A stretch of 51,069 nucleotides of DNA from Candidatus Brocadiaceae bacterium (GTDB lineage: Bacteria; Planctomycetota; Brocadiia; SM23-32): positions 1 to 51,069 of the forward strand of contig PUMJ01000001.1 in NCBI GenBank assembly GCA_003551305.1, written 5' to 3'. A program made the translations under genes and the position numbers. The notes under the pieces are model-generated. The model made no database searches and was not told the origin of the DNA. It was given only the letters and a program-made list of their open reading frames with translations. This document shows, in pieces, positions 1-51,069 of this stretch (positions within the stretch are counted from its first letter, which is position 1; every line of letters starts with the position of its first letter).

Positions 1-2
1 GG

Positions 3-566
3 ACGCAGACGGCCGAGCGGGTCGAGCTGCACGATCTGATCATCCAGGGCGAGAGTCTGGACCATGTGCGGTCCATTGAACGAGTCGTCAGCCACATCCT
101 GGGTTCGAGGCGCTCTTCGGAGGACTACCAGATCATCGTGCCCCTTCACCTCCTTGTGCAGGCCCGGCGCACCCGGTTCATCTTCAACGTGGTGCTTGGT
201 TCAATCGCCGCCATCAGCCTGCTGGTCGGCGGTATCGGCATCATGAACATCACGCTGGCCAGCGTGATGGAGCGGACGCGGGAGATCGGCATCAGACGGG
301 CCATGGGGGCCAAGAAACGCCACATTATCCTCCAGTTTCTGACCGAGACGCTGCTGCTGGCGCTCTTCGGCGGCACGATGGGGGTCATCATCGGCGTGCT
401 GGTGCCGACGCTGGTCGAGCATTTCGCCGGCATGCGGACCATCGTGACAATGTGGTCGCTGATGCTGGCCTTCGGCATCAGCGCGGCTGTGGGATTGGGT
501 TTCGGCATATATCCCGCCTACCGCGCCGCCACCATGGACCCCATCCAGGCGCTGCGGCACGAGTAA
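3..566 (+). CDS. ABC transporter permease, MacB/FtsX family (5' truncated by window edge)
   Basis: Frame is open from nt 3. Contains the MacB permease signature 'SLLVGGIGIMNI..SVMERTREIGIRRAMGA' and the C-terminal 'GIYPAYRAATMDPIQALRHE'. Confidence 0.92.
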   Translation, partial: TQTAERVELHDLIIQGESLDHVRSIERVVSHILGSRRSSEDYQIIVPLHLLVQARRTRFIFNVVLGSIAAISLLVGGIGIMNITLASVMERTREIGIRRAMGAKKRHIILQFLTETLLLALFGGTMGVIIGVLVPTLVEHFAGMRTIVTMWSLMLAFGISAAVGLGFGIYPAYRAATMDPIQALRHE

Positions 567-689
567 GCCGCAGGCGGAAGGCAGCAAGGGCCCCAGGGCG
601 GCTGCATCAGGCGCCGGACTGCATGCAAGCCCTGCGGCATCGGGCAGAATGAGACGGACAGCACAATTCCTGCGAAAGGATGCCTGCCG

Positions 690-2981
690 ATGAGCCTTGT
701 GTACAAAGCCGCCTGCCCTGAGGACACGCAGCGGGTGCTGGCCCTGCGGGAGCGCGTGCGCCGGGCCATGCGCCTCCCCCCTGCCGCCTGGCACTGTCCG
801 GACCGAATACCGGAAGACCAGATGACCGGACCGCTGCCCGTGCGCAAAGCGCTCGCTATTCGCCTGAAGCTCTCCCACATGCCGTCGGACTTGTGGAAGG
901 GCCAGCTTTTTGCCGGCTCAATGACCCTCGAGTCCCCCCGCGTGCATGCGGAATGGGGCTTCCCCGACTACCTAACCGATCGGGAACGCGAGCAGGCCGC
1001 CCGCAGAGGTCTGAGTATCCGCTCGGTCTTCGGCCACATCGTGCCTGACTACGAGCGCCTCCTGCGTAAGGGGCTTTGCGGCATTCGCGCTGACGCCGAG
1101 GCGCAACTCGGCGGCGCCGATCGGCGGGAGACCGCTTTTCTGAACTCGGTCATCATTGCCGTGGACGCGGTGATGGACTATGCCGCCCGCCTGGCGCTCC
1201 GGTGCGAACGCGAGGCGCAGTGCTGTCCCCGACCCGAGCGCGCCGCCGAACTGCAACGCATGGCGGCCAACTTGCGGCAGGCGCCGGCAGACCCCGCCCG
1301 GACGTTCTGGCAGGCGCTCCAGTCGGTCTGGCTGCTCCATATGGTCTTCCATTCCACGATGAACGGGAACGCCCTCGGGCGTCTGGATCAGTATGTCTGG
1401 CCCTACCTGGAGGGGGACCTCGAGGCGGGGCGTATTGACTACGCCACGGCCGCCGAGCTTGTTTCCTGCTTCTGCCTGAAATTCAACGAACGCGCCAAAG
1501 CTACAGAAGACCAATTGCCCGAGTCACGCGAGCCCGAGGAACTCGATTTCGAGAAGCGCACGCGGCACGACACGTCCTCGCAGGTCGGCACCCGCCGTGA
1601 CAGCATAGACGCCACTAATCACTGGCTGCAGAACATCGTTATCGGCGGGCTGGCGCCCGACGGGGCGGACAGCACGAACCCCCTGACCTTCCTGCTCCTG
1701 GAAGCCTACCGGCGCAACAGGATGACCAACCCCTTGCTTACCGTCCGGGTCCATCGGGAGAGCCCCGCGGAACTGCTGCGGGCCGCCTGCGAGGCGCTCA
1801 AGGAAGGCGGCGGCATGCCGGCCGTCTTCAACGATGAGACCCTCGTGCCGGCCCTCGAACGCCTCGGCATTGCCGAGTGCGACGCCCGCGACTATACCAA
1901 CGATGGCTGCTGGGAGGTCATCATCCCCGGACGCACGGATTTCAAATTCCAGCGTCTCAGTCTGATGCTGTGCCTTGAGTGGGCGCTCAACCGCGGCCGC
2001 GGTCGCCGGGACGGTTCGGTGCGTGGCCTCCGGACACCTGACCCACGCCAGATGACGTCCTTCGGCGAGGTGTGGTACGCCTTCGTGCGGCAGCTTGACC
2101 ACATGGTCCGGCGCGTCACGCGCCGCGTCGTGCAGAGCCTGGACGAGCGCAGCACAGTGGCCCCGGTGCCGCTCCTGAGCGCCCTGCTGGACGGCCCCAT
2201 CGAGAAGCGCCGCGACATGACGGCGGGCGGGGCGAAGTACACGACCTTCGGCATGCTGGCCGAGTCGGCCGCCCATGCCATCGACTCGCTCACCGCGATC
2301 AAAAGCGTCGTGTTCGACGAAGGGGCGGCCACGATGGCCGAACTCTGTGACGCACTCGAGGCGGACTTTTGCGGACACGGGCGGCTGCGCGCGAAACTGC
2401 TGGCCGCCCCCAAGTACGGCAATGCCGACCAGCGGGCGGACGCGATGGGCCGCCGGGTGATTGACGCCTTCACGGAGTGTGTGAGGCGGCACGCCACACG
2501 GTATGAGACACGGGCCAGGTTCCCATGCGGCGTCGGCACGTTCTCCTGGTACATCGGCATCGGTGAGGGTCTGGGCGCCTCCCCTGACGGGCGACGAGAG
2601 GGAGAGCCGGTTTCGTCGAACTTCTCGCCGGCCCTGGGTCGCGACGTGGAAGGCATCCCCGCCGCCATCCTCAGCTACGGCGCGATGCCGCACCGGGAGC
2701 TACCCGCCGGCGGACCGCTGGACATGCGCATCCAGAAGCGCCTGGTTGAGCGAGAGGACGGCACCGACCGCATGGCGGCGCTCATCCGGGCTTTCGTGGA
2801 CAGCGGCGGCTCGATGATGACCCTCACCGTAACGGACACCGAAGAACTGCGTGCCGCTCAGCGAGAGCCTGAGAACTACGAGTCCCTGCGTGTGCGTATG
2901 GGGGGCTGGTGCGCCTACTTTACAATGCTCAGCCGCGAGCAGCAGGAGCATCACATCCGCCGACAGGAGGCCAGCCCGTGA
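690..2981 (+). CDS. Glycyl radical enzyme (PFL superfamily), substrate unknown
   Basis: Motifs '[10 protein letters not shown]', 'GRLDQY', Cys loop 'NDGCWE', 'APKYGN', 'GASPDGR', and C-terminal Gly-radical loop '[18 protein letters not shown]'. An activase gene follows. Confidence 0.93.
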
Positions 2982-3889
2982 GGCGCAGCACTCTGGCGGA
3001 CGTGGAAGGGCTCATTTTCGAGACCGATACGTTCGCGGTCCACGACGGACCGGGCATCCGCCTGGCCGTGTACCTGAAGGGGTGTCCCTTGAGATGCCGG
3101 TGGTGCCACAGCCCCGAGTCCCAGAGTCCCGAGCCCGAGCTGATCTCTGTCCCCGACCGTTGCGCATTCTGCGGGCTGTGCGCGGAGGAATGCCCCGCCG
3201 GGGTCCACAGCCTCGCGGAGCGAGAGCATAAGATGCGGCGCGAACTCTGCCATGCGTGCGGCCGCTGCGCGCAGGTCTGCCCTGCCGGCGCCCTCTCCAT
3301 CAAGGGCCGTCGCGTTTCTGCCCGGCAGATTGTGGAGAGGGCCACGCTGTTCATACCCTTCTTTCAGCACTCGGGGGGCGGGGTCACCCTGACCGGCGGT
3401 GAGGTCACCATGCAGCCCGCCTTCGCCTCGGCCGTGCTGGAGGGTTGCCGGGCCGAAGGCATACACACGGCCGTTGAGACGTGCGGGGCCTGCCCGTGGG
3501 AAGTCCTGGAGCGGGTGGCGGCCCACGCGGACCTGCTGCTCTACGACCTGAAGCTGATGGACGATGCCGAGCACCGGGAGTGGACGGGCGCCTCCAATCG
3601 CCGCATCCTGGAGAATGCCGCGCGCCTGGCCGGGCGCAACGTGCAGGTGCGCGTTCCACTCATACCCGGCGTCACCGACACGGAAGGCAACCTGAGAGCC
3701 ATCTTCGAGTTCATGCTACACGTCGGGCTGGAGCGCGTGGCGCTGCTGCCGTTCAACGCGGCGGCCCCGGCGAAGTATGAGTGGATGGGCCGGGAGTTCG
3801 GATTCGGCGAGAGCGGCCGGGACGACGCGACTCTCGCAGGCGCGCTGGGCCTGGCGCTGGCGCAGGGCCTCGAGGCCGAGCCGGGATAG
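2978..3889 (+). CDS. Glycyl-radical enzyme activating enzyme (radical SAM with 2x[4Fe-4S] ferredoxin insert)
   Basis: '[24 protein letters not shown]' (CxxxCxxC), two CxxCxxCxxxCP motifs and 'GGVTLTGGE'. GTG start at 2978 overlaps the GRE stop (GTGA). Confidence 0.93.
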
Positions 3890-3900
3890 AAAGGCCCCTG

Positions 3901-7158
<3,258 letters not shown>

Positions 7159-7182
7159 GTCTTTCCGGGTTGGCCCTGCGGC

Positions 7183-8724
7183 CTATTCCCACTCGATTGT
7201 GCTGGGGGGTTTCGGACTGATGTCATAGACGACGCGGTTGACACCGTGCACTTCGTTGATGATGCGGTTGGAGATTCGGCCCAGGATTTCGTAGGGCACC
7301 CGGACCCAATCGGAGGTCATTCCGTCCGTGCTGCTCACGATGCGCAGCGCCACCACGTTGGCGTAAGTGCGCCCGTCTCCCATGACGCCCACGGTCTTGA
7401 CCGGCAGCAGCACGGCAAAGGACTGCCACACCTCCTCGTAAAGGCTCCGCTGTTTCTCCAGTTCCTCCTGGACGCACAGGTCGGCCCGGCGCAGGACTCC
7501 GAGGCGCTCCGGGGTGACCTCCCCGATGATGCGCACGGCGAGCCCGGGCCCGGGAAAGGGCTGACGGCTGAGTATCTCGCCGGGCAGGCCGAGTTCCCGG
7601 CCCAACTCCCGCACCTCGTCTTTGAACAGGTTGCGCAGGGGCTCGACAAGCTCGAAATCAAGGTCACCCGGCAGTCCCCCGACGTTGTGGTGGCTCTTGA
7701 TGTGCGCGGTGGGGCCGCCGTGGGCGGCGCGGCTCTCTATGACGTCGGGGTAAAGGGTGCCTTGCGCAAGGAATCCCACCTCGCCGAGTCGGCCGGCTTC
7801 TTCGCGGAAGACCTCGACGAAAAGGCGGCCGATGGTCAGGCGCTTCTCTTCCGGGTCTGTCACGCCGCGAAGCGCTTCCAGGAACTGCTCGCTCGCGTCA
7901 ACGACCCGCAAATTGAGGGGATACTTTTTGCGGAAAAAGCGGCGAACGTCCTCCCGCTCCCCTTGCCGCAGAAGGCCGTTGTCCACGAAAATGGAGACGG
8001 CTCGCTCGCCGATGGCCCTGTCCATCAGGGCCGCGGTCACGGCGGAGTCCACGCCCCCGGACAGGCCGATGATGGCCCGACCGGCCCCGACCTGCTCCCG
8101 GATGCGGCTGACCGCTTCCTCGATGAAATCGGCCATGGACCAGCCGCCCTTGCAGCCGGCCACGCCGAAGAGGAAGTTGCGCAGGATCTCCGTGCCGCGA
8201 AGCGTGTGGACGACCTCCGGGTGGAACTGCACCCCGTAGATTCGCCGCCCGGGATGGCCCATGGCGGCCACGGCGCAATTGGCGGTGTGGGCCAGAACCT
8301 GGAAGCCGGGGGGAGGTTCCACCACCTGGTCTCCGTGGCTCATCCAGACACGCAACGCACCGGGCAGGCGGTCGAAAAGCGGCGTTTCAACGTCCACCTC
8401 CAGGACCGCGGGGCCGTACTCCCTGCCCCCCGCCCCGGCGACCCGACCGCCCAGCCCGTCGGCCAGCAACTGCATGCCGTAACAGATGCCCAGCACTGGC
8501 ACGCCGGCGGCCAGCGCCGCCTCGTCCAGCCGGGGTGCGTCTGCCTCCATCACGGACGACGGCCCGCCGGTCAGCACAAGCGCCCGCGGCTGATGGACGC
8601 TCAGTTCGGCCCAGGGCGTCTCGTGCGGCGCGATCTCGCAGTAGACGCCCAGGTGACGCACACGTCGCGCGATGAGCTGGGTGTACTGCGAACCGAAGTC
8701 CAGTATGAAGACCGTCTCGCGCAT
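7183..8724 (-). CDS. guaA: GMP synthase (glutamine-hydrolysing)
   Basis: '[14 protein letters not shown]', 'GICYGMQ', 'SGGVDS', '[11 protein letters not shown]', C-terminal 'KPPSTIEWE'. Confidence 0.98.
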
Positions 8725-8741
8725 GGGGGCTCCCGGGCGTC

Positions 8742-9830
8742 TCAGTCCCGCATCATCCGGATAAAGGTATCGAAAAGGTGGCGCGCGTCATGAGGGCCGG
8801 CAGAGGCTTCCGGGTGATACTGCACGGCCATCACCGGCAGTTCGCGGTGGCGCAGTCCCTCCGCGGTGCCATCGTTGAGGTTGGTATGGGTGAGTTCGAC
8901 CTCGTCGGCGTCCAGACTGTCAGCGTCCACGCAGAAACCGTGGTTCTGGCAGGTGATGTCAATGCGGCCGGTGTCGAGGTTCTTGACCGGGTGGTTTGCG
9001 CCGCGGTGGCCGAACTTGAGCTTGAATGTGCGTCCCCCGAGAGCCAGCCCCAGCATCTGGTGTCCCAGGCAGATGCCGAACACCGGTTTGCGCCCTATTA
9101 GCTCCCTGGCGGTCTCGACCACGTAGGGGACGCCCTCCGGGTCTCCTGGGCCGTTAGACAGGAGAATGCCCTCGGGTTCGAGGGCGAGGATTTCGTCCGG
9201 GCCCATCTGCGCCGGAACAACCCGCACCCGGCACCCTCGCCGGACGAGGCAACGCATGATGTTGAGCTTCGCGCCGCAGTCCAGAACGACCACGAAAGGT
9301 GCGTCTGGTCGCGGCCCCGCGGGGGTGGCGAAGTCATACGCCTCCGGGCAGGTGACTTCCCTGACGAGGTCCCGCCCTACCAGCCCAGGGGAGGCTTTTG
9401 CCTCGTCAACCAGTTCATCCCGGTCGTAGTCGCCGGCTGCAATGACGGCTCTCATGGCGCCCGCCAGGCGGATGTGCCGCGTCAGGGCGCGCGTGTCCAC
9501 CTCGCTCAGGGCGACCACTCCGTGCCGTTCCAGGTAGTCGCCCAGGCGGCCCTCTGCGGCCCAGTTGGAGGGAAAGGGAGAGTACTCCCTCACCACAAAA
9601 CCCTCGAGCTGCGGCGCCGCTGACTCCACATCCTGTTCGTTCACCCCGTAATTGCCGATGAGGGGGTAGGTCATCGTCACGATCTGGCCCTTGTAGGACG
9701 GGTCGGTCAGGATCTCCTGGTAGCCGGTCATACTGGTGTTGAACACGACTTCCCCAGCCCTCTTGCCGGCCGCCCCGAAGGACCGCCCCTCGAAGACCCG
9801 TCCATCCTCCAGGGCAATTGCGCCTTTCAT
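8742..9830 (-). CDS. carA: Carbamoyl-phosphate synthase small subunit
   Basis: '[21 protein letters not shown]', 'SNGPGDP', 'GICLGHQ', 'QYHPEA'. Confidence 0.98.
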
Positions 9831-9958
9831 GTTTGGACCTTCCCTTTAGCTTGCTCGCGTTTGGGCGTGTTCATCCTTCCTGCAACCGGGCCGGGATGGA
9901 CTATCCCCGCCGGTTCCGTGATGTCGGGGCAAGACGCTGCGCCGCGCGGGATGTGCGG

Positions 9959-9967
9959 ATTCTAACA
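9959..9967 (-). promoter_or_regulatory. Candidate extended -10 sigma70 promoter for carA-guaA-carB
   Basis: Minus strand reads TGtTAGAAT about 130 nt upstream of carA. No good -35 seen. Confidence 0.4.
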
Positions 9968-9997
9968 TAATCCGACCCAGGCGACACGAGTCGCCGG

Positions 9998-11653
9998 TCA
10001 GTCAGCATCCTGGGCGGCGTCGCCGCCACGTGCCGAGCCCGCCAGGATGGCCGAGGAGCCGTCTCCACTGATGATCCGCATAGCCTCATCGCGGTAGGCG
10101 TCCATCACGTAAGGGATGCCGGAGATGCGCGCGGCTTCCTCCGTGAGGGCCATCAGGTCGTTGCGGCTGATGGCCGAGACGGTGAAGTTGCGGCTCCCGG
10201 CCATGAGTTGCTGTAAGCCCACCCGCAGTTTCTGCACCACCGAGTAGATTGCCACCGCGCCCAGCGGCATCCGGCGCACGGCTTCGGCGCCGTACTCTGC
10301 GACCAGTTCATCGTAGCAGACGAAAATCTGCTCGGGCCTGTCACCGAACTTGCTGACCGTCTTGGGCAGTTTGCCGTCGGCCAGCCATCGGGCCGTGTTC
10401 TTGCCGACCATGCCCGGGATCATCAAGCCGCGCCCCATGCAGACCGCCTTCGTGTACGGCGCGCCCAGGGCGAGCACTTTGAAGATGTGGTCTTCAGCGG
10501 AAAAGCCACCGGCCATGGCGATGTGCGGCACGTAATCGCCCTGCTTGCTGAGCATCCGGCACAGTTCGTAAGTCATGCACTGGAGGTAGAAAGTCGGCAC
10601 GCCCCACTCGTTCATCATGCGCCAGGGGCTCATACCGGTCCCCCCCGGGGCGCCGTCAATGGTCACAAGGTCTATCTTCGCGTCCGAGGACCACCTGAGG
10701 GCCATGGCCAGCTCGCGCATCGGGTAAGCCCCGGTCTTGAGGGTGACCCTGCGGGCGCCGAGTTCCCGCAGGCGCTCGACCTCGGCCAGGAAAGTCTCCT
10801 CCTCAACGAAACCCAGGCGCGAGTGCCGTTCGAACTCCTTGAGCGCGCCGTCGAGGTAGGCGGCCTCCTCGCCGGGGTCGTTGGGATCGGGGGTCACCAG
10901 GTAGCCGCGCTGCAGCAGCTCGCGGGCCTTCTCCAGGGAGTCAACCTGGATCTCGCCACCGATGCACTTGGCGCCCTGGCCCCACTTCAGCTCGATAGTC
11001 TCAACGCCCAGTTCCTGAACAACATACTCGGCGACACCGAACCTGGTGTCTTCGACGTTCAGCTGCACGACGAGGTCACCGTAGCCCTGGTGCCACCGGC
11101 GGTAGGTCTCCACGCGCCGTTTCATCTCCGGTGAATGTACGATCCTCCCCTGCGGGCCGAACTCGGCCTCGGGGTCAACGCCACAGACGTTTTCGCCGCA
11201 GACGAGCGTGATGCCGGCGATACCCGCGCCCGCCGCGAAGTGCTCCCAATTGTGTCGGGCAATGTCTGTCGAACCGAGCGCACCGGTGAACACCGGCAGG
11301 CGCATGGTGACGGGATGCTCGACACCGTAGGCGGTCTCCGTTTCCACGTCGACGAACAGCGTGCTGTCAGGGCCTGGTTCGACTCCTTCCGGCAGGCCCC
11401 TGGCCCCCAGGGCATATCCGCAGATATTCAGGTGCGAGTAGTCCACCGGGTAGTCTTTGTCGGCCCCGGCGGTCATCTGGCCGAACGGTTCCGGATAGAG
11501 CACTTCCCGACCCCGGAACGACGCCTTCCAGAGTTCGCAATTACCCGTGCATCCGTCCACGCAGCGCGAGCATATGCCCGATGCAGGCGTGACGTCCCGC
11601 GACCGGTTTCGGGTCAGGGTCACTTCGTCGGCGTTCGGACGTTGAAGGGTCAT
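9998..11653 (-). CDS. Stand-alone FMN-binding glutamate synthase family protein
   Basis: FMN-domain motifs 'IELKWGQGAK.IGGE', 'TIDGAPGGTGMSP', 'AMAGG' and an N-terminal Cys cluster 'CSRCVDGCTGNC'. Start placed at ATG 11653 behind GAGGAGG. Confidence 0.88.
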   Translation of the reverse strand: MTLQRPNADEVTLTRNRSRDVTPASGICSRCVDGCTGNCELWKASFRGREVLYPEPFGQMTAGADKDYPVDYSHLNICGYALGARGLPEGVEPGPDSTLFVDVETETAYGVEHPVTMRLPVFTGALGSTDIARHNWEHFAAGAGIAGITLVCGENVCGVDPEAEFGPQGRIVHSPEMKRRVETYRRWHQGYGDLVVQLNVEDTRFGVAEYVVQELGVETIELKWGQGAKCIGGEIQVDSLEKARELLQRGYLVTPDPNDPGEEAAYLDGALKEFERHSRLGFVEEETFLAEVERLRELGARRVTLKTGAYPMRELAMALRWSSDAKIDLVTIDGAPGGTGMSPWRMMNEWGVPTFYLQCMTYELCRMLSKQGDYVPHIAMAGGFSAEDHIFKVLALGAPYTKAVCMGRGLMIPGMVGKNTARWLADGKLPKTVSKFGDRPEQIFVCYDELVAEYGAEAVRRMPLGAVAIYSVVQKLRVGLQQLMAGSRNFTVSAISRNDLMALTEEAARISGIPYVMDAYRDEAMRIISGDGSSAILAGSARGGDAAQDAD

Positions 11654-11766
11654 AGGCACCTCCTCAAAGAAAAGCCGCCAGCGGTATGCAAACGCCTGCG
11701 GCCCAGGTCGGAGCGGAGTTCTCTTGCACACGGTAATCGCAGTAAACCATCGTTCAGAAGGAATAG

Positions 11767-11782
11767 TGCAAGCGGCATGCCG
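11767..11782 (-). promoter_or_regulatory. Sigma54 (-24/-12) promoter of the glutamate-synthase-family gene
   Basis: Minus strand CGGCATGccgcTTGCA fits GG-N10-GC with TTGC. It lies directly downstream of a sigma54 activator gene. Confidence 0.75.
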
Positions 11783-11871
11783 CTGAGGTGCCAACCGGTT
11801 GGCCCCACCATAACCCCTTGTACAAGCAACAGGTTATGCGTCTGGCCCGCCCCGCGAGCATACGTCCCGGC

Positions 11872-11906
11872 TGCCCAGAACCTGCGCAGTGCCCCCTTCT
11901 TGCGCA
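11872..11906. promoter_or_regulatory. Two tandem NtrC-type enhancer boxes (TGC-N11-GCA)
   Basis: TGCCCAGAACCTGCGCA (11872-11888) and TGCCCCCTTCTTGCGCA (11890-11906), 90-125 nt upstream of the -24 element. Confidence 0.6.
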
Positions 11907-11911
11907 GCCTT

Positions 11912-14221
11912 TTACGGAGAGATATCGTAGTCGGTTAGTTTGCGGCGCAGCGTATTGCGACTGATGCCGAGGGTCTCGGCCGTGCGGGTCTGCACACCAT
12001 CGTTGGCCGAGAGCGCTTCTTCGATCAACGTGCGCTCGATGGTGTTCATAACGCGATCGTAGAGGCCGCCGCCACCTCCTCTGCGACAGAGTTCCCGGGT
12101 GGCATGCTTCAGCAGGGTCTCCGGTGAACCCTCCAGGCGAGAGGGCCTGTCTTTCATGGCGGCCTTCCGTACCGGGGCGGAAAGCAGCTCGAGGGTCACC
12201 CCGCCGTCCTCACTCAGCACCATCGCGCGCTCGATACAGCTTTCGAGTTCGCGCACGTTGCCGGGCCAGTCATACTGCGCCATAGCGTCCAGCGCTTCGC
12301 GCGTGACGCGGGCCGGCTGTTTGCCGTATTTCCCGCCGTACTTCTCCAGGAAGTGCTCGACCAGGAACGGGATGTCCTCGCGGCGCTCGCGCAAGGGCGG
12401 GATGACGATGGGTATGACGTTGATCCGGTAATAGAGGTCTTCGCGGAAGACGCCCTGTCCGACCATCTCCTCCAGGTCCTGGTTGGTGGCGGCCACCACC
12501 CGCACGTCCACGCCGATGGTCTCCGTGCCGCCGACGCGCTCGAATTCCCGCTCCTGCAGCACCCTGAGCAGCTTTACCTGGAGGTGTGCGCTCATCGAGC
12601 CCACCTCATCCAGGAAGATGGTGCCGCCGTGGGCGAGTTCGAACCGACCCTTTCTACCGGCCACAGCACCGGTGAAGGCGCCCTCGACATGGCCGAAAAG
12701 CTCGCTTTCCAGCAGCCCTTCTGTGAGGGCCCCGCAGTTGACTTTCACAAACGGGCTCTCTGCCCGAGCGCTGTTGTAATGGAGAACACCCGCGATAAGC
12801 TCCTTGCCGGTGCCCGTCTCCCCCCGCAGCAGCACGGTGGCGTCGCTGCGGGCTACGGCCGCCGCGGTGGCCATTACGTTCCTCATGGCCTCGCCGGCTG
12901 CCACGATGTTACCGAATTTGTGGCGGGCGCCCAGATCCTCACGCAGGCGCAGGTTCTCCTGAAGCAGCTCCTCGCGCTCTATCATGACCGTCCGGTTTAT
13001 CTTGATGGCCTGTGAGACAAGAGAGGCGATGATGCCCAGGAGTCGGCGGTCCCGGGCCAGGGTCTGCTCATCGGCGAACTCGCGGTCCACGCTGATGGCG
13101 CCCACGACCTCGCCGTCAACCGCCAACGGCACGCAGACGAAAGAGACCGGCCCGCGCTGCTTGTCCTCGGTGCGTGCGCCGGTGCGGTTGAGGAACCGTT
13201 GGTCGCGGCTGATGTCCGCCACCGCCACAGGCCGTCCGGTGCTGACGACCTCGCCGGTCAGACCCTCTCCGGGCCGGTAACGTCCCCGGCGCCTTTCTTC
13301 CTCGCTCAGGCCGTGGGCGGCTGCGATGCGCAGCTCGCCGGTGGGCCGGTCCACAAGCACCAGGGTCCCGCGCTTCATCTGGAGTTCGCGAGCCAGGATG
13401 TTCATGGTCTGCTCGAAGACGGCCTCCAGATCGAGCGCCCCGCCGATGGCGGCGCTCATCTGGCTGAGGACCGTCACCTCGAGCTCCCCGCGGGACGCGG
13501 GCACAAACTTCACCTCCCCGTCTGTAAGGGCGAGTTCCCGGGGGATGCCTATGCTCTCAGAATGCCGCCCTTCCGCCTTCCGCAATGTGAAGGCAGGCCG
13601 ACCGTCGTGCACGCCCAGTTCGATGACCACCTGCGTCACGTGCCTCAGCCCGGCCAGAAAGGACTCGGAGTGGGCTTCTTTCTCCAGCACCCAGTAGGCG
13701 ACCGCCCCGAGGTCATGGAGCCGGGGGCAGATGTGCGTGAAAAAGCCGAGGGCCGCCTGCTCATCGCTCCAGAGTTCGGCCATGCCCGTCAGGCTGTCGA
13801 AGACGTAGCAGAAGGACGGCGCCTCGGTTTCGGCCTCTATCTGCTCGAGGGTCTGAGCCACGTCCTCGGGGCCAACCCCCGCCGGCATGCGGACGATGGA
13901 AGGTGCCTCCGGCCGGCCCCTTTCCGGTTCGGGGGACTCGGCGAAGACCCTGTCCCCCTGCCCTTTGCCAGTTGAGAAGCAGTCCACCAGGATGAGCCGG
14001 CCCTGCACTTTGTACCCGTACCTGCGCAGCACGGCATTCGGAGAGCGGTTGAAGCTGACGAAGACGACGGGGCCCTGCGCAACTTCTGCGTAGCTGCCCA
14101 GGAACACATCCATCGGCGCGCCGGAGTCCACCTCCCACACGACGCTGTCGCCCGCCTGCAGACCGCCCAGAATACGGTCCACATCCTCCAAACCTGTGCT
14201 CAGGCTCCGCTTATGCTTCAT
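11912..14221 (-). CDS. Sigma54-dependent activator: degenerate KaiC/RAD55-like domain + GAF + AAA+ + Fis-type HTH
   Basis: N-terminal 'STGLEDVDRILGGL...VFDSL' (RecA/KaiC-like), NifA-like GAF, 'GETGTGKE', 'ESELFGHVEGAFTGA', 'WPGNVREL' and HTH 'LGISRNTLRRKL'. Confidence 0.9.
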   Translation of the reverse strand: MKHKRSLSTGLEDVDRILGGLQAGDSVVWEVDSGAPMDVFLGSYAEVAQGPVVFVSFNRSPNAVLRRYGYKVQGRLILVDCFSTGKGQGDRVFAESPEPERGRPEAPSIVRMPAGVGPEDVAQTLEQIEAETEAPSFCYVFDSLTGMAELWSDEQAALGFFTHICPRLHDLGAVAYWVLEKEAHSESFLAGLRHVTQVVIELGVHDGRPAFTLRKAEGRHSESIGIPRELALTDGEVKFVPASRGELEVTVLSQMSAAIGGALDLEAVFEQTMNILARELQMKRGTLVLVDRPTGELRIAAAHGLSEEERRRGRYRPGEGLTGEVVSTGRPVAVADISRDQRFLNRTGARTEDKQRGPVSFVCVPLAVDGEVVGAISVDREFADEQTLARDRRLLGIIASLVSQAIKINRTVMIEREELLQENLRLREDLGARHKFGNIVAAGEAMRNVMATAAAVARSDATVLLRGETGTGKELIAGVLHYNSARAESPFVKVNCGALTEGLLESELFGHVEGAFTGAVAGRKGRFELAHGGTIFLDEVGSMSAHLQVKLLRVLQEREFERVGGTETIGVDVRVVAATNQDLEEMVGQGVFREDLYYRINVIPIVIPPLRERREDIPFLVEHFLEKYGGKYGKQPARVTREALDAMAQYDWPGNVRELESCIERAMVLSEDGGVTLELLSAPVRKAAMKDRPSRLEGSPETLLKHATRELCRRGGGGGLYDRVMNTIERTLIEEALSANDGVQTRTAETLGISRNTLRRKLTDYDISP

Positions 14222-14263
14222 CGCCCTCTTCCCGACGCAAGAATCACTATCCTATCTTAGTGC

Positions 14264-14311
14264 ATCTTACGGCATGCACAATGATTTGTCAGAGTGCGTC
14301 CGAAATGGGCA
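14264..14311 (-). promoter_or_regulatory. Sigma70 promoter of the activator with an adjacent TGC-N11-GCA box (possible autoregulation)
   Basis: Minus strand CTGACA-N17-TAAGAT (14264-14292). Box TGCCCATTTCGGACGCA (14295-14311) resembles the boxes at 11872-11906. Confidence 0.5.
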
Positions 14312-14349
14312 CCAGATGAGCAGGCGGGGCGGGACAACACGCCGGCGCG

Positions 14350-15774
14350 TCAGCGGGAGGATTCAAGGGCGTGTTTACCGATGCCCTGCTCGGCCATCAC
14401 GGGGTAGTCGCCTGCGAAGCAGGCGAGGCAGTAGCCGTCCCCGTCCCCCGCTACGGATTCCACCATGCCCTCGATGGTCTGGTAGCCGAGACTGTCCACA
14501 CCGAGGAAATCGCGGATATCCTCTACCGACTTCGAGGCCGCTATCAACTCGTCGGCGTGCTGAAAGTCAATGCCATAGTAGCAGGGATGGGTGATGGGCG
14601 GGGCGCTGATGCGCAGATGTATCTCGCGGGCGCCGGCGCGGCGCAGGTTGGCGATGCGCTCGCGACAGGTGGTGCCTCTGACGATAGAATCGTCCACGAC
14701 GACAAGCCGTTTGCCCCGGACCGCGTCGCGGATGACATTGAGCTTAATTTTGACGCTGCTGACCCGTTTTTCCTCGGCCGGCGTGATGAACGTACGCCCG
14801 ACGTAATGATTGCGCACGAAACCGATGTCAAACGGTATGCCGGATTCCCGGGCGTAACCGAGGGCCGCCGAGTTGCCGGAGTCCGGAATGGCGATGACGC
14901 TGTCCGCCTCCACGGGCCAGGTGCGGGCCAGGGCGGCGCCCAGCCGCAGCCGCACATTGTGGACGACTTCGCCGAAGACCACGCTGTCGGGACGCGCGAA
15001 GTAAAGATACTCGAAAACACACCGGGCGTGGCGCGGAGCGCGCCCCAAGCTGATCGAGCGGAGCCCCTCCGGACCGATCCGGATGATCTCGCCTGGTTCC
15101 ACCTCCCGCACAAGCTCCGCCTCCAGCAGGTCGAGCGCGCAGCTTTCGCTGGCCACGACGTAGCCGTCCGCCCTCCGCCCCAGCACCAGCGGTCGGAATC
15201 CGTAAGGGTCGCGCACCGCCGTCAACCTGTCGGCCTGCAGGATGATCAGCGCATAGGCCCCTTTCACCGCGTTGAGCGCATGCCGCAGCGGGTCTTGAGC
15301 GTTGGCGTGCTGAGGGTCAGCCAGCAGATGCACAAAAACTTCACTGTCGGTGGAAGTCTGGAAGATGGAGCCCCGTGCTTCGTAGGCTTGCCGGAGGCAA
15401 CGGGCGTTGGTGAGGTTACCGTTGTGGGCTACCGCCACGATGCCGCCGGAATATTCGATGACCAGGGGCTGTATGTTCTGCACCCGCCCCGAGCCGGTGG
15501 TTGAATAGCGGACGTGCCCGACTGCAACGTGACCGGGCAGGTCGTCGAGTTCAAACGGGCTGATAGCTTCCGACAGGAGGCCCAACCCCTTCTTGCTCTG
15601 GATGCTCCGGCCGTCGGAAGCCACGATGCCAGCCGACTCCTGGCCACGGTGTTGCAGGGCATAAAGGCCGAGATAAGCCAGGTCAGCGGCATTTGAACTG
15701 CCGTAGACTCCGACGATGCCGCACTCCTCGCGCGGGCCGGAGTCTGGCGCGCAATCAGCGTTCTGTCCGGTCAA
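14350..15774 (-). CDS. purF: Amidophosphoribosyltransferase (Fe-S, propeptide type)
   Basis: 'REE|CGIVG' Ntn nucleophile, 'LQHRGQESAG', 'GHVRYST', PRPP motif 'VVVDDSIVRGTT', and Fe-S cysteines (CVFEY, PCYYG, CLAC). Confidence 0.96.
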   Translation of the reverse strand: MTGQNADCAPDSGPREECGIVGVYGSSNAADLAYLGLYALQHRGQESAGIVASDGRSIQSKKGLGLLSEAISPFELDDLPGHVAVGHVRYSTTGSGRVQNIQPLVIEYSGGIVAVAHNGNLTNARCLRQAYEARGSIFQTSTDSEVFVHLLADPQHANAQDPLRHALNAVKGAYALIILQADRLTAVRDPYGFRPLVLGRRADGYVVASESCALDLLEAELVREVEPGEIIRIGPEGLRSISLGRAPRHARCVFEYLYFARPDSVVFGEVVHNVRLRLGAALARTWPVEADSVIAIPDSGNSAALGYARESGIPFDIGFVRNHYVGRTFITPAEEKRVSSVKIKLNVIRDAVRGKRLVVVDDSIVRGTTCRERIANLRRAGAREIHLRISAPPITHPCYYGIDFQHADELIAASKSVEDIRDFLGVDSLGYQTIEGMVESVAGDGDGYCLACFAGDYPVMAEQGIGKHALESSR

Positions 15775-15775
15775 C

Positions 15776-16594
15776 TCAAGAACCTCCCTGAGAGCAAAGA
15801 CGCCCGGTGTAGATAAAACGCGCGTCCCCGGTCAGGCGCACGTCAACAACCCGCCCGCTGGCCGAGCGGAAGTCAATGGACAGTTGCCCGCCCCGGACAT
15901 GCACCGTGATGGGAGGCGCCCCGGCGCCGCCACGCTCGTGGCCGGCCACAGCCGACGCAATCGCTCCCGTGCCGCAGGCCAGAGTCTCGGCCTCAACGCC
16001 GCGTTCGTAAGTGCGGATGCTGACCTGGCCGGGCGCGGTCACCTGGACGAAGTCCACGTTAGTGCCCCGGGGCTGGAAAAGCGGATTGTGGCGTATCTCC
16101 CGCCCAACCGGTTCGACTTCGGCGGACTCGACGTCGTCGGTGAAGATGATGGCATGAGGCACCCCCGCCTCGACCGGATGCAGGGTCCAGAGCCGCCCGC
16201 AGGCCTCCACTTCGACCTCCTGCCCCACCGGCTCGACGTCGCCCATGCCGATAGTGACATCCTGCCCGCTGACCGTGGCGGTGACGGGCCCGGCTATGGT
16301 CTCCATTGCCATGGAGGCGGGCGCAAGGCCGCGCTCGAAAACGAAACGAGCAGCGCAGCGCGCGCCGTTGCCGCACATCTCCGCCTCGCTGCCATCTGCA
16401 TTGATGATGCGCATGCGAAAATCGTGAAGCTCGGAGGGCTCGATCAGGAGAACCCCGTCCGCCCCAACGCCCACGCGGCGCGGGCAGTACCGGCGGGCAA
16501 AGCCGGGGCTGTCCGGCCCCACGGCCTCGTCCCGGTTGTCCACGACGATGAAGTCGTTGCCCGTGCCAGCCATTTTTGTGAACTCAAGGCCCAT
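15776..16594 (-). CDS. dapF: Diaminopimelate epimerase
   Basis: 'FTKMAGTGNDF', 'NADGSEAEMCGNGARC', 'ERGVEAETLACGTG'. Confidence 0.96.
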   Translation of the reverse strand: MGLEFTKMAGTGNDFIVVDNRDEAVGPDSPGFARRYCPRRVGVGADGVLLIEPSELHDFRMRIINADGSEAEMCGNGARCAARFVFERGLAPASMAMETIAGPVTATVSGQDVTIGMGDVEPVGQEVEVEACGRLWTLHPVEAGVPHAIIFTDDVESAEVEPVGREIRHNPLFQPRGTNVDFVQVTAPGQVSIRTYERGVEAETLACGTGAIASAVAGHERGGAGAPPITVHVRGGQLSIDFRSASGRVVDVRLTGDARFIYTGRLCSQGGS

Positions 16595-16729
16595 ATGTCG
16601 CTCCCGCCGCTAGGTCCGAGGATATAGCGTACCCTTCCGGTGGGCTTTCGTCAAACAGCCGCCCCCGCCCCGACGAGGCACAAAGAGCCGGCCTGGCCAG
16701 CGGACGCAATGACGAAAGCACTGTGCAAG

Positions 16730-17977
16730 TTACACCCAGCCGCGCAGTTGCATTGCCTCCGCCACGTGTCTTACGGCCACAGCGTAGGCGGCCTCGCGCA
16801 TATTGACGTCGAGCCGCTGCGCCGTCTCCAACACGGCGTGGTAGGCGGTGGTCATCTTCGCGTCCAGTCGCTGGTGCACCTCCTCTTCGTCCCAGTAGAA
16901 CATGTAGAGGTTCTGCACCATCTCGAAGTATGAGACGGTCACGCCACCGGCGTTACAAAGGAAGTCCGGCAACACGTGCACGCCGTTTCGGTGGAGGATT
17001 GAGTCGGCCTCTGGTGAGGTAGGTCCGTTGGCCAGTTCAGCCACGATTGACGCCCTGACATCCCCGGCGTTCTCGCCCGTGAGGACGTTTTCGAGGGCGG
17101 CCGGAATCAGGATGTCCACCTCCAGGCCGAGCAGCTCCGCGTTGGAGATGGGCTCCGTGCCGGGGAGACCGGCCACGGACCCGGTCTCGGCCTTGTGCGC
17201 GGCGACGTGCTCGGGATCGAGCCCCTCCTCGGCCAGGATTCCTCCCCGGCTGTCGCTGACGGCCACGACTTTGCAGCCGAAAAGCGTGTGACCGAGGTGT
17301 GCCGCGTAGTAGCCGGCGTTTCCGTATCCCTGCACGGCCACCCTGGCGCCGGCCAGGTCTGTGCCGCATTCCTTGGCGGCTTCGCGTATGACGTACCACC
17401 CCCCGCGCGCGGTGGCGTCGCCCCGACCGGCGGAACCGCCGAGCGCCGGTGGCTTGCCGGTGATGACTCCGAACTGGTTGGCCCCCTCCAGCCTGGAGTA
17501 CTCATCCATCATCCAGGCCATGATCTGAGGATTGGTGTAGACATCGGGGGCGGGGACGTCCCGGTCCGGTCCTATGAGGCGGCCGAGGGCCCGGACGTAA
17601 GCCCGGCTGACCCGCTCCAGCTCCCCCTGCGACATCTCCTTCGGGTTGCACACGATGCCGCCCTTGCCGCCGCCGAGGGGGATGTCCATCAGGGCGCATT
17701 TCCACGTCATCCAGGCCGCCAGGGCGCGCACTGTGTCTATATTCTCTTCCGGGTGGAATCTGAGGCCGCCCTTCGTGGGGCCTCTGGCGTCATTATACTG
17801 CACCCGGAAGCCCTGGAAGACCCTGGTGCTGCCGTCGTCCATGCGGACGGGCAGCGAGACCCAGACCTCGCGCATAGGCCGGCGCAGCATGTCATGGACG
17901 CCGGCATCCAGTTTCAGTATCTCCGCGCAGCGGTCAACCTGCTGCTGCACAACGGCGAACGGGTTAAATTCTGCCAT
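16730..17977 (-). CDS. gdhA: Glutamate dehydrogenase (Glu/Leu/Phe/Val family)
   Basis: '[11 protein letters not shown]', 'MTWKCA', 'GGGKGG', 'DVPAPD', '[11 protein letters not shown]'. Confidence 0.93.
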
Positions 17978-18095
17978 ATTCCAGACTCCGTGCGTGAGTT
18001 CCGCATTACAGTAACCCCTTCCGGCGCGGACGCGGTGAGAAGCGGCATAAGACTGGCGAGGTTACGATACCACGGGCCGTTGAATGAGAAAGGGA

Positions 18096-18124
18096 AATTT
18101 AGCATTTATCGGCCGCCGGCACAA
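18096..18124 (-). promoter_or_regulatory. Candidate sigma70 promoter of gdhA
   Basis: Minus strand TTGTGC-N17-TAAATT with an extended TG. Confidence 0.45.
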
Positions 18125-18245
18125 GCAAAAGGGGCATCCGTCCTCCGGATAGAGGTCGCCCGAAAGAACTCCCCGATTGCTATTCCCCCGGCGCATCGGT
18201 GGGACGAGGATGGCCATGTATGTGCTGTGCAAACAGTCCCACACC

Positions 18246-18752
18246 TCAGGGGCCGACCCAGCTCACCGTCAGGATTTGGATGGCTGAGTAAGTGCCAGCA
18301 TCCGGGAAAGGCCCATCCAGCAGGGAGGCCCGGACATGGAGGGTGATCTCTACCTCGTCGTCGCCCGGAACGTGCGTTATCCTGACAGGCGGCACCAGGA
18401 AGGAGTCGTGTGGGGCCCATGCTGTGCCGCCGGCGCCGCTGGAGCCGGTGCCCTCCCCGTCGAAGCCCAAGCGATATTCCGTTCGAAGAACGCCGCCTGG
18501 ACCGGCCAGTTGGGCCGCCGCACTGGTGTCCGCTGAGATCTCCGCATCCCCGGTGAGGATCAGGCGGGCGTTGGAATTGCCACGGGAAGTTTCGTCCGTC
18601 CCCGTCAGGGGTGCGAGTGTGACGGGAGAAAAGCCGGAGTCCCAGTACATCGTCTGCGCAAAGAGCGGCCAGGGCGTCAACAGGCCGGCCAGCACCGCCC
18701 CCGCAACGAGAAAACAGCGCATCCACACCGTCCCCCTGCCGCGACCGTTCAC
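18246..18752 (-). CDS. Secreted pilin-like protein, minor paralog lacking the N-terminal extension
   Basis: Signal peptide ending 'LFA|Q'. Aligns by eye with 21503-22039 (PGG.L.TEY.L..DG.G, THV.GD..V..TL.VRAS, DAGTY.A.Q.LT.SW). GTGA overlap with the secretin stop; alternative ATG at 18722. Confidence 0.75.
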   Translation of the reverse strand: MNGRGRGTVWMRCFLVAGAVLAGLLTPWPLFAQTMYWDSGFSPVTLAPLTGTDETSRGNSNARLILTGDAEISADTSAAAQLAGPGGVLRTEYRLGFDGEGTGSSGAGGTAWAPHDSFLVPPVRITHVPGDDEVEITLHVRASLLDGPFPDAGTYSAIQILTVSWVGP

Positions 18753-20182
18753 TGGTCCGCCTCCGGCGCCAAGGGAGCCGCCCTCGAGAACCAGTCTTCG
18801 AGTTCCTCCGGCTCGCCCCCCGGCCCGTGGGCGGCCTCCTTCATGGCCTCGAGTTCGCCGGGAACGTCCAGCATGGTGTGTCGGTCGGACAACGGCGACT
18901 CCCCCTCCTGCATCAGACGGGGGGTGATGAAGATGACGACCTCTTTCTGCACTTCCTCCCGGGAGGTCGAACGGAAAAGAGCGCCCAGCACCGGGATGGC
19001 GCCGAGGATGGGCACGCGCCGGACCTTGTCCCGCTCATGAGTTTCCACCAGCCCGCCGATCACAATGGCGTCTCCTTCCCGGACGCGCACGCGCGTCTTC
19101 GTTTTTCGGCGCTGTATGATGGGCAGGTCGCCCATCTGCTCTCCCCCGTCAGTGCGGTTGAGGTTGCTGGGCTCGCGCGCGACGTCGCTCACCTCGGTCG
19201 TGACGTTGACCGTTATGTCGCCGTCCCTGCCGATGTGGGGGGTCATCTCGAGCAGGACGCCGGATTTGACGACCTGCAGGTCTGTGCGAAGAAACGGCCC
19301 GTTGATATCAGTAACTATAGTGAAATACTGCTCGCGGGTGATGTCAATGACGGCGGTTTCACCGTTGAGCGTAGCGACGCGCGGGCGTGAGCGTATGCCG
19401 GCCACGCCCTTTTCGACCAGCATCCGGAGTGTGAGCAGCAGGGTGCGAAACTCTCGTTCGTCCACGCTGGCATATCGCGCCAGGCCGACAAAGTTCTGGG
19501 CCTGCTCCACGATGCTGAAGACCGTGTCGGGCCCGGTGCGCGTCCAGTCAATGCCCAGCTCCCGGCCGGCGTCGCGGGTCAGTTCGACCACCAGAGCCTC
19601 CAGAACCACCTGGGGGCGCGGAACGTCCAACTGCCCTACAATGTCGAGCACCTGCTCCAGGCGGTCTTGGGGGGCGTATACGAGCACCTCCGTGCTGCGT
19701 CGACCGCTGCTTACGTAAGGCACAAGCTCACGGGGCAGGGAGTTTTGCAGGTGCTGGGCCGTGACGTAGCTGAGGTACACGCGGCGGCTCTGCGCCAGCC
19801 GGGGAAAACTGGGCGAGTCCGGACGGCCGCTGCCGATCAGATAAAGGCCGCTCGACAACTCCCGCACCGAGAGAGCCTGAGCGGCGGTCACCTTCGCGAG
19901 CACATCCTCCAGGGAAGCGTCCTGCGCCTCCAGCGATATGAGCGTATCCTCGACTGCCGGGTCAACCACCACGGCCACGCCCACCTGCATGGCGATGTCG
20001 CGCACAACCTGCCGCAGCGGCACGTCCACCCAGACGTTGTCTATCAGTCCCGCGGGCGGCTGTCCGCCGGCCGCCATCGAGATGGGGCTGACGAGCATGA
20101 GCACCAGAGTGAGAAGGACAAGTGCCCCGATTCGCGCTGACCTCGACTGACGGGGGCCGCTCTTTGGCACGTCCGCATTCAT
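18749..20182 (-). CDS. Secretin (outer-membrane channel, T2SS/T4P secretin family)
   Basis: Signal peptide, N-domains, and secretin-domain motifs 'QVVLEALVVEL', 'PRVATLNGETAVI', 'GVLLEMTPHI', 'IVIGGL', 'VPILGAIPVLGALFRS', 'VIFITPRL'. Confidence 0.93.
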   Translation of the reverse strand: MNADVPKSGPRQSRSARIGALVLLTLVLMLVSPISMAAGGQPPAGLIDNVWVDVPLRQVVRDIAMQVGVAVVVDPAVEDTLISLEAQDASLEDVLAKVTAAQALSVRELSSGLYLIGSGRPDSPSFPRLAQSRRVYLSYVTAQHLQNSLPRELVPYVSSGRRSTEVLVYAPQDRLEQVLDIVGQLDVPRPQVVLEALVVELTRDAGRELGIDWTRTGPDTVFSIVEQAQNFVGLARYASVDEREFRTLLLTLRMLVEKGVAGIRSRPRVATLNGETAVIDITREQYFTIVTDINGPFLRTDLQVVKSGVLLEMTPHIGRDGDITVNVTTEVSDVAREPSNLNRTDGGEQMGDLPIIQRRKTKTRVRVREGDAIVIGGLVETHERDKVRRVPILGAIPVLGALFRSTSREEVQKEVVIFITPRLMQEGESPLSDRHTMLDVPGELEAMKEAAHGPGGEPEELEDWFSRAAPLAPEADQ

Positions 20183-20186
20183 GAAT

Positions 20187-21473
20187 TCACTCCGACACTT
20201 GGAACACGATCCTCACTGTCCGAGACTCGTCTGCAGTGTCCGGCCCCACGGCAGCGGACTCGGCGCTCACCCGGATGACGGCCTCATATTCACCCGGGCT
20301 CGCCCGCGGTGGCACGGCCAGCCGGGCGGACACAGCCCGATGCATTCCGGGCGCCAGGGTGAAGCTCTCGGGCGAGACGGCAAGCCAATCCGCCGCCATC
20401 GCGTCAGGCTGCACCCGGATGCGCATCCTCATTGTCGAACCGGACTCGTTGCTCGTGCCGATGCTGAAAGAGGTGAAGCGACCAGGGTTGAGTCTCATCT
20501 CCACGAGTTCCGGCTTGACGCGCAGGCCGGTCGGTCCTTCCCGTGCGCTCACTTGTTTCCATTCGGCAGCCAGTTTTTCATCTACCGAGAACCGGCTCTG
20601 GGCAAAAGCACGCCGCCCCTCCATGCCCTCAGGCGCCACTGCGAAACGCACAACGTAATCGCCGGGTGGTACGGGTTCGGCGAGAACGCCCTCGAAAATG
20701 CGGCTGTCGCCGGGCAGCACGCGCCGGCGACGCGAATGCAATGGCACCGTTGCCGCCTGGCGGCGCCCGTCAAGGTAGAGGGTCGCCGTCGCATCGCCGG
20801 TGAAGCTGACCAGCCCGTCGTTAAGAACTTCCAGCGCCAGCCGCAGACCGGCTGGCGGGCTGGCGGCTTCCCCTCCGGCTGCGGCATCGAACCGGGGCAG
20901 TTCTACCTGCACCGAGGTGACCTGCGGCCGGGCCAGCCGGGTGTGGCGGGTCACACGCACGAACACCGCCGAAGCGGTTCGCAAAACGACCTGCACCCCG
21001 CCGGCCTGGCGGGGGCCGTCCAGCGTGACCATCACGGCTGCCCAGTAGTCGCCGTCCGCCTCCAGCGGGGGCGAGACGGTTCCCCGCATCGTCCGCTTCT
21101 CTCCCGGCCGGAGACTGACCTCCTCAGCCTCGAGCTGGAGCCAGGGGGTCGCCGAACGCTCGTGCCCCCGCTGCTCGCCAAAGGCAAGCCCCCCTTCCCG
21201 GCAAACGGCGAAGTCTGTGGCTGCTATTCGAACGCGCGCCGTCTGAGTTCGCGTGCCACGCTGCACGTTGTTCAAGGTCAGCTCAAACTCAGCAGTCTGC
21301 CCCGGCCGGACGGTAACCTGCTGCTGCAACGGCGAAACCGCAACACCCGCGAAAGCCGGCCAGGGCGTGACAAAAACCAGCAGAACGAGCGCCAGCAAGG
21401 GCCACGCCGTCGAACCCGCAAGCCTTCGACTGCGGCTGCACCGCGAGCGGATCATGTGTGCGGGGCTCAACAT
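20187..21473 (-). CDS. Exported Ig-like chaperone-type protein (PapD-like/DUF916-like), about three domains
   Basis: Signal peptide 'PAFA|G' followed by 'VAVSP..V.V.PGQ...LTLNN', 'WL......L.PGE', 'GDYWAAVMV', 'N.G', 'VLPG', 'PPGDY'. These patterns are typical of pilus-chaperone-like proteins. Confidence 0.7.
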   Translation of the reverse strand: MLSPAHMIRSRCSRSRRLAGSTAWPLLALVLLVFVTPWPAFAGVAVSPLQQQVTVRPGQTAEFELTLNNVQRGTRTQTARVRIAATDFAVCREGGLAFGEQRGHERSATPWLQLEAEEVSLRPGEKRTMRGTVSPPLEADGDYWAAVMVTLDGPRQAGGVQVVLRTASAVFVRVTRHTRLARPQVTSVQVELPRFDAAAGGEAASPPAGLRLALEVLNDGLVSFTGDATATLYLDGRRQAATVPLHSRRRRVLPGDSRIFEGVLAEPVPPGDYVVRFAVAPEGMEGRRAFAQSRFSVDEKLAAEWKQVSAREGPTGLRVKPELVEMRLNPGRFTSFSIGTSNESGSTMRMRIRVQPDAMAADWLAVSPESFTLAPGMHRAVSARLAVPPRASPGEYEAVIRVSAESAAVGPDTADESRTVRIVFQVSE

Positions 21474-21502
21474 TTGCGGACCCTCCCTTCGTGGCCAACA
21501 GG

Positions 21503-22039
21503 TTATGTGCCCGCCCAGCTGGCGGTCAGCGTCTGTGTGGCGGTGTAGGTGCCGGCATCACCGAGGGTGCCGGCCACGTTGGATGCGCGAACCTGAAGGG
21601 TCACGTCCACGGCGCCGTCACCGGCGACATGCGTAACGGCCGACCCGCCGCTGAGAAATGAGCTATAGACCGTGTAGGCCACGTCAGCGCCACCAGTGGC
21701 GCTGTCACCGTCGCCGTCGTACTTCAGCCCGTACTCGGTGTAAAGCGTCACTCCGCCGGGCTCGGCCAGTTCAGCCGTGTCGGAATTGTTGGCTGTGATG
21801 GTGACGTCACCGTTGGTAAACAGGGTCACCGTCGAACTGCCGCTCACCACATCTGCCTGGGCAGTGATGGTGCCCAGGTCTATGGCGGAGAAATTGCTCT
21901 CCCACTCCATGATCTCGGCGACAGCGACCTCGATGTTGCAGGTGGCTGAGTCGTCCGAGGGTTGGGCGCTCGCCACGTGAGCAACGCCGACGATGCACAC
22001 GACAAGAGTGACGGTGAGACCGACACGTGAGACGGACAT
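21503..22039 (-). CDS. Secreted pilin-like protein (putative major subunit)
   Basis: Sec signal 'ASA|Q', alternating-hydrophobic N-terminal segment 'ATCNIEVAVAEI', beta-rich S/T/G/A composition, C-terminal 'AGTYTATQTLTASW' resembling the GxY last strand of Ig-fold pilins. RBS GAAGGGAG. Confidence 0.75.
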   Translation of the reverse strand: MSVSRVGLTVTLVVCIVGVAHVASAQPSDDSATCNIEVAVAEIMEWESNFSAIDLGTITAQADVVSGSSTVTLFTNGDVTITANNSDTAELAEPGGVTLYTEYGLKYDGDGDSATGGADVAYTVYSSFLSGGSAVTHVAGDGAVDVTLQVRASNVAGTLGDAGTYTATQTLTASWAGT

Positions 22040-22181
22040 GACTGACTCCCTTCACAGCTATGGTTATGCGAGGGCGTGCATCAACCCCGCGCACTGTCCT
22101 ATGGGCGGACCGCGTGTTTTGGGCCGCAAACCGAAAAGAACTGACCCGGGCGGTCCGAATCAACCGACGTGTGCAAGCTGA

Positions 22182-22197
22182 AGCAAGAGCCATGCCG
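22182..22197 (-). promoter_or_regulatory. Sigma54 (-24/-12) promoter of the pilin-chaperone-secretin operon
   Basis: Minus strand CGGCATGgctcTTGCT, the same CGGCATG-N4-TTGC core as 11767-11782, about 140 nt upstream of the first ATG. Confidence 0.7.
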
Positions 22198-22684
22198 CAG
22201 CAAGATCTTTATGTCAGGATATGGTTCGGCCGGACGGATGCCGCGAATTACCGGTGGGCTTCTCCGGGCGTTATTCGGGCTCTTGAGGCCTTTTCAGCGC
22301 CCTTTCGGCCCGGCGGCGAAAGCATTTGCTGGGGGTAGATGCACAAGAAAGACAACCGCCGGGAAAGCGCAAGATCAGGGTGCGCCCAATTATGCGACAC
22401 CCCGGATGGTTACGTCATCGAGGCTGCCAATCCCCGGTCGTGGTGTCCAAACAAGCCAGCCTTGCCCGGCGCACAGAGGACACGAAGCTCGTGCGTAGTG
22501 ACACAGGTGAGGAGGGTCACGACCGCCCGGTACCTACCCGGAAGATGGGGCCGGCACGGGAAGCAGGGAGGCGTCCCGCGGGCGCGGGGTGCCTGGGGGC
22601 GCCGGATGAACCGGGAGGCGGCCGCGGAGGCATAGTCCGGAACCGCCGAGGCGGGAAGATGCCGGGATGATGGCAACGGCCAGC

Positions 22685-22903
22685 TCAATCGCTGGAAAGC
22701 GACTCGAGCCGCTGCCGCTCCTGCATGATCTCCAGCATCACTGCGTTCTGCAGGTAGATGCCGACCAGTGCATTGGATATCGCCTGCAGATAGCGTATCT
22801 GCCGCGTTTCGTGCTCTTCGCGGAATTCGGCGTCAGACATGAATCCACGGGCGTTCTCAAGCCTTTGATAGGCTTCTGCCAGTCGTTCGTCTTGTTCTGC
22901 CAT
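22685..22903 (-). CDS. Small helical hypothetical protein (72 aa)
   Basis: ATG-started ORF with protein-like composition, 33 nt downstream of the phosphoesterase on the same strand. Confidence 0.6.
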   Translation of the reverse strand: MAEQDERLAEAYQRLENARGFMSDAEFREEHETRQIRYLQAISNALVGIYLQNAVMLEIMQERQRLESLSSD

Positions 22904-22936
22904 TGTCTCTCGCTCGGCTCCCGGGATGAAAAGGGG

Positions 22937-23707
22937 CTACAACCCGACAGTGAGCCGCTCGCCCAGCGTGTCGGGTAGCTCGGGTTCGTCTTTGATCTTC
23001 TGAATCGTCGTGCCGATATCATACGGGACGCGCAGGATGCTCGCCACTTTGCTGACGATACGAAAACTGAGATCCTCATCCTGGATATACCTGAACTTGA
23101 ACCTGACCAAATCAAGGATGGCATAACTTGCCATCCAGTTCCTGTCCCGCGGCTGGCCGACACTGCCGGGGTTCATCACGCGCGCCGTGCGCATCGGCAA
23201 ATGGCTGTGGCCAACGACCAGCATACGGCCGCCGACCTGCTCTGTCAGGGCGGCCGTCGCCTGGCCCGGCAACACATAATCGTTGAGCATCTGCTCGGGC
23301 GTGCCGGGGCAGCCGTGGACGATCGTCAGGCCCTCGACTTCCAGCTTCAGGGGCAGTTCCCGCAGCCACTGCTTGTTTTGGCCGGTCAGAACCCGGTTGG
23401 TCCAGCGGGATGATGCCTTGGCCACGGTATTTTTCCCTTCGAAAATGCGCCGGCACAACTCCCGCTGCTCATCGGGGAACTGCTCATCGCCCGAGTCCAG
23501 GCGGTCGATGTTGGCGCAGGCGAAGTCGTGATTGCCCATAACGGCGGGCACCCCCCGGCTGCGTAGCAACTCACAGCACTCATTGGGATTCGGCCCGTAG
23601 CCGACCACGTCCCCGGCGCAATAGACGTCACAGTCCGAATCCATGTGCTTGAACACCGCCTGCAGGGCTTCGAGGTTTCCGTGGATATCGGATATGATCG
23701 CTATCAT
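22937..23707 (-). CDS. Metallophosphoesterase (calcineurin-like)
   Basis: 'SDIHGN', 'GDVVGYGP', 'GNHD', 'VHG', 'GHSH', 'NPGSVGQPRD'. Confidence 0.92.
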   Translation of the reverse strand: MIAIISDIHGNLEALQAVFKHMDSDCDVYCAGDVVGYGPNPNECCELLRSRGVPAVMGNHDFACANIDRLDSGDEQFPDEQRELCRRIFEGKNTVAKASSRWTNRVLTGQNKQWLRELPLKLEVEGLTIVHGCPGTPEQMLNDYVLPGQATAALTEQVGGRMLVVGHSHLPMRTARVMNPGSVGQPRDRNWMASYAILDLVRFKFRYIQDEDLSFRIVSKVASILRVPYDIGTTIQKIKDEPELPDTLGERLTVGL

Positions 23708-23923
23708 ACTAGGGGCAATCCGCGTTCCAGGGAGCGCCGGGAAACGGCATTATGTTAGCAGAATCCCGGCCGTCACTGCAACCCTGGAGGCGGGCTGGCG
23801 CAGTGCATCTGGATCGATTCTAAGCCGATGCCCTTGGGCTCATCACCGCCGGATCATCGCCCACTGAGGACATGTCGCAGGGTCGGCGCGGCTCAGTGCA
23901 GGAATCAACCATGGGGAGCTATC

Positions 23924-24598
23924 TCAGCCCCGCCGGGCTTTCTGGATGAGTTTGAGAACATGCTCGACGTTGTCCCGCACCCTGCCGTACTGTTCGGCGG
24001 CGACCCATTCTTTGCGAATGAGGCGGCTTCCCATACCGAGGCAGGCCGCCCCGGCCTGGATCCAGCCGTTGACGCTCTCGGCCGTGGCATCCACCCCGCC
24101 CGTGGGCATGATCCGGACCCAGGGCATGGGGCCGAGAACAGACTTGACGAACTTTGGGCCGCCGACCTGGGAGCCGGGGAAGACCTTGACGATCTCCACG
24201 CCCAGTTCCTCGGCCTCTGAGATCTCGCTGGCGCTCCCGCAGCCGGGGGAATAGGCGATGTGACGCCGGTTGCAGAGCCGCCCTATCTCCGCGTTCAGGA
24301 CGGGGCCGACGACGAAATTCGCGCCGCTGTTCACGTAAAGGGCGGCCGTCGGCATGTCTATGACCGAACCGACCCCGAGGATCATCTCCGGGTGTGCCTC
24401 TGCGGCCCAGGCGGCTAGGTCGCTGAAGACCTGCCAGGCGCGGTCGCCGCGGTTGGTGAACTCGAGGATGCGTGAACCACCCCCGGCGACGGCTGTCAAC
24501 ACCTCTTTGGCCACCTCGAGGTCAGCGTTGTAGAAGACCGGCACGAGGCCGGACCGGAGCATCTCGTTCAGAACGGTCAGCCTGTCGAATCGGGCCAT
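23924..24598 (-). CDS. eda: KDPG/KHG aldolase
   Basis: 'LEFTNRG', 'GVGSV', 'GANFVVGP', 'VKVFPG', 'MPTGGV'. Start at ATG 24598 after GGAGGAG. Confidence 0.9.
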   Translation of the reverse strand: MARFDRLTVLNEMLRSGLVPVFYNADLEVAKEVLTAVAGGGSRILEFTNRGDRAWQVFSDLAAWAAEAHPEMILGVGSVIDMPTAALYVNSGANFVVGPVLNAEIGRLCNRRHIAYSPGCGSASEISEAEELGVEIVKVFPGSQVGGPKFVKSVLGPMPWVRIMPTGGVDATAESVNGWIQAGAACLGMGSRLIRKEWVAAEQYGRVRDNVEHVLKLIQKARRG

Positions 24599-24636
24599 GG
24601 AAGACTCCTCCACCCGGCGGATGGGCACCGGATGTC

Positions 24637-26706
24637 TCAACCATAGGTGTCGTGCGGGCGGGGGTCGTCGCCGTTCCTGCCGCGGAACAGGCTGCCCTTC
24701 CGGAACTCCGCCCACGTATTCTCGAACCAGTATTCGGCCTGCGGTAGCGGTCGGGGCCTGACGACCTGCAGGCCGAACTCGTCCGCCTCGGGGTCATAGC
24801 CCACGCTCAGGATCTCGTCGCGCAGGTCCTCGTTCTCGGGCCGGAACCGCCACTCGTCGCCGAGGTCCGGATGCGGCAGGATGCCGCCCGGCTCGGCCAC
24901 CAGGTGCGAGCCGCGGGAACCCTCCCCCCGCTCGATGAGCCCGAGCATGGCCTCCAGGAATGCCCTCTGGGCCAGGGCGAGTTCGCGCACCTGCACGGCG
25001 CAGAGATAGCCGTCCTCTGACTGGACGAGGCCGGCCTCGGTGATGCGCGCCCACTGCTCCTCGGCCTCTGAGAGCGCCTGACGCAGGCCATCGGCGGAGC
25101 GCACCATGCCCGCGCGGGCGCTCATGCGGTGTTGAATGCTTCGCTTGACCTCGGCGTTGTCCAGGGCGCCGTCGGGGCGCTCCTTCACGTGGCCCACGAG
25201 CCGCGCGAACCGGCGCACGACGGGCGCGGCGGCTTCGCGAAACTCTTCGAGCGGGTCGGCATCGCCGTAGTAGACGTGCGCTATGCGCTGGGCGGCGCGC
25301 AGGCCGCCGACCTGCCCCGCGTTCAGGGCGGAGCCGCCCGGCCGTTTCACGCCATGAGTGCCCGCCAGTTCGCCGATCACGAACAGGTTAGCGATGCCGG
25401 ACTCCCACCAGCGGTCCACGGCGAAGCCACCGTTACAGTGCTGGCAACAGACGCCGACCTCCAGCGGTTCCTGCCACAGGTTCACGCCCATCTGGTGGTA
25501 GAGGTCAATGCTGGGCTGGTTCATGTGGGCGAGCCGTTCGATGGGCCTGACCTGGTTGGCGCCGGACTTCTCCAGGTAAGTGCGCGCCTCATCGCCGAGG
25601 TCTTCCAGGCGGAACGGCTCCATTCCGTCCGTCGGCACCGGGTTGCGCAGGAAGTCCATGAACACGCGGCGTCCCTTGCCGACCATCTCCTCCTGCACCA
25701 GCACGTCAATGAGCGAGGAGCCGGGCAGTTTCTGCGGGTCGAACGGCCATTGGTAGCCCTTCAGGAAGATGCTGGTGGCCATCTGGCCCATCGAGTCGAA
25801 CCAGGGGTTCAGGAACTCCTGCACGTCCCCCCCGTCGGCATCGGTGCTGTAGTAGCGCGGGATGACCTGCTGGTATGTGCCGGACAGGTTCCAGCGCGGC
25901 TGCAGGGACGCCAGGCCGAACTGCAGTTCGGTCAGGTTCTCGGCGCTGGCGCCGGCCTCCAGCAATGCGGCGTACGGGCCCATCTGCCCTTTGGGATACA
26001 CCGAGATATCGTAGAGTTCACCCGGCCCTCCCCCGGCCACCACCAGGTTTCGGCAGTTGAAGAGGGTGAGCCCGTGGTTCTGGCGGTCTCCCTGGGCCGC
26101 GATGTCGGTGCACAGGGCGCCGCAGGCGCGTTTCCTGGCGCCCGCGCCGGTGGTAATGACGGCCAGCAGGTGGTAGCCGCCCATGATGCGCACCCCGTAG
26201 CGTTTCAGCTGGGCCAGAAGCTTTTGCACCATGAAGCGGCTGGTCCACGGGCCGGCCGAGGTGGCGCGCTGGCTCGGGTCGTGGTCGGTCTTGTAGCCGA
26301 CGTACTCGCCGCGTTCGTTGTGCGGGAAGGGGACGCCCGCCTCCACCAGGTGGAAGAACCCGCGCATGGAATTGACCGCTTCGATGAGGGCCAGGTCGCC
26401 ATGGGCGCAGCCGGCTGCCGTCAGAGTGCGGGCGAACTCGACGGCCGCGTCGCCCTCCACCGCATCAAGGCCGAGCTTGTAGTAGGTCTGTTTATCGGAA
26501 CCCGAGTTGTGAGAAGTGCCGGTGCCGATGCCGTGCGTGATGACAGCGACCTGCTCAGCGGGGTTGCGCACCCCGCACTCCTCCAGTTCGCGAAAAAGCC
26601 GCGCGGCGCAGTTCAGCCCTGCCGCCCCGCTGCCCACTACCACGGTGTTGAGCATATGAACGGGGACGCTCATGCCGTCCAGTTCGAGTTCACCTTGCTG
26701 TGTCAT
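24637..26706 (-). CDS. FAD-dependent oxidoreductase, SdhA/FrdA/NadB flavoprotein fold, function unknown
   Basis: 'VVVGSGAAG', 'QHCNGG', 'LFVIGE..GTHG..RPGGSAL'. No Fe-S or membrane-anchor partner genes nearby. Confidence 0.82.
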   Translation of the reverse strand: MTQQGELELDGMSVPVHMLNTVVVGSGAAGLNCAARLFRELEECGVRNPAEQVAVITHGIGTGTSHNSGSDKQTYYKLGLDAVEGDAAVEFARTLTAAGCAHGDLALIEAVNSMRGFFHLVEAGVPFPHNERGEYVGYKTDHDPSQRATSAGPWTSRFMVQKLLAQLKRYGVRIMGGYHLLAVITTGAGARKRACGALCTDIAAQGDRQNHGLTLFNCRNLVVAGGGPGELYDISVYPKGQMGPYAALLEAGASAENLTELQFGLASLQPRWNLSGTYQQVIPRYYSTDADGGDVQEFLNPWFDSMGQMATSIFLKGYQWPFDPQKLPGSSLIDVLVQEEMVGKGRRVFMDFLRNPVPTDGMEPFRLEDLGDEARTYLEKSGANQVRPIERLAHMNQPSIDLYHQMGVNLWQEPLEVGVCCQHCNGGFAVDRWWESGIANLFVIGELAGTHGVKRPGGSALNAGQVGGLRAAQRIAHVYYGDADPLEEFREAAAPVVRRFARLVGHVKERPDGALDNAEVKRSIQHRMSARAGMVRSADGLRQALSEAEEQWARITEAGLVQSEDGYLCAVQVRELALAQRAFLEAMLGLIERGEGSRGSHLVAEPGGILPHPDLGDEWRFRPENEDLRDEILSVGYDPEADEFGLQVVRPRPLPQAEYWFENTWAEFRKGSLFRGRNGDDPRPHDTYG

Positions 26707-26719
26707 CGCTTGTCGCCTC

Positions 26720-27517
26720 TCAGAGCCTTCTGATTCCGAAGCCGCCGCCGACCTCGATGGCCTGGCCGGTCGAGTAGTCCAGGTCCCCCCGTCCGATGGC
26801 CGAAACCACCCGGGCGACGTCCTCAGGCCGGCCCCAGCGCTTCAGGGGCAGCAGCCCTTCGGCGATCAGCTTGTCGTATTTCCCTTTCACCACGCTGGTC
26901 ATCGGGGTCAGGATGATGCCGGGGCGGACTTCCAGCACGGGAATGCCGTACTCCGCCAGCCGGTCCGCATACAGTTTGACCGCCATGCTGACGCCGGCCT
27001 TGGAGACGCAATATTCGCCGCGGGAGGGGGACGACGTGTATGCCGAGATGGAGCTTATGAACACGATGCGCGGCGTGCCGACCGTCCCGTCCTCCTGCCA
27101 CTGCACCATCCGGCGGGCTGCACGCTGTGTGAGAAAGTACGGGCCCTTCAGGTTTATGCTCATCACGCGGTCGTAGCTCTCCTCGGTGGCCTCCAGGATG
27201 TCCATGCGCTCTTTGGGAGCCACCCCCGCATTGTTGACCAGCAGGTCGAGCCGGGCGAACTCCCCGGCGACGTACTCCACCATTGCCTCCCGGTCACGGG
27301 GCGAGGAGATGTCGGCTTTGAAGACCACCGCCCGGCCGCCGGCCTGCTCGATGGTGCGCTTGACCTCATAGGCGCCCGATGCGGTGTCTTGCGGATCGGC
27401 CACGACGTCGTTGACGACCACGGTGTAGCCGTCCCGCGCCAGTTGCATGGCGATTCCGCGTCCTATGCCCTGGCCGGCCCCCGTCACCAGCGCCACGCAT
27501 TCTTCCGGCTCGCTCAT
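26720..27517 (-). CDS. Short-chain dehydrogenase/reductase
   Basis: 'TGAGQGIG', 'NNAG', 'YCVSK' (YxxxK), 'RPG'. Start at ATG 27517. Confidence 0.92.
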   Translation of the reverse strand: MSEPEECVALVTGAGQGIGRGIAMQLARDGYTVVVNDVVADPQDTASGAYEVKRTIEQAGGRAVVFKADISSPRDREAMVEYVAGEFARLDLLVNNAGVAPKERMDILEATEESYDRVMSINLKGPYFLTQRAARRMVQWQEDGTVGTPRIVFISSISAYTSSPSRGEYCVSKAGVSMAVKLYADRLAEYGIPVLEVRPGIILTPMTSVVKGKYDKLIAEGLLPLKRWGRPEDVARVVSAIGRGDLDYSTGQAIEVGGGFGIRRL

Positions 27518-27577
27518 GTCGTTGGTCCTTTCGGTCGAGAAATCTGCGGCCCCCGGTCGGCACTGCACGCAACGCCC

Positions 27578-27606
27578 AATGTAAGAGCCCTGCCGCGGCG
27601 GGTCAA
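27578..27606 (-). promoter_or_regulatory. Sigma70 promoter of the SDR-FAD-eda operon
   Basis: Minus strand TTGACC-N17-TACATT. Confidence 0.55.
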
Positions 27607-27828
27607 GCAGAGATGCCAAACGGCTCCTTGACGGTCGCCGTTTTCGGCGCCTTTGCCCGATTCGCTTGCATTCAGGCGGCCAGACGGTATTACAAGCAGC
27701 CTGAGCAACCGGGCCGATCGCGGCTGACCGTTGACCGGGGAGTCGCCCTTCGACAAGAATACCGCGTTTCGGCGCTTTCCCGCCGATGGCCGTTCTAACT
27801 TGCCCCTGACCGAACTGAGGAGCAGACC

Positions 27829-29457
27829 GTGAGCATTCCGAAATCCCTTGCCCTGACGACGGTATTGACAGCGTGCCTGCTGTGCGCCGGCTGCCGCGCC
27901 CACGGCGGCGTTCCTCATGACCACCGCTCCGGGAACTCGCCGGGGCCCGGCGCTGAAGTCCGGAGGGAACCCTCTTCACTGACACCGCAGCGGCAGACGA
28001 TAGAGGCCGACAGGTCGCTCGAACCCGCCAGACGTTTCTCGGGCGAAGACATTGCTGTTCCCGCCGAACTCACCCTGGAGCAGGCGTTCCTCATGGCGCT
28101 TCAGGCCAACAAGGAGGTGGCCGTGACTTCTGTACGGGTCGGGCAAGACGAGCATCGCATCACCCGGGCCAGGGGCGAGTTTGACCCCACCATCTTCGCC
28201 GAAGCCGTCCGGGGTCGTTCGGAACTCCCTGAAGCCGGCGTGCCCCTCGGCCGGGAGGAAAGCGCCGTCGGCGCCGGGGTTGCGGGCATCCGCAAGCGTT
28301 TTCTGCCCGGCACCGAGGTCGAGCTGTCCGCCACCACGGACTACGAGCGCCGCCTCAGCGGGCCGAGCGTCCTGAACCCACAGTACGACACGGGGGCGCG
28401 CGTGAGCGTCGAGCAGGACTTGCTGCGGGGCTTCGGCGTGGGGGTCAACCGGACGGAGATTGCGGTGGCGCAGAATGACTGGCGCACATCGAAGGAAAGG
28501 CTGCGCAGCAGCACTATCGAGACCCTCTTCGAGGTGGAGCGGGTTTACTGGGACCTCTACTTCGCACGCACGGACCTGCAGGTGCGCGAGAAACAGCTTG
28601 AGCGCGCCCTGACGCTGGTCGAACGGGCCCGCGCTTACGTTGACGTGGGGTTCGCGCCGCCGCTTGACATCACGCGGGCCGAATCCAGCGCCGCCTCCCA
28701 GCGCGTGGCCATCATACAAGCCCGGAACCGTGTACAGACTCTGCGTCACCAGTTGCTCCGCCTGCTCGGCGTCTCGCGGCCCGAGGACTACACGGAGGAA
28801 CTGGCGCTGACCGACGAGCCTTCAGTGATTCCCTTCGAGCAGTCCCTCCAGCAGGCCCTCCGCCTGGCCAAAGAGCATCGGCCCGAGTTGCAGCAAGCCC
28901 ACTTGAGCATCGAGAGCGCCGAGTTGCTGGAGCAGTTTCACGCCAACCGGCGCCTGCCGCGCCTCAGCCTGTTCGGCCAGTACAGCCTGGCCGGGCTGGA
29001 CGACGGGTTCCGCCCCAGCGCGGACCAGGTCAGCGACGGCGACCACGCAAGCTGGCTTGTGGGGTTGCGTTTCGAGCTGCCGATACCCAATCGCACCGCC
29101 CGGTCGGACTACCAGGTGGCGCGGCTGGAGTCCCGCGCACTACGGCTGGAGCGGGACGCCGTCCTGGAGCGGATCACGCGCGAAGTGGCCGACGCCCTGA
29201 CCAACCTGCAGGCGGCGGCGGGACGCGTGGACACCTCCGAAGAGGCGCGCCGGTTGGCCGAGCAGCTGCTGGAGGCGGAGGAGAAGAGCTTCAGCCTGGG
29301 GCGCTCCAACAGCCTGGATGTGCTCAGCGCCCAGGCCGCGCTCGCAACGGCGGAGCGGGACGAGGTCCGCGCACGGGCGGACTACGCCACCGCCCTGGCC
29401 AACCTGCTGCGCGCGAAGGGAACTCTGCTCGGAGTCAAAGGCGTCCGCATGGAGTGA
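27829..29457 (+). CDS. TolC family outer-membrane efflux protein (possible lipoprotein)
   Basis: 'LTLEQAF..AL..N', 'YWDL', 'RPEL', 'LP.LSL', 'G.SNSLDVL.AQ' repeats. Signal ends '..LCAGC'; GAGGAG precedes the GTG. Confidence 0.88.
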   Translation: MSIPKSLALTTVLTACLLCAGCRAHGGVPHDHRSGNSPGPGAEVRREPSSLTPQRQTIEADRSLEPARRFSGEDIAVPAELTLEQAFLMALQANKEVAVTSVRVGQDEHRITRARGEFDPTIFAEAVRGRSELPEAGVPLGREESAVGAGVAGIRKRFLPGTEVELSATTDYERRLSGPSVLNPQYDTGARVSVEQDLLRGFGVGVNRTEIAVAQNDWRTSKERLRSSTIETLFEVERVYWDLYFARTDLQVREKQLERALTLVERARAYVDVGFAPPLDITRAESSAASQRVAIIQARNRVQTLRHQLLRLLGVSRPEDYTEELALTDEPSVIPFEQSLQQALRLAKEHRPELQQAHLSIESAELLEQFHANRRLPRLSLFGQYSLAGLDDGFRPSADQVSDGDHASWLVGLRFELPIPNRTARSDYQVARLESRALRLERDAVLERITREVADALTNLQAAAGRVDTSEEARRLAEQLLEAEEKSFSLGRSNSLDVLSAQAALATAERDEVRARADYATALANLLRAKGTLLGVKGVRME

Positions 29458-29560
29458 ACCAACCCCGGCCACGCCCTGAAGCCCGGGATATGCCCCGCAC
29501 CACCGCCCCTGCGGCCATGCCGTCGTATTTCACTCGCTCCCTCGACCGTGCCGCACGCCT

Positions 29561-31015
29561 TCAACCTTTTACGACGCCGATCGGTTCCAGGCGTGCCACC
29601 TTGCGGGTTATGCCCGCCTCGTGCATGACGGAGACGACGGCGTCCACGTCCTTATAGGCTTCGGGCATCTCCTCGGCCAGCGTGCTGCGGCCCTCCCAGG
29701 CGACGGTGACGCCGCGGTCGGCCAGTTCCTTCTTCAGGTTGCGGCCGCCCGCTTTCTTCTTGGCTCCTTTGCGGCTCATCACCCGTCCGGCGCCGTGGCA
29801 CGTGCTGCCCCACGTCTCGTCCATGGCCCCGTCCGCGCCCACCAACAGGTAGGACGCCGTGCCCATGTCGCCGGGAATGAGCACCGGCTGGCCGACTTCC
29901 CGGTAATCCTCCGGCACGGCGGGATGGCCGGCCGGGAAGGCCCTTGTCGCCCCTTTGCGGTGCACGCAGAGGCGGCGGCTCTGTCCGTCCACGTCGTGCT
30001 CCTCCATCTTGGCGATGTTGTGGCACACGTCGTAGACCTGCCGGATGCCGAGTGCGTCCCGGTCTTTGCCGAATACTTGCTCCAGCCCTTCCACGACGAG
30101 CGCGAGGATGACCTGCCGGTTCGCCCAGGCGTAGTTGGCCCCGCAGGCCATGGCGGCCAGGTACTGCTCGGCCTCCGGCCTGCCCAGAGGGGCGCAGGCG
30201 AGCTGTTTGTCCGGTACGCTGATACCGTATTTGCTGGTGGCCTTCTGCATCGTCTTCAGGAAGTCGCTGCATATCTGGTGGCCGAATCCGCGCGAACCGC
30301 AGTGTATCTGGAATGCAACGCTGCCCCTGGCCACGCCGAACGCTTCGGCCACCTCTTCGTCATAGACCTCCCGGACGACGTCCACCTCCATGAAGTGGTT
30401 GCCGCTGCCGAGGGTGCCGACCTGGGGTTGACCGCGCTCGATGGCGCGGGCGCTCAGCACCGAGGGATCGGCGCCGTCCAGTGCGCCCTCCTCCTCGGTG
30501 TGTTCGACGTCCTCGGGCCTCCCGAAGCCCTGTTCGACGGTCCACGCCGCCCCCCGCCGGGAGAGGTTGCGAAGCTCCTTGTCCGAAAGCTTGCGGATGG
30601 CCTTCGACGAGCCCACCCCGCACGGCACCTGCTGGTAAAGAGTCCGGACGATCTTGTCTATGCGGGGTTTGACGTCGTCTTCAACAAGGTCCGAGGCCAC
30701 CAGCCGGACGCCGCAGTTGATATCGAACCCGATGCCGCCGGGCGAAACCACGCCACCCCGTTCGGGATCGAACGCCGCCACGCCCCCGATGGGGAAGCCG
30801 TAGCCCCAGTGGGCGTCGGGCATGGCCAGCGAAGCGCGCACGATGCCGGGCATGTGAGCGACGTTCATCGCCTGCTGACCGGCGCCGTCCTGCTCGATTC
30901 CCTCCAGCAGCCGGGAGTCCGCATAGATGCGCACCGGCACGCTCATCTCCCCGAACGGCTCCACCTGCCAGATAAAAGGGCTGATCTGCCGAATTTCGTA
31001 ATCTCTCCGGCTCAT
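29561..31015 (-). CDS. rtcB: RNA ligase RtcB
   Basis: 'MPDAHWGYGFPIGGV', 'GFDINCG', 'GTLGSGNHF', 'HNIAK', 'HRKGAT', 'PGDMG', 'CHGAGR', 'EEMPEAYK'. Confidence 0.96.
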   Translation of the reverse strand: MSRRDYEIRQISPFIWQVEPFGEMSVPVRIYADSRLLEGIEQDGAGQQAMNVAHMPGIVRASLAMPDAHWGYGFPIGGVAAFDPERGGVVSPGGIGFDINCGVRLVASDLVEDDVKPRIDKIVRTLYQQVPCGVGSSKAIRKLSDKELRNLSRRGAAWTVEQGFGRPEDVEHTEEEGALDGADPSVLSARAIERGQPQVGTLGSGNHFMEVDVVREVYDEEVAEAFGVARGSVAFQIHCGSRGFGHQICSDFLKTMQKATSKYGISVPDKQLACAPLGRPEAEQYLAAMACGANYAWANRQVILALVVEGLEQVFGKDRDALGIRQVYDVCHNIAKMEEHDVDGQSRRLCVHRKGATRAFPAGHPAVPEDYREVGQPVLIPGDMGTASYLLVGADGAMDETWGSTCHGAGRVMSRKGAKKKAGGRNLKKELADRGVTVAWEGRSTLAEEMPEAYKDVDAVVSVMHEAGITRKVARLEPIGVVKG

Positions 31016-31050
31016 GGTAAGTCCCCCCAGACGAGTCAGAGGTTCCGAAG

Positions 31051-31488
31051 TCAAACGTCAAGCACGATCCGGACCCGGTGCTGTCCGTTGTGCCGTTCGA
31101 TGCTCAGGCCGTGGTAGGTGACGGCTTTCACGACGGCCGAAACGGCGTGTCGCGTCGGGTCGAAGGGCTCTCCGAAGAGCGTCCCCGCCACCTCCCCGTC
31201 CGCCAAGGAGTCCACGCGAGCCCTGACCGGGGCAAAGTCCTGCCCTTCGAAGGCGAACAGCACTTCCTCCAGCCAGGCTATGAGCAACTCCTCGGGCTCT
31301 TCCCCCTGGGCAGCCATAGACAGAGTGTCGGTCTCTTCCACAGTGTCGACGATGAGCATCGCCTCGGCCAGAGCGCCGGCGGCCTCCTCGAACAGGGCCT
31401 CGAGGCCCGGCCCCCACGCTTCTATGCCGATGTCGGCCGTGTGCTCGAAGGTGTCGTGGCCGCGCTCCCCCGGCTCATTCCATGCCAT
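31051..31488 (-). CDS. Archease (RtcB activation cofactor)
   Basis: 'FEHTADIGIEAWG', 'VKAVTYHGL' and C-terminal 'DV'. Start at ATG 31488 after AGGAG. Confidence 0.93.
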   Translation of the reverse strand: MAWNEPGERGHDTFEHTADIGIEAWGPGLEALFEEAAGALAEAMLIVDTVEETDTLSMAAQGEEPEELLIAWLEEVLFAFEGQDFAPVRARVDSLADGEVAGTLFGEPFDPTRHAVSAVVKAVTYHGLSIERHNGQHRVRIVLDV

Positions 31489-31573
31489 GGACTCACTCCT
31501 CACCAGGCTGCCAAGGATCGTTACTCGCATGCCCCTCGGGGAAGGGTAGCGGACCCGCTCCCCTCCTTCTATT

Positions 31574-31602
31574 ATCATGGCCAACACTGACTGCGCAGTC
31601 AA
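31574..31602 (-). promoter_or_regulatory. Sigma70 promoter of archease-rtcB, overlapped by a perfect 14-bp palindrome
   Basis: Minus strand TTGACT-N17-CATGAT. TGACTGCGCAGTCA at 31588-31601. Confidence 0.5.
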
Positions 31603-31616
31603 CCCCGCGTTGCTGG

Positions 31617-34337
31617 TCAGGCGCCGGTCAGCTCGATCAACGCCCCCCCGGTCGCCTCGCGCACTCGCCGGGCCCACTGCGGATGGCATGTGAGCACGAA
31701 CACCTGGCGTGTCCGCCCCACCGCCGCCAGCAGTTGCGCGGCCCGGCCGCTGCGGTCGCTGTCCCAGTTGACAAAGACTTCGTCCAGAAACAGTGGCAGT
31801 CGCTCTTGTCCTTCGTCCAGATGGTCCACCACGGCCAGCCGGAAGGCCAGGTATATCTGGTTGCGTGTGCCTCCGCTGAGCGGTTCCTCGACGGACCGCC
31901 ACTGGGGCCCGTCACCCAGGATGACGGCCAGGCGCTCCACGCCGTCCTCGTCGGGCATCATCTGCAGACCCCCGTAACGGCCCTGGGTGATCTCGCGCAG
32001 GTAGCGGCCGGCTCGTTTCAGGACATCGGGCTGGTGCTCACTGCGGAATTGAGCGTCCGCACACCGCAGGATGGACTCCAGCAATGCCAGCCGGTCGTGC
32101 TGCCGCTGCGCATCGGCGATCTCCTCCTCGATGCGGACAATCTCCCCGCGCAGCTCGGCCACGGAAACATCGCCCAGCACGGCGGCTATGTCTTTTTCCA
32201 GTTCAGCGGCGCGGACGGCCTTCTGCTGCCGCTCTTCCTGCAGGTCTTCAGCCCTTTGCCGGATGCGCTCGACCGTCTCGACGTCCATGGACAGGGTTTC
32301 GTCCTCTGCGGAATCGAGACGGCGCAATTCCGCCTTCAGATCCTCGAGGTCGGGATGTTCTCGCTGGAGCTCTTCCTCGGTCTCGCGCACCCTGTCGGCC
32401 AGCTTCCGGATTTCCGCCGCCCTTTCGGCGGCCTCCTCCAACGGCTCCATGCGGGGCACCGCGGCCCGAATCCGGCGGATGACGTCTCCGCGCGCCTGCC
32501 GGGCGCGGCGCAACTCCGGCACAACCTTGCGCCGGGCTTCGTCAAGTATCTGCACTATTCGCTCAGCGGCATCGTCCGCTTTTCGCTGGCGCTCCTCGGC
32601 ATCCGCAAGCAGTCGCTCGGCCTGGTCGAGCCCCGGCAGTCCGGCCGGGCAGCCGACCTCCTGCAGAAGTGCATTCAAAGCGTCCAGCTCTTCGCTGTGG
32701 TGTTGCCGCATCTGCTCAAGCCGTTGCTGCAGCGAGTCGCACTCCCGGGCGGCCCCCCGGAGTTTCTCGACCTTCTGCAGCAGCCCGAGGTCGGGTTTTT
32801 CGAGCAGCGCGGGGACGACCGGCAGCCCTGCCAGGGCGTCAGTAACGGCCTGTCGGGCTTCCTCGACCTGAACCGCAGTCTCCACCTGCTGCCGCTCGAT
32901 TTGCCGCAGTCGCTCTGCGCGTCGCTCCTGGAGCAACTCGCGCTGGCGTCGCTGGTGCCACCTGACCATCCACAGAAGCAGCGCCAGCAGCAGGGCCACT
33001 ATGCCGGCGCCCCAAAGCCCGCTGACTCCGACGACCACACCTACCACCAGCAGCGCCCCGGCGGTCAGCCCCGCCACGACCGCGTACCACGCGGGCATCG
33101 GCTCGCCGGTGAGCACTTCCTCCACAGGCTGCGCTGCCGCCATTCTGTGCTCATCAGCCCGCTCCTGGTAGCGGTTGATGCGTCCCTTCAGCTCGGCAGG
33201 CGCGACGGCAGCCGCGGCCCGCGCAAACTCCGGCCGCCAGGGCCGGGCCAGCATGTCGTCCGCGGCCTCGCGTAAAGCCCCCCGCCGATGCTCGAGTTCC
33301 GCCTCCAGGTGGTTGATGTCCTCGGACTCTTTCTGCAGACGGCCGCTGCTGCGCATCCAGGCGCGGATTTCGTCCGCCCGGGCCAGGAGGCTCTCATCTT
33401 CCGGTGTCACAGCCTGGCGGGTATTCTCAAGCCGGTCTTTGTCGCGCAAGAGGCTCTTGAGCTGGTGCCATTGCTGCTCGGCGGCTTCACGGGTGCGCGA
33501 AAGCTCCGCTCGCGGAGCATCCGGCAGCTTCAGGGCAGCCGCCTCGTCCGGTATGCTGCCGCGCCACTGCTCTATCTGCTCGAGCCGTTGTTTCAAGGGC
33601 AGCAACTGCTCGGCCTGCCGGATTTCCGCACGCAAACGCGGGAGTTCGTCGGCGATCCGATCCAGACGCTCCCGCAGATCACCGAGTTCCCGGGCGCTCT
33701 CGCGGACCTGGCGGTCCTTCTCTCGGGCCTCCTTATACTGGGACCTAACCTCAGAAAGCCTGTTGGCGAGTTCGCGGCATTTCGGTTTACCCCGATTGTC
33801 GGAACGCCAGAGGCTGTCCGCCTCCTTGCCCACCTCGGCGAGCACCTGGCTTACGGGCCGGAGCACATCCGAGCCGAGCCCGCCCAGCAGCCGGTCTTCC
33901 ACGTCCTGCCACGCCTCACCTTCGAGCGCATCCATGTCGGCCAGTGTCAACGAGTAGAGCGCGTCGTAGAGACCGCGTCCCAGGTGCTGCACGAACGGCA
34001 GGTCCCGGTTGCGCAGGTCATCATACGTCTCTCCGTCCAGTGTGACGGTCCCCTGGGGGGCGCTCATCAGCTTGCGCCACACCACGGCCGAGCGGGCATC
34101 TTCCAGGGCGAGGGCGGCCTCGATCTCGGGATAGACATCGCGGTGCCACGGTCGGTAGGGGAAATCCTTGACCGGGTAGAATCCGTAGAGCAACGCACGG
34201 CAAACGCTCAACAGGGTGGTCTTGCCGGCCTCGTTGGGTCCGCAGACGACGTTCACTCCACTGGCAAGCTGGCCCTCCTCCAGCGTGAAGTCGTGCAGCG
34301 CGCCGAAAGCCGTGACCTTCAGTTCGCGGATTCTCAT
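31617..34337 (-). CDS. YhaN/SbcC-like SMC-family ATPase with central hydrophobic segment
   Basis: Walker A 'GPNEAGKTT', long coiled coil, TM-like stretch, signature 'LSGGTRNQ' and Walker B 'FLDE'. Confidence 0.88.
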   Translation of the reverse strand: MRIRELKVTAFGALHDFTLEEGQLASGVNVVCGPNEAGKTTLLSVCRALLYGFYPVKDFPYRPWHRDVYPEIEAALALEDARSAVVWRKLMSAPQGTVTLDGETYDDLRNRDLPFVQHLGRGLYDALYSLTLADMDALEGEAWQDVEDRLLGGLGSDVLRPVSQVLAEVGKEADSLWRSDNRGKPKCRELANRLSEVRSQYKEAREKDRQVRESARELGDLRERLDRIADELPRLRAEIRQAEQLLPLKQRLEQIEQWRGSIPDEAAALKLPDAPRAELSRTREAAEQQWHQLKSLLRDKDRLENTRQAVTPEDESLLARADEIRAWMRSSGRLQKESEDINHLEAELEHRRGALREAADDMLARPWRPEFARAAAAVAPAELKGRINRYQERADEHRMAAAQPVEEVLTGEPMPAWYAVVAGLTAGALLVVGVVVGVSGLWGAGIVALLLALLLWMVRWHQRRQRELLQERRAERLRQIERQQVETAVQVEEARQAVTDALAGLPVVPALLEKPDLGLLQKVEKLRGAARECDSLQQRLEQMRQHHSEELDALNALLQEVGCPAGLPGLDQAERLLADAEERQRKADDAAERIVQILDEARRKVVPELRRARQARGDVIRRIRAAVPRMEPLEEAAERAAEIRKLADRVRETEEELQREHPDLEDLKAELRRLDSAEDETLSMDVETVERIRQRAEDLQEERQQKAVRAAELEKDIAAVLGDVSVAELRGEIVRIEEEIADAQRQHDRLALLESILRCADAQFRSEHQPDVLKRAGRYLREITQGRYGGLQMMPDEDGVERLAVILGDGPQWRSVEEPLSGGTRNQIYLAFRLAVVDHLDEGQERLPLFLDEVFVNWDSDRSGRAAQLLAAVGRTRQVFVLTCHPQWARRVREATGGALIELTGA

Positions 34338-35572
34338 CGGTGCTCCTCCGGCACGAGGCGCGCGGCGGCCTCCAGGTCCAGTCCGGCGAGCAGTTCCCGC
34401 AGGTAGGCGAGTTCGTCCTCCGGGGCATTGGCCAACTCCTCGGGGCGGATCCGTTCGATGAGTGCGTCGTCAGAATCTGCCCTGTCTATGATCTCAAGGG
34501 CGGTAGCCAAAACCGTGCGACCGCCCCGATATGCATCCAGATCCACAGGGCGCACCACGCTGTCGGAGCGGACCTCCAACCAGCCTGCTCCCAGCCCGTC
34601 CTGCAACTCATCGGAGAGAACCTCCAGGTTTTCCGGCAACGCCAGGTCGCCCGCCAAAGGTGACTGCCCGGTCAGGTCCACACGTACGAAGTGCTCCCGG
34701 CCGTCTTCGACGGGTACCAGTTCCCGCAAGGAAGCCGTCAGTGCGGGCACCAGGGCGGCCATCGTGGTTCCGTCGGGGGGACACGGCACCTCCACACTGT
34801 GCCAGACGACCGGGGCCAGCGGCACAAACTCCGGTTCAACCGGAATCCCTTTCTCCACCTCGACCCACAGTGCGCCCTTGGGACCTGTCTCACGCGGATG
34901 ACGCCCCTGGGTGTTGCCGGCGTACCAGGCCGGGATTTGCTCGGAGACAGTCTGGCGCAGGTGGACATGCCCGAGCGCCCAATAGTCGTAGCCCGCCTCG
35001 CGAAGATCACCTTCGGTGCAGGGCGCGTAACGGTCGTGCTGGTCGGCGCCGCGGGCGCCGGTCACCTGCGTATGGAGCAGGCCGACGTGCGCCAGTTCAC
35101 CGTTGGCGGCCGGGAAGCTGCCCGCAAGATTCTGGCTCTCCGCCTGGGTCATGTGTCCGGCGCCGGTCAGACGGGCCACGGTCTGGCCGTCGGAATCCCT
35201 TATGTCCACCGTCTCCGGGTTGCTACTCGCAAACATGTGGACGTTGGGCGGCCATTCGATCTTGCGCGCCCGATAGGTAGCGCGGCCGGGATCGTGGTTG
35301 CCCGGCGCGTAAAACAGCGGTATTCCGGACTCGTGCAATGCGCCGCAGCAGTCCACCAGCAGCCGCTCGGTGGCGAAGGAGAGCAACTCGTCATCGAAGA
35401 GGTCGCCCGCGATGAGCACGGCGTGGGCACGGCGCTCGATGGCCAGATCAACGGCCGCGCGGAACGCCTCCCGGCAGGCGTCCCGCAGCCGGCGGCGCAT
35501 CTCCTTTTCCCGACCGTAAAACGGCGTGTCCAGATGACAATCGGCCAGATGAAGGAGCCGCACCGCCTCCAT
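34334..35572 (-). CDS. YhaO/SbcD/Mre11-like DNA repair nuclease
   Basis: 'HLADCHLD', 'AGDLFD', 'GNHD', 'YWALGHVH', 'GNTQGR'. Stop overlaps the ATPase start (ATGA). Confidence 0.9.
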   Translation of the reverse strand: MEAVRLLHLADCHLDTPFYGREKEMRRRLRDACREAFRAAVDLAIERRAHAVLIAGDLFDDELLSFATERLLVDCCGALHESGIPLFYAPGNHDPGRATYRARKIEWPPNVHMFASSNPETVDIRDSDGQTVARLTGAGHMTQAESQNLAGSFPAANGELAHVGLLHTQVTGARGADQHDRYAPCTEGDLREAGYDYWALGHVHLRQTVSEQIPAWYAGNTQGRHPRETGPKGALWVEVEKGIPVEPEFVPLAPVVWHSVEVPCPPDGTTMAALVPALTASLRELVPVEDGREHFVRVDLTGQSPLAGDLALPENLEVLSDELQDGLGAGWLEVRSDSVVRPVDLDAYRGGRTVLATALEIIDRADSDDALIERIRPEELANAPEDELAYLRELLAGLDLEAAARLVPEEHR

Positions 35573-35907
35573 AGCTGCCTCCCGTGTGCACAGTGGAGCG
35601 GCGTGTTCCCGCAACATGAGAGGCGGGACACGAATCAACTATGCAGAAGCCTAACACGCCATGACCGAAAGGACAAGAGGACGCAGGCCGGTCTCAAGCC
35701 CATTCAACCATCCGGAGTCGGCCGCCCCCGTGCCGGCCACCTCAGCAGGACCGCCTCGGTTCGCCGGGAAGCCTGCGGCGCAAGAGTCCGCCTCAGAGCG
35801 GACGTCATCCCTCCGCAGCCGCGCATGCTCGTTGTTTCGTGGAGGAAGAAACGGAGCAGACCCCTGCCTTGCACTTTTCCAATCTTCGTCTCCTTAAATG
35901 TTCCGCC

Positions 35908-37482
35908 TCAGACGATGGTGTCCAGGAGCCCCGCCAGGTCGGCGTCGGGATCCTTGAGGACGTCGGCGGGTATCTCCCGGCCCGCTTTCATCAACTCCAT
36001 CAGGGCGAGTATTTCCCGGTCCATCCATTTGCAGGCGGCGGCCCGCAGCCGGCCGTTCTCGTAATAGCCGACCAGCCACTCGCCTTCGCCCACCTCGCCG
36101 CGCACGGCCACTTCGTCGGTCTCGCCGGGATAACCGACGTAGCTGATGGAGACCTCTGCCTGTTGCGTCCAGAAGAACGGGACCTCCTTGTACGGGGCTT
36201 CGCTGCCGAGCATGGCGCGCGCGGCGTGCTGTCCCTGGTGCTCGGCCACAACCCAGTGCTCGATGCGGTGGCTCTTGCCGGTGTAGTGGGACGGCATGAG
36301 TGCGATGTCCCCGGCCGCGTAGACGCCCTCGGCCTGCGTCTGCAGGGTCGCATCGACCGGAACAACCCCGTCGCGCACCAGGCCGGTGCCCTCCAGGAAG
36401 CTGACGGCCGGGCGGACGCCGATTCCGACGATGACCACGTCTGCCGCCAGAGTAGTGCCGTCCGACAACTCCACCTCTTGCACCCCCCCGTCCCCGCGCA
36501 CCTCCTTCGGCGTGATGCCGAGATGGAACTCCACGCCGGCCTTCTCATGCTCTCCGAGCAGCCACTCCCCCACCGCCTCGCCGAACACGCGCGCCAGGGG
36601 GACCTTGTCCGGGGCGACGAGGTGCACGTCCAGACCACGCTGGCGCAGTCCCCAGGCGACCTCCATGCCGATGAAACCGGCACCGATGATGACAGCGCGG
36701 GCGGCGTCCTCGATATTCTCACCGATGGCTTCGGCGTCGGCCCGGCTCCGCAACAGGTAGCAGCCGTCCAGGTCGATGCCGGGGATGTCGAGGTTGCGCG
36801 GGGTGGCGCCGGTCGCCACGAGGGCCTTGTCGAAGGTCAGCTTCTCTCCGTCCTCGAACTCCAGAACGCCCTCGGCGGGGTCCAGCGCGGTCACGCGGCG
36901 TCCCGTCAGCAGTTCGATTTTCCAACTCTGGTAGAAACCGTCGCCGTGCAGCGGCAGCCAGTCGGGTTGCGCCTCTCCGGCCATGAACTCTTTGGAGAGG
37001 GTCGGCCGGTCGTAAGGTGCGAAGGGCTCGGCGGTGATGAGGACGATGCGCCCTGCGAAGCCTTCCCGCCGCAGGGTCTCAGCGGCGGCGTTGCCGGCCG
37101 CCCCGCCCCCCACGATGGCGAAGGTCCTGTCGTCTTCTCCTTCGATGGGCGGCGGAGGCGCCTCGCGCGGCGCGGTGACGTAGACAATGCCGTCTTCAAC
37201 CTTCACGTCGCAGCAGCCCGCGTCCTCGAGGGCCGGCGGCGAGAGCACGCGCCCCGTTTTGACCTCAAAGCGCGCGCTGTGCCAGGGGCACTGGATGACG
37301 GTTCCCACCAGCAGGCCCTTTTCCAGCGGCCCGCCGTAGTGCGTGCATTTGCCCCCGCAGGCATGGAGCCCATCGGGGCCTTTCACCACGACAACCCTCT
37401 GCCCACCTGCGGTAACGGCGACGGGCTTGCCCTCACGCAGATTGCTCTCTTTGCCTGCTCGCGTCCAGTTCACGTCGGCCAT
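35908..37482 (-). CDS. Rieske [2Fe-2S]-ferredoxin reductase fusion (AIF-like oxidoreductase)
   Basis: 'CTHYGGPL' and 'CPWH' Rieske ligands, 'GGGAAG', 'YDRP.LSK', 'GAGFIGME', 'VPFFWT.Q'. Confidence 0.9.
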   Translation of the reverse strand: MADVNWTRAGKESNLREGKPVAVTAGGQRVVVVKGPDGLHACGGKCTHYGGPLEKGLLVGTVIQCPWHSARFEVKTGRVLSPPALEDAGCCDVKVEDGIVYVTAPREAPPPPIEGEDDRTFAIVGGGAAGNAAAETLRREGFAGRIVLITAEPFAPYDRPTLSKEFMAGEAQPDWLPLHGDGFYQSWKIELLTGRRVTALDPAEGVLEFEDGEKLTFDKALVATGATPRNLDIPGIDLDGCYLLRSRADAEAIGENIEDAARAVIIGAGFIGMEVAWGLRQRGLDVHLVAPDKVPLARVFGEAVGEWLLGEHEKAGVEFHLGITPKEVRGDGGVQEVELSDGTTLAADVVIVGIGVRPAVSFLEGTGLVRDGVVPVDATLQTQAEGVYAAGDIALMPSHYTGKSHRIEHWVVAEHQGQHAARAMLGSEAPYKEVPFFWTQQAEVSISYVGYPGETDEVAVRGEVGEGEWLVGYYENGRLRAAACKWMDREILALMELMKAGREIPADVLKDPDADLAGLLDTIV

Positions 37483-37540
37483 TTTCGCCCCCCTAGGCGT
37501 GATAGGAAGGTAAATCAGGAGGAACGCACTCGTGAAGGCG

Positions 37541-37569
37541 ATTCTGCGGCAATCGTGCCGGCCTGTCAA
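37541..37569 (-). promoter_or_regulatory. Sigma70 promoter of the Rieske-reductase gene
   Basis: Minus strand TTGACA-N17-CAGAAT. The spacer holds the inverted repeat CGGCA-cgat-TGCCG. Confidence 0.55.
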
Positions 37570-37596
37570 GTTGCACCGTCGGGGGCGCCGCGGCCT

Positions 37597-38838
37597 TTAA
37601 GACGATTTGCGGTGCCCCGGCCGTCCGAGGCCGCGCCCCACCGGACTGACGTACAGAAACAGCGCGAACGGCACCGCCACGGCCACGCTGGCAACCAGCG
37701 CCCACGGAAGCAACCTGTCCGCGTCCCCTATCGCGCTGGCCAGGTAGGTCGCCCCCCATATCCCAAGTAAGGAGAAAAAGATGGCGCCGATAGACAGGAA
37801 CGTCCGCTCCTCCGGATAGTGGCGCGCTGCCAGGGCGAAAAACGCCGGCCAGGTCGCACTGAAACAGATGCCCGTGACGAACATCGCCGGTAGATACAGC
37901 AGCGGCCGGGTTGCGAATGCCGCCGGGACGGCAAACAGCCCGGACACCAGGCAAGCGCCGATGATACTCCGTTCGCCAAGCCGAAACGAAAACAGCGTGA
38001 ACACCACGCGCCCGACGAATATGCCGGCCGTCATGACCACCAGGGCCGTTGAGGCCCACCGGCTCGCCGTGGTGAACCCGCCCGGGACGGGCCGAAGCAC
38101 CTCCACAAGGCTGGCGGCGATGCTGGTCGCGCCGCCCTCCGCCCCGCCGATGAACGCAAACTGAACCACGCACAGCCAGACCCACGGGTTCGACGGCAGC
38201 CGCAGGCGGCGTTTCACGTCCCGGCTGCGCTCCAGGCGAGAAAGATAGTCCAGGCTCTGGCGGGGCCAGAAGACGGACTCGACCGCCAGCAGCCCGAACA
38301 TGCCCGCGAAAAGGAGCGCCGTCGGTCGCACCGCCGTGCCGAACGCCAGCACGGCCAGCGGCGCGGCCACCTTGCCGAAAGCGTTCACCGAGTGCAGCAG
38401 GATGATCCCCGTGTGCGGCGAGTGGTCCCACAGGTCCGCGAAGATGCCGTTCCCCGAGCCGGTCAGGGGGTGCGCCGTGCGCAGTATGAGCCAGCCAAGC
38501 ACCAGGGGTGCCAGCGCCCAGCCCGGCGCGGGCTCCGCTACGGCCAGCAGCACGCAGGCTATGAACATACCCCACGCACCGATGCGGATGAACGTCGTGC
38601 GCAGCGTGCGCCGCATGACCACCGAGAGAGCCAGGCCGATGACGCCGCCGACCAGGCCGAGCACGAAGACCCACAGGCCGAACTCTGCGCGGGATATGCC
38701 CGCCTGCCGCTGGACCGACTCCCGCAGCGCCCCGATGAACGGCACGGCCATCGCCCCGGAGCCCAGCACCAGCAGCAACACGTTGCCCTGAATGCGCCAG
38801 TGCCGCCCCGGCGGTTCCCTTTCCGGTGCCTCGTGCAC
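37597..38838 (-). CDS. MFS transporter
   Basis: About 12 hydrophobic segments in 413 aa; last gene of the sugar-acid operon. Confidence 0.8.
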   Translation of the reverse strand: MHEAPEREPPGRHWRIQGNVLLLVLGSGAMAVPFIGALRESVQRQAGISRAEFGLWVFVLGLVGGVIGLALSVVMRRTLRTTFIRIGAWGMFIACVLLAVAEPAPGWALAPLVLGWLILRTAHPLTGSGNGIFADLWDHSPHTGIILLHSVNAFGKVAAPLAVLAFGTAVRPTALLFAGMFGLLAVESVFWPRQSLDYLSRLERSRDVKRRLRLPSNPWVWLCVVQFAFIGGAEGGATSIAASLVEVLRPVPGGFTTASRWASTALVVMTAGIFVGRVVFTLFSFRLGERSIIGACLVSGLFAVPAAFATRPLLYLPAMFVTGICFSATWPAFFALAARHYPEERTFLSIGAIFFSLLGIWGATYLASAIGDADRLLPWALVASVAVAVPFALFLYVSPVGRGLGRPGHRKSS

Positions 38839-38844
38839 GGGGCC

Positions 38845-39657
38845 TCAACCCTCCAGCCCGCGCAAAACCTCACCGCAGCGCTTGAAGCCCTCCTCGCCGC
38901 TGGTCAGGACGGGAACGCCGAACTCCGCCTCGCACTCGGGATAGGAGAGCTTGAAGACGGTCATGGAAAGCTGCGCCAGCACTGCGACGGAAATCTCCTC
39001 CTCGGCGCACTTGCGGCGGATGGCGTCGGCTATCAGCTCGTTGTGGGCCTCCACGTCGCCCTCCCCAAGACGGTCGAACGCCTCTACGACGGTGACCCCG
39101 CTGAAGGAGACCTCCTCCCCCAGCCCGGCGGCGGTCTCCCCCAGGAGGGCCTGCGTGCTCTTGACGGTGGGGCCGTGGGTGGCCACCACCAGTATGCGCC
39201 CTCCAGTCCGGACGGCGGCCTCCATCATCGGTTCGTCTATCTGCACCACGGGCACGTTGTGCGGTCGCATGGCATCCCGAACGGCGCCGATGGCGCGGTT
39301 CATGGTGGAGCAGCTTACCAACAGCGCGTCAACGCCATAGAGATTGACCAGGTCCCGGGCGTACTGCGCGAACAGATCAATGTTGATCTGCGGCGGGCAG
39401 GGCTCACCCTTTGCGTGGGCGTCCATGAAGTTGAGCTGCACGGCCTCGTTGCCAACGTTGATGAGTTTGACCTCCGGCAGGAGGCGCCGGCCCCAGTAGT
39501 TGCTCCAGAGTGCAATCCAACTCGCCCCGTTCACGATGCCCAGCCTCTTGCCCCGCAGGGCGGGATCGCCGCCCGGCGCGTCCCCGAGCGTGGGGACGCC
39601 GGTCACTTGCATGTACATGCTGAAGAGGTCAATCGGCCGTAGTCCGGCTCTCGCCAT
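38845..39657 (-). CDS. Asp/Glu/hydantoin racemase-superfamily protein
   Basis: 'LVSCSTM', 'PVVQIDEPM', 'VVAT..PT', 'VLAQLSM', 'VPVLTS'. Confidence 0.75.
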   Translation of the reverse strand: MARAGLRPIDLFSMYMQVTGVPTLGDAPGGDPALRGKRLGIVNGASWIALWSNYWGRRLLPEVKLINVGNEAVQLNFMDAHAKGEPCPPQINIDLFAQYARDLVNLYGVDALLVSCSTMNRAIGAVRDAMRPHNVPVVQIDEPMMEAAVRTGGRILVVATHGPTVKSTQALLGETAAGLGEEVSFSGVTVVEAFDRLGEGDVEAHNELIADAIRRKCAEEEISVAVLAQLSMTVFKLSYPECEAEFGVPVLTSGEEGFKRCGEVLRGLEG

Positions 39658-40637
39658 CAGGAGTCTCCCGCAAGCCGCAGTGTTTGAATGACCTTCTCCA
39701 CCACGTGCTCGGACGTCATGCGGTAGTGGTGCAGCAAGTCGTTGACGTGGCCGGTGTGGATGAAGTCCTCGGGATCGGTGCCCACCGCGGTGACCGGCAG
39801 GCCCGCGCCGACCTCGGCCAGCGCCTCGGCCACCAGCGAGTACAGGCCGCCGCTGACGCAGTGGTTCTCCAGTGTCACGATGGCCGGCACCTTCTCGGCC
39901 AGATCGTAGAGCAGTGCCCTGTCGAACGGTTTCAGCGTGGGGTGATGGTCCAGGCGGACCTTGATGCCCCGCCGGGCCAGCTTCTGCGCCGCGATCCTGG
40001 CCGTCTTGACCATGTAGCCGGTGCAGACGAGTCCCACGTCCGCCCCGTCATCAAGCACCGTCACGCCGCGCCCCAGTTCGAACTCGTAGCCGTCCCACAG
40101 CTCGTTGTCCTCCACTTCGCAGCGCACGATGCGCAGGTAAAAGGGACCGGGCGTCTGTGCCGCGCAGTGCAGGGCCTGTTCCATCTCCAGGTTGCAGCCG
40201 GGCTCGACGACCCGCAGGTTGGGGATGCGCAGCAGCAGGCCCAGCTCCTTGTCGCTCTGGTGGGTGGCGCCGGCCTTGCCGGTGAAGAGGCCGACGTAGG
40301 CGCCCAGCACCTTCACGTTCAGGTTGCTGTATGCCACGGTAATGTAGAGCTGGTCCATGTAACGGCGGCAGAACGCGTCGAAGGTGCACGGGAACGGGAT
40401 GTAACCCTCCTGGGCCAGACCGGCCGCCATGGCGACGAGGTTCTGCTCGGCGATGCCCGTCTTGACCAGCTTGTCCGGATGAAAGTGGTCGAAGATGTGC
40501 AGGCCGGTCGAGCTGCGCAGGTCGGCATCGAGGGCGACGATGTCCTCGTTCTCGTCCGCCAGGTCGGCCAGCGCGAAACCCATGCGGTAACGCATCTGGC
40601 GGGTCCTCTCTCGGTCCGGTATGACGAACTGGGCCAT
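39657..40637 (-). CDS. Transketolase-like C-terminal (pyrimidine-binding) subunit
   Basis: 'LDADL..ST', 'GIAEQN', 'GATHQ', 'YLR', 'ENH...GGL'. Start at ATG 40637 after AGGAGG. Confidence 0.88.
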   Translation of the reverse strand: MAQFVIPDRERTRQMRYRMGFALADLADENEDIVALDADLRSSTGLHIFDHFHPDKLVKTGIAEQNLVAMAAGLAQEGYIPFPCTFDAFCRRYMDQLYITVAYSNLNVKVLGAYVGLFTGKAGATHQSDKELGLLLRIPNLRVVEPGCNLEMEQALHCAAQTPGPFYLRIVRCEVEDNELWDGYEFELGRGVTVLDDGADVGLVCTGYMVKTARIAAQKLARRGIKVRLDHHPTLKPFDRALLYDLAEKVPAIVTLENHCVSGGLYSLVAEALAEVGAGLPVTAVGTDPEDFIHTGHVNDLLHHYRMTSEHVVEKVIQTLRLAGDS

Positions 40638-40651
40638 CTTCCGCCCTCCTT

Positions 40652-41701
40652 TCAGGCCTGCGCTTCGCTGATGTCGTCCGGGTTCTCGTGCGCCGGGGGC
40701 ACTATGTCGATCGCTTCGGTCAGGGCTGCCGGGAACTCGGGGGGTATGCCCAGACGACGGCCGTCGGTCAGCCAGAGTTCCTCCAGCCACTCTCCCGCCG
40801 CCTCGATGCTGCGCGGGGCGGAGGTGTGCCAGTTGGGGTTGAACTGGCACTGCCCCACCTTCTTGCCCTTGACGGTGTTGAGGATTACTGCCAGCGGTCG
40901 GCCGCGGCGCTGCTGGGGCAGGACCGTGAACAGGTCCACCAGTTCGCCCACGTCGTGCCCGTTTCTCGTCTCGTATACGTCGAGGTTGAAAGCGCCCAGC
41001 TTGTCGGCCAGGGGTTCGATGGCCATGTCCCGGCTGACGAACCCCTTGGCCTGCACCTTGTTGCTGTCTATGACGAAGACGAGGTTGTCCAGCCCGTAGT
41101 GCCCGGCCGCCATGAACGCCTCCCAGACGGCGCCCTCGTTGCACTCGCCGTCACCTATCAGCACGTAGACCATCCGGTCGTAGTGCTCGGGGCCGCGTCG
41201 GCGCATGCCCAGCGCCCTGCCGACGGCCACGCCCGGTATCTGCCCCAGGGAGCCGCCGCTTATCTCGATGCCCGGGGTCGTGTTCCAGTCCGGGTGAGAC
41301 TCCAGATGCGACTCCCACGACCCGTAGCCGCTCAGGTCCTGCATCGGGAAGTAGCCGAACATGGCCAGCACGGCGTAGAGGCCCGGACACGCGTGGCACT
41401 TCGACAGGTAGAACACGTCGCGCATCGGCCAGCGTGGTTCGCTCGGGTCGAACCGCAGGGCATAGTTGTAAAGGACGGCCAGGAACTCCGCCTCCGAGAA
41501 ACTCCCGCCCGGGTGGCCCAGCGCCGCGCACGTCATGCTGTAGACCGTATACGAGCGAATGAGATAGGCCAGCGTCTCGCAGTTCTCCAGCAAGTCAGCA
41601 TAATCTTCGTGGTGAGGAAGGCAGTCCCATCGGGGGCGCGTGTCCTCCCTGAACGGGGCCCACCAAGAGGAGAAATCCAGGGGGTCGAGTGTGGTCGTCA
41701 T
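40652..41701 (-). CDS. Transketolase-like N-terminal (ThDP-binding) subunit
   Basis: 'GHPGGS', 'LSKCHA', 'GSLGQ', ThDP motif 'GDGECNEG...DSN', 'TVKGK', 'WH'. Confidence 0.88.
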   Translation of the reverse strand: MTTTLDPLDFSSWWAPFREDTRPRWDCLPHHEDYADLLENCETLAYLIRSYTVYSMTCAALGHPGGSFSEAEFLAVLYNYALRFDPSEPRWPMRDVFYLSKCHACPGLYAVLAMFGYFPMQDLSGYGSWESHLESHPDWNTTPGIEISGGSLGQIPGVAVGRALGMRRRGPEHYDRMVYVLIGDGECNEGAVWEAFMAAGHYGLDNLVFVIDSNKVQAKGFVSRDMAIEPLADKLGAFNLDVYETRNGHDVGELVDLFTVLPQQRRGRPLAVILNTVKGKKVGQCQFNPNWHTSAPRSIEAAGEWLEELWLTDGRRLGIPPEFPAALTEAIDIVPPAHENPDDISEAQA

Positions 41702-43032
41702 CAGGTCTGTTTCGCTCCCGCATCCAGTGTCTCGTAAACGTCCACCAGCGCGCGGTCGTCACCCACGTTGCCGGGAAAGATGACGCAGGGCATCCCCTCG
41801 AAGCGGTTGCCCTCGGGTGCGGCGACGACGGGAACTCCGGGCAGTATCTGGCCCAGCACCTCGGTCTTCGCTACCTGCAGGCCCTGCATCAATACGTCAT
41901 GGGACGTGATGCCGCCCTTGGCCGCCACGTACGGCAGCGGCCCGCCGGGCTGACGCACCAGGGAAGCCAGGAAGGCCGATATGCGCTGGCCGGCCTCGAG
42001 GCGCTCCTTTTTCGAGTCGAACGTCAACTCCTCCCGGGACGTGTAGACGACGGGCGTGCGCCCGGCTGCCCACGCCTGCTGCATCTGCTGCGCGGTGGTG
42101 CGCAGCGCGGAGTCGCCGGCTTCCAGCACGCGGCGCACGTCCGCTTCGATGCCCTCCACGCCCGGGCGCTGCATCAGCTCGTTCAACTGGTCGGTGGTGC
42201 GCTGCACGTGGGAGCCCACCACGAACAGGCCGTTGCCGGGATGGTGTACGACCTCTCCGCCCAGCAGCGGCTTGTCCGGCACGCCGGCCAGGGTCTTCAC
42301 AACCGAGGCAGCGCTCTGGAAGGCGAACCGCTTGCCCTCGGCCGCTACGGCCAGAAGCGCCCGGGAGAACCTCTCGAGGTCGTCGTAGCTTTCCGCGTTG
42401 ACCACCACGAACCGGCCGCCGGACAGGCCGCGCAGGAAGACGCCCAGATCCGTCGCCTTCCCGCGCAGCAGGTCCAGCGATATGCTCAGGACGCTCTCCG
42501 GCGGCACGCGCCCTTCCGTCTTCTCCGCGATGTAGGACGGCAGGTGCGAGGTGCCGTAGCCGAAAACTGAGTCGCGCGCGTACTCGGTGCGGTCGGCCGG
42601 TGTGCGCACCCCGCCTTCTTCCACGTAGTGTGTGTCGCCGACGGTCAGCCGCCCCCCCTCGAAGAACGCGGGCACCATGAAGACGGCGTCCAGGGGGCGC
42701 CCCTCCTCGGCCTCGACAGCCCGCCGGATGACGTCAATCTCGGCGGGGAAGTGCGAGCGCAGGGTCGAGTCCGAACGACTCACGAAAATGAGCGAGCGGC
42801 CGTATTCACGGTTGAGTTCGAGCACGTTGCGGACGACTTCGCCCACGATGCTCCGGGCCCGGGCCCGGTCGTAGGCGCGGGTGTTCGTCAGGACGTAGAA
42901 AAAGCCCGCGTTGTGCGCAAAGCCCTCTCGCAGCGTATCGGGCTCCCATCGCGTGAACAACAGGCACCCGTGGACCGTCTGTATCCCGGTCGGGTCGTCG
43001 TCCAGCACCACCAGTTGAACGCGTCCATCCAT
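41701..43032 (-). CDS. Four-carbon acid sugar kinase family protein (DUF1537)
   Basis: 'VLDDDPTG.QT', 'TNTR', 'SRSDSTLRSH', 'GSHV..TT.QL', 'KGGITS', 'FPGNVG'. Confidence 0.9.
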   Translation of the reverse strand: MDGRVQLVVLDDDPTGIQTVHGCLLFTRWEPDTLREGFAHNAGFFYVLTNTRAYDRARARSIVGEVVRNVLELNREYGRSLIFVSRSDSTLRSHFPAEIDVIRRAVEAEEGRPLDAVFMVPAFFEGGRLTVGDTHYVEEGGVRTPADRTEYARDSVFGYGTSHLPSYIAEKTEGRVPPESVLSISLDLLRGKATDLGVFLRGLSGGRFVVVNAESYDDLERFSRALLAVAAEGKRFAFQSAASVVKTLAGVPDKPLLGGEVVHHPGNGLFVVGSHVQRTTDQLNELMQRPGVEGIEADVRRVLEAGDSALRTTAQQMQQAWAAGRTPVVYTSREELTFDSKKERLEAGQRISAFLASLVRQPGGPLPYVAAKGGITSHDVLMQGLQVAKTEVLGQILPGVPVVAAPEGNRFEGMPCVIFPGNVGDDRALVDVYETLDAGAKQT

Positions 43033-43089
43033 GTGCGATCAACTCCCCTGGCTTGCGTCTTCCTGCTGGCAGGCAGGCTCGGAGAAAGG

Positions 43090-43161
43090 ATGATACTATC
43101 GCAGGCCACACCCTTCAAAGGGGCGGTGTCGGTTGACAGGCTTCTTCCTCCCGGCCACAAT
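43090..43161. promoter_or_regulatory. Back-to-back divergent sigma70 promoters
   Basis: Minus strand TTGAAG-N17-TATCAT (43090-43118). Plus strand TTGACA-N17-CACAAT (43133-43161). Confidence 0.6.
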
Positions 43162-43171
43162 CACCCTCAAT

Positions 43172-44548
43172 ATGAAGACCCTGGCACTCATAACCGTCGC
43201 CTCGTTCCTGTTCCTCTCCTTCGGCAGCGCAGGCGCCATGACCGACGAGACCACGCAAGCGATAGACATCTGGCCGGAGGATCACCGCTACTGGCAGTAC
43301 CGGGGCGAGCCCGTGATGCTGCTGGGCGGGTCCGTGGAGGATAACCTCTACCAGATCCCCGACCTGGAGGAACACCTGGACACGCTGGCGGCGGCGGGCG
43401 GTAACTACGTCCGGTGCGTCATGTCCTGCCGGGACGAGGGCAACGTCTGGCCGTTCGCAAGGGATGGCGACCTCTACGACCTGGAACGCTGGAACGAGGA
43501 GCACTGGCGCCGCTTCGCCACCTGCCTGGAGGAGACAGAGAAGCGCGGCATCATCGTGCAGATCGAGGTCTGGGCCACGTTCGACTTCTACCGCGGCAAC
43601 TGGGCGCGCAACCCTTTCAACCCCGTCAACAACGTCAACTACACCGCCGAGGAGACCGGCCTGCCGACCGTCGTGGACAGCCATCCCGTCAGGACCGAGA
43701 ACAACTTCTTCTGGTCCGTGCCCGCCGAGAAAAACGTCGAGACCGTGCTGAAATACCAGCGCCGCTTCGTGGACAAGCTCCTCTCCTATTCGCTCCAGCA
43801 CGACAACGTCCTTTACTGCATGGACAATGAGACATCCGTGACGCCGGAGTGGGGCTGGTACTGGGCCCGGCACATTCGGCGCGCCGCCGAGGAGGCCGGC
43901 AAGAAAGTCCATACCACCGAGATGTGGGACCCCCACAACCTGCGCCACGAGATGCACAGCTACACCTTCGACCACCCGGAGCTTTTCACGTTCTGCGACA
44001 TCTCACAGAACAACCACCAGACCGGCCAGACCCACTACGACAACGCCCTCTGGGCGCGGGAGCGCACCTCCGACCCCGCCCGGCCGCTCAACACGGTGAA
44101 GACGTACGGCGGCGAGGGCCCCCACGGCTCCGTGTACAACGGAGTCGAGCGGTTCTGGCGGCACGTGTTCGCGGGCATTGCGGCGGCACGCTTCCACCGT
44201 CCGCCTTCCGGCATCGGCCTGAACGAGCTGGCGCAGAAGATGATCCGCGGCGCGCGCGAGGTCACGGACGCCGTCGAGGTCTGGCGCTGCGAGCCAGCGC
44301 CCCAAATGCTGAGTGATCGGGAGGAGAACGAGGCATACTGCATCGCCGACCCCGGCCGGGCCTACGCGGTCTACTTCCCCGACGGCGGCCGTGTGACGCT
44401 TGACCTGTTGGACGCTAAAGGTGAGCTGGCTCTCAGGTGGTATGACATAGACGGTGGAGCCTGGGGCGCCACCGAGGAGCTGACAGGCGGACAGGCGGTC
44501 CCCCTCGCGCCGCCCTCGGGCGGCCGGTGGGCCGCCGTCATTAAATAG
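43172..44548 (+). CDS. Secreted glycoside-hydrolase-like protein with C-terminal putative collagen-binding-type beta domain
   Basis: Signal peptide 'MKTLALI..AGA', 'GGNYVR', 'MDNET' (clan-A-like NE) and C-terminal 'YAVYFPDGG....L...WYD...G.W'. Confidence 0.7.
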   Translation: MKTLALITVASFLFLSFGSAGAMTDETTQAIDIWPEDHRYWQYRGEPVMLLGGSVEDNLYQIPDLEEHLDTLAAAGGNYVRCVMSCRDEGNVWPFARDGDLYDLERWNEEHWRRFATCLEETEKRGIIVQIEVWATFDFYRGNWARNPFNPVNNVNYTAEETGLPTVVDSHPVRTENNFFWSVPAEKNVETVLKYQRRFVDKLLSYSLQHDNVLYCMDNETSVTPEWGWYWARHIRRAAEEAGKKVHTTEMWDPHNLRHEMHSYTFDHPELFTFCDISQNNHQTGQTHYDNALWARERTSDPARPLNTVKTYGGEGPHGSVYNGVERFWRHVFAGIAAARFHRPPSGIGLNELAQKMIRGAREVTDAVEVWRCEPAPQMLSDREENEAYCIADPGRAYAVYFPDGGRVTLDLLDAKGELALRWYDIDGGAWGATEELTGGQAVPLAPPSGGRWAAVIK

Positions 44549-44566
44549 AAACCCCCGCTCGGGCTC

Positions 44567-45931
44567 TCAGAGCCCGCCCAGCGCCTGCAGGTTGTAACCC
44601 ACGAGGGTGAGGCGGCGGTTCGCCGCGTAGAGCGGGTGCTCGTAGCGTTTCAGGGCGCCTTCTTCGTCTTGCGCCTCAGCATCGGCTAAGACGCAGACCG
44701 TCCCGTCGGGCCGGTAGACCAGCGCCTGCTCGCCGGGATGGTCCATGAACCTGCCGACCATGGCGACCTGTCCTTTCACCGTGCCGAGGAAGCTGCCTCG
44801 CCGGTCGAGCACCTCCCCGCCCCCGCCGGCCGCGCCGCGGACCAGCTCGTGGTAGCCGTCACCGTCGAGGTCAACGGGCAGCGTCCCGTACGTGCTGAAC
44901 GGGAGTTCCAGCGGCTCACCGGTTAGCGCGTCGAAGGCGAACTCCTCGATGCCCTCACGGGCAAACCCGTGCGGCCCGGCGGTCTTGTGACCGATGCGGA
45001 TGGCCATGGCCACGGGTCGGCGCTCCTCCCCCAGCCGCGCCACCCATCCCATGTCCATGTGCCCTTCTTCGACAGCCCCCCACACCCTCCGGCCGCTGTC
45101 ATCGAAAAGCGCCACGCGGGGCGAGACATCACCGTCGCCCTCGCGGCAGGTGTAGAGGTACCACCGGCCGCTGTCCCGGTCGAACACGGGCTGGACCACG
45201 TCGGAATGCCCGCTGTAGCTCTCCCGTTCGGCGCAGAAGCGCTCCTTGCCGGTATCAAGCTCGATGCAATGCTCGCCCCACATCACCTCCTGTCGTCCGT
45301 CGCCGTCCAGGTCCGTCACCGGGCACATGTGGCTGCCCTGCGCGCCCGGTTCATCGTGACGGATGACCGTCTCCCAGCGTGGCTCGGGGCCGGGGTCCCA
45401 CCCCTGCAGGAACATGTCGCGGTAGGTGCCCTGCCCTGTGAGCAGCACCGGCTGCCCGTGGACATGACCGCCCAGGATGAAGTTGCGGAACATGTTGCTG
45501 ATGTTCTGGTTGGTGTCGCAGGCGGGCCACGGCCACCGTCCCGTCGTCTCGCCCGTGGCGGCGTCGAGGCGCTCCAGGCGGTAGTTGCTCACGCCCAGCG
45601 GGTGGTCCGGGTCCATGTTGTTGACGAACCATATCTCGTCAGCGCCGTCCCCGTCGAGGTCGAACGGGAAGACAGGACAGAACCACATGCCCGGCACGAC
45701 GCCAGGCCCCAGGTCCCGCTGCCACAGGATATCTCCCTCGCGGCTCATCACGGAGAGCTTCAGCGTGTCCGTGGGGAAGAAGAACATTTCGTGGTAGGGG
45801 TCCACCTCCTGGCAAGCGGACCACTTCAGGAGGATGGCCTCCTCATGCGGCCCGAGGGCGACGGGCGCCGCCCCGAGCTGGCCGAGTTCGGAGTTCAGCG
45901 AGGTCCGCAGCAGTTCGGTCAGTTCCATCAC
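44567..45931 (-). CDS. FG-GAP/Ca-binding repeat beta-propeller protein (PL11 rhamnogalacturonan-lyase-like)
   Basis: Three 'DLDGDGxxE' motifs, 'GSH', 'GHSD' and 'GHMD' His motifs. Confidence 0.6.
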   Translation of the reverse strand: MMELTELLRTSLNSELGQLGAAPVALGPHEEAILLKWSACQEVDPYHEMFFFPTDTLKLSVMSREGDILWQRDLGPGVVPGMWFCPVFPFDLDGDGADEIWFVNNMDPDHPLGVSNYRLERLDAATGETTGRWPWPACDTNQNISNMFRNFILGGHVHGQPVLLTGQGTYRDMFLQGWDPGPEPRWETVIRHDEPGAQGSHMCPVTDLDGDGRQEVMWGEHCIELDTGKERFCAERESYSGHSDVVQPVFDRDSGRWYLYTCREGDGDVSPRVALFDDSGRRVWGAVEEGHMDMGWVARLGEERRPVAMAIRIGHKTAGPHGFAREGIEEFAFDALTGEPLELPFSTYGTLPVDLDGDGYHELVRGAAGGGGEVLDRRGSFLGTVKGQVAMVGRFMDHPGEQALVYRPDGTVCVLADAEAQDEEGALKRYEHPLYAANRRLTLVGYNLQALGGL

Positions 45932-45954
45932 GTCCTCCTCCCACGGTGTTTGCT

Positions 45955-46347
45955 ACCACGACGACCACTACGGCCCCGTCGGCGGCGCAGCTCACGACGG
46001 ACGACGCGACGACCAGAACGATGCGAGTCTGTCCTTGTTGCCGTTCCCGCAGGCAGTCGGCAAGCGCCGCGTCCTCTGCGGTGAATGTCGTTCCGTAGCG
46101 TGCGAGGACGACGACGAGGACGATCCCCCGCGGCCAGCCGTGTGTGGCACAGCCGCCCGGTTCGGCTGAGCTCACGGCCGAAGCCCCGGCTGTGGAAGCC
46201 ACCGCAATCGGGCTGTTGCCTGCCGCCACGCCCGAGGACATTAGCATGGCGCAAGCCCTTTCCCCTCTCCCCGCCGTTCCTCCGTGTCCTCCGTGCCCTC
46301 CGTGTTTAGCCTTCGCCGTCACGTTGTGCTCGTAGTGCCGTCGTGGT
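45955..46347. repeat. Composite intergenic repeat element with imperfect terminal inverted repeats
   Basis: ACCACGACGACCACTACG (45955-45972) vs CGTAGTGCCGTCGTGGT (46331-46347), nested hairpin at 46148-46194, and CCTCCGTG x3 with a 9-nt period (46279-46304). Confidence 0.55.
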
Positions 46348-46375
46348 TAGCTCTCGCCCTCCGGTCGGCGCCCGT

Positions 46376-47755
46376 TCAGATGTCCCAGCCGGGGAGCAGG
46401 TCAGCCGTGGCCTCCAGCATCTCGTCCAGCATGTGCCACGCGGCATCGGGGCCGATGTGCACCAGGGGGTCGTGCAGCAGCGCCTGGAAGGCCAGGTCCC
46501 TGTCACGTTCCAGGGCCGCCCGCAGAGTAAGCTGGTGGACCTCCACGATGTGCCGCTGCATCGCCAGCGCCATCGCCGGCAGCCGTGGCTCGACGATGGG
46601 GTCCAGCTTGTCCTGCCGGAAGCGGACGTTCGACTCGATGATCGCACCGCGCGGCAGGCCCGGGGTCTGGCCCTCGTTGGGGATGTTCGTGCTCGTGTCC
46701 AGGTCGCCCAGGCCGAACAGGGCCAGCATCTGCTCCAGGTTCTCGCCGCCGGAGGGCTCGAGTTCCTCGGGCGCCTCGAGTTGCCTGTCCTCCCGGCGTT
46801 GGGCCGCCTGCTCGAGGCGGTACTTCGACGGGGTGCGGACCACGCCCCAGCGGTGCAGTTCCTGCTCATCGGTCATGTACCACGGCACAAACTCCACAAG
46901 GTGCCTGTCCCCCGCCGCGCCGAGCACGCCGAACCGGCGCAGGAAGTCGTAAGCCACCAGCAGGTCGTACTCGAACCACCACCCTTCTTCGAGCCGCTCT
47001 CGGGCCGCATCGGTGCGGTCCGCGAAGAAGCCCTCCTCTTCAATGCGCTCCTCCAGCAGCGGCCACAGGTCGTGCCCGTTCCACCAGGCGGACGTGGCCA
47101 TGGTGAAATGATTCACACCGGTGACCTCGACCCGGATGTCCTGCCGGGGCACTGACTCGACGCCGAAGTGCTCCTCGACCAGCCCGGCCAGGTGCCGCTG
47201 GGTGTGGAAGACCTCGTGGCAGTAGCCGAACGCCTTGATGTCCGGCTCGGCGGCATAGAGCGCGGCCACGCAGGTGGCCATAGGGTTGGTGCAGTTCATC
47301 ACCCACGCGTCCGGGCAGTGCTCCATCACCGCGTGGGCGAAGCCGGTGTAGATGGGCACGGTGCGCAGGGAGCGCACGAGGCCCGCCGGCCCGGCGGTGT
47401 CGCCCACGGTGTGCAGGATGCCGTACTTGGCCGGGATGTCTATGTCGCCGGCCATCATTGTGATGGGTCCGGGCTGGATGGCCATCATCACGAAGTCGGC
47501 CCCGTCCAGGGCCGGCCCGATCTTGCGATGGGCGCTCACCGAGAACTCGGTCACGGCGTCGGGGTGGGCGAAGATCGCCTCCCCGCGCTGAACGTTCTCC
47601 CTGGAAGCGCAGTAGTTGATGTCGTAGAGCGAGATGTGCCCCTTCACCCGCGGGCAGAGCGCCAAATCGCGCATCATGCCCGGCACCCAGGCGCGGCTGC
47701 CCCCGCCGATGAACGTTATCTTGACCTCCAGTGCCTGCTCGGACCTGGCGACCAT
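46376..47755 (-). CDS. Family 4 glycoside hydrolase, probable alpha-galacturonidase (LplD-type)
   Basis: 'FIGGGS', 'GDTAGPAG', 'TNPM', the specificity motif 'CHEV', and 'GVNHF'. Confidence 0.85.
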   Translation of the reverse strand: MVARSEQALEVKITFIGGGSRAWVPGMMRDLALCPRVKGHISLYDINYCASRENVQRGEAIFAHPDAVTEFSVSAHRKIGPALDGADFVMMAIQPGPITMMAGDIDIPAKYGILHTVGDTAGPAGLVRSLRTVPIYTGFAHAVMEHCPDAWVMNCTNPMATCVAALYAAEPDIKAFGYCHEVFHTQRHLAGLVEEHFGVESVPRQDIRVEVTGVNHFTMATSAWWNGHDLWPLLEERIEEEGFFADRTDAARERLEEGWWFEYDLLVAYDFLRRFGVLGAAGDRHLVEFVPWYMTDEQELHRWGVVRTPSKYRLEQAAQRREDRQLEAPEELEPSGGENLEQMLALFGLGDLDTSTNIPNEGQTPGLPRGAIIESNVRFRQDKLDPIVEPRLPAMALAMQRHIVEVHQLTLRAALERDRDLAFQALLHDPLVHIGPDAAWHMLDEMLEATADLLPGWDI

Positions 47756-47800
47756 GGGAACGATCCTCCTGTGCTGTGCTGCGGCCCGGGTGGAGAGGAG

Positions 47801-47829
47801 ATGATAGCCCCTGGGCCCATCGGTGGCAA
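47801..47829 (-). promoter_or_regulatory. Sigma70 promoter of the GH4 gene
   Basis: Minus strand TTGCCA-N17-TATCAT. Confidence 0.55.
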
Positions 47830-47861
47830 AGCGAAGGCCGCTTCGGGGTGGAGCCTTGCCG

Positions 47862-49940
47862 CTACTCGGTCACGAGTTCGGCGCGGCGCACGGCGAAGGT
47901 GTCGTTGCCGGAGAAGACCAGGTGCACCGTCCTGCCGTCCTCGCTCATCCACTTCGTCGGGAAGCTGCCCGTCTCCCCGGGGCCCACGTCCCACAGTTCA
48001 GCATAATGGACTGCCGTCCACGGGCCCCACGGCTCAGGCGCGTCATAGACGCCAAACCCCCCGGAGAAGCGCGTCTGGGAGTCCATCGGGCGGTTTGGCA
48101 GTTGATGCCACCAGAGATAGCGACCCAGTCCGGCGTTGTACGTGACGCCGGAGCGCAGGCAGCGTCTCCGGTGCGTGAACACGGCGCCGCGCTCATCGGA
48201 ATCCCCGCTCCAACCAGGATTCCCCTGCTCATCGAGACCGGTGAAGAACTCGTAGGCGTCGCGCCGGCGGATGCGCTCCTTCGGCACCCGCATCAGGATC
48301 ATCCGGTCGGCGGCGCAGTATGCGCTGGGATTGTCGTGCGAATAGACATACACGAAGTCATCCCGCGCCCCGGCGTAGTTCGGCCCGAAGTTGAGGAACG
48401 TGCAGTATCCGAACTCCTCGAACCGCCAGTCGGCCCATGTCCAAGTCCGGGCGCGATCCTCCGACCACGCGAGCTGCGAGTGATGGCCATCGCCGTCGGC
48501 GTTGCGGGCCCAGAGGTAGAGGACGCCGTCCACCATGAGGATCCCGCTGCCCTTCCGCCCTCGGCGTCCCATGCCGCCTTCTTCGATGTTGGAGCGGACG
48601 TTCCGACCCTCTATCCCCGGCGGCGAACCGCTGACCTTCGCGCAGCCCATGCTCAGCTTGGTTTCAGTGGGCGGGTTGAAGCCCCAGCCGTCGCCCCAGG
48701 CGGTGTAGAGGTCGCCGTCGTCGGCCCACGTCAGGGGCCAGTTGTCGCTGCCGTCGCGCCCTTTCATGTGGCAACGCCGCACTATCTCCGACCGGGGGGC
48801 CCACTCGATGCGCTTGATGACGGGGCTCGGGGGGCACGGCGGCAGGAAGGCCTCCGCCAGGGGCCGCAGCAGGTGCTCGTCCACGCCGCCCCAGAAGGTC
48901 TGCCCTATCTGCCCGCCGTTGCGGACCACGACCATGTTCAGCATGGGGACGACGAACAGGTGCTGGTTGCCGGCCCCGGCACCGCCGAACGCGTCCCGCG
49001 GCATGCTCTCCCACACGCCATCGTGGTTCACCCACCAGCACAGGCCGGAGGCCGGCCGGGGGTCTTCCGGCCGTCGGCCCGAGAGCGGCGTCCCGGCGAA
49101 GGCGCTCACGCGTTCCACCCATTGCGGGTCCAGTATCTGTTCGCCGTCCCAGTTCCCCTTGCGGAGCATGAGGCGCCCGAGCCGGGCCACGGCGCGCGGG
49201 GTGAATTCGCCCCCGCCCCAGTTTGCCACAAGCGGCAGACCGTCCGTCTCGAACGTCTTCTCATAGCCGATAGACCACTCCTCGTCGCGGATGCCGATGG
49301 GCCGCATCACGCGTTCGCGCAACAGCGTGCGGATGTCCTCATGTTCCGTGCCCCGCAAGGCCGCCGTCACGCACCAGGACAGCATCGCCATGCCCGGGTT
49401 GCTGTAGGCGTAGTCCGAGCCCGGGCAGAAGAGGACGGGCGCGTCGTCGCGCGCGCTCAGGAAGGGGTTCGGCTCCTGTCGCCAGAAACGGCCCTTCCAG
49501 CCCGGCAACTCCATGTGATGCTCGTTCAAAGTCTTGCCTTCGGCCAGAGCCTGAAGGCGCTGCCGCTCGCCCAGTTCTGCGTCCTCCAGACCCGAAGTGT
49601 GCGTGGCAAGATGGCGTATCGTTACAAGGCCCTTCTGCGGGGAGTTGCGCCACTGGGGGACGTACTTGCAGGCGGGGTCATCAACGCGGATGAGCCCATC
49701 CTGTAAAGCCAGCGTCAGGGAGATGCCGCCGACCAGCGCCTTGGCGAGGGAGGCGGAATAGTGACGGTCGGCGCCAGTTCGCCCATCCTCGTATCGTTCG
49801 CACACGATGCGGTCGTTTCGCGCCACCAGCAGCGCCCTGGTCCGCTTCTGCGCCAGATCCGTCCACAGCCTGTCCAGCCGTTCCGAGCAGAGCCGCTCAT
49901 CCTCCGGTGACGCCTGCTCCCATTCGAACCGAGAGACCAT
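47862..49940 (-). CDS. Serine hydrolase (beta-lactamase fold) fused to a DUF4185-like beta-propeller
   Basis: SxxK 'SLAK', 'HLATHTSG' and YxN 'YSN'. C-terminal half has 'SDNWPLTWADDG.LYTAWGDG' and 'APEPWGPW'. Confidence 0.8.
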   Translation of the reverse strand: MVSRFEWEQASPEDERLCSERLDRLWTDLAQKRTRALLVARNDRIVCERYEDGRTGADRHYSASLAKALVGGISLTLALQDGLIRVDDPACKYVPQWRNSPQKGLVTIRHLATHTSGLEDAELGERQRLQALAEGKTLNEHHMELPGWKGRFWRQEPNPFLSARDDAPVLFCPGSDYAYSNPGMAMLSWCVTAALRGTEHEDIRTLLRERVMRPIGIRDEEWSIGYEKTFETDGLPLVANWGGGEFTPRAVARLGRLMLRKGNWDGEQILDPQWVERVSAFAGTPLSGRRPEDPRPASGLCWWVNHDGVWESMPRDAFGGAGAGNQHLFVVPMLNMVVVRNGGQIGQTFWGGVDEHLLRPLAEAFLPPCPPSPVIKRIEWAPRSEIVRRCHMKGRDGSDNWPLTWADDGDLYTAWGDGWGFNPPTETKLSMGCAKVSGSPPGIEGRNVRSNIEEGGMGRRGRKGSGILMVDGVLYLWARNADGDGHHSQLAWSEDRARTWTWADWRFEEFGYCTFLNFGPNYAGARDDFVYVYSHDNPSAYCAADRMILMRVPKERIRRRDAYEFFTGLDEQGNPGWSGDSDERGAVFTHRRRCLRSGVTYNAGLGRYLWWHQLPNRPMDSQTRFSGGFGVYDAPEPWGPWTAVHYAELWDVGPGETGSFPTKWMSEDGRTVHLVFSGNDTFAVRRAELVTE

Positions 49941-49969
49941 CGGATGCCCCTTTCGCGCCGCGCCGGAAC

Positions 49970-49998
49970 TTGACCGCCCGGACACCGGCACCTATCGT
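49970..49998 (+). promoter_or_regulatory. Candidate sigma70 promoter of the isomerase-transketolase operon
   Basis: TTGACC-N17-TATCGT. Confidence 0.45.
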
Positions 49999-50044
49999 GT
50001 AAACTCTTCCATTCCCGACCCTGCACGTTCCGGGAGACCCGACC

Positions 50045-50872
50045 ATGATAAAGGTGGCGGTGGCCGTTGCAACAGAAGACGCCATGCCCAGCGCATTCGT
50101 CGTGTGGCGCGGCATCGAGGACTCCATCCGGAAGGCGGCCGAGTTCGGCTACGACGGCATCGAACTGGCACTGAAAACGGCCGACCAGGTCAACCCCGAG
50201 CACGTGAAGCGGCTGCTGGCCGAACACAACCTGGCCTGTCCGTGCATCTCGACAGGACAGGTCTTCGCGGCCCTGGACCTCTATTTCACCGCGCGGGACG
50301 AAGCCAGGCGCCGGGAGGTCATCCGCGTCTTTCGGGAGATGATCGATCTGGCCTCCGAACTGGGGGCCATGGTCAACATAGGCCGCGCCCGCGGCTTCAT
50401 CGAGGAGGGGGAGGAGCCCGAAGAGGCCGAGGCCCGCTTCGTCGAGGTCGCCCGGGAGGTGGCCTCCTATGCCGAACCGAAGGGCGTCAAGCTCATCCTC
50501 GAACCCGTCAACCGTTATGAGATTAACTTCGTCAACTCGGTGCGGGACGGCGCAGCACTGCTGCGCAAGGTCGGAGCCCCGAACGTGGGACTGATGCCAG
50601 ACCTGTTCCACATGAACATCGAGGACCGCACCCTGGGCGGGGAACTGGAGGAACACGCCGACCTGGTGCAGTACATACACTTCGCCGATTCCAACCGGAT
50701 GGCCCCCGGACAGGGCCACACGGAGTTCCCGGCCGTCTTCGAGTCGCTGCGCCGGATGAGCTACAACGGATGGGTCTCCGTGGAGATCCTGCCCGAGCCC
50801 GACCCCGACACGGCCGCCCGGCAGGCCATCGAATCCCTTCGACCGCTGGTGGAGGACTACAACAGTGCCTGA
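50045..50872 (+). CDS. Sugar phosphate isomerase/epimerase (TIM barrel, IolO-like)
   Basis: 'GYDGIEL', 'LEPVNRYE', 'DLFHMNIE', 'HFADSNR..PG.GH', 'SVE'. Confidence 0.88.
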   Translation: MIKVAVAVATEDAMPSAFVVWRGIEDSIRKAAEFGYDGIELALKTADQVNPEHVKRLLAEHNLACPCISTGQVFAALDLYFTARDEARRREVIRVFREMIDLASELGAMVNIGRARGFIEEGEEPEEAEARFVEVAREVASYAEPKGVKLILEPVNRYEINFVNSVRDGAALLRKVGAPNVGLMPDLFHMNIEDRTLGGELEEHADLVQYIHFADSNRMAPGQGHTEFPAVFESLRRMSYNGWVSVEILPEPDPDTAARQAIESLRPLVEDYNSA

Positions 50873-51069
50873 CTTCGAAGCCCTCACGCGCGACTGCCTA
50901 TGGCTGCGTAGCGAGATCATAGACGTCATATACAACGCCGGCTCGGGGCACAGCGGCGGCTCGCTGTCGGCCGTCGAGATAGTCTGGACGCTCTACTCGG
51001 AGATACTCAACGTCCGGCCGGACGAGCCCCAATGGCCCGACCGCGACCGCTTTATCCTCTCGAAGGGCC
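50865..51069 (+). CDS. Transketolase N-terminal subunit (3' truncated; absent from the ORF track)
   Basis: GTG at 50865 after GGAGG translates to MPDFEALTRDCLWLRSEIIDVIYNAGSGHSGGSLSAVEIVWTLYSEILNVRPDEPQWPDRDRFILSKG. Confidence 0.88.
   Translation, partial: MPDFEALTRDCLWLRSEIIDVIYNAGSGHSGGSLSAVEIVWTLYSEILNVRPDEPQWPDRDRFILSKG

Follow-up and report, generated by a model that had tools for sequence, protein, structure and literature searches.

A four-gene planctomycete operon with pilin-fold paralogs, a chaperone-fold protein, and a secretin: a candidate donor-strand pilus

Described fibers and the planctomycete operon

Donor-strand exchange with the help of an usher is known in the Pseudomonadota, where it builds the chaperone-usher pili (class 5 CFA/I, archaic Csu and CupE, type 1, and P). 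The four-gene operon described here, A-B-C-D, was read from the open reading frames on the minus strand of an uncultured planctomycete and shares several features with these pili. The subunits have an immunoglobulin-like (Ig) pilin fold minus its last strand, and the proposed polymerizing subunit carries an N-terminal extension of alternating small and hydrophobic residues that the tip does not have; that this strand is donated and lies antiparallel to the acceptor's last strand is, in the planctomycete case, a model. Payload domains on some tip subunits and a two-domain PapD-like chaperone fold are also shared, with B adding a third domain. The chaperone-usher pili have an usher, whereas the A-B-C-D operon has a secretin and a planctomycete host. 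In profile searches, the pilin families PF00419 and PF05229 and the chaperone families PF00345 and PF02753 were unmatched by A, B, D, or their orthologs. A lead only came from the ESM atlas, where 14% of the members of one cluster carry SCPU.

The WxL (Elr) pilus of the Bacillota uses donor-strand exchange with a membrane chaperone and a sortase according to a 2026 preprint, which surveyed 4,698 genera by a single proteome apiece and places the system solely in that phylum (10.64898/2026.10.17.759780). The chaperone of this system, the DUF916/DUF3324 protein WxLIP/ElrE, is what B matches best in structure. By comparison with the published accounts (10.64898/2026.10.17.759780; PMC10599100), both systems have large forms in which a variable, usually N-terminal payload sits on a strand-accepting pilin domain, and in both a long hairpin of the chaperone is the proposed complement of the pilin groove. 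The WxL chaperone is membrane anchored, whereas B has no C-terminal membrane helix. The WxL system also has an LPxTG base subunit and a sortase; the A-B-C-D operon has neither, there is no LPxTG in A or D, and the host is a diderm with a secretin in the operon. None of 52 pilin members matched the WxL family at E<=0.1, and the invariant tryptophans of A, W46 and W175, lie outside any W-x-L motif. No WxL chains are among the fold matches listed for A, though the two may still be related.

Type IV and Tad pili, type II pseudopili, and the filamentous-phage protein pIV share the secretin, which is found here with a minimal layout in a putative filament operon. The type IV pilus, type II secretion (T2SS), and Tad systems are built of type IV pilins or pseudopilins, whereas A and D are Sec-type beta-sandwich proteins with ordinary signal peptides, and the ATPase, platform protein, and prepilin peptidase of those systems are absent from the A-B-C-D locus and its conserved flanks. 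Strand complementation also joins the subunits of type V pili, TasA, archaeal bundling pili, cannulae, and Ena; a dedicated chaperone-fold protein sets A-B-C-D apart from these. Type V precursors carry a lipoprotein signal, which A and D lack, and type V pili were ruled out for this reason. Assignment to Ena, whose subunits have a jellyroll fold and a Cys-rich N-terminal connector, is unlikely: PF13157 was matched at E 0.12 (12.8 bits, with the cut-off at 22), and the fold matches listed include no Ena structure.

The window is a 51,069-nucleotide stretch of contig PUMJ01000001.1 (assembly GCA_003551305.1, Candidatus Brocadiaceae bacterium), and its features are collected in Table 1. A and B are 29 nt apart, too close for a terminator to fit behind A. 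The scan for promoters and terminators gave matches to consensus only, and there is no Rfam match in the region upstream of A (21900-23100). Translational coupling of the distal pilin gene, as originally predicted, holds in the window, where C and D overlap by 4 nt, but does not extend to all loci, since one (L011) has an 80-nt gap. The original prediction passed over the intervening genes; the chaperone-fold protein B and the secretin C are the more unusual part of the operon.

Table 1. Features of the A-B-C-D operon in the window
Feature	Position	Strand	Description
Gene A	21503..22039	minus	Extension-bearing pilin, 178 aa, mature 153 aa; proposed polymerizing shaft subunit
Signal peptide of A, residues 1-25	21965..22039	minus	Cut between ASA and Q; sequence reading
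N-terminal extension of mature A, Q1-E17	21914..21964	minus	Proposed donor strand; A7, C9, I11, V13, V15 inward-facing
Gene B	20187..21473	minus	Secreted three-domain beta-sandwich protein, 428 aa, mature 386 aa; proposed periplasmic chaperone
Long beta-hairpin of B domain 1, mature 97-135 (ADGDYWAA...LRTASAVFVRVTRH)	20943..21059	minus	Candidate complementing strand
Gene C	18749..20182	minus	Small secretin, 477 aa, PF00263; proposed outer-membrane exit
GTGA, C stop / D start overlap	18749..18752	minus	Sequence reading; the two reading frames share 4 nt
Gene D	18246..18752	minus	Extension-less pilin paralog, 168 aa, mature 136 aa from 18656; proposed distal tip or cap

The paralogs and the N-terminal extension

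A and D are paralogs, with 61 of 139 residues identical (44%, E 6e-34) where BLASTP aligns A 40-178 with D 31-168, and both run to the predicted common end DAGTYxAxQxLTxSW. They are the sole copies of the family in their own genome, an assembly that is 90.5% complete. With the signal-peptide cuts placed by eye according to the -3/-1 rule (A between ...VASA and QPSDD, D between ...PLFA and QTMYW), mature A has 17 residues (QPSDDSATCNIEVAVAE) ahead of IMEW, close to the 16 or so first noted, and mature D has Q alone ahead of TMYW. The A.A motif before QP at the cleavage site is conserved in the long, extension-bearing class. A longer D is impossible from an upstream start, since no ATG, GTG, or TTG lies between the in-frame stop and the GTG at 18752; the other possible start, the ATG at 18722, gives a shorter protein. 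No start or cleavage site was found that restores an equivalent segment to D.

The alternating pattern claimed for the extension is borne out by 72 distinct sequences, in which each odd position from 7 to 15 has a small or hydrophobic residue in 68 to 72 cases: A7 in 68, C9 in 59 (alanine in 12), and I/V11, V/C/A/I13, and V15 in all 72. The extension has a single conserved cysteine. Mature A and D of the window have no partner cysteine for Cys9, and its conservation is unaccounted for by plain strand exchange.

Homologous loci without the long/short asymmetry, which would have spoken against the prediction, were not found among the informative ones of 33 related Planctomycetota loci taken from genome contigs, all of them metagenome-assembled. 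The full A-B-C-D order is seen in 24 of the 33, and 8 are interrupted by contig ends; L021 has C-D plus a truncated paralog, without A or B. All 26 first genes whose N-terminus is intact have the extension, and all 28 genes that follow the secretin gene are without it. In 27 of these 28, 0-14 residues separate the signal-peptide core from the conserved tryptophan, and the other (L033) has a 552-residue payload at that position. Some loci have two long genes in tandem, and a distant sister family in four genomes has one or two long genes and one short one beside B and C. Because it recurs in all informative homologous loci and in the distant sister family, the asymmetry is not due to chance.

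An exhaustive HMMER search gave a small family, with 138 representatives (E<=0.001) among 1.84 billion. For longer relatives of D, it returned more fused forms than a word-indexed search, which found P0062 alone. Payload fusions, including CBM6, PA14, fn3, and others, are confined to extension-less, D-type domains. For example, P0100 carries CBM6 (5.2e-10), P0074 carries PA14 (4.1e-27) with fn3, and P0079 of L013 carries fn3; P0061, P0062, P0065, P0066, P0068, P0072, and P0075 are also payload-bearing, in a list that leaves out P0136, P0170, P0182, and P0195. P0102, in which about 100 residues precede the signal peptide, and P0097, which has a low-complexity tail and whose L014 copy has no Pfam match, are likely miscalled reading frames and were not counted. 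In the pilins as a whole, CBM_6 is matched weakly by 4 of 52, with a best E of 0.022. The payload pattern resembles that of tip adhesins and suggests that D is a tip.

Pilin fold and modeled strand insertion

The modeled fold of A resembles that of the chaperone-usher pilins. No Pfam or NCBIfam family matched A, the A/D profile had no match among the PDB sequences, and P0061 found nothing useful there. The AlphaFold2 (AF2) monomer model of A has a pLDDT of 92.4 and a pTM of 0.84, and its best fold match is the CfaE pilin domain (6k73_C, Z 9.6, rmsd 3.0 over 120 residues), followed by CfaB (3f85, Z 9.4-9.5) and CsuA/B (7zl4, Z 9.1-9.2). The margin over the background is small, since its best matches typically reach Z 7-8 against 9-9.6 for A. 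Chaperone-usher pilins or pilin domains account for 48 of the best 50 fold rows, and 43 of 999 re-aligned PDB chains have Z>=8. The likeness is to an Ig fold missing its G strand, as in CfaB, CfaE, PapG, FimG, and CsuA/B (Z 8-9.6, rmsd 2.3-3.2, 105-120 residues). The matches span residues 16-153 of A, which is the core minus the extension; CanA, TasA, and the bundling pili come further down the lists (Z 5.7-7.8).

In this model, the extension (pLDDT 65-77) has no strand, the earliest strand being residues 19-21, and it was not seen to fold into its own domain, as the original prediction had said that it should not. A monomer model is unable to rule out complementation in cis.

The predicted completion of D by the extension of A appears in the model of one D with two copies of A, where residues 5-15 of A lie antiparallel to the strand at the C-terminus of D (120-133) and alongside D 7-20. 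The ipSAE was 0.91 in all three runs; of the three controls, for which unrelated proteins and not a scrambled extension of A were used, the best gave 0.01. In calibration, as high a value was seen in 58 of 80 solved complexes and in 2 of 110 mismatched pairs, with the present run differing from that set in its three chains and own alignments, and the model may be reproducing solved chaperone-usher donor-strand complexes. At least 95% of the contacts agree between the runs, and the pLDDT of the partner is at least 94. The modeled extension contacts D 115-133 and 7-20 in the register D131-A5, 129-7, 127-9, 125-11, and 123-13, and I11 and V13 contact the invariant L50.

How many subunits would be joined in this way is a separate matter. 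A and D could form a heterodimer or short complex with one donated strand, that is, a two-part adhesin secreted or displayed on the surface through the secretin with no fiber. The window has one A and one D, the A-into-D contact is the sole interface reported in the complex model, and the binding payloads sit on the D-type domains, all of which would suit such an adhesin. It is nevertheless unlikely. Besides its donor extension, A has a groove with a lining like that of D (28 of the 53 D interface residues are identical in A, against 29 of 83 elsewhere), so that self-addition is to be expected; long genes occur in tandem in some loci; and the known proteins of this fold and layout among the search matches all polymerize. 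This conservation of the groove, a matter of sequence, suggests that A may polymerize with A into a shaft. With the folds, the A-into-D model, and the payloads on the D class, the reading of A as a polymerizing shaft subunit and D as a strand-accepting tip has gained support.

The chaperone-fold protein, the secretin, and a proposed route of assembly

B was modeled by AF2 with a pLDDT of 88.2 and a pTM of 0.85. Its domains 1-2 match WxLIP best (9i1y_A, Z 14.0, 247 residues aligned), then the chaperones of the chaperone-usher systems, of which there are nine in all among the fold matches: CfaA (Z 12.2), YadV (11.3), FimC (11.0), SafB (10.9), CsuC (10.9), EcpB (10.8), and PapD (10.1) among them. 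The third domain is PapD/MSP-like. The strongest Pfam matches of B are generic (NPCBM_assoc and fn3_5), and its profile had no match among the PDB sequences. PF06030 (WxLIP_PGBD) is matched by 17 of 24 B orthologs, with a best E of 4.1e-7 (0.11 for B of the window), and PF11797 by 3 of 24. The hairpin of domain 1, with strands at 99-115 and 118-132 in the AF2 model, is the best conserved block of B, and G99, D100, Y101, W102, A103, T124, and F129 are invariant. By its likeness to the DUF916 hairpin described for WxLIP (PMC10599100; 10.64898/2026.10.17.759780), it may complement the groove of the pilins. The C-terminus of B (...RTVRIVFQVSE) has no hydrophobic tail, and the model has one short helix, at 257-267. 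The modeled fold points to B as a probable periplasmic chaperone for A and D.

The secretin domain of C (PF00263, 1.9e-40, residues 255-424) resembles GspD (9k8v_A, 6.1e-25) as well as PilQ and RcpA, in each case over this domain only, and C scores under the cut-off of all NCBIfam secretin subfamilies. Its layout is minimal: an N0-like domain, one N domain, and the secretin domain. The usher family PF00577 has no match in the genome of the organism (90.5% complete). One could consider that C serves machinery for type II secretion or type IV pili whose genes lie elsewhere, with A, B, and D as its cargo or accessories and the extension as a linker or secretion signal; the likeness to GspD and PilQ fits this, as do the 13 T2SSE-type ATPase and 6 secretin matches in the genome. 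Such an arrangement is quite unlikely. None of the 13 ATPase matches lies on the contig of the operon, and at least two other secretin matches (contigs C206 and C226) already share contigs with ATPase matches. A-B-C-D moves as a unit across orders of the Planctomycetota, and no conserved ATPase or platform gene was found in the flanks of the 33 loci. The alternating, conserved extension and its modeled insertion would also be left unexplained. C is probably a conduit for the fiber.

It is very improbable that the extension fills the groove of A in cis or is removed, leaving A and D as monomeric beta-sandwich proteins (carbohydrate binders, for instance) of the periplasm or exterior and B as an unrelated Ig-repeat protein: the generic Pfam matches of B and the weak CBM_6 matches speak for this, and a monomer model leaves room for it, but residues 1-17 are strandless in the model of A, an extension-less paralog would have no reason to be kept in each locus, and domains 1-2 of B match chaperones jointly, beyond single Ig domains.

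Given the paralogy, conserved asymmetry, pilin and chaperone folds, A-into-D strand model, and synteny, all computed here, A-B-C-D probably encodes a thin surface fiber built by donor-strand exchange, in which A forms the shaft and D the tip, B acts as the periplasmic chaperone, and C lets the fiber out through the outer membrane. In the proposed mechanism, A and D would be exported via Sec and cleaved by signal peptidase, each as an Ig-like pilin fold minus its last strand. Soluble B would hold each subunit in the periplasm, lending it a strand from the long conserved hairpin. Since it has no extension, D would accept a strand only, and would thus enter first and end at the distal tip, where in some lineages it would bear lectin-like domains. 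The extension of A, with A7, C9, I11, V13, and V15 facing inward, would slot into D antiparallel to its last strand, and more A subunits would follow, inserting likewise into A. The fiber would grow at its base and cross the outer membrane through the secretin C; an usher would be unnecessary, and the locus encodes no ATPase.

A more tentative proposal, for which the chances appear a little short of even, is a "chaperone-secretin" pathway. A periplasmic chaperone with a distant relationship to WxLIP of Gram-positive bacteria would prime Ig-fold subunits, and donor-strand exchange alone would drive the fiber through a dedicated minimal secretin, free of usher and ATPase, with the third domain of B docking on N0 of the secretin. 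Such a pathway would link the Gram-positive WxL and Gram-negative chaperone-usher pili in evolution. In the literature searched, supplementary files aside, the terms "chaperone-secretin" and "secretin-dependent pilus" did not occur, and neither a paper on this family nor a description of a donor-strand pilus with a secretin for an usher was found. Nor did the literature yield a precedent for a secretin that passes a donor-strand fiber with no inner-membrane ATPase, the combination of Planctomycetota and donor strand, or anything on DUF4402.

The pilins have no Pfam model, so current annotation misses the family. A third set of parts for donor-strand exchange, one that exits via a secretin, would imply that the core of chaperone and pilin predates its outer-membrane partner and is the more portable of the two, and secretins would gain a new class of substrate. 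The operon would also be a first candidate gene set for fibers other than type IV in the Planctomycetota.

Two pilin paralogs and their N-terminal asymmetry

A and D, the first and last of four close-packed minus-strand genes (18246-22039), are paralogs (61/139 residues identical, E 6e-34). Signal-peptide cleavage, read by eye from the -3/-1 rule, falls between ASA and Q in A and between LFA and Q in D, giving mature N-termini of QPSDDSATCNIEVAVAE-IMEW in A and Q-TMYW in D. The N-terminal extension that was seen to separate the two is confirmed by alignment, cleavage sites and homologous loci. Nor does the true start of the minor gene restore an equivalent segment: D cannot be extended, since the stretch from the upstream in-frame stop to 18752 holds no start codon. 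The organism's own genome (3.89 Mb, 90.5% complete) carries only these two copies of the pilin paralog. The inward-facing positions are almost invariant in the 72 distinct extensions, with Ala at position 7 in 68, Ile or Val at 11 and Val, Cys, Ala or Ile at 13 in all 72, and Val at 15 in all 72. Position 9 is Cys in 59 and Ala in 12; Cys9 is the only cysteine in mature A or D of the window.

The asymmetry is kept in homologous loci. With A as the query, 60 proteins were found that split into a long class (with the extension) and a short class (without it); the named ones are all hypothetical proteins from Planctomycetota metagenome-assembled genomes (MAGs). Scanning a single genome for each species gave 33 loci, every one from Planctomycetota MAGs, with the complete A-B-C-D order in 24 and contig ends cutting 8. 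The extension is present in 26/26 first genes with an intact N-terminus, and 20-29 residues separate the signal-peptide core from the conserved Trp in 25 of them (the first gene of L024 was assigned to the extension class by eye). It is missing from the gene right after C in 28/28 loci, the same distance being 0-14 residues in 27; the exception, L033, has a 552-residue domain ahead of the pilin domain. Locus L014 has an extra extension-bearing gene farther downstream. Another locus, L021, holds C-D and a truncated paralog, without A and B; this 5'-truncated divergent paralog directly abuts C-D, in what looks like a deletion. Within the phylum, matches occurred in only 5 of 401 sampled genomes, the organism's own included. 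The remaining four, all from one distant family, are arranged long(-long)-short-B-C: the short gene has moved, yet the long/short pair persists.

Predicted fold and strand donation

The model of mature A (pLDDT 92.4, pTM 0.84), built with 52 aligned sequences, has chaperone-usher pilins and pilin domains as its top fold matches (Foldseek, two VIA-align runs). These include the pilin domains of CfaE (Z 9.6) and PapG (9.3-9.6), CfaB (9.4-9.5), FimG (9.3) and CsuA/B (9.1-9.2), and they span residues 16-153 with an rmsd of 2.4-3.2. A Z of at least 8 was seen for 43/999 re-aligned chains. The margin of these Z values over background is modest. A PDB profile search and a family search of members found no sequence-level link between the A/D family and chaperone-usher pilins. 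In the monomer model, the extension does not fold back into its own domain; residues 1-17 are strand-free (pLDDT 65-77).

When D was folded with A in duplicate, using a separate alignment for each, the complex reached an ipSAE of 0.91 in 3/3 runs (best control 0.01), a confidence that may come partly from solved chaperone-usher complexes; the ipSAE mark was reached by 58/80 solved complexes versus 2/110 mismatched pairs, counts that are only roughly valid for such a three-chain, own-alignment job. The runs agreed in at least 95% of contacts, with a partner pLDDT of at least 94. Residues 1-18 of A contact D 115-133 and D 7-20, so placed that the extension lies antiparallel to the last strand of D and beside its first, in the register D131-A5, 129-7, 127-9, 125-11 and 123-13. 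I11 and V13 of A also contact the invariant L50. The modelled insertion of A into D has the topology of donor-strand exchange, and the expectation that the major-subunit extension would complete the minor paralog is borne out at the level of the multimer model. A and D are identical at 28/53 of the D interface residues versus 29/83 elsewhere; given this conservation, the groove of A would be expected to accept the same strand.

Protein P0187 (341 aa, from the distant subfamily) carries tandem pilin domains; the first has no extension, and an extension-like linker (YITAYVDSFAQW) stands ahead of the second. This protein could be a natural fusion that complements itself.

Proposed chaperone, secretin and operon surroundings

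The model of B (pLDDT 88.2, built with 24 sequences) comprises three beta-sandwich domains, 1-132, 141-255 and 275-384. Domains 1-2 match WxLIP of Enterococcus faecium, the chaperone of WxL pili, with Z 14.0 over 247 aligned residues, followed by CfaA, YadV, FimC, SafB, CsuC, EcpB, CupB2, PapD and FaeE (Z 9.8-12.2), and domain 3 resembles PapD-like/MSP domains. Among 24 B orthologs, 17 match PF06030 (DUF916) and 3 match PF11797 (DUF3324). Conservation peaks in a long hairpin (invariant GDYWA; LRTASxVFV), which by analogy would be the counterpart of the WxLIP hairpin, a segment reportedly lent to WxL domains (PMC10599100; preprint 10.64898/2026.10.17.759780). Most B orthologs have two Cys, one in a PC.V motif of domain 1 and one in domain 3, which are absent from the B of the window and its nearest relative.

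C is a secretin (PF00263, 1.9e-40) that falls under the cut-off of every named secretin subfamily. The own genome has no usher match, 6 secretin matches and 13 matches to T2SSE, the secretion/pilus ATPase family. At least two other secretin matches share contigs with ATPase matches; the operon's contig has none of the latter. Clustering of flanking ORFs at the 33 loci revealed no conserved ATPase or platform gene, so the pilin-chaperone-secretin module is the conserved unit. Passage of the fibre through C is suggested by synteny alone. Another secretin, in a distant genome, has beside it a further B-like gene with a weaker match (E 7e-9, 5e-8), which hints at additional chaperone-secretin modules.

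Coordinates of the operon, of related features in relatives (L, loci; G/C, genome/contig) and homologous proteins with payloads (P)
Feature	Position or protein	Strand	Details
A	22039..21503	-	178 aa
B	21473..20187	-	428 aa; start 29 nt past A
C	20182..18749	-	477 aa
D	18752..18246	-	168 aa; GTG start overlaps C stop in GTGA motif
Cys9 of mature A	21938-21940		
Non-coding stretch upstream of A	22040-22936		~0.9 kb
ORF inside this stretch	22903..22685	-	72 aa
Truncated paralog with abutting C-D	L021:5242-7417		
B-like gene with adjoining secretin	G196:C78:1155-4025		
Third-class paralog	L016:6074-6568	-	
Third-class paralog	L025:6058-6567	-	
Third-class paralog	L039:6977-7504	+	
Coiled-coil protein after D	L033:4127-5644	+	
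Coiled-coil protein after D	L016:11269-12630	+	
N-terminal payload	P0065, P0066, P0068, P0072, P0075		
N-terminal payload	P0061 + P0062		related pair
N-terminal payload	P0100		CBM6 5.2e-10
C-terminal payload	P0074		fn3 x2 + PA14 4.1e-27
C-terminal payload	P0079 / L013		fn3

The operon lies between housekeeping genes (metallophosphoesterase and glutamate dehydrogenase) in a region of even G+C. Upstream of A is a non-coding stretch, containing one small ORF, whose equivalent place in other loci is occupied by a divergent paralog; it has no Rfam match, and the own-genome search found no remnant of that paralog. This third paralog class, divergently transcribed in 15/33 loci and missing from the window's genome, has two Cys in its extension (SATCxISCTVA[DE]) and a third in its last strand (TLTVCWKS). 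Its products might act as adaptor, terminator or disulfide-locked subunit. In 11/33 loci, D is followed by a coiled-coil protein (roughly 200-500 aa) that has no Pfam matches beyond weak coiled-coil ones, and in 6/33 a protein without a Pfam match, up to 1188 aa long, lies nearby; the window has neither.

Proposed tip placement and relation to known pili

In chaperone-usher pili, a subunit with a groove and no donor strand can occupy only the distal end of a fibre growing from its base, and by this mechanism D would take the tip. An exhaustive profile search gave 138 representatives at E<=0.001, and in every real fusion inspected the payload is joined to an extension-less domain; the profile was made from D-type sequences and may favour the D class, and many long-class proteins were also recovered. 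These fusions lend independent support to D as the tip. Together with the conserved asymmetry and the A-into-D model, they support the original prediction of A as shaft and D as tip.

The system would, in the proposed mechanism, work like a chaperone-usher pilus, but it lacks both the usher and the sequence-level kinship of that family and is therefore not a member of it. The chaperone closest to B is that of the WxL pilus of Bacillota; however, the operon's pilins are not WxL domains, and the membrane anchor and sortase part are absent. Preprint 10.64898/2026.10.17.759780 reports the WxL system from Bacillota only. A literature search, with supplementary files outside it, found no published description of a secretin-linked donor-strand system. 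The full mechanism, a donor-strand fibre of A and D with B as chaperone and exit via C, is somewhat favoured; strand donation from A into D, as modelled, is held with greater confidence, and secretin C as the conduit with less. The chaperone-plus-secretin context is a larger point than the shaft/tip pair itself.
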